IMG/VR virus record: IMGVR_UViG_3300031857_000002
Location: 124,001-188,000 of that record
Length of the DNA: 64,000 nucleotides
Strand: one strand, 5' to 3'
Below, one piece after another: positions 1 through 64,000 of the stretch (position 1 is the stretch's first letter; every line of letters starts with the position of its first letter). The position numbers and the translations under genes were made by a program. The notes beneath the pieces were generated by a model. The model made no database searches, was not told the origin of the DNA, and was given only the letters and a program-made list of their open reading frames with translations.

Positions 1-17
1 ATATCTAGTGGAGATTT

Positions 18-206
18 TTATTCAATCCCAAAATGTTTCAACACATAAGATCCTGCTGAATCATGTTGAAATTGATTTATTGTGGCAATATCCGCACATT
101 CTCTCACAATCAAATTGGCCAGTTGATCAATTTTATCAACTGCAATCCACTTACCGCTTACGTCGGTTCCTATTTGATTTACTAATTCCTGTAGTTTGGG
201 TTCCAT
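18..206 (-). CDS. small hypothetical phage protein
   Basis: ORF in a tightly packed minus-strand gene run. Confidence 0.5.
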   Translation of the reverse strand: MEPKLQELVNQIGTDVSGKWIAVDKIDQLANLIVRECADIATINQFQHDSAGSYVLKHFGIE

Positions 207-390
207 ACTTCTTTTCCATAACTGGTTTGATGTTGATATCGTATATCTGTTCCATCACACGCCACAATCCTCGGCGTTCAAGTGCGGTCATGCCACGTAC
301 CCAAGGTGGGTCAGTGGCTAATTTTGGCACTTCATAATCTTCTCTGTACATCACACACATTGAGTGAATGATCTCTTCTCGAGTTTTCAC
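151..390 (-). CDS. hypothetical phage protein
   Basis: ORF with ATGA-type overlap to the upstream gene. Confidence 0.55.
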   Translation of the reverse strand: MKTREEIIHSMCVMYREDYEVPKLATDPPWVRGMTALERRGLWRVMEQIYDINIKPVMEKKYGTQTTGISKSNRNRRKR

Positions 391-626
391 TTGTATTCCT
401 TGATGTCCTTGTGCGTGACCACAATGATGTAATGCACTTGGCCATTGTATTTGATAGGCAAATCCAAATGCACAGTAATGCGTGGACCCTCAATGTGATT
501 GATCACTGTATCGTTACCTACTGTACCTACAAAGGGAATCTTGTTCCAATGTCCGAACACACGATCCCCTAAGTACCATATAGGGTAGTAACCGATACGT
601 TCAAAGTAATCGGTTTGATTACCCAT
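387..626 (-). CDS. hypothetical phage protein
   Basis: ORF translationally coupled to 151..390. Confidence 0.6.
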   Translation of the reverse strand: MGNQTDYFERIGYYPIWYLGDRVFGHWNKIPFVGTVGNDTVINHIEGPRITVHLDLPIKYNGQVHYIIVVTHKDIKEYK

Positions 627-801
627 TACAATTTCATCTTATGTTTATTGAGAAAGTAGTTAACGGCAGCAATGGCAAAATTAAATGCGGCACTAACATA
701 GTTTCCAACCGCTAGCGAACTCAATCCTGCCATAACACAGATACCAATGATGAACCAAGTAATAGCATCTTGGTGTGTAATATACCACGTTCTAAAAGCA
801 C

Positions 802-999
802 TCATGTTAGTTTCCTTTCGTGTACAAGAGTTTCAAACTGTTCAAACAGTTCTTCAAACTTATGATGATAAACAGCAGACAATGCCTCAAAATCGGCACT
901 CTCTGCATTCCGCTTGGCCAACAACTTAACGTCATCAACCATGCCCCAGCAACTCATAATCTGTTGCTCAAAATCAAAACGGTCTGTCATTGCTTCCAT
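802..999 (-). CDS. hypothetical phage protein
   Basis: ORF on the dominant coding strand. Confidence 0.55.
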   Translation of the reverse strand: MEAMTDRFDFEQQIMSCWGMVDDVKLLAKRNAESADFEALSAVYHHKFEELFEQFETLVHERKLT

Positions 1000-1120
1000 T
1001 CCTGTCTGGCCTTAAGGGCCTCTGTAAAAATCTTCTTAGCTATTTCCCAAATTGGATGCCAACAGTATCCTACTGCGGCACCCGCTACAAACCAATTTAA
1101 TGCATTAAGAAAGTCTTGCA

Positions 1121-2401
1121 TTAGTGAGACTTCTCCTCGTCATAGTAAGCATATTGACCCCATGGTGGCTCAATAGTTGTGGTACCGTGCAAGATCCAAA
1201 CTGTATCTGCATAGTTCTCATCACCCCAGCTACCGAATGGGTATCCGTCTGTAAACACTACAAGACGCTTGGGCTCAATCTCGTTCTCTTTTAAGTAACT
1301 GTAGATGGCGTCAAAGTCTGTGCCGCCGCCACCTTTGACCTCGTAGTCGCAAATGTCATCTAAGTTGTCACTGTCGTATTGTGCAGGGTTATATGCTTCT
1401 GTGTCAAAAGTAAACACATGGATCTTGTACGCAGGGAACGAGTCCATGATACCTTGAATCTCACCCAAGAAGTCTTTTAGCATGGTCTCGCTAATTGAAC
1501 CAGAAGCGTCCAGTGCCACAGCAATGTCAATCATGGGATCCACCTTCATGCCGGGCATGACAGCATCCATGTGCCAGCCTTTGCGGCTTGCTCTCATCCA
1601 TGTGTAGTCACTTTTAATTGTAGATTCCAATTGCATACGGAGCAGTTCACGCCAGTTCATCTGGGGCTCTGTGAGCTCTTGTATAAGACGCTTGACACCT
1701 GCGGGCAAGTTACCTGCGCCATCCACTGTAGCGGCAGCCGCCAACATGGCTTCTTTAATCTCATCCTTAATTTGCTGACGCTCTTCTGCTGTGAGCTTGG
1801 GACGACCCTTGCCTTCTTTCTCGTTGCCATCGCCATCTTGTTCCTCATCGCCTTCGCCATCTAAGTGCTCGTCGATCATCTGGTCCAGCAATTTGCCAAT
1901 GTCAAGTTTTTCTGCTTTCTCGTACAAGATATCGTAGATCTCTTCCGAGCTCATGCCGTCATACTTGGGATTGTGCAAACACGGCACTGTGGTGATCTTC
2001 TCGCCCACACGGTGCTTAATTAAATCTGCGTTGACACAATAGTCATTGGCAATGTTAAACAACTGGTGGTCCCGCTCACCTCGGCGCCCAAAGTGGTCAT
2101 ATACACAATGCAGGACCTCGTGCCCAAACAAGAATTCGATTTCTTTGGGACGCAACATTTTAATGAAGCGGCTATTGTAATAGAAGTTTCTGCCATCTGT
2201 TGCGGCAGTAGAGCACCACTCGTCTGCGTTTACTAGTTTCAACCGTGTTGCCAAGTTACCAAAGAAACTGGCCTTGAGCAACAGGCCCACACGAGCAGTG
2301 ATCAGCATCTCGCGTACTTCTCTGTCAAGTTTGGGATCTGTTTTGCCCAGAAGGTTGGCAAACTTTTTCTTGTCGTCTTTTGTTGCAGTAGTGGATGTCA
2401 T
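1121..2401 (-). CDS. DUF2201-type metallopeptidase fused to a VWA domain
   Basis: TAATDG and HEVLH zincin motif in the N-terminal half; DASGS MIDAS, GGGGTDF and FTDG in the C-terminal half; adjacent to a MoxR ATPase. Confidence 0.85.
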   Translation of the reverse strand: MTSTTATKDDKKKFANLLGKTDPKLDREVREMLITARVGLLLKASFFGNLATRLKLVNADEWCSTAATDGRNFYYNSRFIKMLRPKEIEFLFGHEVLHCVYDHFGRRGERDHQLFNIANDYCVNADLIKHRVGEKITTVPCLHNPKYDGMSSEEIYDILYEKAEKLDIGKLLDQMIDEHLDGEGDEEQDGDGNEKEGKGRPKLTAEERQQIKDEIKEAMLAAAATVDGAGNLPAGVKRLIQELTEPQMNWRELLRMQLESTIKSDYTWMRASRKGWHMDAVMPGMKVDPMIDIAVALDASGSISETMLKDFLGEIQGIMDSFPAYKIHVFTFDTEAYNPAQYDSDNLDDICDYEVKGGGGTDFDAIYSYLKENEIEPKRLVVFTDGYPFGSWGDENYADTVWILHGTTTIEPPWGQYAYYDEEKSH

Positions 2402-2427
2402 ATATGCCTTTCTAATTTGTATAACGT

Positions 2428-2456
2428 ATTATAGCAAAGAGCAATTTACTGGTCAA
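2428..2456 (-). promoter_or_regulatory. sigma70-type promoter
   Basis: TTGACC-N17-TATAAT with extended -10 TG. Confidence 0.8.
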
Positions 2457-2516
2457 GTTAAAGAGGAGGGCAGTGCGACACAGCCCTGTGTTTTTGAACA
2501 CCACCCTCCTAATTAA

Positions 2517-3599
2517 TTAAGCGGATGCCTGCAAAATGTACTTACCAAAGCGTTGATGGAACTCATCAAAGTTCTTGAGCTTGGTGGGCAAGAACGGCAA
2601 GTCGTATGTGGTCAATGCAATACGAGCACCCATAACTGTCAACTCTGTCTCAAAGTTCTTCATCATGTAGCCCAGGAAGTTGTCTGCCATGTCGTGGAAC
2701 TCTTTGTCTGCTGTCTTGTTCTCCACAGCGGCCTTGAGCTCGTAGCACATGGAGATCACCAAGCTGTACATGGCACTGACCTCTTTGACGTTCAAGTCCT
2801 TGACCTTGCCCTTAAGGATGTCTAACGGGTTGGGCATCTTGCTGGCAACCTTGCGGTGAGCCATAAACTTAACAGCAAGACCTTCACCTACTGTACCAGC
2901 AATTAAGTTGGTAAGAGTATCGTTGTCGCACTCGTCGTCTAAGAGCTCACTTACAAAACTCCATGAACGAGGAGTAGCAAAGGCACGACTGGCACTCTTG
3001 GCATCGAAGTCGTATAAGTCTTGCTTGGCAAAACTCAAATAACCTACCACGTCTTTGTGGATCTTGTTTAGAACAGCCCACTCTTGCCAAGACGCAAAAT
3101 CCACTTTCATCTCTTGGTGAATGAAACGATTGGCAAGCGGAGTAGGCATACGATAGGTAACGCCTTTGTCGCTTTCTCGGTTGCCTGCGGCTACCATAAC
3201 AACATTGTCGGGCAATTTGTATTTGCCAATACGACGATTCAAAATAAGTTGATAAGCGGCACTCTGAACACTGGGTGCGGCACTGTTCAACTCGTCTAGG
3301 AACAGGACCACAACAGGATACTGGCTGGCCAGTTCGTCATCGGGCAGTTCTACTGGGGGAGCCCAATCCATCTTGCCAGAGTCCTTGTTATAGAACGGGA
3401 TACCACGAATGTCTGTGGGCTCCATCTGACCCAACCGTAGGTCGATCATGTAGCCACCGAGATCCTTAGTAATGTTCTCAACAAGCTCGGATTTACCGAT
3501 GCCTGGAGGACCCCACAAGAACAAAGGACGTTGAACTTTAAATGCTTTGAGTAGGGATTTACGAGCCTGTACGGCTGTGACTGTGCGGGTATCTGACAT
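2517..3599 (-). CDS. MoxR-family AAA+ ATPase
   Basis: Walker A GPPGIGKS, Walker B LFLDE, AAGN sensor 1, LANRF arginine finger, ATPRSW. Confidence 0.9.
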   Translation of the reverse strand: MSDTRTVTAVQARKSLLKAFKVQRPLFLWGPPGIGKSELVENITKDLGGYMIDLRLGQMEPTDIRGIPFYNKDSGKMDWAPPVELPDDELASQYPVVVLFLDELNSAAPSVQSAAYQLILNRRIGKYKLPDNVVMVAAGNRESDKGVTYRMPTPLANRFIHQEMKVDFASWQEWAVLNKIHKDVVGYLSFAKQDLYDFDAKSASRAFATPRSWSFVSELLDDECDNDTLTNLIAGTVGEGLAVKFMAHRKVASKMPNPLDILKGKVKDLNVKEVSAMYSLVISMCYELKAAVENKTADKEFHDMADNFLGYMMKNFETELTVMGARIALTTYDLPFLPTKLKNFDEFHQRFGKYILQASA

Positions 3600-3644
3600 G
3601 GGCTGTGCCTTTCTAGGGTTGAAAAATTAACTAACTAAGCTTCT

Positions 3645-3673
3645 ATTGTAGCAAAACACGATTTTCGTGTCAA
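3645..3673 (-). promoter_or_regulatory. sigma70-type promoter
   Basis: TTGACA-N17-TACAAT. Confidence 0.75.
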
Positions 3674-3855
3674 CTGTTGACTGTTGCAAAAGGGCTACAG
3701 TCTTCATGTTCCTGGTTGACAGGATTTTCTGAAGGATCTGCAACTTCGTACACCCAGTTGATGGGCACATCAAGAAGTCGGGCAATAGTAACAGGCAAAT
3801 AGCCCTCAACTAACATGCCGTCAATTTCCACGGCGAGATTGCTCATAGCACTCAT
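3670..3855 (-). CDS. small hypothetical protein
   Basis: AAGGAG RBS and its own promoter. Confidence 0.6.
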   Translation of the reverse strand: MSAMSNLAVEIDGMLVEGYLPVTIARLLDVPINWVYEVADPSENPVNQEHEDCSPFATVNS

Positions 3856-3885
3856 AACTAACTCCTTTTTAACTACAATACACGT

Positions 3886-3914
3886 ATTATAGCAAAAAGC
3901 AATTTAATGGTCAA
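3886..3914 (-). promoter_or_regulatory. sigma70-type promoter
   Basis: TTGACC-N17-TATAAT. Confidence 0.8.
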
Positions 3915-3933
3915 CCTGGGCAACCGCCACAAT

Positions 3934-5079
3934 CTATGCGGGTGCTGTGGGGGTAAAGTCTTTGATATAGATGGCCGAACTCATACACGTATTAAATCCT
4001 GTAATAGGGTTCCAAATCTCAGCATGATTGTTGTTTAGGTATTGTAACCCTTGCACCCAGTGGTTATAAATTTTTGAGTTGGTTTTTTCTGCTAGGTCTT
4101 TGAGTACTGCACTGTCGTAATTGGTTGTACTGCTGATACCGTTTTCTGATTTGGTGTCATAGTAATATTTGTTAAAACCTGAGGCTGCAACAGCATCAAA
4201 CACGTTGCTACGCCCAAAACTTTTGTTCCAATCAGCATACAGATCACCTCGTTCGCGCAAACTGCGATTGGTTGATTTTCCCTGAACCTCGTGAACAAAA
4301 TCATGACTGCACTCTGGATGACTTTCCATCCAGGCAATACTCATCCATACTTGTTTTATATAAAGTCTAGTAGCGTCCGGGCACAGATAAAACAAATGCC
4401 TAGGACCACCAAGATGATGGTACAATGCAGAATCTGGCATCTGTGCGTACCACTTTCCGTCACGTAAGTTAACTCTGGGTTTCTCTACGCCAGTGATGTC
4501 ACATCTACCTACAATTTGATCTAGTCCAACAAGATCTTTGTGATACCTTGCTGTATTGTATCTAGAAGTTTTAGTAAAATTATGAAAATTTCCTGGCCCG
4601 TGATAGATCCAATCAGCACCGTATTCCTGATAGAATTTAAATGTGGTATCTTGATCGTACTCAACTTGCCTAATTTTTAACCAAGGTTGGAGATGAGTCT
4701 TGATATGATATGCTTGCTTGAGTGCAATCAAGTGTTCAAAATTGTCCGACGTATTGATATAAGGTCGACTGTATATCAGTATTTCGTCTAGTCTTGTGTT
4801 AGTGCGTAAAATACTATCTAGAATAGTATGGCTATCATATCCTGCACTGTACCACAACGCCAAATACTGATGTTGCTCTCTTAGATCTCTAACACGTTGA
4901 TCTATGAGTGCGTGTATTGATTCTTCTGGTTCAAGGGTCCAGTTATGCTGGCGGTGCTCATCATCTGCAAAATAAAAATGCACACGATTCATGTCACCGC
5001 CAGCAGCCTCTACTGCCAACAGTTTGTTGATGGTTTTATAATCGCCTACTTGATAGTAAAGGTACTGATCAGAATTCAT
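3934..5079 (-). CDS. PP-loop (adenine nucleotide alpha hydrolase / asparagine synthetase-like) protein
   Basis: LWYSAGYDSH PP-loop motif; no QueC-type C-terminal Cys cluster. Confidence 0.6.
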   Translation of the reverse strand: MNSDQYLYYQVGDYKTINKLLAVEAAGGDMNRVHFYFADDEHRQHNWTLEPEESIHALIDQRVRDLREQHQYLALWYSAGYDSHTILDSILRTNTRLDEILIYSRPYINTSDNFEHLIALKQAYHIKTHLQPWLKIRQVEYDQDTTFKFYQEYGADWIYHGPGNFHNFTKTSRYNTARYHKDLVGLDQIVGRCDITGVEKPRVNLRDGKWYAQMPDSALYHHLGGPRHLFYLCPDATRLYIKQVWMSIAWMESHPECSHDFVHEVQGKSTNRSLRERGDLYADWNKSFGRSNVFDAVAASGFNKYYYDTKSENGISSTTNYDSAVLKDLAEKTNSKIYNHWVQGLQYLNNNHAEIWNPITGFNTCMSSAIYIKDFTPTAPA

Positions 5080-5990
5080 AGATCAATGTTTTGTATGCTT
5101 GTTTTAAGTTGGTTGATAAATTGTAGGTACGATTGGGAACCATGCCCAATGCTGAACTGATTTCGCTTGGCAAGGCTTTCTTGTACTACAGGGTCTTTTA
5201 TAGCGTTGAGTATGTCCTGATGCAGTTGTCTAGCCTCGGTTGAATCCATCTTTGGACTTGACGCAATTAGTACTCCTCCTGTGACCTGTGCAACCCCTAA
5301 CTGTTTACTAACTGACGGCACAGACTGTCCAGCAATTTGCAAAGACTGCTCAGTAGTATTACCTAAGATACGAAGTTTACCAGCTTTGACATGTTCTTCC
5401 ACAACAGGAGTATAAGACACAATGGATACTTCTATATCGTTGGCCAATAACGCTGTAAGAATTTCCGCTGTGCCTTTGTACTTGATTGGTTCAACACTTT
5501 TTGGTCTCCACTTGAAGTGTTGGGCCAGTATATGTAAATTGGCAACCTCAACTGGGTTGGCATACCCTACAAAGTTTTTAGAATTGGTTGGTAATGTTTT
5601 GACCAAATCGCCCATGGTTTTATACGGGCTGTCGGCTCTTACTACCCAGGTAATTGGACTTAGAGCAATTGGACTGATCGGAACAAAATCATCTTCGCTA
5701 TAGGGCAAGTCTTTCATAGACTTGGGATTGAATGCCAACAGGCTGGTAGTGGTCAAAATCAGCCCAGGTTTTGCCATATTTTTAAAACGTACTGCTCCTG
5801 GAATCTGATTGCCACCACCAACACTTTCAATAATCAGTGTGTTACCAGTTTGTCTAGTGTACGCTTCGGCAATTGCCCTTGCAGTAACTTCGCTTGAAGA
5901 CCCAGGTGCATTGGGATTGATCAACACATACTCTTTGGCCGTGGCCACGTTAATAAACATTGCAAAAAGCAATGAAACAATAAATTTCAT
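5076..5990 (-). CDS. Bug/TctC-like tripartite tricarboxylate transporter substrate-binding protein
   Basis: Signal peptide; motifs PNAPGSSSEVTAR, VESVGGG-like, DFVPI, IKYKGTAE, VKAGKLRILG. Confidence 0.8.
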   Translation of the reverse strand: MKFIVSLLFAMFINVATAKEYVLINPNAPGSSSEVTARAIAEAYTRQTGNTLIIESVGGGNQIPGAVRFKNMAKPGLILTTTSLLAFNPKSMKDLPYSEDDFVPISPIALSPITWVVRADSPYKTMGDLVKTLPTNSKNFVGYANPVEVANLHILAQHFKWRPKSVEPIKYKGTAEILTALLANDIEVSIVSYTPVVEEHVKAGKLRILGNTTEQSLQIAGQSVPSVSKQLGVAQVTGGVLIASSPKMDSTEARQLHQDILNAIKDPVVQESLAKRNQFSIGHGSQSYLQFINQLKTSIQNIDL

Positions 5991-6129
5991 AATTTCCTCG
6001 ATAAGTTTAAAAAGTACTAGTAGATGAATTCTACGTACGGAAGGCGTTCTGTAGTATATTCTACAGTAAAGACATCTCTATGTCAAGCGTCAAATTGATC
6101 CGACGTCGGCCCTTGCCGGCGCTGTATAA

Positions 6130-6744
6130 TTATTTAGTATTCATGTCATGCACTGACGTTTTAATATGCTTTAGGTCTTCGTACCCTAAACTAACTTGAA
6201 GAACTATTCGCGGAGATTGCAAATTTTCCACACTATGCATGATTCGAGTATTCAGCAAATACCATGTGCGCGGCCGGAATCTTACCTTGGCATATTCTTT
6301 TAGATTGTTATAGGTGTCCAACCACTTGCCTCGAGATTCACTGACCAAGGGCTCATTGAGCACTTCCCAAAACACAGTATCCACATCTGGCCCGCCGGTG
6401 TCATATATCCACATAATGGTAACATCTCTAGACCCGTCAACATGAGGACCATGTGTGTCAGTAACATTCCCGGGGTCAGATACTGATATGGCAGCATGAA
6501 TAAATTCAGAACAAATATTAGTTTGCACCCACTCTTCTAATTCCTTGCTAATTTTTAATCTACTGTAATTTATATTTGATACACTAGTCCCATCAGGCTT
6601 GGTGATTGTACGAGTAGATTCAGCCCATTTTAGAAACAGAGGTTGGGTCAGATATTCGTTGAATTGCTGCTCGAATTGTGGCGGCAACGATGGCAGTTCG
6701 TGCAATTCTTCCCAGCACCACGGAGTTACAGTAGTATCAGTCAT
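6130..6744 (-). CDS. putative 2OG-Fe(II) oxygenase-like protein
   Basis: GPHVD...MHSVEN...PRI (HxD...H...R pattern). Confidence 0.55.
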   Translation of the reverse strand: MTDTTVTPWCWEELHELPSLPPQFEQQFNEYLTQPLFLKWAESTRTITKPDGTSVSNINYSRLKISKELEEWVQTNICSEFIHAAISVSDPGNVTDTHGPHVDGSRDVTIMWIYDTGGPDVDTVFWEVLNEPLVSESRGKWLDTYNNLKEYAKVRFRPRTWYLLNTRIMHSVENLQSPRIVLQVSLGYEDLKHIKTSVHDMNTK

Positions 6745-7817
6745 TTTATAAAACAATCATTGATAATTTTTTTATTTACACGTAGCCCCAATGCATATCG
6801 AGTCTGGGTACTGGCATTGATCACGCTATGTGTAAATGTATCATTGTTAATAACCAATGTTTCCTCGTCCATTGGCAATATTCCAGCCCCGGCGATTTTA
6901 ATAAAATTTCCCGCAGGCCATACCAATGGAACATAAAGTTGTGTACATCCTTGATAATTTTGATACTCGGGATTTGACTTACTTTGGTTATCCACATGAG
7001 GATATATAAAATCTCCCGGGGATAATTTTCCTATAAACACAGACCAACAGTCAAGGTCTAGTAGATCTATTATTTTTTGAACATGCGGGTAATCATCGGC
7101 ACAGGGCAATCTTTTACCATACTTGTACAACCAGGTAACGTCCCAGTTTGAATTGAACTTGTCTCTAAATTCTTTCTGATTTTCCGCTAGATGAGCAGAA
7201 GAGTTGGTTGTCTCGCCGATGTTTTTTATTGCTTCCTGGCCAGCAAGTTCTACTAGTGAATGTGGAATACTTTTTTTATACCACATATAAGGTATTTGCT
7301 CTGCAGTTGTTGTTTCTTTTGGAACTACTGTATAGTTAAAATTATGCAGGAAAAAATCTCTAATAATATTAGGAAACTTCTCTGAATCAACAGTCATGCT
7401 ATCAGGATAGTAAATCCAGTATTTTTCATATAGATTTGTTCCCAGCTCTCCAGGAGAAAATTTATTTTCAGCAAGCTCAAGCCAATAGCTGACAGGATAA
7501 CCAAAAGGTAAATGCCAGGTTTGTCCTGCTTCCCACAACACTGTTCCTGGTTGAAATTTTTGATGATCTGAATTTTTAATCCAGCTCATGTACAATAGTT
7601 TTCTTAGGCTAGACCCGTTTACAAATACTTGTAAAATTTCCAATCTGATAGGGTTGACACTGGTCAACGTCAATTTGTGTAGACCAAAGGTGCAATCTGT
7701 ATGGATAGAAATGCCAGCTTCGCTTGTTGTAAAGTCAACAGCTTGGCCGTTTATCTCAATACATATATCACTTTGGCTTATTTGTCCGGTTGTTTCAATA
7801 AAAATAAATGGTAACAT
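6741..7817 (-). CDS. protein with C-terminal Asp/Asn beta-hydroxylase-like 2OG-Fe(II) domain
   Basis: LSPGDFIYPHVD...FTHSVIN...TRY. Confidence 0.6.
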   Translation of the reverse strand: MLPFIFIETTGQISQSDICIEINGQAVDFTTSEAGISIHTDCTFGLHKLTLTSVNPIRLEILQVFVNGSSLRKLLYMSWIKNSDHQKFQPGTVLWEAGQTWHLPFGYPVSYWLELAENKFSPGELGTNLYEKYWIYYPDSMTVDSEKFPNIIRDFFLHNFNYTVVPKETTTAEQIPYMWYKKSIPHSLVELAGQEAIKNIGETTNSSAHLAENQKEFRDKFNSNWDVTWLYKYGKRLPCADDYPHVQKIIDLLDLDCWSVFIGKLSPGDFIYPHVDNQSKSNPEYQNYQGCTQLYVPLVWPAGNFIKIAGAGILPMDEETLVINNDTFTHSVINASTQTRYALGLRVNKKIINDCFIK

Positions 7818-7831
7818 CTTGCTATTACTAT

Positions 7832-8422
7832 TTACATAGCAGGTCCGTTACCATTTTTAAACCCTACTGAACCGCCTTCTGCTTCAATACGTTTGATAAC
7901 GTCTTCAAACAAGATAGGTGCGAAGTCAGTTTGTTCCACACATACGCAATGGTAGCGAGGATCAATTACGGGGATACCATACTTACCCACGGGTTCCATC
8001 TTTACACGACTGGCATGCAAATGACCATGAATGTTAACGCCAAACCGTCCCAATGATTCGGGATGTATCGGAATATGACTCAAGATCATTCCGTTCATCA
8101 CATGGTATGCTCTCAACTCACGAAAGTACTCGCGGTATTCAACATCGGGAAAGATATCGTGGTTGCCACGGATCAACACTTTGTCGCCGTTCAATCGATG
8201 CAATGTTTTCAAAGCCTTGCGGTTGATAACAACATCGCCCAAATGGTACACCTTGTCGCTAGGACGCACACGGTCGTTCCAACGTCGAATCATTTCTTCG
8301 TCCATCTCATCGGCATTGTCCCAAGGACGCAATTTAACGTCAGGGTCATCCGGGTGCGTGAAGCGACAGACACCGGCGTGTCCAAAGTGTGTGTCACTGA
8401 CCAAAAATACTGCTGGCATCAT
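7832..8422 (-). CDS. calcineurin-like metallophosphoesterase
   Basis: SDTHFGH, HLGD, GNHD, SH and HGHLH motifs. Confidence 0.9.
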   Translation of the reverse strand: MMPAVFLVSDTHFGHAGVCRFTHPDDPDVKLRPWDNADEMDEEMIRRWNDRVRPSDKVYHLGDVVINRKALKTLHRLNGDKVLIRGNHDIFPDVEYREYFRELRAYHVMNGMILSHIPIHPESLGRFGVNIHGHLHASRVKMEPVGKYGIPVIDPRYHCVCVEQTDFAPILFEDVIKRIEAEGGSVGFKNGNGPAM

Positions 8423-8444
8423 GTGCTCCTTTCTTTAATAAAGT

Positions 8445-8473
8445 ATTATAGCACAGATGCCTTTTGAGGTCAA
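8445..8473 (-). promoter_or_regulatory. sigma70-type promoter
   Basis: TTGACC-N17-TATAAT. Confidence 0.75.
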
Positions 8474-8751
8474 CGGCTATAAGTTTGTTGTTGTTTCTGA
8501 CGATGTCGGTCTTCTGCTGTTTCTTTTAACAAATAGTTGTTGCCTACAAGACCTTCTTCAATCTCTAAAATGGCAGTAACCATGGGTCCGTATTTGGTAG
8601 CAATCTTGGGAGCATGACCTCGACGGAGTTCTCTCACTCGCTGACTTGCAACCAACACCAAGTCATATCTATTGCCCAGGGCTTCAACTGCATGCTCACT
8701 TGTAAGGCCAGCAGTTCTACCACGTACATCATGTTTAATTTTCATCTTCAT
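8470..8751 (-). CDS. rpoZ: RNA polymerase omega subunit homolog
   Basis: GNRYDLVLVASQRVREL and AILEIEEG match the omega signature. Confidence 0.85.
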   Translation of the reverse strand: MKMKIKHDVRGRTAGLTSEHAVEALGNRYDLVLVASQRVRELRRGHAPKIATKYGPMVTAILEIEEGLVGNNYLLKETAEDRHRQKQQQTYSR

Positions 8752-9046
8752 CTTTCGTTGTTAAACCATTTGAATGTTTGTCTGTGACTTGTTCTAAGTC
8801 CTGGAACAAACGCTTTTCTTGAGCTGTGAGTCGATCCTTGTGAGTCTTGCGTGGATTACCACACAAGTAACAGCCTGGGTTTCCACAATCCATCACATGG
8901 TGTTTGGCAGTACGATGAGGTTGTTTTATTACCTGATCATGAAACCCTAACCCATGTGCTTTGGCAATTTTTACTTGCCTAGCAATCTTGACATCGGTTT
9001 TGTGCCGACGTCTTGAATTCATAAATTTGGCTAATTCGTTACTCAC
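8735..9046 (-). CDS. basic hypothetical protein with a CGNPGCYLCGNPR Cys cluster
   Basis: ORF with GGAG RBS; possible Zn-binding motif. Confidence 0.65.
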   Translation of the reverse strand: MSNELAKFMNSRRRHKTDVKIARQVKIAKAHGLGFHDQVIKQPHRTAKHHVMDCGNPGCYLCGNPRKTHKDRLTAQEKRLFQDLEQVTDKHSNGLTTKDEDEN

Positions 9047-9065
9047 AATGTCTCCGTTTCAATGT

Positions 9066-9094
9066 ATTATACAACAACCCAACATTATTGTCAA
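9066..9094 (-). promoter_or_regulatory. sigma70-type promoter
   Basis: TTGACA-N17-TATAAT (perfect consensus). Confidence 0.8.
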
Positions 9095-9867
9095 CTTGCT
9101 ATTGCCCGATCTGTGCGGGTCATGTCTGCACACGTATAAGTTTGGTAACTCTGCTTTAGGTGTTCGGGCATGGGTATTTCATCTATAGGTACACCAAATT
9201 GTTCTGCAACTTCATAAAAACTTTGGGTCCGGCCTGTACCTACATTGAACACGCCTGACTGTTTGATGTGTAAGAAGGCCAAGTGGGTATCAACGATTTG
9301 ACTTACAGGCACAAAATCTCTGCGGTACTCTCTACTGCCCTCAAACACACGTATGCGTCCTGTTTCTCTAGCTTGTTTTTCAAACTGATGATACGGGCTG
9401 GCTTGCCCGCCTTTGTGAGCTTCACCAGAGCCATACACATTAAAATACCGAAATCCTTGTATGCGATCGCCAACCTGGTCAGCAAACTCTTGACGCTTGA
9501 GTGCATAGCGTTCAAACATGTATTTTGACCAAGCATAAGGTGTGCGTGGATCTACAGGTGAGTCTTCACGGAATTCTTGATTCAAACCATACACGCTGGC
9601 ACTACTGGAATACTGAAAATGTGTGCCAGTGTTCATGCAACGATCCAACAAGCGACAACTGAAGTCATAGTTTTGACGCATGACTTTGTCTACATCACGT
9701 TCGGTGGTGCTGGATATGCCACCAATGTGAATACACACATCTCGATCTCTAGTATCTAGCTTGTCTTCGTCTTCGCCCCAGTCGTATGTTCTAACATCAT
9801 GTCCTGACAGCGCCTTTAGCATGTTTGATCCAATAAAGCCTCGGTGGCCTGTGAGTAAAATTTTCAT
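9091..9867 (-). CDS. hldD: ADP-L-glycero-D-manno-heptose 6-epimerase
   Basis: TGHRGFIG, SSTTE, SSASVYG, YAWSK, RYFNVYG, RDFV; start taken at MKILLTG. Confidence 0.8.
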   Translation of the reverse strand: MKILLTGHRGFIGSNMLKALSGHDVRTYDWGEDEDKLDTRDRDVCIHIGGISSTTERDVDKVMRQNYDFSCRLLDRCMNTGTHFQYSSSASVYGLNQEFREDSPVDPRTPYAWSKYMFERYALKRQEFADQVGDRIQGFRYFNVYGSGEAHKGGQASPYHQFEKQARETGRIRVFEGSREYRRDFVPVSQIVDTHLAFLHIKQSGVFNVGTGRTQSFYEVAEQFGVPIDEIPMPEHLKQSYQTYTCADMTRTDRAIAS

Positions 9868-10220
9868 TGTTGACTGTCTCCTTTGCCCACACGATAGTTG
9901 TCTTCTACAGAGTCTGGTGTAGATACTTCGCAAATCATGCCTGGCTCTATGCAAATCAACTGATGTGGCGACAGTGGAGGATTGTGCCATACATCGCCGG
10001 GCACTAGCTCACGTTCTTCAACTTCTGCAGTGGCAGTATCGATCACACGCACAACAAAGCGGCCCATGATCACATACCAAGTTTCATCCTTTTCGGCGTG
10101 AAAATGCATTGAAAACTTTGCACCTGCTTTGAAGTTCAACATCTTGCCACAGTACTTGTCGGTGCTGGCCCAGATGTTTTCAGAGCCCCATCCTTTTTCT
10201 ACAAAGCCATTTAATCTCAT
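9864..10220 (-). CDS. cupin (mannose-6-phosphate isomerase-like)
   Basis: KGWG, SMHFHAEKDETW and EVST motifs. Confidence 0.75.
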   Translation of the reverse strand: MRLNGFVEKGWGSENIWASTDKYCGKMLNFKAGAKFSMHFHAEKDETWYVIMGRFVVRVIDTATAEVEERELVPGDVWHNPPLSPHQLICIEPGMICEVSTPDSVEDNYRVGKGDSQQ

Positions 10221-10975
10221 GTGATTTCCTCTAATGTAGGAGCATACACTCCTATGTGTTGTACGGTAACTGCGCTGGCTCGAATTGCAAACTCTATAGC
10301 CTGATCCATGTGTTGTGATTTTAAATATTCATAACACAAGGCAGCAAGAAATGTGTCACCTGCACCACACACATCTGTCACTGCTATTTCCACAGCAGGA
10401 TATGTTTGGTCTTTGTAACGAGCACCTTGACGACCTTGTGTGACAATGAGATCTTCGCACACGGTCTTGGCATCGTTGTATTCTTTGTTGTTGATTTTTA
10501 CAATACATCCTGCAAGTCTTGCCAGGTCAGTTTTCTTTGTGTCTACAAAGATAGGGCCTGTGTATGCTCGACGCAGATTCTCAATAAGTTCGTAGGTAAC
10601 ATTGCCTTTGTTGTAATCACTAACAACTACAGCATCGCATACACTGAGATTAACCCCACTGAGTTGATACGGCTGATTGATATAGTCGTTGTCTATGCGA
10701 ACAATCTGTTGTCGGCTACGTTCGTCAATAAGTCGAGTTTTTGATCCAGGTTGTCCACTAGCTACTACAACTTCACAACCTAGTGCCACAAGATTAGCTG
10801 CCACATTAGCAGCCATGCCATTGCGACTTTCTTCTCTTGTGGGGACAAACACAGGAACAGGTGCCTCGGGGCTGATACGATCAACTATACCATACTGGTA
10901 GTTGTCCACGCACACATCACCTACTACTAATATCCTGAATGGCTCGGGTGGTTGAGTATGGTTCAATTCTGTCAT
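10217..10975 (-). CDS. D-glycero-beta-D-manno-heptose-7-phosphate kinase (HldE/RfaE kinase domain, PfkB family)
   Basis: RISPEAPVPV, SDYNKG, DVCGAGDTF. Confidence 0.85.
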   Translation of the reverse strand: MTELNHTQPPEPFRILVVGDVCVDNYQYGIVDRISPEAPVPVFVPTREESRNGMAANVAANLVALGCEVVVASGQPGSKTRLIDERSRQQIVRIDNDYINQPYQLSGVNLSVCDAVVVSDYNKGNVTYELIENLRRAYTGPIFVDTKKTDLARLAGCIVKINNKEYNDAKTVCEDLIVTQGRQGARYKDQTYPAVEIAVTDVCGAGDTFLAALCYEYLKSQHMDQAIEFAIRASAVTVQHIGVYAPTLEEIT

Positions 10976-11312
10976 AAAACACTATTTCTTTACAGTACTG
11001 TTGGCCTATAATGTGCCGATCCTGATAGTCTGATCCTTTGACCATGACAGGATTGTACAATCTACAGATATCCTCGAGCTCTTGGTCACTGTTAAAAATC
11101 CAAACGCTGTCTACACTGCGTAGGCTTTCTAACATGAGCTTGCGGTCATCTTCAGAGTTTATAGGACGGCTGGCGCCTTTGAGTTCTCGAACACGTTGAT
11201 CGCTGTCAATTGCGACAATTAAAGAATCACCCAGGCTCCGTGCATAATTTAGCAATTGTACATGGCCTGGGTGTAAGATGTCAAATGTTCCGTTGACGAA
11301 TATGGTTTTCAT
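10917..11312 (-). CDS. heptose-1-phosphate adenylyltransferase (HldE/RfaE nucleotidyltransferase domain)
   Basis: NGTFDILHPGH, KGASRP, KGSDY, YSTT. Confidence 0.85.
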   Translation of the reverse strand: MKTIFVNGTFDILHPGHVQLLNYARSLGDSLIVAIDSDQRVRELKGASRPINSEDDRKLMLESLRSVDSVWIFNSDQELEDICRLYNPVMVKGSDYQDRHIIGQQYCKEIVFYDRIEPYSTTRAIQDISSR

Positions 11313-11827
11313 TAACTGTTTAGGACTCTGGCTACACTAGTAATTACCGCCGCAATGCGACCAATGTCACGTAATTGCTCTACTGTGTATCCTTCCTTTT
11401 TCAGTGTCTCATAATGTGCTTTGACGCAGAAGTGGCACTTGCCCACAATGCTGGCTGCCAAACTATAGGCTTCAAATCTAGCTTTAGTTGTGCCACCATG
11501 GCTGGCAATAGCATTCATGCGTAACTGCGCTGGTAACCCTTTTAGATTCTCGTCATCGGCCATTTCAACATAAGGATACCAGATGTTGTTTTGTGCCATG
11601 ATTGATCCGGCAGTCAGTGCGGCATCACGCTCAGTAGTGTTTGCAATATTACTCGAAATAAACGTAATCAGCTTACCATTTCCTGTAGCAAAAGCTGCCG
11701 CTAGTGCAACAGCTTCTGCTTGTTCTGGGTCAATGGCACTACGCTTGATCACAGCATCCAAGTTCAGTTTAGTGTCTTTGGCATACTCTGGCAAGCCTTC
11801 TTTGAGTTGATCAACCCAGGCGGTCAT
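11312..11827 (-). CDS. ahpD: alkyl hydroperoxide reductase AhpD
   Basis: LPEYAKDTKLNL, MAQNNIWY, KCHFCVKAH (CxxC); follows ahpC. Confidence 0.9.
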   Translation of the reverse strand: MTAWVDQLKEGLPEYAKDTKLNLDAVIKRSAIDPEQAEAVALAAAFATGNGKLITFISSNIANTTERDAALTAGSIMAQNNIWYPYVEMADDENLKGLPAQLRMNAIASHGGTTKARFEAYSLAASIVGKCHFCVKAHYETLKKEGYTVEQLRDIGRIAAVITSVARVLNS

Positions 11828-12396
11828 TATAGAGTCTCTCCGCCAACTGTACGATTGCAAGCACACAGTTCGCCTGTTTGCAATGCATCCAACACACGAA
11901 GTGTTTCTTCCGGGCTACGACCAACATTCAAGTTGTTCACAGTAACGTGTTGAATTTCGTTGTTAGGGTCAACAATGAATGTTGCACGAAGTGCGGCACC
12001 AGCTGGCACATAAAACACACCCAACTGCTCAATCAAGCTGAGATTAGTGATGCTGTTGGTCACAGGATCATACTTAGCACGTTGTGTGTCAGCAAATTGT
12101 GTGTGAGTGATCTTCTTCAAATCGGCATGTGCATTTTGCCAAGCTACTTTGCAGAACTCATTGTCTGTTGAACCTGTGAGCAACACTGCATCGCGGTCAG
12201 CAAAGTCCTGTGCCAACTTGTCGTATGCCACAATCTCTGTTGGGCAAACGAATGTAAAGTCCTTGGGGTAGTACACAATGACTTTCCACTTGCCTTCGAA
12301 ACTTTTCTCTGTGATGTCAAAGAATGCATCTTCGGGTTGTCCTGGACGCACACCTGTTACCACAAATGGTTGTATTTTATCGCCTACTGTTTTCAT
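11827..12396 (-). CDS. ahpC: peroxiredoxin AhpC
   Basis: YPKDFTFVCPTE, GRSPEETLRVLDALQTGELC. Confidence 0.95.
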   Translation of the reverse strand: MKTVGDKIQPFVVTGVRPGQPEDAFFDITEKSFEGKWKVIVYYPKDFTFVCPTEIVAYDKLAQDFADRDAVLLTGSTDNEFCKVAWQNAHADLKKITHTQFADTQRAKYDPVTNSITNLSLIEQLGVFYVPAGAALRATFIVDPNNEIQHVTVNNLNVGRSPEETLRVLDALQTGELCACNRTVGGETL

Positions 12397-12444
12397 ATTT
12401 TCTCCTAGTAAAAATTAGTACATCAGTGTTTGTACTGAGTGTTT

Positions 12445-12473
12445 ATTGTACTAGTATATAGTCTCGAAGTCAA
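12445..12473 (-). promoter_or_regulatory. sigma70-type promoter of ahpCD
   Basis: TTGACT-N17-TACAAT. Confidence 0.7.
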
Positions 12474-12493
12474 GCAAAATTTGTGATTTTTGC

Positions 12494-12530
12494 CAAAAAT
12501 GTTTCTATGACTGTAATAGGAAAAATCAAT
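12494..12530. promoter_or_regulatory. putative OxyR binding site
   Basis: Minus strand ATTG-N7-CTAT-N7-ATAG-N7-TTTG, upstream of the ahpC -35. Confidence 0.6.
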
Positions 12531-12532
12531 AG

Positions 12533-12685
12533 TTAACTGGGAATCATTTTGGGAAGATACGGCACTGCTCTGGGTCCGTAACGTTGTTGCAGAAGAAATC
12601 GGGCCGCTTGTGCTGTATCTGCGCCCACACGGTCTTTGAATTCGCGACCGTCGGGTGTGCGTATGGTTGCTTCAAAAAGTTTCAT
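12533..12685 (-). CDS. 50-aa hypothetical protein (MKLFEATIRTPDGREFKDRVGADTAQAARFLLQQRYG...), not in the ORF track
   Basis: Translated by hand; preceded by TATAAATA; resembles ORF 59528..59752. Confidence 0.6.
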   Translation of the reverse strand: MKLFEATIRTPDGREFKDRVGADTAQAARFLLQQRYGPRAVPYLPKMIPS

Positions 12686-12697
12686 ATGGTATTTATA

Positions 12698-12772
12698 TGG
12701 CCGGTCCGGAGAGATTCGAACTCCCGACAGCTGGTTTCGAAGACCAGAACTCTTCCACTGAGCTACGGACCG
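12698..12772 (-). tRNA. tRNA-Arg(TCG)
   Basis: Cloverleaf, loop CT-TCG-AA, encoded CCA. Confidence 0.9.
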
Positions 12773-12783
12773 TTAAATAGTTT

Positions 12784-13962
12784 ATGCTTAAATCTAAAAC
12801 TTCTTGTGTGATGCCTTACATGGGTCTAGCAATTCAAAATGACGGAGACTTTTGTGCTTGTAATAGAAACAATTGGAGTTATACCAATCGACAACAAGAA
12901 GTTTTGTTTGCCAATAAAAACACACTAGAAGAAGCATGGGCAAGCCCCACTAGAAAAATGTTGGCTGCTGGATTGGATTATGGAAAATCAATACCAAGTT
13001 GCAGTCCATGCACTAACTTAGAAGCCAGTGGCAAAATCAGTGCAAGACAAACGTTCAATAACCAATTTGGTCATCTTGCTCCGTTGCCTACTCAACCACG
13101 TGTGTTGATCATGAAACCAGGCAATGTTTGTAATCTGTCCTGTAGGATGTGCAATCCAGCAACCAGCACCACATGGTATCAGGATGGGTATAAATTAGCA
13201 AAGGCACATGACAATTTTGTTGGCACTCAAAAAGAATACACTGCACAATTTGAAACTATACGTTCGGCATTCAATCAAGAAAATCCCATATGGGATACCA
13301 TGGAACAGTGGCTGCCCAGTTTGGAATTTTTTGACATCTACGGAGGAGAACCATTCCTAGCTCCTGGTTTGTTTAAAGCCCTAACAGCAGTGGCCAAAGC
13401 AGACAAAAGTTCAACAGTGAGCTTGCAATTGCATACCAATGGTACGATATGGAATCCTGATTACTTGAATACATTGTCCAAGTACAAACACGTAAGAATA
13501 GGCATCAGCATTGACAGTGATGTAACCAGTCAGCTTGAGTACATTCGTTATCCACTGGAAGCTGACGTTGTTTGGCAAAATCTCAGCAGGTACAAAGACT
13601 GGGCAAGCAATCATTCCAACATAGAACTTTATATTTGTGTTACCCTTACGCCTCTTAATATATTTTACTTTGATTCAATTGACAAAAATTTAAGCAGGCA
13701 TTCATTACCAGTTGGCCACAATATTGTTTATAGCCCAACCGAATACGATGTGCGACACATACCAGTATCAGTGAGAAAAATTATTGCTGAGAAATTAAAA
13801 CATTATCCCACCCTGGCAAACTTTTTAATGCAGACCATACCAGGATGCGATGTTGCTTGGCCTAAGTTTTGGAAAATTACAAAAGAATTAGACAACATAC
13901 GCAATCAATCATTTGAATCAACGTTTCCTGAGTTTTATGAATTGATCAAGATGTATGTATGA
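12784..13962 (+). CDS. radical SAM protein with N-terminal SPASM/twitch-like Cys motif
   Basis: CNLSCRMC, GGEP, HTNGT, SID; preceded by TAAATA. Confidence 0.85.
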   Translation: MLKSKTSCVMPYMGLAIQNDGDFCACNRNNWSYTNRQQEVLFANKNTLEEAWASPTRKMLAAGLDYGKSIPSCSPCTNLEASGKISARQTFNNQFGHLAPLPTQPRVLIMKPGNVCNLSCRMCNPATSTTWYQDGYKLAKAHDNFVGTQKEYTAQFETIRSAFNQENPIWDTMEQWLPSLEFFDIYGGEPFLAPGLFKALTAVAKADKSSTVSLQLHTNGTIWNPDYLNTLSKYKHVRIGISIDSDVTSQLEYIRYPLEADVVWQNLSRYKDWASNHSNIELYICVTLTPLNIFYFDSIDKNLSRHSLPVGHNIVYSPTEYDVRHIPVSVRKIIAEKLKHYPTLANFLMQTIPGCDVAWPKFWKITKELDNIRNQSFESTFPEFYELIKMYV

Positions 13963-13963
13963 T

Positions 13964-14039
<76 letters not shown>

Positions 14040-14043
14040 AATT

Positions 14044-14118
14044 TGGAGCAGGATATCGGGTTCGAACCGATGACATTTTCGTTGGCAACGAAACATTCTA
14101 CCACTGAATTAATCCTGC
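14044..14118 (-). tRNA. tRNA-Gly(GCC)
   Basis: Cloverleaf, U73 + CCA. Confidence 0.92.
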
Positions 14119-14130
14119 AATCCGTTACTA

Positions 14131-14601
14131 TTAGGCAGCTCGAAGACTTTTAAATCTATCTGCCGCGTATGATGCCGCAAATGCTTCAGGCTTCACAAAT
14201 GGTACTACATTGCATACACCTTTGATGTAGCCAATAGCCTGGCTAATAACACAGCTTGAGCCGTACATTTCGTCAGGGTTGATGTCCAAATGAACTTCAA
14301 CATTGCGTCCTTCAAGTACTTCTGCTAATTTTAAATACAGCTCAGCTACTTTGTAGACTTCGGTCATCAGACGCATGGCAGGCTTGGATTCTTTTTGGTC
14401 GTACACACGTTCACGGTGCACCTCGCCAAATAGTTTACAGCCGTTGTTGCCATTGATGTGTACTACAACCGCTAACACATAGTCCGCATGCCACACACCG
14501 TCAATTCTGATTCTTTCACTGTCACACCCGAGATAAATTTTGGTCTCTGGAGTCTGATCCTTGATAAATTTTGATACCTCTGCCAGATTTAGTTTTTTCA
14601 T
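14131..14601 (-). CDS. RNase H-like YkuK-family protein
   Basis: IYLGCDS, RLMTEV, EVHLDIN, KPEAFAASYAAD. Confidence 0.75.
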   Translation of the reverse strand: MKKLNLAEVSKFIKDQTPETKIYLGCDSERIRIDGVWHADYVLAVVVHINGNNGCKLFGEVHRERVYDQKESKPAMRLMTEVYKVAELYLKLAEVLEGRNVEVHLDINPDEMYGSSCVISQAIGYIKGVCNVVPFVKPEAFAASYAADRFKSLRAA

Positions 14602-14605
14602 GATA

Positions 14606-15772
14606 CTATTTTTGTTTAGTGGATTGATACACCTGATTGATTTCTTCTAAACTAAGTGATTGCCAATTGAGATGTAAAATATCTGTGTTAGCAGGACTTG
14701 ATACATTCAATTGGTATCCGTGCTGATGAATAATTTCATCTTGTATATCCTTGGGTAATGTATAAAAATTGTTTTCATCAGATATCATGGGCCATGATGG
14801 ATCTTTGATTTTGGTATAAAACTCTGTCCAATTCGACTGTTGAACGTGTATATTACTATTCTTAAAGATTCTTGTCAGAACATGTGCTTCTATCCCACAA
14901 TGACTGGTAAGGTAAGAATCTAACACTCCAGTGGCCTCCCACTTGTTTATAGATTCAAACCACTGGAGATTGGATTGCGAGTTGATATAATTATCTTGAT
15001 AATTTGTTACATGGTCGCAGTTGTATGCATCACTTACCCCGCTGTTATTCATAAAATTTTCTAGCCACTGTGGAAAATAATTGGATGCAATGTCGGCACA
15101 TGAAATATCAAAAACTCTATTGTCTAACGCAAAATTGGTAACATAAGTTGACTCATTTACTTCGTGTGGCTGTAGTCTATTTCTTGTTTGATACCAGTTC
15201 ACTCCTCTTTGAATCTCGTTTTTCAATTCGTTGTAATCAGGTTTCTCCATGTGTTCAAAGAAGGCAGAATGATGTTTAACAATAAAATTTCTGTAGGCTT
15301 TACTTGATTCATGGAAACTAAAATCTTCTTCCCGTGGATCTGTGGGCAATAGTTGAAGTTTTGCATCACCGTATGAAGGCCACTTAGTAACACAATTAAT
15401 AGTGCCATAGGCGTCAACGTCAACGTCAGAATTGTTATGAACAATAACAAATACTCCAGTTGGATCCGATTGCATTATGATCCTAACTGATTGATACACG
15501 GTCGGAGTACCTTCATTGATAATGTATATTTTTTTATCTGTTGGTCGGTTGTAGATAACCCATGACAAGTGCCACAAAATACCCTGATGCGTAGGAACTC
15601 TCACATGCTTGTGTGAGGTGCCAGCACCTCCGAATTGAGCACTAGTTGATGTATTAATTGGTGACTTTACAGTGGTGTTGTAAAGATCGTTGTCACTGAT
15701 GTGAATAGCCCAATTGAGATAACTTCCGCTGTATCCAGCTGGATACAGTATGTATATGTTTTTTGTAAGCAT
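14606..15772 (-). CDS. hypothetical protein, possibly P-loop/sulfotransferase-like
   Basis: N-terminal YPAGYSGSYL loop; AT-rich accessory gene. Confidence 0.45.
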   Translation of the reverse strand: MLTKNIYILYPAGYSGSYLNWAIHISDNDLYNTTVKSPINTSTSAQFGGAGTSHKHVRVPTHQGILWHLSWVIYNRPTDKKIYIINEGTPTVYQSVRIIMQSDPTGVFVIVHNNSDVDVDAYGTINCVTKWPSYGDAKLQLLPTDPREEDFSFHESSKAYRNFIVKHHSAFFEHMEKPDYNELKNEIQRGVNWYQTRNRLQPHEVNESTYVTNFALDNRVFDISCADIASNYFPQWLENFMNNSGVSDAYNCDHVTNYQDNYINSQSNLQWFESINKWEATGVLDSYLTSHCGIEAHVLTRIFKNSNIHVQQSNWTEFYTKIKDPSWPMISDENNFYTLPKDIQDEIIHQHGYQLNVSSPANTDILHLNWQSLSLEEINQVYQSTKQK

Positions 15773-15811
15773 TAATTAATGATGCAATGATGTTGCACCA
15801 CTCAAAAATAA

Positions 15812-16084
15812 TTATTCAGGCGGTGCGTCTGTTATTGAGGTTGATACAATGTTACAATTATAAATTTCTGCCTGTGCCGTGACGAAGGAAATAAACTCTT
15901 CGGCGGCAGCTAAATCTCTCCAGTATCTTTTGGTAGTAACTTCGTCAACCGCTTCCCAGCGACCATTAGTTTTTCCATCAGTTTGCATCTCTTCAAGTTT
16001 TGGTGCGCGAACTTCGGTCAGTCGTGTTTCATTCTGGTGGTCTGCAGATCCCCAGATAATTGTAGTAATTTTAGTCATTGACAT
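15812..16084 (-). CDS. hypothetical protein
   Basis: AAGGA RBS and TATAAATA upstream. Confidence 0.6.
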   Translation of the reverse strand: MSMTKITTIIWGSADHQNETRLTEVRAPKLEEMQTDGKTNGRWEAVDEVTTKRYWRDLAAAEEFISFVTAQAEIYNCNIVSTSITDAPPE

Positions 16085-16158
16085 AATAGCGTTTCCTTTG
16101 TGCTTATTTATAGGCAAGCAGTAACATCTCCAAGAGATTATCTAACATACAATATGAA

Positions 16159-16330
16159 TTTGCAAACAAACCGGTTTCGCTAGGGCGGGAATTTGTACAC
16201 CAATCGTTAATAGATTAGCTCTACACCGGCAACAATCAAGGACCTCTCATCCTGACAACTGGTCCGACAGATACGCATCACTGCGCAGAGCCATCGGGGT
16301 TTACCCCTAAACGTTTTTTTTGTTTGCAAA
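16159..16330 (-). ncRNA. unassigned structured RNA, copy 1 (paralog of 20219..20376)
   Basis: 12-bp terminal inverted repeat TTTGCAAACAAA; internal hairpins; shared motifs AGGTCC, TGCC, AGAGCTA, ACAAAT. Confidence 0.65.
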
Positions 16331-16333
16331 ACT

Positions 16334-16418
16334 TGGTGCCCTAGGTCGGACTCGAACCGACACATATTTCTACGCCAGAACCTAAATCTGGTGCGTCTAC
16401 CAATTTCGCCACCAGGGC
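16334..16418 (-). tRNA. tRNA-Leu(TAG)
   Basis: Cloverleaf with long variable arm, encoded CCA. Confidence 0.92.
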
Positions 16419-16592
16419 TTATACTTCTACAACTTCTTGTAAACTGTCTTTGCGCATGAGAACTTTTCTTTCTTCTCCTACGCGGCGAACACTTAGGTAC
16501 TCAATCCCATCTAGTCGACGTACCATTCGTATGTTGTCACAGATGTAACGTTCAAGTGTGATTTTGTTTTCAAAAGTTTTAGTTTTTGTCAT
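16419..16592 (-). CDS. 57-aa hypothetical protein (MTKTKTFENKITLERYICDN...), not in the ORF track
   Basis: AGGAG RBS; translated by hand. Confidence 0.6.
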   Translation of the reverse strand: MTKTKTFENKITLERYICDNIRMVRRLDGIEYLSVRRVGEERKVLMRKDSLQEVVEV

Positions 16593-16622
16593 AGTGGTCT
16601 CCTATTAGATGTTGTACTTATC

Positions 16623-16714
16623 TGGCGGAAGACGGAGGAGTCGAACCCCATCCCATTTCTGAGAACCTGGTTTTCAAGGCCAGTCGCGGCACCAACGCCA
16701 CTGCATCATCTTCC
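16623..16714 (-). tRNA. tRNA-Ser(TGA)
   Basis: Long variable arm, G73 + CCA. Confidence 0.88.
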
Positions 16715-16721
16715 AAAAAGG

Positions 16722-16798
16722 TGGTCGGAATAGTAGGATTCGAACCTACGACCTCCTGGTCCCAAACCAGGCGCACTACCAGGCTGTGCTACACTCCG
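16722..16798 (-). tRNA. tRNA-Pro(TGG)
   Basis: Cloverleaf, encoded CCA. Confidence 0.92.
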
Positions 16799-16804
16799 AA
16801 TGTG

Positions 16805-16879
16805 TGGTACCTGGACACGGTTTCGAACCGCGGACCCTCTCCGTGTAAAGGAGACGCTCTACCCCTGAGCTATCCAGGC
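16805..16879 (-). tRNA. tRNA-Val(TAC)
   Basis: Cloverleaf, encoded CCA. Confidence 0.92.
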
Positions 16880-16887
16880 AAATTGTG

Positions 16888-16961
16888 TGGAGCGGAGTAG
16901 GGGAATCGAACCCCTCGCTTTAGCTTGGAAGGCTAAGGTATTACCACTATACGAACTCCGC
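16888..16961 (-). tRNA. tRNA-Gly(TCC)
   Basis: Cloverleaf, encoded CCA. Confidence 0.92.
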
Positions 16962-17010
16962 GTGTTGATACTTATAATAGTGTAACATGTACACTATAAA
17001 TAGTCAATCT

Positions 17011-18171
17011 ATGAACTTCCCAACCAACTACTGTGCATTGCCGTTTAGAGGCATGCAACTCGAATGTGATGGTGAGATTAAATCTTGCTGTCTGTACAAA
17101 CCACATCTTGATCAATCAATTACTCAATATCATATGACCAATTATGATCACTGGTGGAACAAATCTCTTGACCGAATACAAAATCATGTGATCAACAACA
17201 CCGTTGATCCTGGCTGCTCTTATTGTCTAGAGCCAACTATTCTTCCGCATCCTATGCGAACAGGCGCCAATGACTTTTTCAAACATGATCCACAATACAC
17301 ACCAGGTGACTCGCCTGAGTGGTTGGACATACGATTTGGCAACTTCTGCAATCTCAAATGTATGATGTGTACTCCTCTAAATAGTAGTCAAATTGAACTG
17401 GAATACAAAAACAATACCGCAGCCTACAATGCACAAGGAATTGCACACAGCAGTGGATGGAAACGATTCAGCATCGAAGACCAAGCGGCCAGCAAAGAAA
17501 ACTGGTGGGACAATTCTGAAACGTTTGCCAAGGTAGTCCAAATAGTAAATCGTGCTAGATATGTGAACTTCTCAGGAGGTGAACCTCTAATGATGCCACA
17601 ATTGTATGATCTCATGGATGCTATGAATCCCAACTGCATCATTACATTCAATACCAACTTGACCAGACTCACTGATCGCACTATGCAAGCATTGAAAAAA
17701 TTTAAAGATGTTAACTTGCAAGTCAGTTTAGACGGTGTTGGCGCACATCAAGAGTGGATACGTTGGAACAGCAACTGGCCTGAACTTGATCGCAACATTC
17801 AAACAGTTTGTAACACACCTAACATTAGAGTTACATTTAGTTATTTGTTACAACACACCACAATCTACACATGGCCAGCACTTTGGAAATATCTTGAACC
17901 ATTGAACTGTCAAATACTTGCAATGCCAGTGTACGCAGACACTATTGGCAAAGGTGTGTTAACACAACATTCGGCTGTGTCTACGGATGTTGAACGGTTT
18001 GTAGATTGGATCAAAGCCAACCCCAGTTCATGCAATCAAGAAATTGAACACTGGATTAGCAGTTATCAATTTGATCCTGTACTACACAAACAGTTTAGGG
18101 ACTATGTTGGTATGCTTGACAACATACGTGGTGGCAATTTCCGTGCCACGTTTGATCCTGCTTGGGACTAA
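17011..18171 (+). CDS. radical SAM protein with N-terminal SPASM/twitch-like Cys motif
   Basis: CALPF..DGEIKSCC; CNLKCMMC; SGGEP; TATAAATA just upstream. Confidence 0.85.
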   Translation: MNFPTNYCALPFRGMQLECDGEIKSCCLYKPHLDQSITQYHMTNYDHWWNKSLDRIQNHVINNTVDPGCSYCLEPTILPHPMRTGANDFFKHDPQYTPGDSPEWLDIRFGNFCNLKCMMCTPLNSSQIELEYKNNTAAYNAQGIAHSSGWKRFSIEDQAASKENWWDNSETFAKVVQIVNRARYVNFSGGEPLMMPQLYDLMDAMNPNCIITFNTNLTRLTDRTMQALKKFKDVNLQVSLDGVGAHQEWIRWNSNWPELDRNIQTVCNTPNIRVTFSYLLQHTTIYTWPALWKYLEPLNCQILAMPVYADTIGKGVLTQHSAVSTDVERFVDWIKANPSSCNQEIEHWISSYQFDPVLHKQFRDYVGMLDNIRGGNFRATFDPAWD

Positions 18172-18524
18172 TCCCAATACATTTCATTGTGGCACTGGTA
18201 GTAATACTCACGCTCTAAGGCAATCATGTCCTCATAGTCAACTCTGTAGTTGAACATGGGATTGCCCCCAATGGAAATTCTAACATAACTTGCCGGCGCC
18301 CACTCGGGACCTGGCGTTTGTTTTTTGTACTGGATGAACCAGGCATTGTTGTTGTGCTGGAACGAATGGCCTCGTTGGTTACGCCAGTTTGCCACAATGT
18401 CCGCAAACACTGCCTGAGGCAAACTCCATGTGTGTGCATGTGCATCACTCACACGTATGCTCAAGTCTATTGACTCGCGATCCTTGAACACATATAATTT
18501 TAATGGTTTGGTAAATTCTAACAT
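18168..18524 (-). CDS. hypothetical protein
   Basis: ORF between tRNA-Gln and the radical SAM gene. Confidence 0.55.
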   Translation of the reverse strand: MLEFTKPLKLYVFKDRESIDLSIRVSDAHAHTWSLPQAVFADIVANWRNQRGHSFQHNNNAWFIQYKKQTPGPEWAPASYVRISIGGNPMFNYRVDYEDMIALEREYYYQCHNEMYWD

Positions 18525-18538
18525 ACACTACTTATTGG

Positions 18539-18615
18539 TGGCAGGAGATATAGGATTCGAACCTATGCGTGTCGGAATCAAAATCCGATGCCTTGACCAA
18601 CTTGGCGAATCTCCA
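18539..18615 (-). tRNA. tRNA-Gln(TTG)
   Basis: Cloverleaf, unpaired 1:72, encoded CCA. Confidence 0.9.
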
Positions 18616-18626
18616 GTAAAACTACA

Positions 18627-18701
18627 TGGTGGATGAGAGTAGAGTCGAACTACTACTTGACTCCGTATGAAGGAGGCGCACTACCATTATGCTACTCATC
18701 C
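18627..18701 (-). tRNA. tRNA-Met(CAT), probably elongator
   Basis: G1-C72 paired, loop TT-CAT-AC, encoded CCA. Confidence 0.8.
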
Positions 18702-18778
18702 TGGGGTGCATGATGGGGGTCGAACCCACGCATATCGGAATCACAATCCGAGGTCTTAACCACTTGACGACACGCACC
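18702..18778 (-). tRNA. tRNA-His(GTG)
   Basis: Encoded G-1 and C73, encoded CCA. Confidence 0.92.
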
Positions 18779-18894
18779 ATATAGGAGCACTCTCAACAGC
18801 AGGCCTAGAAGGCAATCTGGTTGCTGAAACTTTTGCATCTGCAGATACTAGGTTTCTTCTTCCGCTTTGACTTACGCCAAGAATGCTTTTATAT
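18779..18894 (-). ncRNA. unassigned stem-capped RNA between tRNA-Lys and tRNA-His
   Basis: Terminal stem AUAUAAAAGCAUUCU / AGAGUGCUCCUAUAU fills the entire spacer. Confidence 0.5.
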
Positions 18895-18967
18895 GGTAGG
18901 GGTGTTCGGGAACGATCCGAATTTTACTGGTTAAAAGCCAGTTACTTCACCTTAAAGTTTCACCCCC
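18894..18967 (-). tRNA. tRNA-Lys(TTT) with atypical T-loop
   Basis: Anticodon arm ACTGG-CTTTTAA-CCAGT; T-loop ATCGTTC; encoded CCA. Confidence 0.85.
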
Positions 18968-19017
18968 GTAGGTTTGGGTATCTTATCACTGTCCATCGGG
19001 ACTCTCCTTTAAAAATC

Positions 19018-19091
19018 TGGTAGCCTGTAGAGGTTACGATCCTCTGTCGCTCGATTATCAGTCGAGTGCTCTTCCATTGAGCTAACGGGCT
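19018..19091 (-). tRNA. tRNA-Ile(GAT)
   Basis: Cloverleaf; T-loop ATCGTAA; encoded CCA. Confidence 0.85.
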
Positions 19092-19095
19092 GTAT

Positions 19096-19170
19096 TGGTA
19101 CCGCCATATGGAATCGAACCACAATTTCCAGGTTCGTAGCCTGGAGTATTATCCATTATACTATAGCGAT
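19096..19170 (-). tRNA. tRNA-Arg(ACG)
   Basis: Cloverleaf, encoded CCA. Confidence 0.9.
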
Positions 19171-19175
19171 GTTGT

Positions 19176-19250
19176 TGGTGCCGACTATCGGATTCGAACT
19201 GATGACCTATCGCTTACAAGGCGATTGCACTACCACTGTGCTAAGTCGGC
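19176..19250 (-). tRNA. tRNA-Thr(TGT)
   Basis: Cloverleaf, encoded CCA. Confidence 0.92.
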
Positions 19251-19254
19251 TAAT

Positions 19255-19330
19255 TGGCTCCCCAACGTGGGCTCGAACCACGGACCAACAGATTAACAGT
19301 CTGCTACTCTACCGACTGAGCTATTGGGGA
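19255..19330 (-). tRNA. tRNA-Asn(GTT)
   Basis: Cloverleaf, encoded CCA. Confidence 0.92.
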
Positions 19331-19340
19331 ATGATTGATA

Positions 19341-19430
19341 TGGCCGAGAGCCTGGGAGTCGAACCCAGTGACCGTATTACTACGGTCTACGGATTAGCAA
19401 TCCGCTGCATTACCGTCCTGCCCGCTCTCG
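19341..19430 (-). tRNA. tRNA-Ser(GCT)
   Basis: Long variable arm, encoded CCA. Confidence 0.9.
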
Positions 19431-19470
19431 ACAATCTACTTAGTAGGCACTCAAGCCTTCTACAAAAATC

Positions 19471-19545
19471 TGGTGGACCGTCCCGGGATCGAACCGGGGA
19501 CTGAAGCTTGCAAAGCTACTGTGTTCCCATCTATACCAACAGCCC
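19471..19545 (-). tRNA. tRNA-Ala(TGC)
   Basis: G3:U70 pair, encoded CCA. Confidence 0.92.
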
Positions 19546-19550
19546 ATGTG

Positions 19551-19624
19551 TGGCGTACCTCCAAGGACTCGAACCTTGACTGACGGTTTTGGAGACCGCG
19601 GTGCTGCCATTACACCAGAGATAC
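19551..19624 (-). tRNA. tRNA-Trp(CCA)
   Basis: Loop CT-CCA-AA, encoded CCA end. Confidence 0.9.
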
Positions 19625-19794
19625 CTAACACACTCTTTGGAATGTGTGTATTAAAGCACTCTAAAATACTTAGGCTGCCTGTTCTTAAAGAATGCTTTAA
19701 TACGCTGTAATTTTTTGTTCTACAAGAAGAACTCTATCCTACAGGCCGCCCATTTGCAGTTTTGAGTGATGCAGGCTCTCGTTGCCATTGCACT

Positions 19795-19829
19795 AAAAGA
19801 AAAACCCTAGAGTGTTTAGTTCCAGGGTC
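19795..19829 (-). terminator. intrinsic terminator of the putative attenuator
   Basis: Stem GACCCUGGA / UCUAGGGUU followed by UUUCUUUU. Confidence 0.8.
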
Positions 19830-19853
19830 CTTTGGGTAGAATACTAATGTACT

Positions 19854-19970
19854 TTACACGGACCCCGGGTCTCCTGGAATGCTATTCACGCGACCGTTCG
19901 CATGCGTCCAGGCCGATGGCTGGATAAACATGGATGTCTTTGACAGTGAATAGAATTTTGTTTTCATCAT
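19854..19970 (-). CDS. putative 38-aa attenuator leader peptide MMKTKFYSLSKTSMFIQPSAWTHANGRVNSIPGDPGSV
   Basis: ATG lies 6 nt after the -10 hexamer (leaderless); last codons form the antiterminator arm. Confidence 0.7.
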   Translation of the reverse strand: MMKTKFYSLSKTSMFIQPSAWTHANGRVNSIPGDPGSV

Positions 19971-19976
19971 GTACCT

Positions 19977-20005
19977 ATTATAGTTTATTTATGGTTGACA
20001 GTCAA
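19977..20005 (-). promoter_or_regulatory. sigma70 promoter of the leader/tRNA operon
   Basis: TTGACT-N17-TATAAT; palindrome GGTTGAC-N-GTCAACC overlaps the -35. Confidence 0.8.
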
Positions 20006-20042
20006 CCTGTTTTTGAACTTTTATTTATCAAGTTCACCAAAT

Positions 20043-20118
20043 TGGTTGCGGGAGGAGGAATCGAACCTTCCATCTGTGAGCTTATGAGACTCACGTGCGA
20101 CCACTACACTTTCCCGCG
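20043..20118 (-). tRNA. initiator tRNA-fMet(CAT)
   Basis: C1:A72 mismatch, 5' CGCGGG, ends AACCA. Confidence 0.85.
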
Positions 20119-20137
20119 GTAATACTTATACAAAAAT

Positions 20138-20215
20138 TGGAACACAGGGTGAGATTTGAACTCACGACTTTACGGATTTGCAATCCGTTGCATTTGACCG
20201 CTCTGCCACCTGTGC
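20138..20215 (-). tRNA. tRNA-Cys(GCA)
   Basis: U73 + CCA. Confidence 0.9.
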
Positions 20216-20218
20216 ATA

Positions 20219-20376
20219 TTTTTATAGTCAAGCACCGAGAGATGCCGATTTGTCAACAAAGTAGCTAGCTCTGACAAGCGAATGGCAGTTATGTCAGGAC
20301 CTGTTCCTCGCACAGTTAGGCCCGAATAGTGACAGCGTCCCGTCACGATACCTTTATCGATGCTTGACTATAAAAA
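20219..20376 (-). ncRNA. unassigned structured RNA, copy 2 (paralog of 16159..16330)
   Basis: Perfect 16-bp terminal inverted repeat TTTTTATAGTCAAGCA; internal hairpins; shared motifs with copy 1. Confidence 0.7.
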
Positions 20377-20459
20377 CATATTGAAACACACTAACTACCT
20401 TGGTATGTACTCAAGTTCATTGAACCGCTACGACCCTATCTTTAATGTGCTTCAATATG
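20377..20459 (-). ncRNA. unassigned stem-capped RNA
   Basis: Terminal stem CATATTGAAGCACA / TGTGTTTCAATATG. Confidence 0.5.
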
Positions 20460-20658
20460 CTCTGCATCCCCCGGCGGTAATTGTAGTACAGAAAGATACG
20501 ACGCTATCGTACCCATCACACGTACCTTCCACCCGCTTCCCGACAGGGACCGTTCTCGCATTGCTAGCGGCCTTTAGGTTCGAAGACTACCACCCGTAGT
20601 TGTCACACTACTTCTCATCCTGTGGGTCACAGTATCCAGAGACTAATCTGGAACGTTC
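20460..20658 (-). ncRNA. unassigned GC-rich structured RNA directly 3' of tRNA-Tyr
   Basis: No credible ORF; hairpins such as TCCAGA/TCTGGA, CTGTG/CACAG, GTAGT/ACTAC, TACGA/TCGTA. Confidence 0.55.
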
Positions 20659-20743
20659 TGGTGGAGATGATAGGGATCGAACCTATCGTGACCGAAGTCG
20701 GAGGAGTTACAGTCCCCTGCCACACCATTGCGGCGGCATCTCC
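20659..20743 (-). tRNA. tRNA-Tyr(GTA)
   Basis: Long variable arm, encoded CCA. Confidence 0.9.
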
Positions 20744-20748
20744 ATGTG

Positions 20749-20823
20749 TGGTACTCGATAGCGGAGTCGAACCGCTCTTGCCTGGATGAAAACCAGATGT
20801 CCTAACCGATAGACGAATCGAGC
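20749..20823 (-). tRNA. tRNA-Glu(TTC)
   Basis: Cloverleaf, encoded CCA. Confidence 0.9.
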
Positions 20824-20831
20824 AAATAAGG

Positions 20832-20896
20832 GAGAGCCACGGTTGCAGGACCTAGTGCTTCGTTACCGAAGGAAGTGTCCAGGCGATGTGACTCTC
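20832..20896 (-). ncRNA. unassigned 65-nt structured RNA
   Basis: Stems GAGAGTCAC/GTGGCTCTC, CCTGG/CTAGG and CTTCG-GTAA-CGAAG (GNRA loop). Confidence 0.55.
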
Positions 20897-20902
20897 AAAA
20901 CT

Positions 20903-20977
20903 TGGCGGTCTGTGGGGGAATCGAACCCCCGTAAGTGGATAGACAATCCACAGTAATAACCTCTATACGAACAGACC
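20903..20977 (-). tRNA. tRNA-Asp(GTC)
   Basis: Cloverleaf, G73 + CCA. Confidence 0.9.
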
Positions 20978-20985
20978 AAAATCTA

Positions 20986-21200
20986 CTATATTAAAAAATA
21001 CTAAAGGAACCATTGTGCATCTATGTCTACCTATAGGACCGTCTCCTATAGACCTGCACGGTCATTACTGCCTACATGCTCCGCCGCTTTTCTGGACATT
21101 TCTGCCCGGTTTCATAGACCTAGCTTGAGCGTGGGCGGCCCCACTGTCCTCGCCTTAGATCCCTAACGGTGTAGGTAACCTTTAATACATTTTAATATAG
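20986..21200 (-). ncRNA. unassigned ~215-nt structured RNA, first element after the tandem promoters
   Basis: ~20-bp AU-rich terminal stem (CTATATTAAAA...TAAAGG / CCTTTA...TTTTAATATAG) enclosing a GC-rich multi-hairpin core. Confidence 0.6.
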
Positions 21201-21233
21201 CAACCCTTGCGGGCTACTACAAGCAAACTTAAC

Positions 21234-21266
21234 TTTTTAAAGAACATCTAGTTAATTTCTAACTAG
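21234..21266 (-). promoter_or_regulatory. boxB-like hairpin plus boxA antitermination signal
   Basis: CTAGTTA-GAAAT-TAACTAG hairpin followed by TGTTCTTTAAAAA (rrn boxA: TGCTCTTTAACA). Confidence 0.65.
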
Positions 21267-21271
21267 TCTCT

Positions 21272-21300
21272 AGTATAACACAATAGCTATATCTAGTCAA
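21272..21300 (-). promoter_or_regulatory. tRNA/ncRNA operon promoter P2
   Basis: TTGACT-N17-TATACT. Confidence 0.75.
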
Positions 21301-21368
21301 CTTGTTTTTGCAAGTCCCTTCATTTTGGAAGGATTCTGCTAAGAACACTTGTTTCTTAACTTGTTTCT

Positions 21369-21397
21369 ATTGTAGCAAATTGCAAATATTGCGTCAA
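21369..21397 (-). promoter_or_regulatory. tRNA/ncRNA operon promoter P1
   Basis: TTGACG-N17-TACAAT. Confidence 0.7.
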
Positions 21398-21405
21398 CCA
21401 CCAAT

Positions 21406-21431
21406 AAAAAACCCGCTTAGTGCGGGTTTTT
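21406..21431. terminator. intrinsic terminator
   Basis: AAAAAACCCGC-TTAGT-GCGGGTTTTT. Confidence 0.85.
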
Positions 21432-21457
21432 ATAAATGTAATACTTTTGTTTACATT

Positions 21458-22357
21458 TTATGCAACGAACGGAGTATACTCAATTCCTGTTGTTGCTAAC
21501 CCTACTAATCCAATTGTGGTTTCAAACGCTGCCAACTCACTTGCGGCTACTAACACATCTGCTTGGCTCAAATTGCTACTGGTCATCCAAGCTGTGTAGT
21601 CAGTGACTTGTGTCAATGTAGCATCTGTACCAAATACGTTTTTGTAAACGTGCTTGATGAATGTTTCATTGCTGACACCACCTGCATCAGTTTTGTAAGC
21701 ATCGGTGGCCAACAATGCTGTGGCTAGTTCTTTGTTTGTCCACCCTGCATCGGCAAGATAGATACCAATGCCTTTGTATGCGTTGGTTACGTCTGTGGTA
21801 CCCAATGCGGCTGCCAACAATGCGTAAACATCACCAGCACGACCTGCGGCATCATAGGCAATGGCCTTGTCTGTGAATACCACACGCTCGTGGTCAGCAA
21901 GATTGAATTCCATGTTGCTGACCAATGTGCTGGCTAAGGTAACTTTAGCGGCAGTTTTGGTTGTGGTGAATTCTGTGCTGGCACCACCCATGGTGTAGGT
22001 GTCAACGCCTGTGGTGCCTGTAACATCCACAACGACATCAACTGTGCCATCACCTGCACGACCTGTGCCCACTACACCAAAGGTGGCAACTTTACCTAGT
22101 GTGCCAACAGTAGCCACTGTAACGATCAAGTTGTTGGCTACTGTACCACCCAATGCTGTTCCAGCAAGAGTGATAGTGTCTCCTGCCACATAGCCGCGAC
22201 CTGCACTTGCGGCAAGACTATCTAATACAACGGAATAAACACCGTTGGTCTTTGTAACATCAAATGCGGCTTCAACACCTGCACCGCCCGTTAACCCTGT
22301 AACGTTTTGGTATGTGGCATTGACTGCTTTGTCTTTGATTGTGATTGTTGTTGTCAT
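21458..22357 (-). CDS. Thr/Ala/Gly-rich S-layer-like protein with C-terminal DUF4214-like domain
   Basis: ERVVFTDKAIAYD, VSNETFIKHVYKNVFG; strongly biased composition. Confidence 0.65.
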   Translation of the reverse strand: MTTTITIKDKAVNATYQNVTGLTGGAGVEAAFDVTKTNGVYSVVLDSLAASAGRGYVAGDTITLAGTALGGTVANNLIVTVATVGTLGKVATFGVVGTGRAGDGTVDVVVDVTGTTGVDTYTMGGASTEFTTTKTAAKVTLASTLVSNMEFNLADHERVVFTDKAIAYDAAGRAGDVYALLAAALGTTDVTNAYKGIGIYLADAGWTNKELATALLATDAYKTDAGGVSNETFIKHVYKNVFGTDATLTQVTDYTAWMTSSNLSQADVLVAASELAAFETTIGLVGLATTGIEYTPFVA

Positions 22358-22485
22358 AATTTTCCTTTAAAATAAAAATGATCTATAAACTTAATTAGTG
22401 GTTTATACTAGTAGTATACATGAATTTTCTAACAAAACTTGTGCGTGTGCGCACATGATTGGTACGAAAGTTTGAAATTATTGCC

Positions 22486-22512
22486 AAAAGAAAACCCGCC
22501 GGAGCGGGTTTT
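22486..22512. terminator. intrinsic terminator ending the tmRNA coding piece
   Basis: AAAACCCGC-CGGA-GCGGGTTTT. Confidence 0.85.
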
Positions 22513-22694
22513 GGTGGTTTCTGTTACGAGGTATTTCCTACCCTAGGCTGCGTTTAGGCTGCCAAAGCGAACTGTTCGTCGTTTGCATTTACGGTTTTTG
22601 TGTCTTCGACCAGGTTACCCCAATCCTAACGGCTTCTACCTTGCCGGACTGTCCATGTTGTTACTCTTGACCCAATCGATCCTGTGTCAGGCCC
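22495..22694 (-). ncRNA. ssrA: two-piece (permuted) tmRNA, coding piece; tag ANDEQFALAA* at 22554..22586
   Basis: 5' GGGCCTG acceptor strand, GGATCGA D-region, GTAAAT-GCA resume context, typical proteolysis tag. Confidence 0.9.
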
Positions 22695-22695
22695 A

Positions 22696-22905
22696 TCATA
22701 ACGATTTTCGTCCCCAATTAATAATGTTCCATACTCTTTCATGAATATAATACAATATTGTATTCACTATTAATTGTGTTATAGCAATAGGTCCTGCAAT
22801 TGATAAGTTACCTGAAATTAACAAGACTATGAGGAATGTTGCACCCGATCCTGTTAATCTCCAACTTATAGTTTTTACAATGCTTCTCAAATTGCTATCG
22901 TTCAT
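22696..22905 (-). CDS. DUF2061-like small membrane protein inside the tmRNA intervening segment
   Basis: RSIVKTISWR...YYIHERVW..I.WG; AAGGA RBS immediately after the tmRNA CCA. Confidence 0.8.
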   Translation of the reverse strand: MNDSNLRSIVKTISWRLTGSGATFLIVLLISGNLSIAGPIAITQLIVNTILYYIHERVWNIINWGRKSL

Positions 22906-22914
22906 AAATCCTTA

Positions 22915-22978
22915 TGGTGGACCTGGCGGGCACTGCCCCCGCGTCTTGAATCCTTTTCTCTCTACTTCATACAGTCTT
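22915..22978 (-). ncRNA. ssrA: two-piece tmRNA, acceptor piece
   Basis: T-arm GCGGG-GGCAGTG-CCCGC; CAGGTCC-A-CCA pairs with GGGCCTG giving G3:U70. Confidence 0.88.
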
Positions 22979-23156
22979 AAACTTGCTCCACTATCTGAAT
23001 ATCCAGTCTTAACGGCTGATCCCAGTTGACCCAGGGTATGGTGCCGGCTTCTCTGGCACTCTCAATATCATCCAATATTTCGGTGACATTGTAGCCAGGC
23101 CCAGGAATGTCTCGTTCCTGCCATAGTTGATTTTGCATTGAGATAGTGATTTTCAT
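22977..23156 (-). CDS. 59-aa hypothetical protein (MKITISMQNQLWQERD...), not in the ORF track
   Basis: Translated by hand; TAAATA upstream. Confidence 0.5.
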   Translation of the reverse strand: MKITISMQNQLWQERDIPGPGYNVTEILDDIESAREAGTIPWVNWDQPLRLDIQIVEQV

Positions 23157-23167
23157 AACGATATTTA

Positions 23168-23722
23168 TTAGTCAACATCAATATCATCGTCTAGCACAAC
23201 CCATCCCAATCGAAACAAATCTTCACGAATTTCATCAGTGATCACGCTTTCAGGCACATAATTTTTTTTAGCTAGAATCTCTGCCTCTATTTCTGGACTA
23301 GATTCACTACCTCCGCCAATTACACCGCCAATGCCTGAACAATACCAATCCATGTAATCACCTTGTACTCGCATGTCTGCAATGATACCGCCAGCATACC
23401 GCCAGCTACAACTCCAGGTTTGATTCTTAAGAGTGGCCCAGACTTCGTTTTTTTGAAAGGTACGATTGCACATGGCCGCATAGAGATTCTGCGAATAGGA
23501 CTTGCTAGAACGAACTTTGGCCAACATGAAATCAGAGGTACGAAGATCGTACTCCATGTTGTTTTGTTGCCATTCGGTATCTTGTTCTTTGGCCATCTTG
23601 TTAATATTTGCTTGTTCAAACATTTTGATGTAGGCTTTATTGAGTTTTTTGCCGTTTTCTGCACATCGTTTGATGTAGTTTTCTTTTTGGAAAGTATTAC
23701 GACTAGGACTACAACTGATCAT
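23168..23722 (-). CDS. hypothetical phage protein
   Basis: GGAG RBS; conserved-looking motifs QNLYAAMCN and SWRYAGG. Confidence 0.65.
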   Translation of the reverse strand: MISCSPSRNTFQKENYIKRCAENGKKLNKAYIKMFEQANINKMAKEQDTEWQQNNMEYDLRTSDFMLAKVRSSKSYSQNLYAAMCNRTFQKNEVWATLKNQTWSCSWRYAGGIIADMRVQGDYMDWYCSGIGGVIGGGSESSPEIEAEILAKKNYVPESVITDEIREDLFRLGWVVLDDDIDVD

Positions 23723-23735
23723 TGTTACTCCAAAA

Positions 23736-23819
23736 TGGTACGAGTAGCCGGAGTCGAACCGGCACGCATTAAGCGGCGGATTTTAAGTCCGCTGGGTCTA
23801 CCGATTCCCCCATACTCGT
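23736..23819 (-). tRNA. tRNA-Leu(TAA)
   Basis: Long variable arm, encoded CCA. Confidence 0.9.
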
Positions 23820-23826
23820 ATGTTGT

Positions 23827-23988
23827 TTATCCGCCTCGGCCAGTGACCTTTTTAACAGGTTTACCCACTGGTGCAGGTGCTGTTGTTTTTTTAACTGACT
23901 TGGAACCTTTGGTAGGTTTTGCATCAGGATGTTGCGCGGCATGTTTTTTCTCTAATGCCGATTTTACTGCTGTGATAAATGAAGCCAT
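23827..23988 (-). CDS. 53-aa Lys-rich basic protein (MASFITAVKSALEKK...KKVTGRGG), not in the ORF track
   Basis: AGGAG RBS; translated by hand. Confidence 0.6.
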   Translation of the reverse strand: MASFITAVKSALEKKHAAQHPDAKPTKGSKSVKKTTAPAPVGKPVKKVTGRGG

Positions 23989-23997
23989 AGTGTTCTC

Positions 23998-24198
23998 CTA
24001 GTACTTGTTATTTAACGCGGCCCAGGTCATCCAGGCACGAAAAGCATTATATACTGTGAGGGCTTCGTTTTCGTCTACAGGAACTTTGACACCACGAACA
24101 TAAAATCCATCTGCAGTGACTCGCAACATTTCATCATCGCTACCTGCATGAAGTATGATTTTGGGTTTGCTATCTGATTGATGTAGCGTGTATGTCAT
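23998..24198 (-). CDS. hypothetical protein
   Basis: AAGGA RBS after the tRNA-Arg CCA. Confidence 0.55.
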   Translation of the reverse strand: MTYTLHQSDSKPKIILHAGSDDEMLRVTADGFYVRGVKVPVDENEALTVYNAFRAWMTWAALNNKY

Positions 24199-24207
24199 AA
24201 TATTCCT

Positions 24208-24282
24208 TGGTCCGGCCACTAGGAATCGAACCTAGATTGATAGCTTAGAAGGCTACTGTATTATCCATTATACTATGGCCAG
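24208..24282 (-). tRNA. tRNA-Arg(TCT)
   Basis: Cloverleaf, encoded CCA. Confidence 0.9.
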
Positions 24283-24288
24283 AGAGTT

Positions 24289-24365
24289 TGGTGCGCCCAC
24301 AAGGACTTGAACCTTGGACCAAAGGATTATGAGTCCTCTGCTCTGACCAACTGAGCTATAGGCGC
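24289..24365 (-). tRNA. tRNA(CAT), probably Ile2 (lysidine)
   Basis: GACTCATAATC anticodon arm and GGTTCAAGTCC T-arm resemble bacterial Ile2. Confidence 0.8.
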
Positions 24366-24373
24366 ATTGTTTT

Positions 24374-24402
24374 ATTGTACAAGGAAAACTATTTATAGTC
24401 AA
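24374..24402 (-). promoter_or_regulatory. sigma70-type promoter for the tRNA pair
   Basis: TTGACT-N17-TACAAT; spacer contains TATAAATA. Confidence 0.7.
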
Positions 24403-24639
24403 CCCATCTGGCGGATCTCTACCACCTGATACCGGCTGTATGGGTAGCGTTCCTGTAGCCACTCCAGCAGGCCTTCTTCCCAAGGTAGTACCACAGTCTC
24501 GGCTGAATTTACAATCACTCTCATAGTAGGGACTTGATGTAGGCAATCACAGCCTGGGCTTCTGTGAAGTCTGTGATTTCGGGTGCAAGTGCCTCATATC
24601 TATAAGATGTCCACCCTAGTTGGCTAAAGTCTGCTCGTT

Positions 24640-24954
24640 TCATGCTGTCATCCATTTTACTTCTCCTTTTATTTCGATACTTTCAGCACCGTCGTATTCG
24701 TTGATTTGAAATTCAGTGCCCACAGGAAGCCAGGCTATGGCCAAGTCTTTCATGCCACCTGTGTAGAGTCCTGGATACTTGAGTGCGACATAAGTTTCCA
24801 TTTCTGCCCACTGGTCAGTTTCCACGAACTTTACAATGGCCGGATCAAACACAAGTTCTGGCACTTCCTTGTTCCAGGTCGACCAACCTGCACCGAACCC
24901 TGGCGAGTATAGCACAGCCACTTTGCCGTTGTCAATCAACTTGTTCATTACCAT
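24640..24954 (-). CDS. hypothetical phage protein
   Basis: VAVLYSPGFGAGWSTW and EYDGAES motifs. Confidence 0.7.
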   Translation of the reverse strand: MVMNKLIDNGKVAVLYSPGFGAGWSTWNKEVPELVFDPAIVKFVETDQWAEMETYVALKYPGLYTGGMKDLAIAWLPVGTEFQINEYDGAESIEIKGEVKWMTA

Positions 24955-25178
24955 TCTTTCTTGTCGCCATTGGCTTCGTTGTCACGATAGCCGGCTGTGT
25001 AGGCCGCAAGCTCGGCTGGGGTCATCTGATCCATGTCAATGCGAGGACTTTTGTGAGTGTCTCTCACAAAGTAATGGGGCCAGTAGTCACGACCGTAGTA
25101 GCTGTCACAGACGCCACGATCGTAAGGACCACCATGTCGTTGGTCGTGATAACCAGATTGTGTTTGTTCTTTAATCAT
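24948..25178 (-). CDS. hypothetical phage protein
   Basis: RHGGPYDRG..DSYY motif; coupled overlaps. Confidence 0.65.
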   Translation of the reverse strand: MIKEQTQSGYHDQRHGGPYDRGVCDSYYGRDYWPHYFVRDTHKSPRIDMDQMTPAELAAYTAGYRDNEANGDKKEW

Positions 25179-25378
25179 ATTGTTTCCTTTGGTGCCATCA
25201 TTTTGCGTCCTGCCGCTATAAACATACGATAGGCCACTCGCTCTTCTTTCTCAAGATCGTCGTAGCATTCTTCCATGCTCTTAAGACCTTCTAAAACGTT
25301 GCCTTCGCAGTAGAGTTCTGCGTATTCCTGCACAATACGGCAAGCATCGCCGAGTTCCATGTATAGTGGTGTTCCCAT
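25175..25378 (-). CDS. hypothetical protein
   Basis: AGGAG RBS before MGTPLY. Confidence 0.6.
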   Translation of the reverse strand: MGTPLYMELGDACRIVQEYAELYCEGNVLEGLKSMEECYDDLEKEERVAYRMFIAAGRKMMAPKETI

Positions 25379-25388
25379 TGTGTTCTCC

Positions 25389-25766
25389 TTAAGCCGCTTT
25401 GCGGAAGTATTGATAGGGCAAGCCCAGGGTCCAAGCAAGGTAATCATTGTCGCCTTGGGTGCCTTCGGCTTCGTGGATCCAACGCATGGCCATGTCCTGA
25501 TCCTTGGCACCAATGCTGATTAACTCAGCAACACGGCGCTCAAACTTTTCTAGGTTGATAGCCTCTGCGGCCTTACGAGCGATTTCTTCACGCTCGATAA
25601 TTTCTTCCAACTGCTTGAACTCAGCAACATAGTCTGCCTCTGTCCAAGCAGAAGTGTCAATGCCACGTGGGCGGATACCAAACGCATCTTTGTACATATC
25701 CCAATAGGTGCAGGCATACTGCTCAAGAGTTGTCATCTGTTCCCAAGTTGTAAATTCTGTAGTCAT
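25389..25766 (-). CDS. hypothetical phage protein
   Basis: DMYKDAFGIRPR motif; AGGAG RBS; own promoter. Confidence 0.65.
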   Translation of the reverse strand: MTTEFTTWEQMTTLEQYACTYWDMYKDAFGIRPRGIDTSAWTEADYVAEFKQLEEIIEREEIARKAAEAINLEKFERRVAELISIGAKDQDMAMRWIHEAEGTQGDNDYLAWTLGLPYQYFRKAA

Positions 25767-25796
25767 CTGTGGCTCCTTATTTCTTACTATGTTCAT

Positions 25797-25825
25797 ATTA
25801 TAGCAAATTGGTAATTATTGGTCAA
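25797..25825 (-). promoter_or_regulatory. sigma70-type promoter
   Basis: TTGACC-N17-TATAAT. Confidence 0.8.
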
Positions 25826-25844
25826 CCAAAATGCAGTGTTGTAA

Positions 25845-26183
25845 TTAAACAACACCACGCACATCTGTGTTTAAATTGGGTTTGTGCTCACGGATCAATT
25901 CACGCTCTAATTTATGAGCGTCAGTTTTGCCGCGCACAACGTCCACAACCACCAAGTTAAATGTGTCAACACCACGCTCACGCATGCACTCATATAGTGC
26001 CCAGGATTTGTCTTCTGAACGTGAGCGATATACGTGTTTGTTAAAACGCACTTGAGCACTCTTGTTAACAGTGCTTTCAGTCTTGGCTGTGACACCAATG
26101 TAGAAGTCAGCACCACTTTGCAACATATAGATGATATGTGTACGATCGGTGCGCTTTTTACGTGATTGCTTTTTAAGTTCCAT
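25845..26183 (-). CDS. GIY-YIG nuclease-family protein (apparently leaderless)
   Basis: IIY...FYIGVT, RF..H, E..LI, PNLN; ATG 6 nt after TATAAT. Confidence 0.7.
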   Translation of the reverse strand: MELKKQSRKKRTDRTHIIYMLQSGADFYIGVTAKTESTVNKSAQVRFNKHVYRSRSEDKSWALYECMRERGVDTFNLVVVDVVRGKTDAHKLERELIREHKPNLNTDVRGVV

Positions 26184-26189
26184 ACAAGT

Positions 26190-26218
26190 ATTATAGCAAA
26201 TCGGGCATTTCTGGTCAA
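26190..26218 (-). promoter_or_regulatory. sigma70-type promoter
   Basis: TTGACC-N17-TATAAT. Confidence 0.8.
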
Positions 26219-26273
26219 CCAAAATAATGTGGCAAAAAAGCCACAAAAATACGGTAATACTTGAGTATTACCC

Positions 26274-26360
26274 GGATAATCCAATAATATTATCGATAAT
26301 CCCTGATAATATTATAGTGGATTATAGTGAATTATAGTCAATCTAATAGATTGGGATTAT
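26274..26360. repeat. AT-rich short repeat cluster
   Basis: GATAATCC..ATAATATTAT x2 and ATTATAGT x3 at a divergent strand switch. Confidence 0.55.
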
Positions 26361-26393
26361 TTGGTCAACTGTTTTGTGTTTATAAGTATTTCC

Positions 26394-27455
26394 ATGAACT
26401 TTGATCCTTACACACAAGAGCCCATCCATCGCAAAGGAATTTGGAACAGTGGGTGCTTGTCACAAGAGCAAGCTACTTTAGATTATTTTGAAACCACGCT
26501 AACTAATCTTGGCTGGCAAAGAGATGATCAGCAACGACGCAATTGGCATCGTGGAGATAAAAAAGTTGTGCTATGTCTAGTTGACGACATACGTGATTGT
26601 GCCGACAACTATCATGTGGATGTACCTTACATGTTTGATCGCAACACCACAGTTATCACCGACAACTATATTGGATGCCCAACACAATATCGAGTTTGGC
26701 AGTTGCCTCCTAGCTTTTACGGAATCTACAGTCACAATGAACTCATGCCAGAATGGCAACCAGATCGACAGTTTTGTTTCAGTGTGAACAGGATTGACCC
26801 TCGACGACTCAAACTCGTGTTAGAGTTGGCCAAACGTGTACATCTACACAAAGGTTATGTAAACTTCAACTGTCAAGATCAATTTGATGGTGACACATTT
26901 GGTGGCACTGATCGTTTGCCTGCAGTATTTGAAAAATACTGGAACAATGAGTTGTCTGATGACGACAAGGCACTATGGCAAGCCAGTTATAAACTATTAG
27001 CACCACAAATGCCACTGAAAAATTATGACATTGCACATCATGAAATATACACTCGCAGTTGGTTAACTATTGAATGTGAAACCTACAGTAGCGATAACAC
27101 AGTAGCACTCAGTGAAAAAATCTTTAGACTGCTTACGTTACCTGTGCCATGGACAGTATACATGGGACGTTATGGAGTGGCGTACTTAGAAAGTCTTGGG
27201 TTTGATTGTATGAGTGATATGATTGATCACAATCATTATGACAAACTCAAAGTTGTAGAAAACAGAATAGGTATTTTTGTGTGGAAAAGCATTAGTGATA
27301 CATCAAAAGTGCTAATGAATGGAAATCAAGATCAAATACGTGCCCGATGTTTAAAAGCAGCCACTTACAACAGAGAACTACTCAAGCTCTACAAAAACAA
27401 CTGGGACGCAGAATTTGAGCAATGGAAACAGGCCTATTTGTCTCACCTGGCATAG
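26394..27455 (+). CDS. putative glycosyltransferase (GT10/GT-B-like)
   Basis: ECET...LSEKIFR..LESLGFD..DH..YD motif; paralog of 28113..29087. Confidence 0.5.
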   Translation: MNFDPYTQEPIHRKGIWNSGCLSQEQATLDYFETTLTNLGWQRDDQQRRNWHRGDKKVVLCLVDDIRDCADNYHVDVPYMFDRNTTVITDNYIGCPTQYRVWQLPPSFYGIYSHNELMPEWQPDRQFCFSVNRIDPRRLKLVLELAKRVHLHKGYVNFNCQDQFDGDTFGGTDRLPAVFEKYWNNELSDDDKALWQASYKLLAPQMPLKNYDIAHHEIYTRSWLTIECETYSSDNTVALSEKIFRLLTLPVPWTVYMGRYGVAYLESLGFDCMSDMIDHNHYDKLKVVENRIGIFVWKSISDTSKVLMNGNQDQIRARCLKAATYNRELLKLYKNNWDAEFEQWKQAYLSHLA

Positions 27456-28084
27456 ATGTCCCAATTAATATGGTTTCTAGCCCAGTCAACTGAAAACTCA
27501 AAGGTATCTTCCTGTGTGTCAACATAGCGTTGCATCATAGCAATACGTTGATCAACATCATGCAAATGATGTGCAGTGGTATGGTCACCAATTTCTAACC
27601 ATTCAATCCTACCAGCATCGTTGACTCGTAATGCAATATCAGCGCCGCGTCCAAATCCTGTAACCCGCATAAGATCTCGATTGGTATGTATTTGACGCCA
27701 ATCAGAATACTCCCCAGCTTGGGAAATTGGCACAACAACCATCACACTTACTGTACCCGGGTCCGGCAACAAATTCAAGCTCATTAGCCTAGTGTCACCA
27801 CAATCTACTACCAGCTGTTCGTTGTGTTTGTGTACCAGCACCGGCTTGCGTATGGGTTCAGCACCTAGTCGTTGATACATCCAGTTGACCCATAGCAGCC
27901 TGGCTATTTCATCTTGATGCGCATACTTCCATTGACTTAGATCACGCACACTTTGCAGTTGTTGATTTACTGTGCGCACACTTTGTTCTAGTGTGCAAAC
28001 TGGCTGTAGATCTTCCACAGGCCATTGTGAGTGATAAAACATAGCCCATTGATCGCCCAGTGCTTGTTCAATTGTTAGTTCCAT
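27443..28084 (-). CDS. hypothetical protein, possibly ParB/Srx-like
   Basis: PIRKPVLV...VVDCGDTRL. Confidence 0.4.
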   Translation of the reverse strand: MELTIEQALGDQWAMFYHSQWPVEDLQPVCTLEQSVRTVNQQLQSVRDLSQWKYAHQDEIARLLWVNWMYQRLGAEPIRKPVLVHKHNEQLVVDCGDTRLMSLNLLPDPGTVSVMVVVPISQAGEYSDWRQIHTNRDLMRVTGFGRGADIALRVNDAGRIEWLEIGDHTTAHHLHDVDQRIAMMQRYVDTQEDTFEFSVDWARNHINWDIYAR

Positions 28085-28112
28085 GCAGTATTTACAGGTT
28101 AAATAGATCACT

Positions 28113-29087
28113 ATGAATTTTGGACAATTTTTTAATAAAACACTAGGCCCAATGGGGTTTGACATAACTCCAAATCGGTACCATGCTTACCGGGGAGAGT
28201 TTGATGCTGAGAATGGCTGGGACTTGTGGCTAGACAACATTGAGTTCACTCCTAAAACATTGGCAGTGGTACACTTTCCTGATTTTGTAAAAATGAATGG
28301 TAGTCGTGTGTTAGAACTAGAAAAAGTTGAACAGTTTTATGGCGCCAACTCAAATCAAGTTCTTGTCACATACTGGACCAGTGACATGGATCAGTACTAC
28401 ACAGGTCCCTTGAACTTGATCAAATTTAGCAATCACAACTATGACATGTGTAATGCACTGGCACAAGGGTTTGATCAATGGAAAGATATTCTAGGCAAAC
28501 CACGTACACATGCCTGGCAATGTTTGAATGGCAGAATTACTCCTCACAGATGTCAAGTTGCTTATATGTTAAAAAACTGGCACAATGGTTGGGTGAGTCT
28601 CGGACAAGAAATACCTTTGCCAGAGTGGGACTACAGCAGATATTTTGGTTGCGATAACTTTCCTAACTTTCTAGCACTGAAATATGTGTACGGATCAGCG
28701 GCTGTTAATGTTGTGACAGAAACACAATACACAGAAGCCACAGGTATTGTTACAGAAAAAACACTGCTGGCCATGGCAGCAGAACAGATACCCATTGTGA
28801 TTGGTCATCGAGGCATTGTGGATCAGTGTCGTCGTATGGGGTTTGACATGTTCGACGACCTAGTAGATAACAGTTACGACACCATGCCAAATGAATCTCG
28901 AGCAGAGATGGCACTGCGTCTAAATCAAGATGTTATCTGTGGCAAGATTAATCTTGAACCTTATCGTGACAGACTTGAACGTCAACGTGAGTATGTGTTG
29001 TGGGGCTTGCCTGATCGCATGGAGCGTGAATTTGTAATACAGGCTCGGGCACTAGCCGACAGATTACTGCCGGCTTATGCCCCTTAG
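28113..29087 (+). CDS. putative glycosyltransferase (GT10/GT-B-like)
   Basis: NVVTET..VTEKT..GFDMFDDLVDNSYD. Confidence 0.5.
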   Translation: MNFGQFFNKTLGPMGFDITPNRYHAYRGEFDAENGWDLWLDNIEFTPKTLAVVHFPDFVKMNGSRVLELEKVEQFYGANSNQVLVTYWTSDMDQYYTGPLNLIKFSNHNYDMCNALAQGFDQWKDILGKPRTHAWQCLNGRITPHRCQVAYMLKNWHNGWVSLGQEIPLPEWDYSRYFGCDNFPNFLALKYVYGSAAVNVVTETQYTEATGIVTEKTLLAMAAEQIPIVIGHRGIVDQCRRMGFDMFDDLVDNSYDTMPNESRAEMALRLNQDVICGKINLEPYRDRLERQREYVLWGLPDRMEREFVIQARALADRLLPAYAP

Positions 29088-29429
29088 GAACTTTTCAAGA
29101 TCTCCGTACAAGGAATACATTGTGGCTTCCTTGCTGCCAAATAATAATAGTTTGGGTTTCTTGCCAAGAAAGATGTAGTAAGGACATGTGAGCTTGCGAT
29201 CAAGTGTTAGTAATTGCCCAGGCTTTGCTGGCATACTTGCAGGAACGTCAAACTCGTAATGTGCAATTTCCAATTGACTAAAAACAAAAAAGCCCTCGGC
29301 AGTTAAGCGTAGGCCTGCATGTTCGTCGGGGTTTTTCCACCACTCTTGTAGTGCTTGATCTAGCGTGGGTTTGATCTCCCACTTGAGTTGATCTAATATC
29401 TGTTGAGTTAGAAAGATCTTATTGGGCAT
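29064..29429 (-). CDS. hypothetical phage protein
   Basis: GLRLT..G and LDRKLTCPYY; in core-like operon. Confidence 0.65.
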   Translation of the reverse strand: MPNKIFLTQQILDQLKWEIKPTLDQALQEWWKNPDEHAGLRLTAEGFFVFSQLEIAHYEFDVPASMPAKPGQLLTLDRKLTCPYYIFLGKKPKLLLFGSKEATMYSLYGDLEKFLRGISRQ

Positions 29430-29715
29430 TGGGGAACACTTGCGCCCCTTGCGTTAACAGTACCACACTAAATTTGTCTGTTTTAAACTGCGTGTTGAGT
29501 TTGCGAGCCAAGTTGATTGCGTGGCCAGGATTTGAAAAACTGACCTTTTTGTACTTGGGTCCAGGATACTGTGTCAGCATGTTGCTGGTCTTTAGGTTGA
29601 TAGGTTTTGAGTCATAGAACACAGCCCACACTCCTTCCGACGCTAGCACTTGCTCGGTCTTGTAAGTTTGTTTGTTTGTGTGCTCTATTAACACACTGGG
29701 TTTAGGTCTGCTCAT
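29419..29715 (-). CDS. hypothetical phage protein
   Basis: MSRPKP...GPKYKKVSFSNPGHA; AGGAG RBS and TAAATA upstream. Confidence 0.7.
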   Translation of the reverse strand: MSRPKPSVLIEHTNKQTYKTEQVLASEGVWAVFYDSKPINLKTSNMLTQYPGPKYKKVSFSNPGHAINLARKLNTQFKTDKFSVVLLTQGAQVFPNAQ

Positions 29716-29756
29716 TGATAAACTCCTAGCATTATTTATGCTAAAAACTGGGTACT

Positions 29757-29960
29757 TTAAAAAGTACCTCCGGTCAATTCAACCTTTACTACCTCATCAA
29801 CTTTGCTCTGATCTTCACGAAGTTTCTCAAGTGTTAGCAATAACTTGGTAATATCTGCGTGTAGATCCTTGGCGTCTTTGAGCGGTAATGTAACATCTCT
29901 GCCGCCGCGGCTTTCTTGTGCTTTAATTAAATCAATAAAGCGATTTATATGTAAACTCAT
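29757..29960 (-). CDS. hypothetical phage protein
   Basis: Translationally coupled ORF. Confidence 0.6.
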   Translation of the reverse strand: MSLHINRFIDLIKAQESRGGRDVTLPLKDAKDLHADITKLLLTLEKLREDQSKVDEVVKVELTGGTF

Positions 29961-30367
29961 TTGTTTTCCTGTTCAAGTTCGGCCATTTTGGCATGGTACC
30001 GATCCCAGTAACTGTGATACACAGCATGATTCTCTTGGCTAATGGTGTTCATCCACTTCACGTGAACTTCCTGATTGCGCCATTTGATCTGCACATTATA
30101 CTGATCAGTTCGATCATGAAAGCAATCACCAGCGGCAATGGCAGCGTGTACCGCTTCCTCGTGTATGCGATCCTGCTCCAGCCATTCGGCATTTTCTTCA
30201 GGAGTGAGGTATTTTTCTCCCCACTCATTGATAGTAATCTTGCCATGCTTGACTGTGATTACTTTGTCGTAATCAGGATCGTCGCCAAATGTGGTATCAA
30301 CTTTTGTGGTCACTAGCTTCTTCTTTAGAGTGGAAAGGTCCTTGATACTTGTAGCGTTCAAGTACAA
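29957..30367 (-). CDS. hypothetical protein (true start probably near 30313)
   Basis: ORF overlapping the upstream gene. Confidence 0.5.
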   Translation of the reverse strand: MYLNATSIKDLSTLKKKLVTTKVDTTFGDDPDYDKVITVKHGKITINEWGEKYLTPEENAEWLEQDRIHEEAVHAAIAAGDCFHDRTDQYNVQIKWRNQEVHVKWMNTISQENHAVYHSYWDRYHAKMAELEQENK

Positions 30368-30743
30368 TTAGTTTGGGGTTTTGTACCGGTTTCCAGTTGC
30401 GATGTTGTTTGATCATGTACCATCCAGCGGCGTACCATGATTTACTTTTGGTGTCTTTGGTAAACAATGGTAATTTGTGCTTGACGTCCCAGATAGGATT
30501 GTGTGCTCTGCATCCAGTGGGATATCCATGAACCACATCCATGGCCGGCTTGGTTGTTTTCTCTGCTGGCTCGAATTCCACATTCTCACGTTTGCGCAAC
30601 ATGGGAATGGTTTTGTACAATCCTGTTTTGTTCTCAATGGTTATTTGATAACCATCATTGACTGCTTGAATATTGCCAACTTTTTGGTCGTCTTTTTTCA
30701 AGATCCAATATTCGTTATCAACTACTGGTTTGGCGTGTATCAT
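30297..30743 (-). CDS. hypothetical phage protein
   Basis: LPLFTK..KSKSWYAAGWY..PKLI.LERY.YQGPF. Confidence 0.65.
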   Translation of the reverse strand: MIHAKPVVDNEYWILKKDDQKVGNIQAVNDGYQITIENKTGLYKTIPMLRKRENVEFEPAEKTTKPAMDVVHGYPTGCRAHNPIWDVKHKLPLFTKDTKSKSWYAAGWYMIKQHRNWKPVQNPKLIVLERYKYQGPFHSKEEASDHKS

Positions 30744-31737
30744 TTAATACTCCTTTGTATGTTTCATTGAGCCATCGACTGATTGTATCAGCTTGGTCAC
30801 TGAGCTTGGTCAGCTCGTACTTGCCACAAAACTTCATGAAATGTGCGCCTACCATGCCCACATCTTTGTGACTAAGTTGTTCACGGATTGCGGCATCTAC
30901 AGTTGCCTTGACCGCATCCGGTTGTGCGTTGAGATCGATCAATGTACAGTTACGTTCATAATCGTCCAACACTCTGTGCTCTTCGCCGTTGTGGTCGGTC
31001 CAGCGTTGAAGCATCATGTTGTTCCACGAGTATCCTCGCTTGTCTCTGTCGGCAAAGGCCTCACGGAGACCAACTTTATTCTTTGTCCCTTTTTCACGTA
31101 CTCCCGGATAAGCAGAGAAGACATTGTCGGAGGTGTCGCCACGCATGCACTTCTCAAATAATAGCCAGGACGGATCCGGGATGGTTTTTGGTTGTTTAGT
31201 TTTTTTATCTGTAACAGGCTTACCCTTGGCATCAAATATGCCCTCCAGTGTGATCAATTCATCTGTGATGCCATTGTATTGTGTGACGTTAGGTGCCACC
31301 AACTGTACAAAGTCTGTATCTGAACTAACTACTACGTGATCGTCTTGGGGGTGTAATGATATCCAACGTGCAATGATGTCATCTGCTTCGGCTGTTGCGC
31401 AACGGATCACACTGCAATTGGTTCGGTCTGACAAGTATTTAGTCAGATTGTCATAGGTTTCCCAAAACAGTTTATCTTCGTCTGCTTCGTCCTCGGTCAT
31501 TTTACCACGTGCTACAGCGCGATTCTTTTTGTAGGGTTCGTAGTAGTCCTTGCGCCACGAGCGACCTTCTAGTGCGAAAATCACGTGATCTGCTTGAAAA
31601 CGCTTGGCTACTTTGTTGGCAGCCATCATTGTAACGTGTAGCGCAAAGCCCAGTTTAGTCCAAGTGTCACTGGCTCTGTGGGCACCGTGACGTGCTCGGA
31701 AAAACATGTTGGCTGTATCAATAAGTAGGTATTTCAT
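30718..31737 (-). CDS. rnh: T4 RNase H-like 5'-3' exonuclease/flap endonuclease
   Basis: LIDTAN, SWRK..Y..YK.NR, EADD, SSDTDFVQL, GDTSDN. Confidence 0.88.
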   Translation of the reverse strand: MKYLLIDTANMFFRARHGAHRASDTWTKLGFALHVTMMAANKVAKRFQADHVIFALEGRSWRKDYYEPYKKNRAVARGKMTEDEADEDKLFWETYDNLTKYLSDRTNCSVIRCATAEADDIIARWISLHPQDDHVVVSSDTDFVQLVAPNVTQYNGITDELITLEGIFDAKGKPVTDKKTKQPKTIPDPSWLLFEKCMRGDTSDNVFSAYPGVREKGTKNKVGLREAFADRDKRGYSWNNMMLQRWTDHNGEEHRVLDDYERNCTLIDLNAQPDAVKATVDAAIREQLSHKDVGMVGAHFMKFCGKYELTKLSDQADTISRWLNETYKGVLNDTRQTSS

Positions 31738-32446
31738 TTGGACTCAATAGTTGGTTGCGTTTAATGTATTGTAACACATATTCCGCCCAATAGCAATGGG
31801 CATCTGGCCCAAAATGCCAACTATTTGGATTAACCGTTTTGAATCCTTGCCGCTTTAGTACCGAATTGTAAGTCATTTCGTCATCATATGGATGCATGTA
31901 GCTAGCACCCCAGGCTCTTTGGTCAGTAATACCACCAAAATGGCTATTGCCATTAAACATAACATGGCGTATGCCCAAATCATCTAGCTCTCGGTGGAAT
32001 GCCCAAATCTCTCGGTGGGCACGTTGCCTGCACTCTTCCCAATTTACATCAATGACAAATTGTTTGTAGCGTTGGTGTAGTTCGTCAGGAACGTCGTCAA
32101 TGCCACTGGCATTAACTTGAAAGTCATGCCCTTCGTGCCACCACTCTTCTCGTTCCCACGTAGTCCATTGGATGACCATGAAGCAATCTTTGACTGCATC
32201 AGGATTGGCCTTGATCCATTCTCTTGTGGTACGCATGATACGTGTGTTTGAACAACCGGCTTGTGCATCCAGATACAAGATAGCACGTAGCCAATTGGCT
32301 AATTCACAACCAAAACTCACACGTTCATTGTCAGGATGTGGTTGTCGACCCAGTCCATAAAACAATCCATCATCCTGTGCCCAGGCATGTGGATTTACTG
32401 CTTCAGCAGCGGCAGCATGACTATCACCGTTTACATATAGAATCAT
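31718..32446 (-). CDS. SGNH/GDSL-like protein
   Basis: NGDSH, G.SN..I.R, C-terminal HFGPDAH. Confidence 0.6.
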   Translation of the reverse strand: MILYVNGDSHAAAAEAVNPHAWAQDDGLFYGLGRQPHPDNERVSFGCELANWLRAILYLDAQAGCSNTRIMRTTREWIKANPDAVKDCFMVIQWTTWEREEWWHEGHDFQVNASGIDDVPDELHQRYKQFVIDVNWEECRQRAHREIWAFHRELDDLGIRHVMFNGNSHFGGITDQRAWGASYMHPYDDEMTYNSVLKRQGFKTVNPNSWHFGPDAHCYWAEYVLQYIKRNQLLSPNEIPTY

Positions 32447-33092
32447 AGACTTGTCGTTGGTTCATGTAATCAACTAAGGTCTGTGCCCAGGCGGCATGCG
32501 CATCTTCATTGTAGTGTTGCCAGCCAGGTGTGATTTCTTCAAACTCATGTTCCACACAGTAGTTGATATAGCAAAGATTTTGCTGGTAAGGATGGAAAAA
32601 GCATTCGTCCCAGTCCAGTTGTTCGGCTGTGTTAGCAACCTGGAACGCATTGAACGCATTGAAAAACAAGTGCGGAATGCCACGCTCTTTGAGAATCAAG
32701 TGCAGGTTATAGATCTTGTTGTGCCAGTAGTAGCCCATCACACGATGCCACTCGCCTTCTTTCTGAATGTGATTTTTCCAGAACTGATATCGTCGGCGAA
32801 ACTCTTCAGGAATACGCTGACCAACATCCAACTGATTGATCTCGTGGAAAGCACCTTCAAAATACCATTGCTCACGACCATGCTCAGTCCACCCAATCAC
32901 CACAAGGTCCGGCTTGTTATCTTTAAGATACTCAAGTGTGGAATTGTAGATCAAGTCGTTGCTAGCACCACTCACTGATAGGTTAGTGCCTGTTCCGCCA
33001 AGATGTCTTGATATCTCACCAATCATGCTACGGCTGCGGTCTTGCAACTCCTCGCCATTCATGTTGGAGTCACCGTTAAACAGTATGTTCAT
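32424..33092 (-). CDS. SGNH/GDSL-like protein (tandem paralog)
   Basis: NGDSN, SGASN, HYNEDAH. Confidence 0.6.
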   Translation of the reverse strand: MNILFNGDSNMNGEELQDRSRSMIGEISRHLGGTGTNLSVSGASNDLIYNSTLEYLKDNKPDLVVIGWTEHGREQWYFEGAFHEINQLDVGQRIPEEFRRRYQFWKNHIQKEGEWHRVMGYYWHNKIYNLHLILKERGIPHLFFNAFNAFQVANTAEQLDWDECFFHPYQQNLCYINYCVEHEFEEITPGWQHYNEDAHAAWAQTLVDYMNQRQVYDSICKR

Positions 33093-33561
33093 TTTTAAGT
33101 ACCTTTAGAGTTTCAGCATGTGCCACACGCTTACGCAGGCTTGAGCTAGAGAAAGAGTGATCTCGACCATTGAATACTAGTTCAATTCCACGCTCACTAC
33201 CTTCCCATCTTCCAGTAAACTCTTTGTCAGCATATTCTACTCCTAGAATTCGAACGTCCAATGGTAGAATTAGCAAGAGGTCAATAAGGTCTTGTTCAGT
33301 TTGGTACACCACAACTTCGTCCACATAGCGACAGGCTGCAAGTTGAATCTGTCGTTCTACAATACTTTGTATAGGTTTGTTCTTGGTATCAGGTCTATCA
33401 ATTGTGGGATCAGTTTGTAGTCCACAGATCAAGTAATCGCAGTGATTTTTAGCTTCGCTTAACATGGCAACATGGCCAGCATGCAACATGTCAAAGGTTG
33501 AGAATGTGATGCCGATCTTTTTGCCTTGTGCTTTTAGTTCTTTGATGTGATTGAAAATCAT
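33076..33561 (-). CDS. cytidylyltransferase-family protein (TagD-like)
   Basis: STFDMLHAGH (HxGH), YVDEV, R.H.FSSS. Confidence 0.8.
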   Translation of the reverse strand: MIFNHIKELKAQGKKIGITFSTFDMLHAGHVAMLSEAKNHCDYLICGLQTDPTIDRPDTKNKPIQSIVERQIQLAACRYVDEVVVYQTEQDLIDLLLILPLDVRILGVEYADKEFTGRWEGSERGIELVFNGRDHSFSSSSLRKRVAHAETLKVLKNEHTV

Positions 33562-33953
33562 GACACTTCACTCCTGCCGTTGCCAATGTCTTTACTCTGC
33601 ACCCAGATACCCGAGTTCTTGATCGCTTGCTCTTGTTCCCAAGTTTCCATAACAACGTGCCTGCACACATTCTGAAACCACTGGTCCACAATGTCTGCAT
33701 CTACTTTGCCTTGGTAGCCGGCCTTGATCAATCTAGCAACAAAGATATCATTCCAGTCTAGTTCAAACGCACCTTGATGTAGATTATTAAGATCCACATC
33801 CATGCCCAGCACAGCCACATACGGCTCGCCAGCTTCAGTAGCCAATTGCTTGGCTGTTTTTTCAGGAGCCTTGACTTTGGGAGTAGATGGCGTCTTGGCT
33901 TCTACAGGCTTTGCTTCCTTCTTGGGCTTTAAGAATCTATCAAACAAGCCCAT
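33558..33953 (-). CDS. hypothetical phage protein
   Basis: GEPYV..FELDWN..IVDQWF. Confidence 0.65.
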   Translation of the reverse strand: MGLFDRFLKPKKEAKPVEAKTPSTPKVKAPEKTAKQLATEAGEPYVAVLGMDVDLNNLHQGAFELDWNDIFVARLIKAGYQGKVDADIVDQWFQNVCRHVVMETWEQEQAIKNSGIWVQSKDIGNGRSEVS

Positions 33954-34798
33954 TATTTGCCCCAGCCATTGCCCCAAAGATCAACGTGTAATCTTGGGCT
34001 ATACCAGTAACCACGCTTGAGTGCTTCGTCTGCAACATTAATACGATTGCCATCGTACACACTGACAACACCACCTACGGGCATTACAAACACAGGACCT
34101 GCAAACTGTGCGAGTCTATATTCATCCACTGCACGATCCAGCTCGTCAAAGTCTTGAACTTTCTCAACCACAAACTTGAGATAAGTTATGCCATATGTTT
34201 CGAGATCAAAAATAATCTCTGGCTTGATTGCCTCTTCCCACTTCTCGCCCGACACACTTAGCTTGGGACTTACTGAGAATGTGATCTCACCGTGCCAGTT
34301 GCTCAGGTACAGTTTGAAGTCTCTTGATAGTTCTTGAGTACCATTGGTCTCAAATGTAATGTGACGCAGGCCACGTTCATGCAGTTTGTCCAGCAATGCA
34401 GGATACGCACGTTGCCACCCCAACAAAGGCTCACCGCCTGTGATAACCAAGTGTACAGGATTGCCATTGGGTTGTTGCCAGTTACCGTTGGGCAATAGTG
34501 CTGCCATCTTTTCCACTAGTTCATCTTCTGTGTAGGTAGGGCTGAGTTCTTTAAATGCAGGATGCCATGACGCATAGCTGTCACAGCCTGTGCTAACAAG
34601 AGGCAGCTCTTCAAATGTCTTGTAGAGATGCACACTCTTGGCAACTTCATCTGCTTCCAACGATGCCTCGCCTGGCTTGCAACCAAACCCCGAGCAGGTA
34701 AAGTTGCAACCAAACATGCGAAGGAACACGCTGGGAACACCAACGTAACGACCTTCGCCTTGTGCTGAATAGAATAGTTCTGATACTTTAAATTTCAT
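33953..34798 (-). CDS. queE: 7-carboxy-7-deazaguanine synthase (radical SAM)
   Basis: ELFYSAQGEG..GVPSVFLR..GCN, CDS, TGGEP, ETNGT, SPKL, RLH. Confidence 0.9.
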   Translation of the reverse strand: MKFKVSELFYSAQGEGRYVGVPSVFLRMFGCNFTCSGFGCKPGEASLEADEVAKSVHLYKTFEELPLVSTGCDSYASWHPAFKELSPTYTEDELVEKMAALLPNGNWQQPNGNPVHLVITGGEPLLGWQRAYPALLDKLHERGLRHITFETNGTQELSRDFKLYLSNWHGEITFSVSPKLSVSGEKWEEAIKPEIIFDLETYGITYLKFVVEKVQDFDELDRAVDEYRLAQFAGPVFVMPVGGVVSVYDGNRINVADEALKRGYWYSPRLHVDLWGNGWGK

Positions 34799-35463
34799 AA
34801 TCTTGTTACCTTTGTCATTCCTGTACGGTTAGGATCTTTATTTAGATTGATACTCTGCTCGTGCATTATAACACGAGTGTTTTGTTTTGTCACCCATCCC
34901 GGCAACACAACATCTAAATAGGCTAAATGCTCTGCAGGCGTAGGATGCGGATCTTGTCGATCAGGCCACCCTTCGGGATGCAATACCTTTTGGTAGCTGG
35001 GCAGAACACTATCAATTACATCTTGATACAAATCAATCACGTCTGAGTCACCGTCAAAGTTTGCCATGCTCATGAATTTCCATCTGATGTTGCGATGTTC
35101 TAGCAATGTTTTTATTGATTTAATATATGCTAGGTCTCTTATAAGGTACCCACGAGAGTCAACATGTGTTGTAAGATACTCTTTATCATAGATAGGACAA
35201 GTAAACATGTTGCCTAGCGTGTGCCATCTACCTTGTGCATATCGATCATCTCTGTGTACTGTAGTCCAACAAACAACTACAGTATCATTTGGACCAAATT
35301 GTGTTCGCTGATCGGCCTCTATAATACTGTTAAAGATGTAGCTGTTGCCAGCACCACTTTGTCCCCAATTTTCAACTGTGTCAAACTCAGGTTCTAAACA
35401 GTCAACCCAGGTACTCCAACGATAGTTAGTAAAACTACATCCAAATGCAAACAGTCTACTCAA
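34795..35463 (-). CDS. SGNH-like protein
   Basis: FGCSFT, GAGN, DPHPTPAEH. Confidence 0.55.
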   Translation of the reverse strand: MSRLFAFGCSFTNYRWSTWVDCLEPEFDTVENWGQSGAGNSYIFNSIIEADQRTQFGPNDTVVVCWTTVHRDDRYAQGRWHTLGNMFTCPIYDKEYLTTHVDSRGYLIRDLAYIKSIKTLLEHRNIRWKFMSMANFDGDSDVIDLYQDVIDSVLPSYQKVLHPEGWPDRQDPHPTPAEHLAYLDVVLPGWVTKQNTRVIMHEQSINLNKDPNRTGMTKVTRL

Positions 35464-36248
35464 ATTTTTCTTGCTTTAACTAACAAATGCCAGCCCAGAT
35501 ATTCTCTCACAGCCTGTCGATGTGACTCTGTCATGGCTTCAAACCAAGGTTCTAACTCGTAACGGCCTTCTTTGTACGCATCTACATTATACATAAAGCA
35601 ATGATCCTGACGGAGGCGTTCGATGTACCAGCCGTTGTCGCTGTTCATCAATTGGTGGATTTCATCTTTGCTGAATGCCTGTGCGTATGGACACCCTGCT
35701 TGTGCTTCAAATTGGTCAAGACCCTTTTGAATCATGGCATACTTCCAGGAGTTCTTGGCGTATACCATGTATCGGAATTCGCCACCATGCTTGACCACCT
35801 CATGTACATTGTCAATGATTTTGTCAATGCCTGGAAAGTGATGGATTACACCATAACTGTACACAAGATCAAACTCACCTAGTTTGGCAAGTGCTACTCC
35901 ATCAGTTGCATCTACATTGTAGAACTCGCCTTCAAGGCCTAGTGTTTCGAATCGTTGCTTGCTTAGTGCAATACTTTGATCGCTGAGATCAATGCCCACA
36001 TACTCAGCACCGTGTTTGGCAAACTCTTCGGCATCCGAACCAATCCCGCAGCCAATTTCCAACACACGTTTACCAGCCCACAAGTGAAACCCCGCAAACT
36101 CAGCAATGTGCGGCTCTACACGATAACGACGTTCGCTTACTTCTCGAAAGAACTCGGGTGTGCCTATGTCGCTTTGACCGTGCTTGATGTTGCACGGCTG
36201 TGTGTTCCAGTAGCGTTTAATACGCTCTTCAAGACTTAGTTGTTGCAT
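35460..36248 (-). CDS. class I SAM-dependent methyltransferase
   Basis: VLEIGCGIG, GIDLS, FDLVYSYGVIHH. Confidence 0.85.
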   Translation of the reverse strand: MQQLSLEERIKRYWNTQPCNIKHGQSDIGTPEFFREVSERRYRVEPHIAEFAGFHLWAGKRVLEIGCGIGSDAEEFAKHGAEYVGIDLSDQSIALSKQRFETLGLEGEFYNVDATDGVALAKLGEFDLVYSYGVIHHFPGIDKIIDNVHEVVKHGGEFRYMVYAKNSWKYAMIQKGLDQFEAQAGCPYAQAFSKDEIHQLMNSDNGWYIERLRQDHCFMYNVDAYKEGRYELEPWFEAMTESHRQAVREYLGWHLLVKARKI

Positions 36249-37116
36249 TTTGTTTTTCTGCTTCCTGTTGACGTGCCTTTTCAGCAAAGTGGCTGTGAGG
36301 ATTTTTAAACTGCACCATTTGTTTGTTGACATCATTCAATGCCAACTTTTCCCAAGGATCTTGTGTGCCACGGAAGATGTTGGCAAAGAAACTCATATCT
36401 TGACCAAGTTCTGTTTCAAGATACTGTGCTATTTTTGCACAGTCTGTGTGACGAACATCCATTTGCTGTACACTGTGAAAGTCTCGGGGATCTCGGGGAT
36501 TGCCTTCTAACATGGGACGATTTTGGAATGTTTCGTCTCCATTGTTGCCTGTAAGGTCATGGCGGTCATGCAATACATTAACTGGAATACGTTCCCAGAT
36601 GTCCAGCATGTAAGCCTGTTGACTTAACCATGCATCAGAGATTTGATGCGGGCTCAAGTATCCCAACAAGTCCAACCACTTGCGAGGCACAATAGGGAAG
36701 ATACTATAAGGATGATCATTGTGTGTATGAAAGGCCAACAGCTTGAACTCACCTTCGTGAATCATGATCTCTTGATCCCAGGCACCTGTTTCCATCACAG
36801 CATCATCGTTCCAGAATACCAACCAACGGGCATCACTTTTGCGAGCTAGTTCATTCACATATTCATTGAGACGAATGTATCCTAGTGGATTGAACGTCAT
36901 AGCAGTGTAGTTTACCTTGTGTTCGTCCAACCAAGGCTGTAGCTCATCAACGAAACATTGTGTGCCCACATCATCGTCGTTGTCAAACCCAAACATGATT
37001 TGAATACGACTTGGGTCAGCCGCTAGTTCAATCACGCTTTTTACACTGCGTTCCAGTGAGTCTGATCGCCCACGAGTGGGCAACAAGATTGCAATATCAA
37101 ATTCAGGTGTTGTCAT
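36229..37116 (-). CDS. GT2 (GT-A) glycosyltransferase
   Basis: ILLPTRGR, FDNDD, WNDD. Confidence 0.75.
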   Translation of the reverse strand: MTTPEFDIAILLPTRGRSDSLERSVKSVIELAADPSRIQIMFGFDNDDDVGTQCFVDELQPWLDEHKVNYTAMTFNPLGYIRLNEYVNELARKSDARWLVFWNDDAVMETGAWDQEIMIHEGEFKLLAFHTHNDHPYSIFPIVPRKWLDLLGYLSPHQISDAWLSQQAYMLDIWERIPVNVLHDRHDLTGNNGDETFQNRPMLEGNPRDPRDFHSVQQMDVRHTDCAKIAQYLETELGQDMSFFANIFRGTQDPWEKLALNDVNKQMVQFKNPHSHFAEKARQQEAEKQNATTKS

Positions 37117-37667
37117 TCAAATAAATCCTCATTCCATTCTCTGTGGCCTTCTCTAAACGCCATGTTTGCTTGTGTTTCACGTACTTCCACTCGGTAGCAC
37201 CACAGGCGTTGTGCTTCGCCCTCGCCCCAAAAGTCTGGAATGTAAACACCGTTCACATACTTGTACAGCATGTCAGCAAGTGATTCACATCCTACTCTGG
37301 GCAAGATTGTAAGTTTGGCCAGTTTGCGACGTTCCATCTCTTTGTAAAATTCAAGTTCAGGATCATCGGCGCTGACCAGGGTTGTGTGATCAAATTGATC
37401 TTCTAAAATTTTCTTGAGTTCTTTCAAGCCGCCATAGTCAGCGGCCCAGTTGCGAACATCAAGGTCGTTTGTACCAAAGTAAAACTTCATTGAGAAACTG
37501 TAACCATGATTCAAGTTACAATGACTGTCGGCCCTCCATTGACGATAAGCACAAGGAAATGCGTCAATGTACTCTTTGGTACTGGTAAACTTGTATTGAA
37601 CAGGTCCGCGATATGGAAGGTTTTGCTCCATGTGTTTAATTAGATCCTGAGTTGATGATAGTGCCAT
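37113..37667 (-). CDS. queD: 6-carboxy-5,6,7,8-tetrahydropterin synthase
   Basis: SHCNLNHGY, DYGGLK, QFDH, GCE, VRET. Confidence 0.85.
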   Translation of the reverse strand: MALSSTQDLIKHMEQNLPYRGPVQYKFTSTKEYIDAFPCAYRQWRADSHCNLNHGYSFSMKFYFGTNDLDVRNWAADYGGLKELKKILEDQFDHTTLVSADDPELEFYKEMERRKLAKLTILPRVGCESLADMLYKYVNGVYIPDFWGEGEAQRLWCYRVEVRETQANMAFREGHREWNEDLFE

Positions 37668-37674
37668 TATTATT

Positions 37675-37745
37675 CTCCTATGTTAAATGTTAGCATAGGC
37701 TTGCAGAATTTATATAGCGGGATGAATGCTCTAAAGGCCGCTGAG
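37675..37745 (-). promoter_or_regulatory. candidate preQ1-I-like riboswitch in the queD leader
   Basis: P1 AGCGG/CCGCU, A-rich tail, loop-tail pseudoknot, RBS-sequestering hairpin. Confidence 0.45.
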
Positions 37746-37753
37746 ATCATTAC

Positions 37754-38155
37754 TTATGCTGGCTTTGTGTAACCACTAGCTTTATAGTTGGCCTGTCCGT
37801 GGATCACGCCTCGAACACCGCCAATGGGATTGGCACAATCTCCTACCCGTCGTGGAATCAAGTGTATGTGTGGATACATCACAGTTTGACCTGCTGCCTC
37901 GCCGCAGTTGATACCCACGTTGTAGGCTTCCCACTCGCCGGTTACCACTTTGTGATGACCAAAACGGAAAGCATACTTCAAGGCTTCTTCGATAATTTCA
38001 TTCTTGTTCCACCGTGGCACAAACAACAAATGTCCCTTGGCCACTGGGTAAGCATCACGGAACACAGCCACATGATAGTCTGAATGCTCTGTGGCCTCAT
38101 CTGACCATGGTGCGGCACCTGCTGCCGCTGCCTCTTCTAGTGTTTCATATCTCAT
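37754..38155 (-). CDS. HIT-family hydrolase
   Basis: DAYPVAKGH, AAGQTV..PHIHLIPR. Confidence 0.9.
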   Translation of the reverse strand: MRYETLEEAAAAGAAPWSDEATEHSDYHVAVFRDAYPVAKGHLLFVPRWNKNEIIEEALKYAFRFGHHKVVTGEWEAYNVGINCGEAAGQTVMYPHIHLIPRRVGDCANPIGGVRGVIHGQANYKASGYTKPA

Positions 38156-38964
38156 CTTGGGGCAAACTCCTGTTGTAATTTAATGTTGTCAAAAAACTCT
38201 TTCTTCACAGACGGATCAGTCTTAAAAGCACCTTTGAGCACTGTGGTCTGTGTGAGACTAGAGTGTGCCATAATGCCGCGATTCTCACAACATCCATGTG
38301 TGGCCTGAATGTACACTGCTACGTTTTCGGAGTCAGTAGCTTTACTAATCTCACGGGCAATGTCGTTACAAAGTTCCTCCTGGAGAGTTCCTCGTCTAGC
38401 GCACCATTGAGCGATTCGGGTATACTTACTAAGACCAATAAGTGTATTGGCAGCAATAATGCCAATATAAGCAACGCCAGCCACAGGTTGGTGATGATGG
38501 CTACACATACTGCGCAACTCACTACGTACAACCAACATACCCTCATAACGATCCGCCGAATCATTTGGAAACGCTGTGGCGTCAGGTCCTGGTTCATATC
38601 TACCCTCCATAATTTCATTGAAGTACATTTTAGCAAGTCGTCTTGCTGTGCCATGCGAGTTTGGATCTGTTTCTCGATCAATTAGCAAGCGGTCAAGCAC
38701 CAGTTCAAACGCTTCAGTTGCTTCATCTATAAGGGTATGTTTCATCTCTTCCGAAACATAATCACTAATGTTGTCGCCTGCCCAAAAACGTTTGTTATCA
38801 CGTTTCATCTTGGTACGAATGGCATCTGCTAGATACCCTTCTTTGTAGCCCTTGTCGCTCATGTCCTTGCCGGCTTTTTCAATTGCGCTTTGATGGGCAT
38901 GGGGGATAAATGTGTTTTTTGAATCCGTATGTATAACAGGATCTGGAATAAAGTCTTTTGTCAA
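38152..38964 (-). CDS. folE: GTP cyclohydrolase I
   Basis: SMCSHH, GLSKYTR, LQE, HGCCENRG. Confidence 0.92.
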   Translation of the reverse strand: MTKDFIPDPVIHTDSKNTFIPHAHQSAIEKAGKDMSDKGYKEGYLADAIRTKMKRDNKRFWAGDNISDYVSEEMKHTLIDEATEAFELVLDRLLIDRETDPNSHGTARRLAKMYFNEIMEGRYEPGPDATAFPNDSADRYEGMLVVRSELRSMCSHHHQPVAGVAYIGIIAANTLIGLSKYTRIAQWCARRGTLQEELCNDIAREISKATDSENVAVYIQATHGCCENRGIMAHSSLTQTTVLKGAFKTDPSVKKEFFDNIKLQQEFAPR

Positions 38965-39003
38965 TTTAGTTCTCCGAGTTAATGACGTGGATGTCTTTGT
39001 GCT

Positions 39004-39032
39004 ATTGTATTGTATTTAGATCGCTGTGTCAA
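39004..39032 (-). promoter_or_regulatory. promoter of folE-HIT-queD
   Basis: TTGACA-N17-TACAAT; spacer contains TAAATA. Confidence 0.7.
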
Positions 39033-39036
39033 CTGT

Positions 39037-39810
39037 TTAGAAAATTTTACTAACAAAATTTTTTTCTAGTAGACAAGGAATTAAAATTTCTTGGGTCCAT
39101 TGACAATGACATTCAGGGGTAGGATGACTGTCATTTGGTATCCATTGGTTTGTTGTTCTCATAAAGTTGCCTAATGTAAGTTCATCTTCAATGTCAAAGT
39201 ATTGAGTAACTTTTTTAGTCAGTGGTGTTTGTATTAGATCAAATTCCCAGTTTGGGTAGTAAAAATTTGTAAACACATACGAGAAGTTTTTTTCAATAAG
39301 ATATGATCGAAGTGCTAGTATTTTAAGAATGCTCTCGTATACCTGTGCTGTAGGTGATACCACTCGTTTATAAATTTTACATAAATCTTCTTGTAACTTT
39401 CCACGCCGTGATTCCAATGGCTGGTTGAAAATACTTAATGTTGAAAAAGTGTTATCAAAATTATAGTTTGATGACCAATGATAATCTTTGGTCATGTCTG
39501 TGGTGGCAATAACGTCAGTTCTTTGCAGCGAGCTCCACATGATAACCACCAGCGTCGATTCACTGTTGATGTTTTCGTTGAGTTCAATCTCATTGATAAT
39601 GCTGTTAAAAATATGATTTGTTCCGGCACCTGATTGAGACGTATCGTATACTTCTTCAAACCCGCAAAGATCTCTAAGATAGTATGGCCAGGTCTGTTGT
39701 TCATTATTGTCGGGATTAAAAGTAAAACTGCAACCGCCAACAAGTACATTTTTAAATCTCGATAGGTGAGTAGCCGGCAGATGTCTACTAATATTTCTGG
39801 TATGACTCAT
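39037..39810 (-). CDS. SGNH-like protein (AT-rich)
   Basis: GGCSFT, SGAGT, DSHPTPECH. Confidence 0.55.
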   Translation of the reverse strand: MSHTRNISRHLPATHLSRFKNVLVGGCSFTFNPDNNEQQTWPYYLRDLCGFEEVYDTSQSGAGTNHIFNSIINEIELNENINSESTLVVIMWSSLQRTDVIATTDMTKDYHWSSNYNFDNTFSTLSIFNQPLESRRGKLQEDLCKIYKRVVSPTAQVYESILKILALRSYLIEKNFSYVFTNFYYPNWEFDLIQTPLTKKVTQYFDIEDELTLGNFMRTTNQWIPNDSHPTPECHCQWTQEILIPCLLEKNFVSKIF

Positions 39811-40400
39811 ATGATAGTTATTTTTCTGCAATCTGGATAATCAACATGTATTGGCTTTGGCCGATTTACCTTCACCCCTTCTAGCAAGGCAAGTCCTTGA
39901 ATGGCTTCTTCGATGGTGGGTTTGTAGTGGTAACCAACTCGGAACACCTGTTGTGATTCCCATGGCTTGATGGTTAAATCTCTGCCGTCGTAGCGTTGAG
40001 CCAACATGGTATCGTATGCTTCGACATCATCTAACAAGATGGCACCACCACGCCCGATATGTAATGGCTTGCCATGGCCAAAACTCAAACAGGTCAATGT
40101 ATCTGGACGATACATATCTTGTTCGAGTCTGCGAGCACTATCCCAAATGCGAGTTTCAAGTATGGGATATTCGCCAACCCAACGTTGCCAGGCATGATCA
40201 AGATATTCATACTCAATGCCCAACTTGTGCATGGTCATTGGTATACTTAAATACGTGTAAGGTTGCATCTTGCAGTGTTTGACCTGATCATATCGCAAAC
40301 ACAGCTCAATGGCATGAGTACAGCAATCAGTCATGATTGCATATGGTGCACCGGTAAACTCTGCTAGAGCTCGTTCAAACTGCAGGATTTTATCGAACAT
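39807..40400 (-). CDS. short DegT/DnrJ/EryC1/StrS-family PLP aminotransferase
   Basis: FERALAEFTGA, CTHAIEL, DSA, SFGHGKPL..GRGG. Confidence 0.75.
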   Translation of the reverse strand: MFDKILQFERALAEFTGAPYAIMTDCCTHAIELCLRYDQVKHCKMQPYTYLSIPMTMHKLGIEYEYLDHAWQRWVGEYPILETRIWDSARRLEQDMYRPDTLTCLSFGHGKPLHIGRGGAILLDDVEAYDTMLAQRYDGRDLTIKPWESQQVFRVGYHYKPTIEEAIQGLALLEGVKVNRPKPIHVDYPDCRKITII

Positions 40401-41337
40401 ACCATTTCCAGGCATGAGTGATCATGTCGTCTAGCGTGTACTTTTGCCAGTCTTTGTATACTTGTCCAAACTTGTCTGCGCTAGCAGTTAACACAGCCGG
40501 ATCGCCAACACGCTTGTTGCCAACTACTACTTTTAACTGACGTCCTGTAATGCGTGTGGCTGCCTTGATAATCTCTGCATTGCTAGTGCCTTGGTTGGTT
40601 CCAAGATTGTACACACCGGGCGCAAGATTATCGTACAACGCACTCACGTGCGCATCGGCAATGTCTTGTACGTGAACATAATCACGTACACAGGTACCAT
40701 CTTCGGTGGCATAGTCAGTGCCATACAATGTAAATGGGGTGTTGTCTCGCAAACTTTCTAGTACTCGAGCAATAATATGTGTAGCACCTGGCTCTTGTCC
40801 ATGTCGAGCTTGCATGTCTGCACCACACGCATTAAAGTATCGGAATGCCACGTAGTCTAAGTTGTATGCTTTATGATAACTTTCCAACATCATCTCAACC
40901 ATGAGCTTGCTTTCTCCGTAAGGACTAACAGGCTCAGTGGGATCAACTTCGTGACAAGGAGGCATAATTGGTTCACCATACACAGCCGCTGAGGAACTGA
41001 AAATAAATCTAACTTTAGGCAAGGCCTGCACAATAAAGTTCAGCAAGTTCATGGTCTTGGCCACGTTGTTACCGTAGTATTCTGATGGCTTCTTGATGCT
41101 AGGACCAACCAAGCTAGTACCTGCACAATGCACAATGGCGTTGGGCTGGGTGTCTAACAATTTCTTGTAGGCAATATCGCTGTCAAAGTCGGCTTGAAGA
41201 AAGTTATCAAGTTGTCCTACTTGATGCTTTTGCAAAGGTCTACGGTCAATACCTATAACAGTATGTCCTGCGCCTTTTAACTGCAAGGCAATTTGTCCGC
41301 CAATGTAGCCGGCGACGCCTGTGACTATTACATTCAT
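40390..41337 (-). CDS. galE: UDP-glucose 4-epimerase
   Basis: TGVAGYIG, SSSAAVYG, YGESK, RYFNACG, DGTCVRDYVHV. Confidence 0.9.
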   Translation of the reverse strand: MNVIVTGVAGYIGGQIALQLKGAGHTVIGIDRRPLQKHQVGQLDNFLQADFDSDIAYKKLLDTQPNAIVHCAGTSLVGPSIKKPSEYYGNNVAKTMNLLNFIVQALPKVRFIFSSSAAVYGEPIMPPCHEVDPTEPVSPYGESKLMVEMMLESYHKAYNLDYVAFRYFNACGADMQARHGQEPGATHIIARVLESLRDNTPFTLYGTDYATEDGTCVRDYVHVQDIADAHVSALYDNLAPGVYNLGTNQGTSNAEIIKAATRITGRQLKVVVGNKRVGDPAVLTASADKFGQVYKDWQKYTLDDMITHAWKWYVR

Positions 41338-42536
41338 TCTTCAATCTTTACAACTTGATATTTCTCATGCGCAACATGATCACGATAGCGATTGCCTGCA
41401 CGATTCCACTGCTCGCCTTGACCAGTCATGATATCGATCACACGATCAATAGTGCCGTTGTTCCAGTCTGAGATAAGTCCCATGTTGTGATGTGGCTTGT
41501 GCAACATGTTTTGCATTTTGTGATAGGCATCATCAATTGACCAAGGCACATACAAGCGTTCTGGATCATTGGCAAAAGTCTCTGGGAAACTTCTGTAAGC
41601 AGGGAACACCACGTTTGCACCAAGTGTATCTGCTTCGCTTACAGTATTGCTTACCCAGTCTTGTAGCGCACAGTTGAACAACACACGGGTGTCATTGAGC
41701 AGAGCATAATAATCGTTCTTGCTGAGGTTTTCGTAGATCTTGAGCTTGCCTTCTCGTTCCAGTTGTCTAGCACGAGTAATGAACTCTGGATTGTTGCTAC
41801 GCAACGGGCCGCCTTGGAAAATAGCAAATTCACATGGTTGGTTAGTCAATTGCCCATACATCTCAATCAAGTCCATGAAGAAACCTGGCTGCTTTTCTTG
41901 ATCAAACCGTGCGGCAAATCCCACACGACGTGGACGTTGATCAAATGGCTTTATGTTCTCCGCACCGCCAATGCGTTCTAACACTTCTTCCTTGCCAAAT
42001 GCTAAGCCACTAATATTATATATAGGAGCACGCCATCCAGCAATGCGCATATGAGCAACCATCTCTTCGTTTGTGGCAAGAACTCCATCCACGAACTCAT
42101 TAACCATTTGTTCGTAGAGTCCCATCCATTTTGCCATACCCCATACGTGTACGAAGTCATCAGGATCAATGGACTGAGCAAGACAGCGCACATACACGCA
42201 AGGACGTTGATCAGCAGGAACCTGATTAAGGATATAGGGTAAACTCTCAATACCGGGTTGAAACATGTCTTCAAAGTAGATAACATCCGCACTTGTGATC
42301 TCTCCGTTCTTCATCATCTGAACTAGATTCATCATCTGGCTCATGCTAAAATAACTGCGTCCATGTGCGTCCAGCACCTGTCCTACTGAAATAGCTTGGC
42401 TATTGTCAATAGTGGTTCCGGGAACATACACAACGTCAAGACCTCTACGGTCAAACACACGCCGATTCCACTCAGTGAGCTGTAGTGTGTAACGGGCTTC
42501 ATAGCTCTCTAAGCCCATGTAAAACAGCTTTCTCAT
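41334..42536 (-). CDS. GT-B (GT4-like) glycosyltransferase
   Basis: FAARFDQEKQP, QDWVSNTVSEA, YRSFPE. Confidence 0.7.
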   Translation of the reverse strand: MRKLFYMGLESYEARYTLQLTEWNRRVFDRRGLDVVYVPGTTIDNSQAISVGQVLDAHGRSYFSMSQMMNLVQMMKNGEITSADVIYFEDMFQPGIESLPYILNQVPADQRPCVYVRCLAQSIDPDDFVHVWGMAKWMGLYEQMVNEFVDGVLATNEEMVAHMRIAGWRAPIYNISGLAFGKEEVLERIGGAENIKPFDQRPRRVGFAARFDQEKQPGFFMDLIEMYGQLTNQPCEFAIFQGGPLRSNNPEFITRARQLEREGKLKIYENLSKNDYYALLNDTRVLFNCALQDWVSNTVSEADTLGANVVFPAYRSFPETFANDPERLYVPWSIDDAYHKMQNMLHKPHHNMGLISDWNNGTIDRVIDIMTGQGEQWNRAGNRYRDHVAHEKYQVVKIEE

Positions 42537-42760
42537 GCTGGGCGATATCCTGCGAAGCGTCGAGCATCTTCCCACCACATGTTCTTGGCATTCTTGCCCA
42601 GCATCCATTTGTTGAACTGCTGGAATGCATAACTTTTAAAGTTATACAAGTCCGCTTCATTATAGCGGTAACCAAAGTCTTGGCAGAACTCCAAGTACTT
42701 TTCGAGGTCCTCGTAGATCTCAGTCACACGTGGATTGGATTTAATTGTAGGCTTGGCCAT
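42533..42760 (-). CDS. hypothetical phage protein
   Basis: AAGGA RBS; ATGA overlap with the glycosyltransferase. Confidence 0.65.
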   Translation of the reverse strand: MAKPTIKSNPRVTEIYEDLEKYLEFCQDFGYRYNEADLYNFKSYAFQQFNKWMLGKNAKNMWWEDARRFAGYRPA

Positions 42761-42770
42761 ACTTTTCCTT

Positions 42771-43214
42771 TTAATTTACAATTGATAAACTTGGACGAGA
42801 AATTTCATATTTAATCAAAGCGCCGTTCTCGCCATCCTCGGCCACTTCAATCCAGACCGCACGGTCAGGATACCTTTGAGCAATCTGTAGATACAGATCG
42901 TCAGAGATCATTTCACAACTTTTGAAGTTGAGTTCTAGTGTTCCACCAGCATAGAGTTTTTCTAACCAGCGTTTGAACTGAATAAATTCAATGTCTCGAT
43001 CATTATGAAACACGTCAATCCACACACGGAAATGAAAGATGTGTCTATGCGGCACACCAAGAAAACTCACGTCATACTCATCGCCTGTTGCTAGTGCAGG
43101 ATCAGTTGCGGCAGCAGGGTATTTGTGTATGCCTTCTTTGCGGAATGTAACCCAGATTTTTCTATCTGCATATTGTTTAATTCTGTTAATTTTTTCTCGT
43201 TGCTCTTGATTCAT
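42771..43214 (-). CDS. dpdL: DpdL-like T-fold protein (putative CDG decarboxylase)
   Basis: LGVPHRHIF fits the LxxxHRHxF motif as I recall it for DpdL; DRDIEF, SCEM, EDGENG; in the folE/queD/queE/dpdA cluster. Confidence 0.65.
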   Translation of the reverse strand: MNQEQREKINRIKQYADRKIWVTFRKEGIHKYPAAATDPALATGDEYDVSFLGVPHRHIFHFRVWIDVFHNDRDIEFIQFKRWLEKLYAGGTLELNFKSCEMISDDLYLQIAQRYPDRAVWIEVAEDGENGALIKYEISRPSLSIVN

Positions 43215-43257
43215 GTGTTACCTTTGGTTAGAACATAGTGTATAATACTACAAATAA

Positions 43258-44436
43258 TCATGTTTGTCTATGGGTGTATATGTCCGAAAACACTGTGCGA
43301 CTATCCAGATGCCTGCGTTGGTCAAGTTCTGCCAGTCGATTAAACAGACTGTGATACCCGTTGTCTACTACAGGCACATCCAAACAGTCTAGAACAAACT
43401 GTAGTTCTTGATCAAATCTAGTACCTGTGGGTTTTCTGGCAGCAATAATCTCTTTGACTTCTGCAATGTACGAAGCTGGCAGTGCCCTGGCATCACACCA
43501 GATAAACTGATGCCCGTTGTTGATATAGGCAAGATTTAGATGATCGTAATCACGTGCATGGCCGTTGTCTAGCAAGAAATCAACATAGTTCCAAATGGTC
43601 TTGGCATTGAGTGCAGAGAACACCATGTTGAATTTGACCTTGTGTGTTACAGGGATTGTGGACTTGAGTATGTCTAAGTTTTCAGCAAATACTGACCAAT
43701 CGCCTGGATAGCGAATATAATTGTATCTGTCGCCCATGTCTTCGGCACTAACCAACCAATCTACATTGGGAAACTTGGTCAGTAGCTCAAAGATTCTATT
43801 GCCGCGAATCATGCTGAGATTGGTGTTTACAATAAGATGACAATGTGGATTAATCTCAAGTAACTTTTCTAATATCACTTGATTTTCTTTGATCAACAGT
43901 GGCTCACCTCCGGCCATGTAGATCTTGCGCAGATCGGCTGCATTGTCCACAAAGTACTGCGTGACATCTGCAATAGCACTTTCGTCAATTTTGACAAACT
44001 GCTTTAGTTCGCTGGCCCAGGTTGAACTTAGATCAGGACCGCAATAAACACAGCCATAGTTACAAGTATTTCTAAATCTCAAGTCAGCATACTGTAGTTT
44101 AAAGTTTTTGGGTTGATCAAAAAATGCTTTGTCTGGTTGCCATGTATCAAACTCAACCAATTGATTGTCTCTATGATACTTACGACCTTCGTCAACGTTG
44201 TCTCCGGGTGCATAACAAACCTTACAGCCTTGAGCTCGTTGGCCAGACAGCATCTCTTGTTTGATCTGAATATTCTTGTTGCCGCCTACAATATTTTGTA
44301 GTTTGGTCTCGTGCAAATTACCAAGATTGTTATGAGCAATACAACAACTGTCTACCCTGCCGTCAGTTTCTACATAGATACTGCCCCAAGGTAGTGGGCA
44401 AAATGCATCATTGTTCCAGTATTGCTCTTGGTTCAA
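43258..44436 (-). CDS. radical SAM protein with N-terminal SPASM/twitch-like Cys motif
   Basis: CPLPW..DGRVDSCC; CNYGCVYC; AGGEP; NTNLS. Confidence 0.85.
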   Translation of the reverse strand: MNQEQYWNNDAFCPLPWGSIYVETDGRVDSCCIAHNNLGNLHETKLQNIVGGNKNIQIKQEMLSGQRAQGCKVCYAPGDNVDEGRKYHRDNQLVEFDTWQPDKAFFDQPKNFKLQYADLRFRNTCNYGCVYCGPDLSSTWASELKQFVKIDESAIADVTQYFVDNAADLRKIYMAGGEPLLIKENQVILEKLLEINPHCHLIVNTNLSMIRGNRIFELLTKFPNVDWLVSAEDMGDRYNYIRYPGDWSVFAENLDILKSTIPVTHKVKFNMVFSALNAKTIWNYVDFLLDNGHARDYDHLNLAYINNGHQFIWCDARALPASYIAEVKEIIAARKPTGTRFDQELQFVLDCLDVPVVDNGYHSLFNRLAELDQRRHLDSRTVFSDIYTHRQT

Positions 44437-44942
44437 AGTGTTTGGTCCTTGGTGTATTTAGACCAATCAGTAAACACTGAACGTTTTTGTAATGTGTGTA
44501 GACTATGGCACCACACACCGGGATTGGTTGCCGCAAAGTCTTTGTCATCTATTTTAATAGTGGCATTGTACCCTAGTTGTCGTATGTAAGGTATTTTGAC
44601 AGAAATCATGGGAATAAAATTATTGTGTTCACACAGCCCAGATTCTAACAGTCCTTCCACTTGAGAAACATCAATGTCAAAGGTACACCAATAGCCTGCA
44701 TCCAACCATTGTTGAATCATTTGTTCCCAAGGTGTCCAGAACACACTATCGTTGGTGCGTATACTTGACGGAAAGCTCATGTTGGCACCAAAGTAAATGT
44801 GCTCACAATCGGCTAGTTGATTTTTTATGTCTGTTGCGGATTGTAATCCTACTACAAATAACGTTTTTATACCAAATGCCGGAGTATGTTCTACTTCTGT
44901 TCCGGTAAAGAACTTGACGTTGTTATGGCCTTCTCTATTCAT
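44433..44942 (-). CDS. hypothetical protein coupled to dpdA
   Basis: FFTGTEVEHTPA, HIYFGAN, KIDD..F.ATNPGVW; overlaps the dpdA stop. Confidence 0.65.
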   Translation of the reverse strand: MNREGHNNVKFFTGTEVEHTPAFGIKTLFVVGLQSATDIKNQLADCEHIYFGANMSFPSSIRTNDSVFWTPWEQMIQQWLDAGYWCTFDIDVSQVEGLLESGLCEHNNFIPMISVKIPYIRQLGYNATIKIDDKDFAATNPGVWCHSLHTLQKRSVFTDWSKYTKDQTL

Positions 44943-46513
44943 AGCTGTTCCTGTTCCAGTTGATCTAATGCTGTGGTGTCTAATTGTACACTATCATCGG
45001 ATTCAGTGTCAACTTCTGGCTCATCAAAACTGAACAATGCTTTGAACTGTGTACGAGCATTCTTGGCTTTTTTGCCTTTGAAGCCACGAGTGCCCACAAT
45101 CTCCATCCAGTATGAATCATACTGTTCAATTATGGCTTCAGCAGTGTCTCGATCTGGTGCCGCAAAGATTGCTTCCACAATGTCCTCAAACTTGGCATAG
45201 TCTCCACCTTGACGTTGCATCATGGCAGGACGAGATCCTGCATCAAAGCGTCGATTGGCTTCTTGTACCGCAGTCAAGTGCATCCAAACATTGTGACCCA
45301 TAAGCAAAGCATATGAGAATGAATCCCAAGATGTTTTGCCTTCTTTGCCAATTTTATTAAGGTCACCTGGTTTGTAGATGCAGATGTCTTTCATCTTGAA
45401 CAAGTTGCTTAGTGGACTGTCTTCCCAGCGTGGATACACCCCGTCGGCTATTACTCCGTCACTCCACTTGCGTGTGTCTGTGGCGTATTTTTTGTCGTCG
45501 GCTGAAGGAGCCATGCGATACGACCACTTGGAGTCGTGTTCGTAGACATTTTCAAAATACACTTGTCCGTTGGCGGTTGCAAGGAACGGACTGGCGCAGT
45601 CAAACGAGATAGTGAATTGCGGGTTGACATATTTTCTTACGGCTCTCTGGATTACAGTTAATAAAACGGCCCACTCCAACTTGGAGGTGCCCAAGAAGTG
45701 CATCCAATCATGGCGGCCCTCTTGTAGTAGATTGTCGTAGCGCAAGGCTACCAGGCGCCGGAGCACCAAGTGTACATCGCACATGTTTTGTCCGCCCATG
45801 CCCCAGCCATCAAAGTGACGATCTGGGTACACAGCAGGGTCGCAGAAGTGTTTCATTTGCTGATACCATTCTTCTGCTGACGTATGGTTATCACCTTGTA
45901 GCACATTTAAGAAACGTGCGCCACCTTGATCTTTGCCCTTGCGGTGCTTGATAAAGTATTCATTGTTGAACTTGGTGGCTGCCACTGCTTCGTCTAGTGT
46001 TTTGATCTGACAAGCATCCGATGCTTTCTTGTCATGGATAACCCATGTGGGAATATCCAGGCCCATGCCATAGTTAGAAATAGTGTCCAACCAAGTCAAC
46101 ACAGATTCACGTTTCTTTTGTGCTTTGGCGCAACCTGAGTTGGCTTTCCAGTCACCTTCCCACAAGCCCTTGGCAATCTGGAATCCACCAGAGTCACCAA
46201 GCATGATAGTGTTGGGATCACGATTACGAACCATGTCCTCTGACCAGTCCGGCTTGGTCAAGTCCAAGTTAGCATGACCACCAGAATACAGTGACCATTT
46301 GTATGGGAACAATGCTTTCTGACTGTTGAGCCAGTTCATTTGTTCCATGTCTGTAAGACCTTGCGGCAATCTAGCAGGATCTACATATGGTCCATTTACA
46401 GGATCACGTTGCTTGCCCACAAACGTGGCGTAGAAGCCAGAGATAGCCGGAAGGAACACAGCATAGTCGTTCTGCTTGGCAGTTAAGTTGTCTTGAACTA
46501 CAGTCTCGGTCAT
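44939..46513 (-). CDS. dpdA: TGT-like DNA transglycosylase DpdA (7-deazaguanine insertion)
   Basis: GDSGGFQ, LDIP, NVLQG, HFLG, SFDCAS, HN motifs of the TGT/DpdA fold. Confidence 0.8.
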   Translation of the reverse strand: MTETVVQDNLTAKQNDYAVFLPAISGFYATFVGKQRDPVNGPYVDPARLPQGLTDMEQMNWLNSQKALFPYKWSLYSGGHANLDLTKPDWSEDMVRNRDPNTIMLGDSGGFQIAKGLWEGDWKANSGCAKAQKKRESVLTWLDTISNYGMGLDIPTWVIHDKKASDACQIKTLDEAVAATKFNNEYFIKHRKGKDQGGARFLNVLQGDNHTSAEEWYQQMKHFCDPAVYPDRHFDGWGMGGQNMCDVHLVLRRLVALRYDNLLQEGRHDWMHFLGTSKLEWAVLLTVIQRAVRKYVNPQFTISFDCASPFLATANGQVYFENVYEHDSKWSYRMAPSADDKKYATDTRKWSDGVIADGVYPRWEDSPLSNLFKMKDICIYKPGDLNKIGKEGKTSWDSFSYALLMGHNVWMHLTAVQEANRRFDAGSRPAMMQRQGGDYAKFEDIVEAIFAAPDRDTAEAIIEQYDSYWMEIVGTRGFKGKKAKNARTQFKALFSFDEPEVDTESDDSVQLDTTALDQLEQEQL

Positions 46514-47235
46514 TACTTGCTTTGTGCTGGTAAGAGATAGTTGTAAACAGCAACCCCTGAGTCTACTGTGATTTGTGCAACGCCATCATCGCTAATGCGA
46601 ATTGTTTTGTCACCAACCAAGTCCATGATGCTGGCAAATTGTTTGGCTGGATAACTCCACGCACGTTTTAATTGACCTGTAATGTCTGATTGAAACACAA
46701 AGTTGCCAGCGTGTGTAGAGTGATCACCAAAGTAAAACTTCAAGTCTGTGCCATCAGTTTTGACTTGAAAGTTTGGCTCTTCTGCGTTGGCACTCATTTG
46801 CATTTTCAGTCTCATGATGCTGGCAACTGCAGGCTCGAACTCAATGTGCCATGGCACAGATTTCATTCTAGCAGTTTTTAATTTCTCGCTAACAACACCC
46901 GATGTCATAAATCGATAGTTGTTTTTAAAGTCGCCTGTTTTGTTCACAAAGTCAATGCCATCTGGCTCTGTGGGTGTTTTGCGTGTGATAGTAAGTTTGG
47001 CATCTTCTTTATACTCTTGCAAGTTAAGCAAGGTTTTGAGTTTGCTCAAGTTGGGCATACCAAATGTACCAACAAAGTCGGGCACTGGATTTTTGTATTC
47101 GCCTTTGACGATCACGCTCAAATCTTCTGCCAGGCCCTCAATTTGTGTAGTGTTCTCATCGCCTACAATCTTGATCAGGTCAATGCAACCAAGATCATAT
47201 GTGTGTTGTACCAAGTCTAATAGACAGTCTCTCAT
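46513..47235 (-). CDS. probable sliding clamp (gp45-like)
   Basis: ~240 aa, FGMPNL.KL motif, beta-rich C-terminus; next to the DNA polymerase. Confidence 0.55.
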   Translation of the reverse strand: MRDCLLDLVQHTYDLGCIDLIKIVGDENTTQIEGLAEDLSVIVKGEYKNPVPDFVGTFGMPNLSKLKTLLNLQEYKEDAKLTITRKTPTEPDGIDFVNKTGDFKNNYRFMTSGVVSEKLKTARMKSVPWHIEFEPAVASIMRLKMQMSANAEEPNFQVKTDGTDLKFYFGDHSTHAGNFVFQSDITGQLKRAWSYPAKQFASIMDLVGDKTIRISDDGVAQITVDSGVAVYNYLLPAQSK

Positions 47236-47255
47236 AAGTTTCTCCTAAGTGTTTA

Positions 47256-47284
47256 AGTATACAGGGTTTATTTAGATCGCGCAA
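47256..47284 (-). promoter_or_regulatory. promoter of the clamp-dpdA operon
   Basis: TTGCGC-N17-TATACT; spacer shares GATCTAAATA with the folE promoter. Confidence 0.55.
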
Positions 47285-48209
47285 CTATTTTGGCTAAAGT
47301 TTGTCCGCCTCTTAACGAACTAATTTGACCAGGACGTTGCAGTTCCAACCATGACAAATCACCAAGACCTGTGTGTTGATATACAATATCAAACCCTGCT
47401 GATTCGGCTGCCTGGACAATTGCTCGACCAGGTGTATAGCACATGAATTTTTGTTCAGCTAACTCTACGTTGTGCGCACGATCACAATCGTTGATGGTCA
47501 TGATAACCATGCCACCTGGCCGCATTTTTTTGTACATCTCTACGAGATAGCGTGTGATCAATTCCATAGGACGGAAATTGAAATAGTTGTAGGCAAAGAT
47601 CAATCCAAACTGGTCATTGGGCAACGCAGCCAGTATATGTTCGTCTGTTTCGTTGATCACATAAGGTCTTAGTCTTGCTCGATATGTGTCATTGAATTCG
47701 CTTAGTGCAGGATCTATTAGATCCTGATGTTGATCCACAATATACAAAGGATCCAATGGCACAAGTTCTTGAATGAATGTTTCACGGCTAGGTCTGATAA
47801 TCATACCAGGCACACGCCAATCAGTATAACTGCGAAGACGATTTCGCAGGATCAAGTTGCTCTCATCGTCAATTGCCAACTTTCTATTCAGCAGGTACTC
47901 GTTACTTTCCCAACACATTTCATCTTGATAGAATCGTGTGCTTTCTTTATAGTAGGCAACTTCTTGCTTTTTGATCTGTAGGTCAAGATCGCTTTTGAGG
48001 CCAGAGAATACTTTGTCAAACTGGTCAAACGAATCCTTTACAGCAGAGAACCGTTTTTCAATACGATGTTTGTAAAATCCAATATCTGACTCGTTGTTAG
48101 CAACCACATGATTTATAGCAGACAACTCGTGTTCAGCCTGTCCACGTATGGCGTCAAGACTCATACTTTCAAGTTGATTACGATAGGCAATAATGCTACT
48201 GAGTTTCAT
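47268..48209 (-). CDS. coiled-coil plus SAM methyltransferase-like protein
   Basis: LPNDQFGLI..FN, MRPGG motif. Confidence 0.5.
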   Translation of the reverse strand: MKLSSIIAYRNQLESMSLDAIRGQAEHELSAINHVVANNESDIGFYKHRIEKRFSAVKDSFDQFDKVFSGLKSDLDLQIKKQEVAYYKESTRFYQDEMCWESNEYLLNRKLAIDDESNLILRNRLRSYTDWRVPGMIIRPSRETFIQELVPLDPLYIVDQHQDLIDPALSEFNDTYRARLRPYVINETDEHILAALPNDQFGLIFAYNYFNFRPMELITRYLVEMYKKMRPGGMVIMTINDCDRAHNVELAEQKFMCYTPGRAIVQAAESAGFDIVYQHTGLGDLSWLELQRPGQISSLRGGQTLAKIVARSK

Positions 48210-50866
48210 TCAAATGCAAATAAACTTGTAAATGTGTTTTCTGTGTTGGTTGCTGACGCTAAGTTCCATTCCAACACACCTAGCAAGTTGTCAACCTTTT
48301 GGTCCACAACAGTTGCTTCCATCAGTCCGTCATCAAACGGCAATTCCTTAAACCATTCTGGTAGGCGTTGTTCATCAGTGGGATAGCCGATGCTGGTCCA
48401 GCCAAGTGCATTTGACTTGAGCTTGCACACAATAGTTTTCATACCATCCACAATCTGCATTGAGTAGTTGTCACCATTCATCCTACGCATTTGATTCCAG
48501 TTCATTGCGGCCCTGACGTGCCCTGGCATGTTGGCTTTGCCAAGGCGGGCCTCTTCTGCCGCATACTTGGTCAAGTTATTCACACGCTTGGGCGAACCTT
48601 TTTCCCACCCTGGCCGTTCCATAAACTCATACTTGAATTCACGAATACGTTCGATGATTGCTTCACGTGTGGCACCATGCAATGTACTATTTAGAATTTC
48701 CAACAAGAAGTCTTGAATTACCTTGGGCGTATCACTACGCTTCAAGTCTAGGCCCATGGCTTTGGTTTTGCCTTTCTTGCCGTCCACATCTAGTCTCTTG
48801 CCCTCAAGGTCAATGATGTTTACAGCATAACGTTTCTTTGTGATAAACAATCCGCGATCTGCTACCAGTTCTCGACCTGCCGCAATCAGCGCACCCATCT
48901 CTCTTGGGCAGTGAAATGCCTGTTCCATAAAGCCCGGAAAACTCTCATTCACTTGTTCAGCAATGGAGTCATACAGTTGGATGCAAGTTTCCTTGTTCCA
49001 CTCCATGCGACCTTCTGCTACTTCCTTCTTTAACACTGGCCAAGCAGTAAAGTAACAGGAGTCTGTGTCACCATAAATGATAGCTTCGCCTGTGTGATCA
49101 TATATGCCAGTGATACACTCATTAATATGTGCATCCATGTGCCGAGCAATGGCACGACCAGTCAAGGTAGTTGACTGACCAATTCTGTGATCAAAGAATC
49201 TGCAACCTGAATTCAAAATAGCACCATATAACGAGTTCAAGTTAATCTTCTTGACCAACTGCCTCTTGTCCCAGAATGCTTCTTCTTTTTTGTCCTTGGC
49301 TGTTTTCTTTTTGGCCTGCAGTTCTTTACGTTCCGAATACCAGCGTTCCAACAAACCCGGGATGATACCCTTCTTCTCATATGTAAGGATAGTTCCGTTA
49401 GCACTCATGATCCAAGGCTGGTTGCTGTCAAACATAATGGTCCAGATCTCTGCGGCACTGTGTGTGCTTTCTGTGCCATCCTGCCAGTCAATGGTGATCT
49501 CTGTACCACGTTGCTGTTCCATCACCGCAGTGTATTCTAAACTGCCAAACAAGCCCTCCCAGGCCGCCGCAAAACTTGCACCCTTGGCAATCTTTTCTTT
49601 GATATACTGGTCAGTCATGATAGGACGCAGTTGTCCCACCACAGTCTCTGGACCCATGTTCATGGCACGAATAGCCGAAGGATACAGACTGTTAATGTCA
49701 ACAGATCCAATCCAATCATGCAAGCCCTTCTTTGGATAAGCAACATACGCACCTGCGGCTTGTGTGTCATCATCTGTTAGGCGTTGCTTGCGATTGGGTA
49801 CAACCATGCCACGTTCATGTGCTTCATTGATAATGGCCTGCTCGGTCACTGCCACAGCACCCATTGTAGTTTGTAGCAACACAGTATTGGCATGTGCCAA
49901 TTCGCTTGCTAGAGCCAAAAATTGTAGTTTACGATCCAATTTGTGCAACAACAATGTATCTTGTCTGTTGTATTCAATAAACTTTTTGAAGTGTTGATTG
50001 TACAACTGATCCAAAGTGCCTTCGAACTGTGTCTTGCGCTCATTGAGTTCGTATTCGCCAATGGCATCTAAACTGTAACTATGACGTTCTTCATACGTGT
50101 ACTTGCGATACAATTGCATATAGTCCATATGCACACGACCAATCAAGTCATATGTTTGATTCTCGCTGCCAAAGCGTTCAAACATACGCATCTTGGGCAA
50201 TTGTCCCCACAAGCAGAACTTGCGTGTGTCGTCTTTGCTTAACACACGAGTGCAACGATTCACAGTGTATGGAATATCGTAACCCTCTGAGTTCCAGCCT
50301 GACAGCACATCTGCATCTTCAATCAAGTCTAGGAATGTTTTGATCATATCCTCTTCTCGTTCAAACAGCATGGTGTTTTCAAAGTCCTTTACAAGGTCTT
50401 GCGCAGTCTCCCAACTTAACCCACGAGGCGGAACTGCTAGTGTGACCAATTGATCTAACCAGTTTAGGTAGACTGAGATTGCAGTGATGGGATTGAATGG
50501 ATCACTCACTGGCGAGAAACCTCGCTCTTTGTCAAAGTCTACCTCAATGTCAAAAAATGCAACATTGAGTTCTGGGGCGTCTTGGTCTTTGTAGTTTTCT
50601 TCTAAACAACGAAAGATTGGGTTGATATCACTCTCGTACAATTGCTTGCTGGAGTGCATTTTGACTTCCTTGCGGAACTCTTTGTTGTTGCGGGTTGAGA
50701 AACGACTAACAGGTGTGCCGTAGATGCTTTGGAACTTGCCTCGGGCATCGTCATAGTAAAAGATGTAGTTGGCAGGATACTCTTGGTATTTCCTCACGCC
50801 GTCTCGGCGTTCTACAACATGAATGCGATCGTGTTCACGATCAAAAAGTGCGTCAATATAACTCAT
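48206..50866 (-). CDS. family B DNA polymerase (gp43-like)
   Basis: FDIE exonuclease I, DINSLYPS, KINLNSLYG, YGDTDS, KKRY. Confidence 0.97.
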   Translation of the reverse strand: MSYIDALFDREHDRIHVVERRDGVRKYQEYPANYIFYYDDARGKFQSIYGTPVSRFSTRNNKEFRKEVKMHSSKQLYESDINPIFRCLEENYKDQDAPELNVAFFDIEVDFDKERGFSPVSDPFNPITAISVYLNWLDQLVTLAVPPRGLSWETAQDLVKDFENTMLFEREEDMIKTFLDLIEDADVLSGWNSEGYDIPYTVNRCTRVLSKDDTRKFCLWGQLPKMRMFERFGSENQTYDLIGRVHMDYMQLYRKYTYEERHSYSLDAIGEYELNERKTQFEGTLDQLYNQHFKKFIEYNRQDTLLLHKLDRKLQFLALASELAHANTVLLQTTMGAVAVTEQAIINEAHERGMVVPNRKQRLTDDDTQAAGAYVAYPKKGLHDWIGSVDINSLYPSAIRAMNMGPETVVGQLRPIMTDQYIKEKIAKGASFAAAWEGLFGSLEYTAVMEQQRGTEITIDWQDGTESTHSAAEIWTIMFDSNQPWIMSANGTILTYEKKGIIPGLLERWYSERKELQAKKKTAKDKKEEAFWDKRQLVKKINLNSLYGAILNSGCRFFDHRIGQSTTLTGRAIARHMDAHINECITGIYDHTGEAIIYGDTDSCYFTAWPVLKKEVAEGRMEWNKETCIQLYDSIAEQVNESFPGFMEQAFHCPREMGALIAAGRELVADRGLFITKKRYAVNIIDLEGKRLDVDGKKGKTKAMGLDLKRSDTPKVIQDFLLEILNSTLHGATREAIIERIREFKYEFMERPGWEKGSPKRVNNLTKYAAEEARLGKANMPGHVRAAMNWNQMRRMNGDNYSMQIVDGMKTIVCKLKSNALGWTSIGYPTDEQRLPEWFKELPFDDGLMEATVVDQKVDNLLGVLEWNLASATNTENTFTSLFAFE

Positions 50867-50937
50867 AGTCTCCGTTTGTGGCCGGTAAGCCGTGATTCAT
50901 GCTCGTAACGTGAGCGACTCGCTGTTGAGACAGATAT

Positions 50938-51201
50938 TTATAGAGTTTTGCCAACGGTTTCTAAAATTGTTTCTAGTGTTTCGTGGTCTTGTTTCTCTTG
51001 ACCAAAGCTGGCTTTGTGTGCTAACTTGACTGCTTTTTTAAGAATAGCAGGTTTAACTTCAAGTTCTTCCGCAACAGCTTTGATGGTGTCATTGAGACCA
51101 CCTTGTAATGTATCAATTTCATGCATGACTTGCATGCCCTCGTTGATAATTTGCACGAGTTTGATCTTTTGATCGCCATTGAAAGTTTTGGGTTGTGACA
51201 T
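50938..51201 (-). CDS. T4 DsbA/GapR-like dsDNA-binding protein
   Basis: 87-aa helical protein, pattern DTIKAVAEELEVKPAILKKAVKLAHK. Confidence 0.6.
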   Translation of the reverse strand: MSQPKTFNGDQKIKLVQIINEGMQVMHEIDTLQGGLNDTIKAVAEELEVKPAILKKAVKLAHKASFGQEKQDHETLETILETVGKTL

Positions 51202-51220
51202 AAAATACTCCTTGTTTTCT

Positions 51221-51249
51221 ATTGTATACTTGTTCTAGAGCAAAGTCAA
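51221..51249 (-). promoter_or_regulatory. sigma70-type promoter
   Basis: TTGACT-N17-TACAAT. Confidence 0.7.
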
Positions 51250-51286
51250 ATAATGTTTGGCTCAATATAGCCAAATAAATATTTGT

Positions 51287-52168
51287 ATGCCAAAATTCCA
51301 CGTTGAGATAAACAATGAGGTTGATTTCTACATCAATCTCTATAACACAGAACTTGCTGAACGATTCTATCAAGCCCATGCCAATGTAAAACGAGAACAT
51401 CCTGACTGGGCGCAGGCCCGCCTTCAAGACTACAATCGATTCAACATCACATACTTTAAAGAACTGATTGCACAGGCGCAGGCACAAAACATTGTGAATT
51501 GGGCACATTATGAAATATTGCCAGGAGCAGAAAACTACGCTGCCAATCAAGTGGTGTTTAACCACATGCATCGAGACGTTGAAGTCTGCGCTGGAATCAA
51601 CCAGTATGCAGGTCTTGAAGATGATCAACGTCTGTTAGTTGATGAACTACACTGGTGCCTCCACAGCCTTGAGTCACCAGATGCTCCTAAAGATTACAAA
51701 TTTGTGCCAAGAGATATAGTACAGTTTACCTATCGTGGAGAACTATTACGTCCCAACATGTCCAAGGATACTGTGTTTAAAAAACAGTTGTTGCCTGGCG
51801 AAATCATGCTGGACTATCCTTATGTGGGCAAAGAACCACTTTACTGTATCATTCACGAAGACAACGACATGCTAGAACAAGCCTGTAAAATTATTGAACA
51901 TATCAGTTATAGTTGGAAACTGCATTTATCCCCAACAATAGCAACACAATGGGCTGGCGGCCCATGTTGGCCCAAGGATGTTGATGCCGCTCTTACTGCG
52001 TGGTATTATGCACACCAACCAACCCTTGATCGCATGGGCTACGGGCTTGATCTTATTTTAGCTAGATCTGGATTTTGTCCTGTTGGTATCATTGATGATG
52101 TTGCCAAACTTGATTACGTAAGAAACACACCAGTAATCAAACTTACCAACTACGAATTATTAGCATGA
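51287..52168 (+). CDS. hypothetical protein
   Basis: Long ORF with TAAATA upstream; ELHWCLHSLE and YPYVGK. Confidence 0.65.
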   Translation: MPKFHVEINNEVDFYINLYNTELAERFYQAHANVKREHPDWAQARLQDYNRFNITYFKELIAQAQAQNIVNWAHYEILPGAENYAANQVVFNHMHRDVEVCAGINQYAGLEDDQRLLVDELHWCLHSLESPDAPKDYKFVPRDIVQFTYRGELLRPNMSKDTVFKKQLLPGEIMLDYPYVGKEPLYCIIHEDNDMLEQACKIIEHISYSWKLHLSPTIATQWAGGPCWPKDVDAALTAWYYAHQPTLDRMGYGLDLILARSGFCPVGIIDDVAKLDYVRNTPVIKLTNYELLA

Positions 52169-53523
52169 AAAAAGACTTCCCAGAAATTGCCGTTGTCATG
52201 TACAACAATCTTCCTGAACGTTGTAAAGAAATCAGCGAAAACCTATGTGACCTAACTAGATTCAAGTTCAACGGACAATATCAATTTTCAATATACGAAA
52301 CTGATAGCATTACAGCTACTCTAAAAACCCTTATTGGTCAGCACAAATGGGCTGTGGTAGTATCTGCTGGCAATACCTTGCAAACACAGATGTTGATAGT
52401 GGACATTGTCGACCACGCACGCCGCGAAAAATCTCCTTTGAGTTGTCATATTTTAGATCGTGGAGGATATTATCACTTGCATTCGCAGTGCTTTGCTGTA
52501 GACCTTGATGTGTACCAAGAGATTGACTGTCCCGCATTTGAAGAAACGCCAGGGCCTGTACAACTTACAACATTGCATACTACTCGCAGTGAGGACAGCG
52601 TACACGACGATTATACCCCTTGGTGGTTGCATGCTGGCACAGATTCACAGGAATACACTAGCAACCAAGGATATTTTGGTATACAAGTAATTGCTGGCAT
52701 GATACGTGCAGGATATAACATTACCAATATACCTATAGAAATACGCCAACGCAAAAACTATTGTTATCCCGAATACAACCTAGATGAAATAAAGCGTATT
52801 ATTGCTGACCCTAAATACTTGCCTGTTAACGATGGCGGACCTGTGTGGTGGTTCTCGCATGAAATGCGCGATATGGTACAAGGACTCAGTAGAGGTTACT
52901 ATGTGTTGAATACAGAGCGATTGTATTTTGACACACGATTGGTCAGTCGTAAGTTTGATTGCTTTGTTGGTGTGGCCAGCGGAGTCAAGCCTGCTTGTTT
53001 AATCGGGCAATTGGACTTTGCTGATAACTCTCAAGTAATACTAGCAGATATCAGTCCTGCAGCACTAAAATGGCAGAGATATTTGTTTAATTCGTGGGAT
53101 GGTGATTTTAACAAGTTAGAATCGTTGTTGACCACATTCAAACACCAAAATCCTAATCTTAGTCCTATCTATTACCGGCGACAGACATTTGAAGAATTAA
53201 TCTCTTGGTTCTTTTCACACGTGAACATGGAACCTGCTGAGTTTCAACAATGCTGGAAAAAATACACCAGCATGAACGTACAATTTGTTGAGCTAAACTT
53301 TTTAGAACCTAGAGGGGTAGATTTTGTGGTTGATGTTATTAATCAGCACAGTCAAGGCGCTTATGTATGGACCAGCAACTTGTTCCACATGGACTACTTG
53401 AGTTTTTATAAAACAAATCGTTGGGCTGAGCAACGCCTCACAGAATTTAAGCAGGCATTACACACACGCTGTCAACTGCCAGTTACACTAGAAAATGGTT
53501 GGTCGTTTGATTTTTTTAGATAA
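52165..53523 (+). CDS. hypothetical protein (possible GT-A-like N-terminal and Rossmann-like C-terminal halves)
   Basis: 452-aa ORF coupled to the upstream gene. Confidence 0.55.
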   Translation: MKKDFPEIAVVMYNNLPERCKEISENLCDLTRFKFNGQYQFSIYETDSITATLKTLIGQHKWAVVVSAGNTLQTQMLIVDIVDHARREKSPLSCHILDRGGYYHLHSQCFAVDLDVYQEIDCPAFEETPGPVQLTTLHTTRSEDSVHDDYTPWWLHAGTDSQEYTSNQGYFGIQVIAGMIRAGYNITNIPIEIRQRKNYCYPEYNLDEIKRIIADPKYLPVNDGGPVWWFSHEMRDMVQGLSRGYYVLNTERLYFDTRLVSRKFDCFVGVASGVKPACLIGQLDFADNSQVILADISPAALKWQRYLFNSWDGDFNKLESLLTTFKHQNPNLSPIYYRRQTFEELISWFFSHVNMEPAEFQQCWKKYTSMNVQFVELNFLEPRGVDFVVDVINQHSQGAYVWTSNLFHMDYLSFYKTNRWAEQRLTEFKQALHTRCQLPVTLENGWSFDFFR

Positions 53524-54209
53524 CTGTTGACCAGCAACGGAGCCAGTCGTTCCATGTCTGCTTCGCCGTGTACAATAATGTGAAATCGATCAGTATTGCT
53601 GTCATTGTACACACAATGTGGATAGTGATTGTTAAAATAAAACATACTGCCTGAATCTTTAAATGGTAATGTGCCGTGTGTGTTAACTAGTTTACATCCA
53701 TCTGGTTGATTAAGGCTAATGTTTACGGCCCCACCAAGGAATGACGTGTGATGATCTTGGTGTGGCATAATAAATCCACCTGGTTCCAACAACATAAATC
53801 TCACTCTTGCATATCGACGATAAGGAAATTGTTCCTTAAAAAACTTCACAGTCACAGGACAATAATCCTGTATCTCAGTCCAGTCATACTTTGCAGTTTT
53901 AGAATCTAATCCATAGGTTTCGGCCACATTGGTTTTGGTGGCACTGATACCATGGATGGCCAAGCTACTCCATCCTTGATGCCCTCCTTCGTCGCTACGA
54001 TGACCTACAAACATTGATTTTAATGCCTGTGCTTCCGTCAACATCTCTTTGTAAGGTGCATCAATGCCTAGTATTTCCAACCAAGGTGCATGACTTTGAT
54101 TGAATATCCAACCAGCTTGCCATCGAGGATGCCCTGCTGGCAATGCGGTTAGTGGTGCAAGGTCAATATTACTGTGTTGATTGATAAAGTTGGTTAGTTC
54201 AGGGTTCAT
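53472..54209 (-). CDS. Asp/Asn beta-hydroxylase-like 2OG-Fe(II) oxygenase
   Basis: RFMLLEPGGFIMPHQD...HCVYN...DRFHIIVH. Confidence 0.75.
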   Translation of the reverse strand: MNPELTNFINQHSNIDLAPLTALPAGHPRWQAGWIFNQSHAPWLEILGIDAPYKEMLTEAQALKSMFVGHRSDEGGHQGWSSLAIHGISATKTNVAETYGLDSKTAKYDWTEIQDYCPVTVKFFKEQFPYRRYARVRFMLLEPGGFIMPHQDHHTSFLGGAVNISLNQPDGCKLVNTHGTLPFKDSGSMFYFNNHYPHCVYNDSNTDRFHIIVHGEADMERLAPLLVNSYLKKSNDQPFSSVTGS

Positions 54210-54240
54210 AGTTGTATATGCTAATAAGCAACATGAGATA

Positions 54241-54335
54241 TAGCTCACTTTTGGGTTCACGGTAGCGAATCGTTACATCAAGGCAGCAGCCGCCTCACAC
54301 TATCGGTAACAAGTTACCGGTCCTAAGGTGTGTTC
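54241..54335 (-). ncRNA. unassigned structured element
   Basis: CACAC/GUGUG stem, CGGUAA-CUUG-UUACCG and AGGC/GCCU hairpins, possible UUCGCU/AGUGAG pseudoknot. Confidence 0.45.
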
Positions 54336-54338
54336 AGG

Positions 54339-54581
54339 TTATGTAGATGCTGTGTGCCTTACATTTGCATACTCTTCCCATTCAGCAAACATAGCATTGG
54401 CTTCATCATTGGCGTTTGATGAATGTGCTGATGGATTGGCTTCTTGCCAGATTTTGTGCTTTGCAGCCGCTTCCCACCATGCCGCCTGGCGCTCTGTGTT
54501 GTCATTAATCCAGTCGTCAAATCCAAGTTTGTCGTCATCATATGTGCATTCGTGTCCACTGGCGCTTCGGTATATTGCCAT
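54339..54581 (-). CDS. hypothetical protein
   Basis: AAGGA RBS. Confidence 0.55.
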   Translation of the reverse strand: MAIYRSASGHECTYDDDKLGFDDWINDNTERQAAWWEAAAKHKIWQEANPSAHSSNANDEANAMFAEWEEYANVRHTAST

Positions 54582-54591
54582 AATATGTTCC

Positions 54592-57189
54592 TTATCTAGC
54601 TAATTGTTGGCTGTGTGTTCTTCTGCGCAATGCACCAATTCTAGTGACTTCGTTGAGCAAGCGACTGCGCTGTGCATCAGCAGATTCACTGAGTTGTCCA
54701 GAAAACTGACGATTGATGTATTTTTTAATAAACGCAACGTCATCTCGTGTCTGCACAGTTTCTAACATTTTCTTTACCTGCTTGATTGTTTCGGCAACTG
54801 GTTGTGCTTTGGCAGCGGCTGCAAGACGTTGTTGATACTTGGCCATCTCATCTGGGGTTGCACCACCTGATGTGACTTTGGGTGTCTTAGGTGTAGCGGG
54901 AGCCGCAGGAGCGCCAGGCGCTTTCAACCCTGGAATACCAGTCATGGGCTTGACGCTCATGGTCGTTTTGCCATAGCCGCCCTGTTGACCAAAGTTAGCA
55001 GTCTTTGCTGCCGGAGCAGTCTTGGCATACTTTTCCATGCCAGGCATTTGCATCACGTTGGTAGCATTAAACGACGTTGTGTTATTTGGTTGTGTAATCT
55101 TACCTGGGGCAGGAGTAGTACCAGTTGCTGGCGGCAATCCAGCAGTTGGGCCACCAGTAAGTGCAGGTTGTTGTGCTCCGTCCGCTGCCGAGATTTGTGA
55201 GGGTGTTGCTCCTGAGCCATACATTCGTGCCAGTTTTTCTTTTTCGTAAGGCTTGCCAGTTTCGGGATCAATAGCATAAATGTCACCAGTTTGAATGCCA
55301 GCGCCACGTTGCGGTGCAGGTGTACCATCGGGAACTGTTGCTGGTGCTGTGTAAGGAATACCCATCTTGCCGTATACATCAGTGATAACACCTTGTGGTA
55401 CACCTTGCTTGGCCAAGAAATCCGCAAGATAATCTGAATCAGTTTGGTGCCCTTGTTGTTCCCACTCTGTTTTGAGTTTGGCAGCAGTGACCTTGCGTGT
55501 GAAGTTTTGTGCTTGCTTGCTGAGATAACCGCCGACTTTGCCAGCAGCTTTGTCCAGCCAGTTAAGACCCTTGCCAATCATTCCAGGCTTTACTGCTCCG
55601 GCTTGTGGTGCATCGGGCATGTCTTGACGAGGCACAGCAGGTATATTTGTACGATTAGGACCCATTGCGTCAAGTTCTTTTAACAACGAACGACGATGAC
55701 GATCAACGTTTTCGATCACGGTCAACACACCTTTGTGTGTCAAGTGTATGTTACGAGCAGGTGCACGGCCTGTACTTTCGTTTAGAGCCCAGGCCATCAC
55801 AGTGAGCTTCTGATCAATCAACTGGTCGGCTGGCAAATGACGCAATTTTATTGCTGGTACCCAGCTTTCTTGCACTGGATTTGAAAATTCTGCAGGGTTA
55901 AAATTCTTAATGTAGGCTTTGTCGCCTCTGATATAAGCAGTTACGTCTTGGCCAGCATAGTTTACTTGAACTGTTTCGCCGCCTGGGCCAAGTCTTGGCT
56001 GAACACCGCCTTGTGGGAAAGCATAGGCCTGTACTTCTCTTCCATCTGGCAGTGTCAATGTACCACTGTTACCACCGTCGGGGAAAGACAATGAAGGTCC
56101 TGAAGGTGCTGTGGGCACTGCGGCGTCTACAGCGGCACCACCGCCTAACGGTTCTGGACTGGCTGCTGAGCCGCCTGCACCTGGCACTTTGTCCCCATAC
56201 ATGCCGCCCTTGTAATCTGCCCACAAGCTGCCTTGCCCTGGAGTACCTGCCGCAGGTAAATTAATTTCTTGGCCCTGCTGTAATGCCTTGGAGAAATCAA
56301 TATCTGGATTTGCCGCACGAATCAATTCAGGTGTGGTACCTTGAGCCTGGGCAATAAAGCCCAGTTGGTCACCTTTCATTATAGTATAGGTGCCACCACC
56401 TCCACCAGGTACAGGTGGGGGATTGCTAGGATCATTGTAAAAATCTGGATCTCCTGCAGGTAGCGGAGTGTCGTTGTAAAAATCTGGATCACCTTGTGGT
56501 AAAGGAGTGTCATTGTAAAAATCTGGATCGCCTATTGGACCACTTGGAGCAGACAATGCGGCAGCTACTTCTTGTGCACCAAGACCCATAAGTCCGGCGC
56601 CTACACCTTTTCCAATAATACTAGATAACTTCTCGCCTTTAATGGCAGCATCAATGGCAGCAGTAAGACCGGCAATAGCAACTGCACCAGCACCGCCGGT
56701 GGCCAGGCCAGCTAATCCAATCAGTGCTGTTTTAACAAACAACTGTGTTTTGGGATATTCTTTGGCCAACAATCGATACTTCTTGATTGCGTTCATAATC
56801 TTGCTGTCATTGCCAATTGCATCGCGTAGTGCGCCAGTGGCATCATTATAGGCAGCATCAACTCCGGCAACAGGAGTAGACTTAGTGATAGAACTTAAAA
56901 CACTGTTTATAGCATCCTTGGCAGACGTGTATGCTCCTGACACCGCATCTTTACCGCGACCCAATGCAGTACGATTTTGTCCTGTGGCATTGGCACCTGC
57001 TTCAATGGCCGCAAACAAGTCAAGAATTTCTTTCTCACTCATTCGACGTTCAACAATCATGCGACTTAGATTATGAAACTTGCGATAAGTTACATCTTCC
57101 TTCAACATTTTGTTGTGACGGCTCTCACTAAAAAACTGTCGGGTGTTACCAACTACAGTGTAGGTTGTGAATAATTGATCTACTATCAT
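54592..57189 (-). CDS. large Pro/Ala/Gly-rich protein with a LysM domain (probable virion protein)
   Basis: YTIMKGDQLGFIA...IRAANPDI...LQQGQEINLP LysM; Gly/Ala-rich hydrophobic segment. Confidence 0.7.
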   Translation of the reverse strand: MIVDQLFTTYTVVGNTRQFFSESRHNKMLKEDVTYRKFHNLSRMIVERRMSEKEILDLFAAIEAGANATGQNRTALGRGKDAVSGAYTSAKDAINSVLSSITKSTPVAGVDAAYNDATGALRDAIGNDSKIMNAIKKYRLLAKEYPKTQLFVKTALIGLAGLATGGAGAVAIAGLTAAIDAAIKGEKLSSIIGKGVGAGLMGLGAQEVAAALSAPSGPIGDPDFYNDTPLPQGDPDFYNDTPLPAGDPDFYNDPSNPPPVPGGGGGTYTIMKGDQLGFIAQAQGTTPELIRAANPDIDFSKALQQGQEINLPAAGTPGQGSLWADYKGGMYGDKVPGAGGSAASPEPLGGGAAVDAAVPTAPSGPSLSFPDGGNSGTLTLPDGREVQAYAFPQGGVQPRLGPGGETVQVNYAGQDVTAYIRGDKAYIKNFNPAEFSNPVQESWVPAIKLRHLPADQLIDQKLTVMAWALNESTGRAPARNIHLTHKGVLTVIENVDRHRRSLLKELDAMGPNRTNIPAVPRQDMPDAPQAGAVKPGMIGKGLNWLDKAAGKVGGYLSKQAQNFTRKVTAAKLKTEWEQQGHQTDSDYLADFLAKQGVPQGVITDVYGKMGIPYTAPATVPDGTPAPQRGAGIQTGDIYAIDPETGKPYEKEKLARMYGSGATPSQISAADGAQQPALTGGPTAGLPPATGTTPAPGKITQPNNTTSFNATNVMQMPGMEKYAKTAPAAKTANFGQQGGYGKTTMSVKPMTGIPGLKAPGAPAAPATPKTPKVTSGGATPDEMAKYQQRLAAAAKAQPVAETIKQVKKMLETVQTRDDVAFIKKYINRQFSGQLSESADAQRSRLLNEVTRIGALRRRTHSQQLAR
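56432..56532 (-). repeat. 39-bp coding tandem repeat (GDPDFYNDTPLPx, about 3 copies)
   Basis: TTGTAAAAATCTGGATC recurs at 39-bp period. Confidence 0.85.
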
Positions 57190-57190
57190 T

Positions 57191-57880
57191 TCAACGTTCT
57201 TCCAAATAATCTTGATTGCCTTGTGGCCGGCGGTTACGCTTCTGGAATATCTTTACTGCCATGTCGGCATCATTGACATTGCGGAAACGTGTGGGCAACT
57301 TACGCTCGCCTTGGCGAATTTCAAACCCTCTTTCTTCATCCCCGTAACACTCTAACATACTGCCATCTTCCATAGGGTAAGTTTTTACAGGTGCTTCGGC
57401 CATTACAGGTTCTTGTACCGGTGCTTGAGCAGGCACAATATCTAAATCTTGTTGTGTGGGATCTTCTTCAATCTCTTCATTTTCAGGATCTGGATCATTG
57501 GCGATGTCCAACTCGTCCTTGGCCTTGCGAACCAGGTGGCCATCAATTTTATTGTCGTCTTCCAGTCGCTCAAGATAATCCACAAAGGTACGTTTGACTT
57601 TGCTGAGCATGTCTTCTTCGACTTCTTGCATGGCTTCTTCTAACGGGCTCTTGGTAGGCTCAACTGAGTCACCAACCAGTTTGCCATCCATAGGATGCTT
57701 TTGGTAAGGCTTTTTGGTTAGTGTCGGTGAAATGTCCTTGGGCTTGAACAGCGCAGGCAACTGATCCACAGACTTCTGTTGTTTGTTTAGTCCGTGCTTG
57801 ACATTGACAGGAGTAAGTTTACCTTCCTCTACTGTGGCCAAGCGATCCAGTATTGATCTAATGTCTGCTGATGAACTCAT
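57191..57880 (-). CDS. acidic hypothetical protein (possible head-associated protein)
   Basis: ATGA overlap with dps; several xxE motifs. Confidence 0.6.
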   Translation of the reverse strand: MSSSADIRSILDRLATVEEGKLTPVNVKHGLNKQQKSVDQLPALFKPKDISPTLTKKPYQKHPMDGKLVGDSVEPTKSPLEEAMQEVEEDMLSKVKRTFVDYLERLEDDNKIDGHLVRKAKDELDIANDPDPENEEIEEDPTQQDLDIVPAQAPVQEPVMAEAPVKTYPMEDGSMLECYGDEERGFEIRQGERKLPTRFRNVNDADMAVKIFQKRNRRPQGNQDYLEER

Positions 57881-58317
57881 GCTCGTTGCTCTTTCAAATA
57901 ACTTCTCAACATCCAACCATGTTTCTGGTGGGCATCAATTCGTTCTGCAATGAAGTTAGCAATGCCTTGCTGGTTTTCATTGGTTGCTACTTGGAAAGTT
58001 TCGTTGAGAAGATCCAGCATCTGACCATTGTTGGCCAAGAGTTCTTCTAGCATGAGTCTAGCACGTGGGATCTTTGTTTGTCCCTGAATCTTTGTCAGTT
58101 CTATAAAGCGTTCAAATGAGCCAGGGGCATAGTCGCCCAGGGCACGAATGTATTCAGCAGTAGGGTCAGTAGCACCATACACATCATCGTGGATCGCGTC
58201 AAAGAAAGCATGTAGTTGACCAAAGTCTGGTCCTTCTACGTTCCAGTGAAACTGTTTGGCTTTTAGAGCAAAAGCCTCTTCAGTTGCCAGGAGAATTTTT
58301 AAAGCGTCCGCTAACAT
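57877..58317 (-). CDS. dps: Dps/ferritin-like DNA protection protein
   Basis: FHWNVEGPDFGQLH..F, D..AEYIRALG, KHGWMLRS. Confidence 0.9.
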   Translation of the reverse strand: MLADALKILLATEEAFALKAKQFHWNVEGPDFGQLHAFFDAIHDDVYGATDPTAEYIRALGDYAPGSFERFIELTKIQGQTKIPRARLMLEELLANNGQMLDLLNETFQVATNENQQGIANFIAERIDAHQKHGWMLRSYLKEQRA

Positions 58318-58498
58318 TCTTGTTCCTTTTGTATTCTTTAGGTGTGTTCGGCGTAGGATCAGCACCTGTTACATATTTACCTGCTAACAAAGATCCGCCA
58401 TTTCTTGACACAACACCCAGACTGCTTTGAACAGGGGCAATTGATCCTGCGCTTGTACCGCCTACGCTGGCGTTTTCCATGATTTCTTTAAATCGCAT
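58280..58498 (-). CDS. small protein with capsid-targeting-like N-terminus
   Basis: MRFKEIMEN-ASVGGTSAGSIA. Confidence 0.55.
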   Translation of the reverse strand: MRFKEIMENASVGGTSAGSIAPVQSSLGVVSRNGGSLLAGKYVTGADPTPNTPKEYKRNKNVSGRFKNSPGN

Positions 58499-58775
58499 TG
58501 TGGATCCTTAGGGTGTTGTGAGATATGAATTCTGCTGATCCGTGATTGACTCTGGGGTTGCTCACAACAAGATTGCCCTGGCCGATCAACTGATATTCTA
58601 TCGCATAATCACCAGGTGGTGCAGAGATAGGAATAACTTCTTCAAGACTTTGATCTTGCCAGATATAGGTACGTTCAGTAAACAATTCGTTGTTTACATA
58701 CAAACGATAGCTAGGCGGAGAGTTGTGCCACTCACAGCTTACATCGTATTCAATTTGAACGTCTTTTACAGGCAT
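58488..58775 (-). CDS. hypothetical phage protein
   Basis: YRLYVNNELFTERTY.W. Confidence 0.6.
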   Translation of the reverse strand: MPVKDVQIEYDVSCEWHNSPPSYRLYVNNELFTERTYIWQDQSLEEVIPISAPPGDYAIEYQLIGQGNLVVSNPRVNHGSAEFISHNTLRIHNAI

Positions 58776-58823
58776 AGTGTATTTAGCTATGGTTTTATCT
58801 GTGTTGATCCAAGTAAATAAACA

Positions 58824-59525
58824 ATGACTGAACTAATTTACACTCTAGTGGTCACACATATTACTATAATCTGTGTCACACTATTCTTACACCGTGGCCA
58901 AGCACATCGCGGTATCGTCTTTACTCCTGCACTAGAACATTTCATGCGAGCCTGGCTATGGCTTACCACAGGCATGGTCACTCGGCAATGGGTGGCCATA
59001 CATCGCAAACATCATAGATTCACAGAAGAACCTGAAGATCCGCACAGCCCGGTACACTACGGCATATGGCGTGTGTTATTTACAGGAGCGGGATTGTATC
59101 ACTCGGCCAGCAAAGATGCCGGGATGGTTGCACAATATGGCGTGGGCACACCCGACGACTGGGTTGAACGCAACATCTACACCAAGCACAGTCGCGTGGG
59201 TATTGCACTAATGTTGTTGATTGATATTGTGTTGTTTGGCGCCTGGGGTGTGTTGATATGGGGCATCCAAATGATATGGATTCCATTCTGGGCCGCAGGA
59301 GTTATCAACGGCATAGGACACTGGTGGGGATATCGTAATGGCCAAACTAAAGATCAAAGCAGGAACATTATGCCTTGGGGCATTATTATTGGCGGTGAAT
59401 GTCTGCACAATAATCATCATATTGAACCCGGCAATCCTCGTCTCAGTCGCCGCTGGTTTGAATTTGATATAGGCTGGATGTGGCTGAGCGTGTTTAGACT
59501 TGTGGGTCTTGCCAAGCTACGCTAG
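58824..59525 (+). CDS. membrane fatty-acid (acyl-CoA Delta9-type) desaturase
   Basis: His boxes HRGQAH, HRKHH, HNNHH; DPHSP; FEFDIGW. Confidence 0.9.
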   Translation: MTELIYTLVVTHITIICVTLFLHRGQAHRGIVFTPALEHFMRAWLWLTTGMVTRQWVAIHRKHHRFTEEPEDPHSPVHYGIWRVLFTGAGLYHSASKDAGMVAQYGVGTPDDWVERNIYTKHSRVGIALMLLIDIVLFGAWGVLIWGIQMIWIPFWAAGVINGIGHWWGYRNGQTKDQSRNIMPWGIIIGGECLHNNHHIEPGNPRLSRRWFEFDIGWMWLSVFRLVGLAKLR

Positions 59526-59527
59526 TG

Positions 59528-59752
59528 TTATGATATTTTTACCACGCCGCTGACCACAGAGTCTTTACCATATTGTCCTTGCAACAGCAGTTTGGCCATG
59601 GCTGGACTTTTGGCAAACACAGCCACATCAATGCTGGTACTGTAGTCGGGATTTTTTACCTTGACTCGAGCCTGATATACTTGAAATCCCGGTGCTATGG
59701 ATTCATTGAGATTGTACTGTGATCCTGTGACATTGGTTGCATACTGTTTCAT
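59528..59752 (-). CDS. hypothetical protein
   Basis: Coupled ORF; resembles 12533..12685. Confidence 0.6.
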   Translation of the reverse strand: MKQYATNVTGSQYNLNESIAPGFQVYQARVKVKNPDYSTSIDVAVFAKSPAMAKLLLQGQYGKDSVVSGVVKIS

Positions 59753-60360
59753 TTTTTACGTCCACTCTTCATGTTGGCACACCAGTGATACATCCGGGCC
59801 TTTTCGCCTGACGCATTTTTAGCACGTTGACGCAGATCAGTTACTGATCCTGAACAACTGGCACCTGCACGTTTCACACGTCCAGGACGGCTCTTGCCTT
59901 TGACCTTGCCGTCAGCAAAGTTTTCTGCCATAGTGGATTCCGCCGCAGTACCGATCAAATGCTTTGCATCGCCTGCCTTGTTCCAGGCCGCCCACATTGC
60001 TTGGCCTTGACTTGTTTGATTGTAACTGGGTCGAATATCATTGCCTAACATTTTGGCATACGCATACATTGTAGATGCCACACCTTTGTTTCTATATGCT
60101 GGATCAACCTCAGTGCCGCCGCTTTCTAAGTAATCCGCGGATGGATCTCTCTTCCCTCCTGGAGATCTTACAATTATTTCAAACAGAATATGACCTATTT
60201 CTCTATCGCCGTCATAGGCCTTGATCGACAATATCGGCTCACCCATAAACATTTCAACTGATGCTTTGTAAGTATAATCGCCAATCACTTGTTTGTGTCG
60301 GAATCTCTTGTTGAGAATACCTGTGTTTATTGTTTCTGTTATAAACTCTTGTGCTCTCAT
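59749..60360 (-). CDS. GNAT-like domain protein with capsid-targeting-like N-terminus
   Basis: MRAQEFITE; VDPAYRNKGVASTMY acetyl-CoA motif; QTSQGQAMW; basic C-terminal module after MAEN. Confidence 0.65.
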   Translation of the reverse strand: MRAQEFITETINTGILNKRFRHKQVIGDYTYKASVEMFMGEPILSIKAYDGDREIGHILFEIIVRSPGGKRDPSADYLESGGTEVDPAYRNKGVASTMYAYAKMLGNDIRPSYNQTSQGQAMWAAWNKAGDAKHLIGTAAESTMAENFADGKVKGKSRPGRVKRAGASCSGSVTDLRQRAKNASGEKARMYHWCANMKSGRKK

Positions 60361-63300
60361 AATTCATCCTTAAACAAGTACACTTGTATAGGAGTACCAG
60401 ATTTGTGTGCATCAGCAGATCTATGATGTCCGTCAAGTATGTACAGTTTGTTGTTTTTTTGTAGCACAACAGGATGTTGTTTCATTGTGGCAAATGGTGG
60501 CTTGCCTCCACCTTGTGTGCTCAGCCAATCTTGTGTGGCCAACAAGTGTCGTGGATTAACTTGTAGCAATGTGGGTTTGGTCCCTGCATCTAGTAAACTG
60601 TGTACACGATCTTTTAAATCGCCTGAGAACTTGAACTTGCTATCATACGGCTCATTGGTAGCAGGATGTGTTTTGCCACGATACTCGCTCATGCGCAATG
60701 GCATGGCGAAAAACTCTATGCCTTCCGCCACACCTTGCTTCTTATAGTAGAAACTATGAACATCTGTTTCTGGATCATACTTGACAACTAAATCACCAAC
60801 AGTAAATTCGTCACCGTGTTCTTCAACCATGTTAGCAAAGTTATTAACATCACCAAAAATATGTTCAATAACATCATCTTCTGTGCAATTACCTTGATAT
60901 GATAGATTGGAATCGGAGCCTTCTGCCACATCTTGATTGATACCTTCCGCCATGCCTTCAGCACCGTATTGTTGAATCTTTCCAGTCTTGTGCATGGATT
61001 GAACTTGGTTGAATACTTTGTTTAAGTTATGTGTGACACGCACAATCCATCCTTGGCTAGCAATGTATTGGAACGGGTCACTGATTTCAGTTTGTTTCAG
61101 TGGTGTCCCGGGGTTCTCACTAAAGTATTCCCCGGTTGGTAATTTTCTAAAGTTTGCGGCATCAAACACAGTAAGATAAGTTTTGCGGCCACGCATCTTG
61201 GGTAAATCTTTTTGATCAAAATACACAACAGGTTGTCCGTTTCGTGTAAATTCTACATAGCGTGTTTCATGAGCATTGCCAGTGGCATACAATGCTGTTC
61301 TATGTGGATCACCTGCAAACAATCCTTTAGTGGCATTGGTTTTAAGATTTTTCTTCTGCCAATAGGAGTCATCGCCAGTGTCGATGCCACTTTGTGACCA
61401 ATCATCTGTATGCTTGTAGTTCTTGAGATTAGAGCCAAAGTCTTTGATTTTTTGAGAATCTATTCGTGTGACTGTTTGTGGGCTGTTAGAGATGCCTTCG
61501 GCAATGCCTCGCTTGTGTAGATTTTGAGATGCGTTAGATGATTCCTTTTCGGCAGCATTCCACTTGTCGGCATAGTACTTGGCATCGCGTCTCAGGTCAG
61601 TAACGTCCACCACAAAGTCACCGTCCATAATGTGCCATACAGATTTTTCTACACCAGCCTTGGACATGGTGTAAGATTTTTTAATCGTGTATTTTTTATC
61701 TGCGCCTTCTGCAATGCTCTCACTCATGATTGGAACAACTTCAATCTCTGTGCCGTAGGCGTAGCCGTTGTTTTGAACCCATTGTGTGGCCACACGGTTA
61801 GCATCGCGTTGATCGTTACCTATACCAGAGAATCTATGCATCTCGTTGCCATCATTGTCTATGATCTTCCACGCACCTGTAAATGTGCCGGGTGTGGCTC
61901 GTTGCCGTGCTAGATCATTTGTGGATCCCGCAATATCGATCAGGCCACCTTGCTGTTGATCCGGTGTTGGTGCTGGTGCAGTGTCTTCCGCAGGTTCAAC
62001 TTGGTAGTTGCCATCAAAGTTGTTTTCTCTTGCCCACAAAGAGGCCAATTCATTGGCTTTTGCTCTAGTGTTCTCTGCAGGGCGGAAACGATATAATTCA
62101 CGATTTAATCCGTCAACTATTTTCCACTGTCCAGTTGGGCTTGTGGCAGCACGGCCTTGAGCCATTGGAATGTCTATGTCAACAAGTTCAAGGCCATCGG
62201 CAGTGCGCACACTATAAAAATCATCAGGATGATTGCGACGATACTGTTCAAGTCTGGCCAAAGCAGCTTCGTCATTGGGTGCTAGGAAGGCTACCGCTGT
62301 ATGTTGGCTACTTGGATCAAATATTTGATATTCTCTACCAGAGCTGGTGGCACGGCCTGCTGGTTCTTGCCTGCGCACAGGCCTAATGCTAAACATACGT
62401 GCGGCTTGAGTGGGTTGTAATCCGTGCGGCCCATGTTGGAAATAATCTTCAAGATGAGCAATTGCTTCTGCTTCATTGGTAACTCTGTCAGGTGCATTTT
62501 CTACTGAGTTACCAGTTTGTCTGTTGTAAATTTCATATTTGGTAGTTTGTTCAGTAGGTACGTCGCCAACACGTTCTGCTGACCAACCATTGGTGCTGAA
62601 AAATTCTTCCTCAGTGCGCCCACCTACGTTTAGATTCCATTTTTGTCTGGCTTTTTGCATTGCTTCGAATTCATCGGTAGCAACAACTTCTACACCCAGT
62701 CTTTGATAGGGAGAACTATTACTACCATAAACTTTCCAAATGGAGGGTTTAGATTTTTCATAATAAGGACTCAATGGTTTGGCACGTAGACTGCCACGGA
62801 ACTGTATAGCCTGCGGTGTGTTGGGTTCATCTGGCGCCCAATAGCTTTCGTTAAATGCTTTGTCAATGGCTTCTTCTTTGGTTGTGGCCACAACTTCCAC
62901 ACGACCATTACCCCAGGACACATTCCACCAGTAGCGTTGTCCACCAGTGTCGCCCTTCTTAAGTTTGTTAGCTAGATTCTTCTGCTGGAGTTCTTGAGCA
63001 GCTACTTTTCTAAAATCTTTAATGGCCTGTTGTGTTTCTTTGCTGAGTTTGCCGCCAGCCTCTTTCCCATCGCCCTGCAACGACGTCATGTACTTGGCAA
63101 ACTCTTCGATCATATCACCGTACTCGTCTTTGATGCCATCAGGGTTCAACAACTTATACAGTTTCTTCAAGTATTCTTCACGATACATTTCAGGATTTAT
63201 GGCCGCACTCATGGCCACTGTAAAGCGCAACAAGGTGTTTTCAATCTTGTCAAAGTTTTCATCCAGCCAATCGCCACCAGGTGAACGGAATTCAATGTGT

Positions 63301-63998
63301 CCGTCTTTGACGTTGATACTAGTGTACTTTGTGGTCACACCTGAGTGGATGGCCTTGCTGGCTGCTGTATCCAAGTGTGTTTTCATTTTTTCTAATGCTT
63401 GTTCTACTGCTTCAGGACGACTGCGAATGTTATCACGAATCATGCCCATGGCACTTTTGGCGTAGAAAGCACCAAGTCGACCAAAGCTGTCAGACACATA
63501 CTCGTCACCCATTAAGATAGCCAACTTAACAAAGTCCAAGTTTTCTCTGCTGTAGTCAGGCACTGAAACATTGATGTGCAATCCTGTTGAATCATTGGTG
63601 TAACACCCATATGATTTGGCCCATCGCTTGACCTTGTTTAGATCATTAAGAATCACATCAATGGGCAGGGGCGGGCTCACAAACTCCAGGCCTCTGTCTC
63701 CGTAGTCGTCGCCTTCTAAACTGCCATCAGGTTCAACCACATAGTGATGCGAACTTGTACTGGGTCTATCCACACTTCCTGCGTGATAATTGGTGCTGGC
63801 TTGAACATCTGTTCCTATAGCATCTTGGAAATCGTTAGCCACATCTTCTATGCTTCTATCACCACCACCCTGTGAATACCAGTGAGGCCAATTAATATCA
63901 TAATTGCTTTCAACGTCCTGCATGGTATTGATATTATTATCTTCCAGCCATTCTGATTCTAAATCTGCATTTTGATTAAAATCTTCTTGAGCGGATTC
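60357..63998 (-). CDS. 5'-truncated multidomain polyprotein: amidoligase-like domain, repeated small domains, C-terminal ParB-like domain
   Basis: DGSL, LEFVSPP, STGLHINV, IEFRS; C-terminal YILDGHHR; frame remains open to the window edge. Confidence 0.75.
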   Translation of the reverse strand, partial: ESAQEDFNQNADLESEWLEDNNINTMQDVESNYDINWPHWYSQGGGDRSIEDVANDFQDAIGTDVQASTNYHAGSVDRPSTSSHHYVVEPDGSLEGDDYGDRGLEFVSPPLPIDVILNDLNKVKRWAKSYGCYTNDSTGLHINVSVPDYSRENLDFVKLAILMGDEYVSDSFGRLGAFYAKSAMGMIRDNIRSRPEAVEQALEKMKTHLDTAASKAIHSGVTTKYTSINVKDGHIEFRSPGGDWLDENFDKIENTLLRFTVAMSAAINPEMYREEYLKKLYKLLNPDGIKDEYGDMIEEFAKYMTSLQGDGKEAGGKLSKETQQAIKDFRKVAAQELQQKNLANKLKKGDTGGQRYWWNVSWGNGRVEVVATTKEEAIDKAFNESYWAPDEPNTPQAIQFRGSLRAKPLSPYYEKSKPSIWKVYGSNSSPYQRLGVEVVATDEFEAMQKARQKWNLNVGGRTEEEFFSTNGWSAERVGDVPTEQTTKYEIYNRQTGNSVENAPDRVTNEAEAIAHLEDYFQHGPHGLQPTQAARMFSIRPVRRQEPAGRATSSGREYQIFDPSSQHTAVAFLAPNDEAALARLEQYRRNHPDDFYSVRTADGLELVDIDIPMAQGRAATSPTGQWKIVDGLNRELYRFRPAENTRAKANELASLWARENNFDGNYQVEPAEDTAPAPTPDQQQGGLIDIAGSTNDLARQRATPGTFTGAWKIIDNDGNEMHRFSGIGNDQRDANRVATQWVQNNGYAYGTEIEVVPIMSESIAEGADKKYTIKKSYTMSKAGVEKSVWHIMDGDFVVDVTDLRRDAKYYADKWNAAEKESSNASQNLHKRGIAEGISNSPQTVTRIDSQKIKDFGSNLKNYKHTDDWSQSGIDTGDDSYWQKKNLKTNATKGLFAGDPHRTALYATGNAHETRYVEFTRNGQPVVYFDQKDLPKMRGRKTYLTVFDAANFRKLPTGEYFSENPGTPLKQTEISDPFQYIASQGWIVRVTHNLNKVFNQVQSMHKTGKIQQYGAEGMAEGINQDVAEGSDSNLSYQGNCTEDDVIEHIFGDVNNFANMVEEHGDEFTVGDLVVKYDPETDVHSFYYKKQGVAEGIEFFAMPLRMSEYRGKTHPATNEPYDSKFKFSGDLKDRVHSLLDAGTKPTLLQVNPRHLLATQDWLSTQGGGKPPFATMKQHPVVLQKNNKLYILDGHHRSADAHKSGTPIQVYLFKDEL

Positions 63999-64000
63999 AC

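Follow-up and report, generated by a model that had tools for sequence, protein, structure and literature searches.

Introduction

What is the role of a short peptide, Ala-Glu-Gly (AEG), that recurs between unrelated modules of one giant ORF in a ~320-kb T4-core jumbo phage from freshwater (lakes)? The ORF, P0001, has 1,864 aa (genome 184357-189951, minus strand) and extends past the edge of the window, the 64,000-nt stretch of DNA analyzed here, in whose numbering it would occupy 60357-65951; two more N-terminal domains lie beyond the edge. The original prediction proposed that AEG links independent modules, that the precursor is packaged and cut into several effectors, and that the linker DNA may support module shuffling. 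We conclude that P0001 is a polyvalent protein whose conserved linker doubles as a recombination point. Judging from leader peptides and motif conservation, the linker is probably also cut by the capsid protease, which would separate the domains for injection.

Modular Organization of the Giant ORF

From N- to C-terminus, P0001 carries a Pol-beta-type nucleotidyltransferase (NTase), an HExxH metallopeptidase-like region, an amidoligase, six small repeats, module A, a DUF6886 module, an acidic cassette and a ParB/sulfiredoxin-fold domain. The parts that lie within the window are:

60357..64000, minus strand: C-terminal part of P0001, 1,213 codons plus stop; start codon beyond the window, at would-be 65951
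63072..63881, minus strand: Amidoligase_2-like module, residues ~691-960 (Pfam PF12224, E 1e-7, above cut-off)
61713..62924, minus strand: about six repeats of 60-85 aa, residues ~1010-1413
61704..61712, minus strand: linker 1, ...MSESI-AEG, AEG at residue 1414
61503..61703, minus strand: module A, residues 1417-1483, basic, flanked by linkers 1 and 2
61494..61502, minus strand: linker 2, ...KRGI-AEG, AEG at 1484
60951..61493, minus strand: DUF6886 module, residues 1487-1667 (Pfam PF21820)
60918..60950, minus strand: two tandem linkers, M-AEG-INQDV-AEG, AEG at 1668 and 1676
60729..60917, minus strand: acidic 63-aa cassette, residues 1679-1741, pI 4.1
60720..60728, minus strand: linker 3, ...KKQGV-AEG, AEG at 1742, bearing the canonical 15-mer
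60360..60719, minus strand: ParB/sulfiredoxin-fold module, residues 1745-1864, with a DGHHR motif

Profile matches of P0001 were to Pfam NTP_transf_2, Amidoligase_2, DUF6886 and ParBc_2, and to phrog_36119. HExxH, followed by E-D-E-A-N, lies at residues ~365-400, in a region with weak Pfam matches to DUF6782, M13 and WLM, each below cut-off. The repeat unit consists of a W/Y-K-I strand and then a helix, and the sole profile match of the repeat region, DpnD/PcfM, was sub-threshold. The C-terminal module scored 22.8 bits against ParBc_2 when cut out and 18 bits within whole P0001 (cut-off 23.6). Foldseek matched it to sulfiredoxin and ParB with probability 0.97-0.99 (6ky4, 0.99; 7bnk, 0.97), at E 0.07-0.2 and a TM of 0.5 by target, and with a 465-residue model of P0001 the ParB module alone was identified. 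As modeled, the C-terminal module belongs to the ParB/sulfiredoxin superfamily, with its alpha+beta fold and conserved Arg-containing motif. For the acidic cassette, fold searches returned PAS-like matches that were weak (Z at most 3.8) and a single uncharacterised phage protein, nothing informative, and comparison with a protein atlas gave no match.

Against 50,697 GenBank phages, neither megablast of the region nor tblastn of a leader-ParB-tail homologue returned a match, and tblastn with the entire P0001 ORF found stand-alone NTase or amidoligase pieces and nothing else. The phage is uncultured, and by these searches its modules are absent from cultured relatives. Parts of the stretch were matched at 90-99% identity in metatranscriptome run X17, in which DNA carry-over is possible.

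AEG as a Linker Between Modules

The predicted strings SIAEG, GIAEG, GAEGMAEG, DVAEG and GVAEG were all confirmed in P0001 on the minus strand, with the AEG codons at 61704-61712, 61494-61502, 60954-60962, 60942-60950, 60918-60926 and 60720-60728. The 371-ORF proteome contains 27 AEG tripeptides, of which six fall within residues 1414-1744 of P0001 (331 residues); the N-terminal 1,400 residues contain no AEG-type linker. By Poisson statistics this excess has P = 4e-6 for whole P0001 and 1.6e-10 for the 331-residue stretch. Shuffles of P0001's own composition reached six AEG in 4 of 5000 cases, and the count alone is thus not overwhelming. Five of the six are true junctions between unrelated modules, as had been proposed. 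The exception is the AEG at 1664 (60954-60962), part of YGAEGM, which is the conserved C-terminus of the DUF6886 module itself; stand-alone homologues likewise end in ...YGAEGM. In the C-terminal third of P0001 the linker consensus is [K/E/Q]-Q-G-[V/I/M]-A-E-[G/A/D/E].

AlphaFold (AF2) modeling, a check suggested at the outset, gave pLDDT <50 (disorder) for linker 2, the tandem linkers and linker 3, and >90 for domains flanking linkers, including DUF6886; module A reached 50-64. The similarity that had been pointed out between linker DNAs at 60721 and 60919 is present, as 17-mers that encode Q-G-V-A-E-G and Q-D-V-A-E-G and differ at two positions. Taken alone, however, it is only a consequence of the common peptide; the argument for recombination rests on relatives and not on these two 17-mers.

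Module Exchange in Related Phages

At the level of contig comparison, related phages lose, insert, replace and reorder modules in frame and exactly at the linker, as expected if modules are gained and lost at AEG. In L006, residues 1488-1741 are missing and the joint lies at QGVAEG. In L007, L008 and L004 a different module directly follows AEG, and linker 2 is the breakpoint in L006, L007 and L008. P0092 is without module A, and its linker 1 leads straight into the DUF6886 module; in run X6, linker 1 comes after the end of DUF6886. Lake contigs carry leader-plus-tail and DUF6886-then-module-A arrangements, each in frame. At linker 3, loose contig ends were found at 60739 in two runs. In all, breakpoints at the motif were seen in many contigs and three sequencing runs. 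A further X6 joint, 59794->60715, was set aside because its shorter side has only 25 letters and unknown letters lie between. Junctions other than AEG still keep [V/I]-x-E: in fusions the ParB module is preceded by GVAE, AVSE, KVNE, RINE or SINE, and [V/I]-x-E is invariant there, 6-10 residues ahead of the module's first conserved residues.

The claim that linker DNA supports shuffling was borne out by the acidic cassette, which occurs in at least six unrelated polyproteins. Its nucleotide identity is 93-99%, compared with 64-77% for other genes common to the same phages, and the identity stops at a 15-nt direct repeat encoding QGVAE. By nucleotide comparison, this 15-mer, the commonest DNA form of the linker, borders a cassette whose spread between diverged phages is recent. 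The 15-mer is present in at least 120 IMG/VR contigs, mostly in frame and often repeated within one ORF; of 127 ORFs surveyed, 101 reach 200 aa or more when read in the QGVAE frame. One 12-mer encodes 197 of 234 GVAE sites, many of which were selected by the search itself.

Leaders and the Prohead Protease

Downstream of P0001, single-module ORFs begin with peptides that resemble the capsid-targeting sequence (CTS) of T4:

59749..60360, minus strand: 203-aa ORF with a T4-IP-like leader, a GNAT-like module, M-A-E and a basic tail
60334..60360, minus strand: its leader, MRAQEFITE (compare T4 CTS MKTYQEFIAE)
59752..59922, minus strand: its 57-aa basic tail module, NFADGK..., pI 11, after ...TMAE
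58280..58498, minus strand: 72-aa ORF, leader MRFKEIME followed by NASVGGTSAGSIA (phrog_17311)

The start of the 203-aa ORF overlaps the stop of P0001 (ATGA). Both neighbors had been predicted from their starts, MRAQEFITE and MRFKEIMEN, to carry T4-type leaders, and these prove to be true leaders in a genome with a gp21-type protease; the 72-aa ORF is also similar to the N-terminus that the major capsid protein (MCP) has when mature. MRAQEFITE or a near variant starts six ORFs of the genome (the 203-aa ORF and five others), and T4-like leaders occur at 7 of 371 ORF starts vs. 1 of 2019 internal Met positions. In the T4 CTS, MKTYQEFIAE, residues 4 and 7 serve targeting and residues 8 and 10 processing; its F, I and E are retained in the leaders of this genome. 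Leaders and linkers share Glu at the predicted cut position and a hydrophobic residue two positions earlier, Ile/Leu in leaders (I-T-E) and I/V/M-A-E in linkers. Hydrophobic-x-Glu is a weak motif and frequent by chance, which counts against the cleavage reading.

The same modules are found behind either element. Stand-alone ParB-like and DUF6886 homologues have a T4-like leader (MRAQEF..E, MKISELLRE) at the position of the polyprotein's linker. Among short homologues of the ParB module (n = 87), the strict leader pattern starts 52 of the 82 complete ones and M[KR]I[TN]EIA[QR]D starts 24 more, and DUF6886 homologues start with MRIREILTE or MRAQEFIVE. The basic tail NFADGK... follows [L/V/M]-x-E in 21 homologues, and in one natural variant the leader runs straight into this tail. 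These alignments support the view that the linker is interchangeable with the leader end before the same modules. P0001 itself has no T4-like leader; its N-terminus is part of the NTase domain, and its first residues align with that domain in stand-alone homologues. The candidate MNINEL (like MKINEI-type starts and T4 gp24 MAKINELLRE) was rejected: in alignment with a Maribacter phage homologue, the stretch falls within the NTase domain.

The genome encodes a T4 gp21-type protease (Peptidase_S77, E 9e-24) and a Gp23 capsid protein (E 8e-98), and its head gene order (protease, scaffold-like ORF, capsid gene) is that of T4. The capsid protein has Y-L-K-E ahead of its conserved N-arm, where the T4 counterpart has F-L-T-E. 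Among five large linker contigs checked, three have the protease; the other two are uninformative, since the capsid gene is missing there too. The MCP is 65% identical to that of PA5oct, which is the nearest among cultured phages that have a virion proteome. PA5oct has no M-[KR]-x-x-E-F-I starts and its paper is silent on processing, so its proteome is not usable here.

Cut Sites or Passive Spacers

We hold, with slightly more confidence than doubt, that P0001 is a chain of effectors whose linkers are both swap points and prohead-protease sites, and whose modules are packaged and injected. The chain would consist of unrelated, independently folding modules. The giant protein would be packaged, and the phage's gp21-type protease would cut it at [V/I/M]-x-E, a cut equivalent to the one that ends the leaders (MRAQEFITE, MKISELLRE) of separately encoded modules. 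This would free the modules inside the capsid as it matures, and they would be delivered together with the DNA, like T4 internal proteins and Alt; the 203-aa and 72-aa neighbors would be single-module members of the same system.

A rather unlikely alternative, and the strongest competitor, is that the linkers are uncut flexible spacers, conserved solely as in-frame recombination points in an unpackaged protein that is produced early and does its work in the cytoplasm intact. Promoters speak for it. The late promoter TATAAATA is a genuine signal of this genome: of its 14 copies, 12 precede genes. Unlike those 12 other genes, P0001 has no copy in the 100 nt upstream of it. P0001 follows, at a distance of 17 nt, a gene whose sigma70-like promoter is TTGAAA-17-TACAAT, which suggests early transcription. 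The missing leader, the strong conservation of the linker's DNA form and linker disorder, expected of any spacer, fit as well. Conversely, all four Ala codons occur among the six AEG, so that selection acts on the peptide and not on the DNA alone. The spacer reading is further disfavored by the retention of [V/I]-x-E at non-AEG junctions, by the cleavable T4-type leaders on stand-alone versions of the same modules and by the fit of the motif to the T4-family protease rule of cleavage after Glu.

Self-cleavage at the linkers by the embedded HExxH metallopeptidase, of the kind proposed for polyvalent proteins such as P1 DdrB (Iyer et al., 2017), would account for the HExxH and E-D-E-A-N and the metallopeptidase-family matches of that region; those matches, however, are all under cut-off, leader-bearing single-module proteins are without HExxH, and any HExxH occurs in only 4 of the 101 linker ORFs of at least 200 aa, so that a protease acting in trans would be needed. 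We regard self-cleavage as very improbable. A meaningless accident of composition or alignment, for which the shuffled counts leave some room, is already refuted, on contig evidence, by the recurrence of breakpoints at the motif across contigs and runs and by its wide conservation.

Returning to linkers that are both cut and exchanged, we offer tentatively, and with some doubt, a broader version in which QGVAE|G with its 15-nt form is a universal plug, at once cut site and in-frame swap site, that keeps effectors injectable in freshwater T4-core jumbo phages of one widespread lineage. Any module could then pass between a leader-bearing solo gene and a multi-module polyprotein, or from one phage to a diverged one, without losing packaging, release or injection; the 63-aa acidic cassette would be an example, currently sweeping across phages whose identity is otherwise 64-77%. 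Should the linker serve as both cut and swap site, this would explain how T4-type phages rapidly rebuild their set of injected anti-defence proteins, as plug-and-play cargo with packaging and release signals kept outside it. It would also carry the T4 "expression-packaging-processing" idea over to precursors with several cargos, offer a sequence rule (a leader, or [V/I/M]-A-E-G) by which injected effectors could be recognized in uncultured jumbo phages, and allow the polyvalent-protein hypothesis to be tested with a single protease and a single substrate.

Comparison With Known Systems

One close parallel is with the CTS-bearing packaged proteins of T4, which likewise combine a ~10-residue leader (..QEFI.E), a gp21-type protease and diverse cargo behind a constant leader. 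In both systems the cut follows Glu with a hydrophobic residue at P3, here as a sequence-based prediction. T4 Alt is trimmed at both ends, as the leader-plus-tail proteins of this phage would be. Unlike in T4, several cargos share a single ORF in which the putative cut motif recurs internally, P0001 is leaderless, and a second class of leader is similar to the propeptide of T4 gp24.

Polyvalent proteins of phages and conjugative elements combine 2-15 unrelated conflict-type domains per polypeptide and have been proposed to travel with DNA and to be released by embedded peptidases; a zincin-like metallopeptidase hub domain is present in ~36% of them and is not obligatory (Iyer et al., 2017; PMC5512222). 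P0001 is similarly very large, with unrelated domains that include a Pol-beta NTase, a candidate zincin-like HExxH region and a ParB-like domain, and a GNAT adjoins it. Its NTP_transf_2, Amidoligase_2, DUF6886 and ParB/Srx-fold domains, together in a phage genome, give it the multi-domain make-up of that class. In the published survey, however, Pol-beta NTases occur only in conjugative elements, the domain list lacks amidoligase and DUF6886 ("amidoligase" does not occur), the main text does not contain the word "linker," and "prohead protease" appears solely in the title of one cited reference (PMC5512222).

Like this phage, phiKZ, 201phi2-1 and SPN3US are jumbo phages with many packaged proteins. 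Their gp21-like proteases cleave after Glu in a three-residue motif, A/S/G-x-E, and these cuts remove propeptides of single proteins, undescribed as effector separation or as recombination junctions. In polymorphic toxins, a short conserved peptide delimits cassettes (VENN in CdiA, PxxxxDPxGL in Rhs) and marks recombinational exchange of variable modules, much as the linker does. Modules of P0001, in contrast, are internal and serial and not restricted to the C-terminus, and no secretion system, immunity gene or sign of toxicity is seen here. Finally, work by Tetart, Repoila and Krisch in the 1990s reportedly described "His-box" shuffling in T-even tail-fibre adhesins and polymorphism of the IP locus. 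There too, T4-type phages exchange parts of proteins through recombination at short conserved motifs; neither the proteins nor the motif is the same, and the motif described here would add a proteolytic role.

Extent and domains of the giant ORF

The virus record is a single sequence of 320,175 bp, of which the window covers bases 124001-188000, and many lake and freshwater metagenome studies contain near-identical DNA. The giant ORF of the original prediction is present, but it continues beyond the window rather than being contained in it; once extended past the window edge, it spans genome positions 184357-189951 on the minus strand and encodes 1,864 aa. It contains the following features (residue numbers; domains from Pfam):

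53-108: Pol-beta-type nucleotidyltransferase, inside a 235-residue phrog_36119 match
700-816: Amidoligase_2
1569-1652: DUF6886
1820-1853: ParB-like motif
1414, 1484, 1664, 1668, 1676 and 1742: AEG tripeptides

An HExxH followed by E-D-E-A-N lies at residues about 365-400, where all metallopeptidase matches were sub-threshold, and a 60-85-residue repeat is present in six copies at residues about 1010-1413. In an AlphaFold2 model of residues 1400-1864, pLDDT exceeded 90 in DUF6886 and in the ParB module, while the linkers, at residues 1474-1488, 1669-1688, and 1737-1743, stayed below 50. The ParB/Srx fold was the sole module of the C-terminal part with a fold-based identity. The giant ORF qualifies as a polyvalent protein in the sense of Iyer et al. 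(2017). A 2,561-aa relative (L005, 2022-9704) carries extra modules, among them a motif resembling that of cytidine/nucleic-acid deaminases (HAE...PC..C) and a second domain with HExxH. The largest ORF of the genome, at 4,775 aa, lies outside the window (genome 76833-91160, plus strand).

AEG linkers as module junctions

All AEG strings and 17-mers named in the original prediction were recovered in place. AEG occurs 27 times in the proteome of 371 ORFs (100,621 aa), six times in the giant ORF, an enrichment over the rest of the proteome with P = 4e-6 for the whole protein and 1.6e-10 for the 331-residue stretch that holds all six; shuffles of the giant ORF's own composition matched six AEG in 4 of 5000 cases. 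The count by itself is suggestive, and comparative evidence settles the matter. Relatives were fetched from IMG/VR with the C-terminal 465 residues and compared by BLASTP and direct reading. One relative (94-98% identical) is without residues 1488-1741, and its joint, ...KQGVAEG-IEFF..., fuses linker 2 (AEG at 1484) to linker 3 (AEG at 1742). Two others have a different module of ~160 residues directly after ...G[I/M]AEG, and in a further relative this module sits behind DUF6886 and GAEGMAEG. In P0092, module A (residues 1417-1483) is absent and DUF6886 directly follows ...MSESIAEG. Lake-run contigs, matched at ≥90% identity and possibly stemming not from this phage but from close relatives of it, join the leader directly and in frame to the basic tail of the neighboring 203-aa ORF (MRAQEFVDE-NFADGK...) and place module A behind DUF6886, again in frame (...YGAEG-MSESIAEG...). 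At 60739 and 59925, where linker 3 and the basic tail have their outer edges, loose contig ends accumulate. Module loss, replacement and reordering thus fall exactly at AEG linkers, which are module junctions. This holds for five of the six tripeptides that had been read as linkers, but not for AEG 1664: stand-alone DUF6886 proteins end ...YGAEGM, so this copy is part of that domain, at its own C-terminal end.

The acidic cassette and linker DNA

The 63-residue acidic module (pI 4.1) is a mobile cassette. It also occurs in six unrelated multi-module ORFs (L009-L014). In each of them QGVAEG or a near version of it (SVAES in L013) stands in front of the module; behind it, four have QGVAE-x, and L012 and L013 have SLSE. 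At the DNA level the module matches the window at 93-99% identity, against 64-77% for the other genes common to those contigs and this genome, and on both sides the match ends at a direct repeat of 15 nt that encodes QGVAE. Fold searches with the cassette gave no useful match. The 15-mer is present in at least 120 IMG/VR contigs. Among the matches listed, 101 of 127 ORFs in the QGVAE frame are at least 200 aa long, with up to five QGVAE apiece, 150-900 nt apart; the linker logo from these matches, skewed towards QGVAE by the 15-mer search, is [K/E/Q]-Q-G-V-A-E-[G 57%, A, D, E].

Linker DNA had been proposed to aid module shuffling. The repeat flanking the mobile cassette bears this out, but the two 17-mers from which the idea arose, though present, merely encode Q-G/D-V-A-E-G. 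Within the giant ORF the conserved entity is the peptide, since its six AEG sites together use all four alanine codons. Among the matches listed, a single DNA version accounts for 197 of 234 GVAE sites, partly by ascertainment; the DNA form is therefore conserved as well, which is expected for a recombination substrate or recent spread.

Leaders and linkers before the same modules

As sequences, linker and leader proved interchangeable before the same modules. With just the ParB module as query, a word search found 87 short proteins, 82 of them complete; a strict T4-like leader begins 52 of the complete ones, and 24 more start with M[KR]I[TN]EIA[QR]D. Examples are MRAKEFIPE, MRAQEFVTE, and MKISELLRE, and stand-alone DUF6886 proteins start with MRIREILTE, MRAQEFIVE, and similar peptides. 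Where the ParB module is fused, it is preceded by GVAE, AVSE, KVNE, RINE, or SINE. The [V/I]-x-E is invariant and lies 6-10 residues ahead of the module's first conserved residues, the position of the leader Glu in solo genes. One ORF (L010) is built leader-first: MRAQEFIIE, a module, QGVAEG, the acidic cassette, QGVAE, and a ParB-like module. Leader-bearing genes in this genome often adjoin the preceding stop (ATGA or TAATG), so that "stop plus leader" and "linker" look like alternative joints. Leader variants were also found elsewhere in the genome:

211696-213671 and 3568-4176 (genome, outside the window): MKFNDFIVSE, MKINHIIDE and MKPFAKYLAE

The last has the T4 late-promoter box, TATAAATA, 17 nt upstream. 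In a 485-aa ORF outside the window, junctions read SVAE-A and GMAE-D, and there is a small module with Cys (KVRLDPKCWTGKK...NC), found again in L011, L014, and further IMG/VR ORFs.

Linkers as candidate prohead-protease sites

The T4 capsid-targeting sequence (CTS) is MKTYQEFIAE, with residues 4 and 7 serving targeting and 8 and 10 processing, and gp21 cuts after Glu10. T4-family proteases of phiKZ, 201phi2-1, and SPN3US cut after Glu at a three-residue motif. The neighbors' N-termini had been read as T4-type leaders, and rightly: MRAQEFITE retains F, I, and E of the T4 peptide, and a prohead protease of the T4 gp21 type (Peptidase_S77, E 9e-24) is encoded at genome 43244-43687. There is a second class of leader, MKISELLRE-S, that matches the propeptide of T4 gp24, MAKINELLRE-S. 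The phage's capsid protein is of the gp23 type (E 8e-98) and shares 65% identity with the one of Pseudomonas phage PA5oct (Arenbergviridae) and with those of other jumbo phages; ahead of the conserved N-arm it reads Y-L-K-E, against F-L-T-E in T4. Head genes follow the T4 order of protease, scaffold-like ORF, and capsid gene. S77 was found in three of five large linker-bearing contigs, and the remaining two are also without a capsid gene. Their likeness to the leaders, together with the after-Glu rule of T4-family proteases, makes the linkers candidate prohead-protease sites.

We lean slightly towards a polyvalent protein whose linkers, besides being swap points, would serve as prohead-protease cut sites, so that its modules would be freed in the capsid and injected. 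Evidence against packaging comes from the giant ORF itself. Its N-terminus has no leader. The late-promoter box TATAAATA is in use in this genome: of its 14 copies, 12 lie no more than 100 nt upstream of genes, among them the operon holding two MRA[QR]EFITE genes. The giant ORF has no copy in that interval and starts 17 nt behind a gene with a TTGAAA-17-TACAAT promoter. Cultured relatives have none of these modules, and PA5oct has no such leaders. Packaging and cleavage of the giant protein are thus what we infer from sequence. Linkers acting as uncut spacers would accommodate these observations, and we hold that reading to be rather unlikely. Self-cleavage at the linkers is highly improbable, given that HExxH occurs in just 4 of 101 linker-bearing ORFs among the matches listed; any cleavage of the linkers would therefore call for a protease acting in trans.

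Sigma70-like TTGACA/TACAAT promoters precede other genes in the genome. Upstream of the giant ORF are a phrog_1574 protein, a radical-SAM enzyme, and a cytidylyltransferase-like gene (L001, 6970-10454).

Neighboring genes in the cluster

The following lie near the giant ORF (window coordinates):

54592-57189 (-): 865-aa protein with a LysM domain, three tandem GDPDFYND-TPLP repeats and a MIVDQLF start
57877-58365 (-): Dps/ferritin-like protein (Pfam E 3e-22), among putative packaged-protein genes
58280-58498 (-): 72-aa ORF with NASVGGTSAGSIA right behind its leader
58824-59525 (+): fatty-acid desaturase (E 4e-15), the sole plus-strand gene in the cluster, also among putative packaged-protein genes
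59752-59922 (-): 57-aa module of pI 11 (NFADGK...HW.ANMK.G..K)

The NASVGGTSAGSIA of the 72-aa ORF is close to NASAGSTSSGNIA, which follows the predicted cut of the capsid protein (genome 40783-41979) and corresponds to NASAGATQAGNIA in PA5oct; this stretch may be a capsid N-arm mimic or part of protease recognition. The T-S/A-G-S motif is shared by several IMG/VR linker ORFs near their N-terminus. The 57-aa basic module has no Pfam match. It recurs behind [L/V/M]-x-E as the C-terminal part of numerous leader-bearing proteins, and L005 has it once internally; it may be a peptide that binds DNA, or else a further packaging signal that can be cleaved off. The 865-aa protein is probably a further virion or ejection protein of the same cluster. 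Its C-terminal region is shared by an ORF in L022 with two QGVAEG linkers.

Comparison with known systems

The leaders fit the T4 CTS concept. Release of polyvalent proteins has been attributed to embedded peptidases, in a main text where the word "linker" is absent and "prohead protease" appears solely in the title of a cited reference (Iyer et al., 2017). The literature searched did not contain the following three features in combination: cargos joined serially via internal copies of the putative cut motif; the use of that motif as a nucleotide-precise, in-frame point of cassette exchange; and the alternation of the same cargos between leader-bearing solo genes and positions within a polyprotein.
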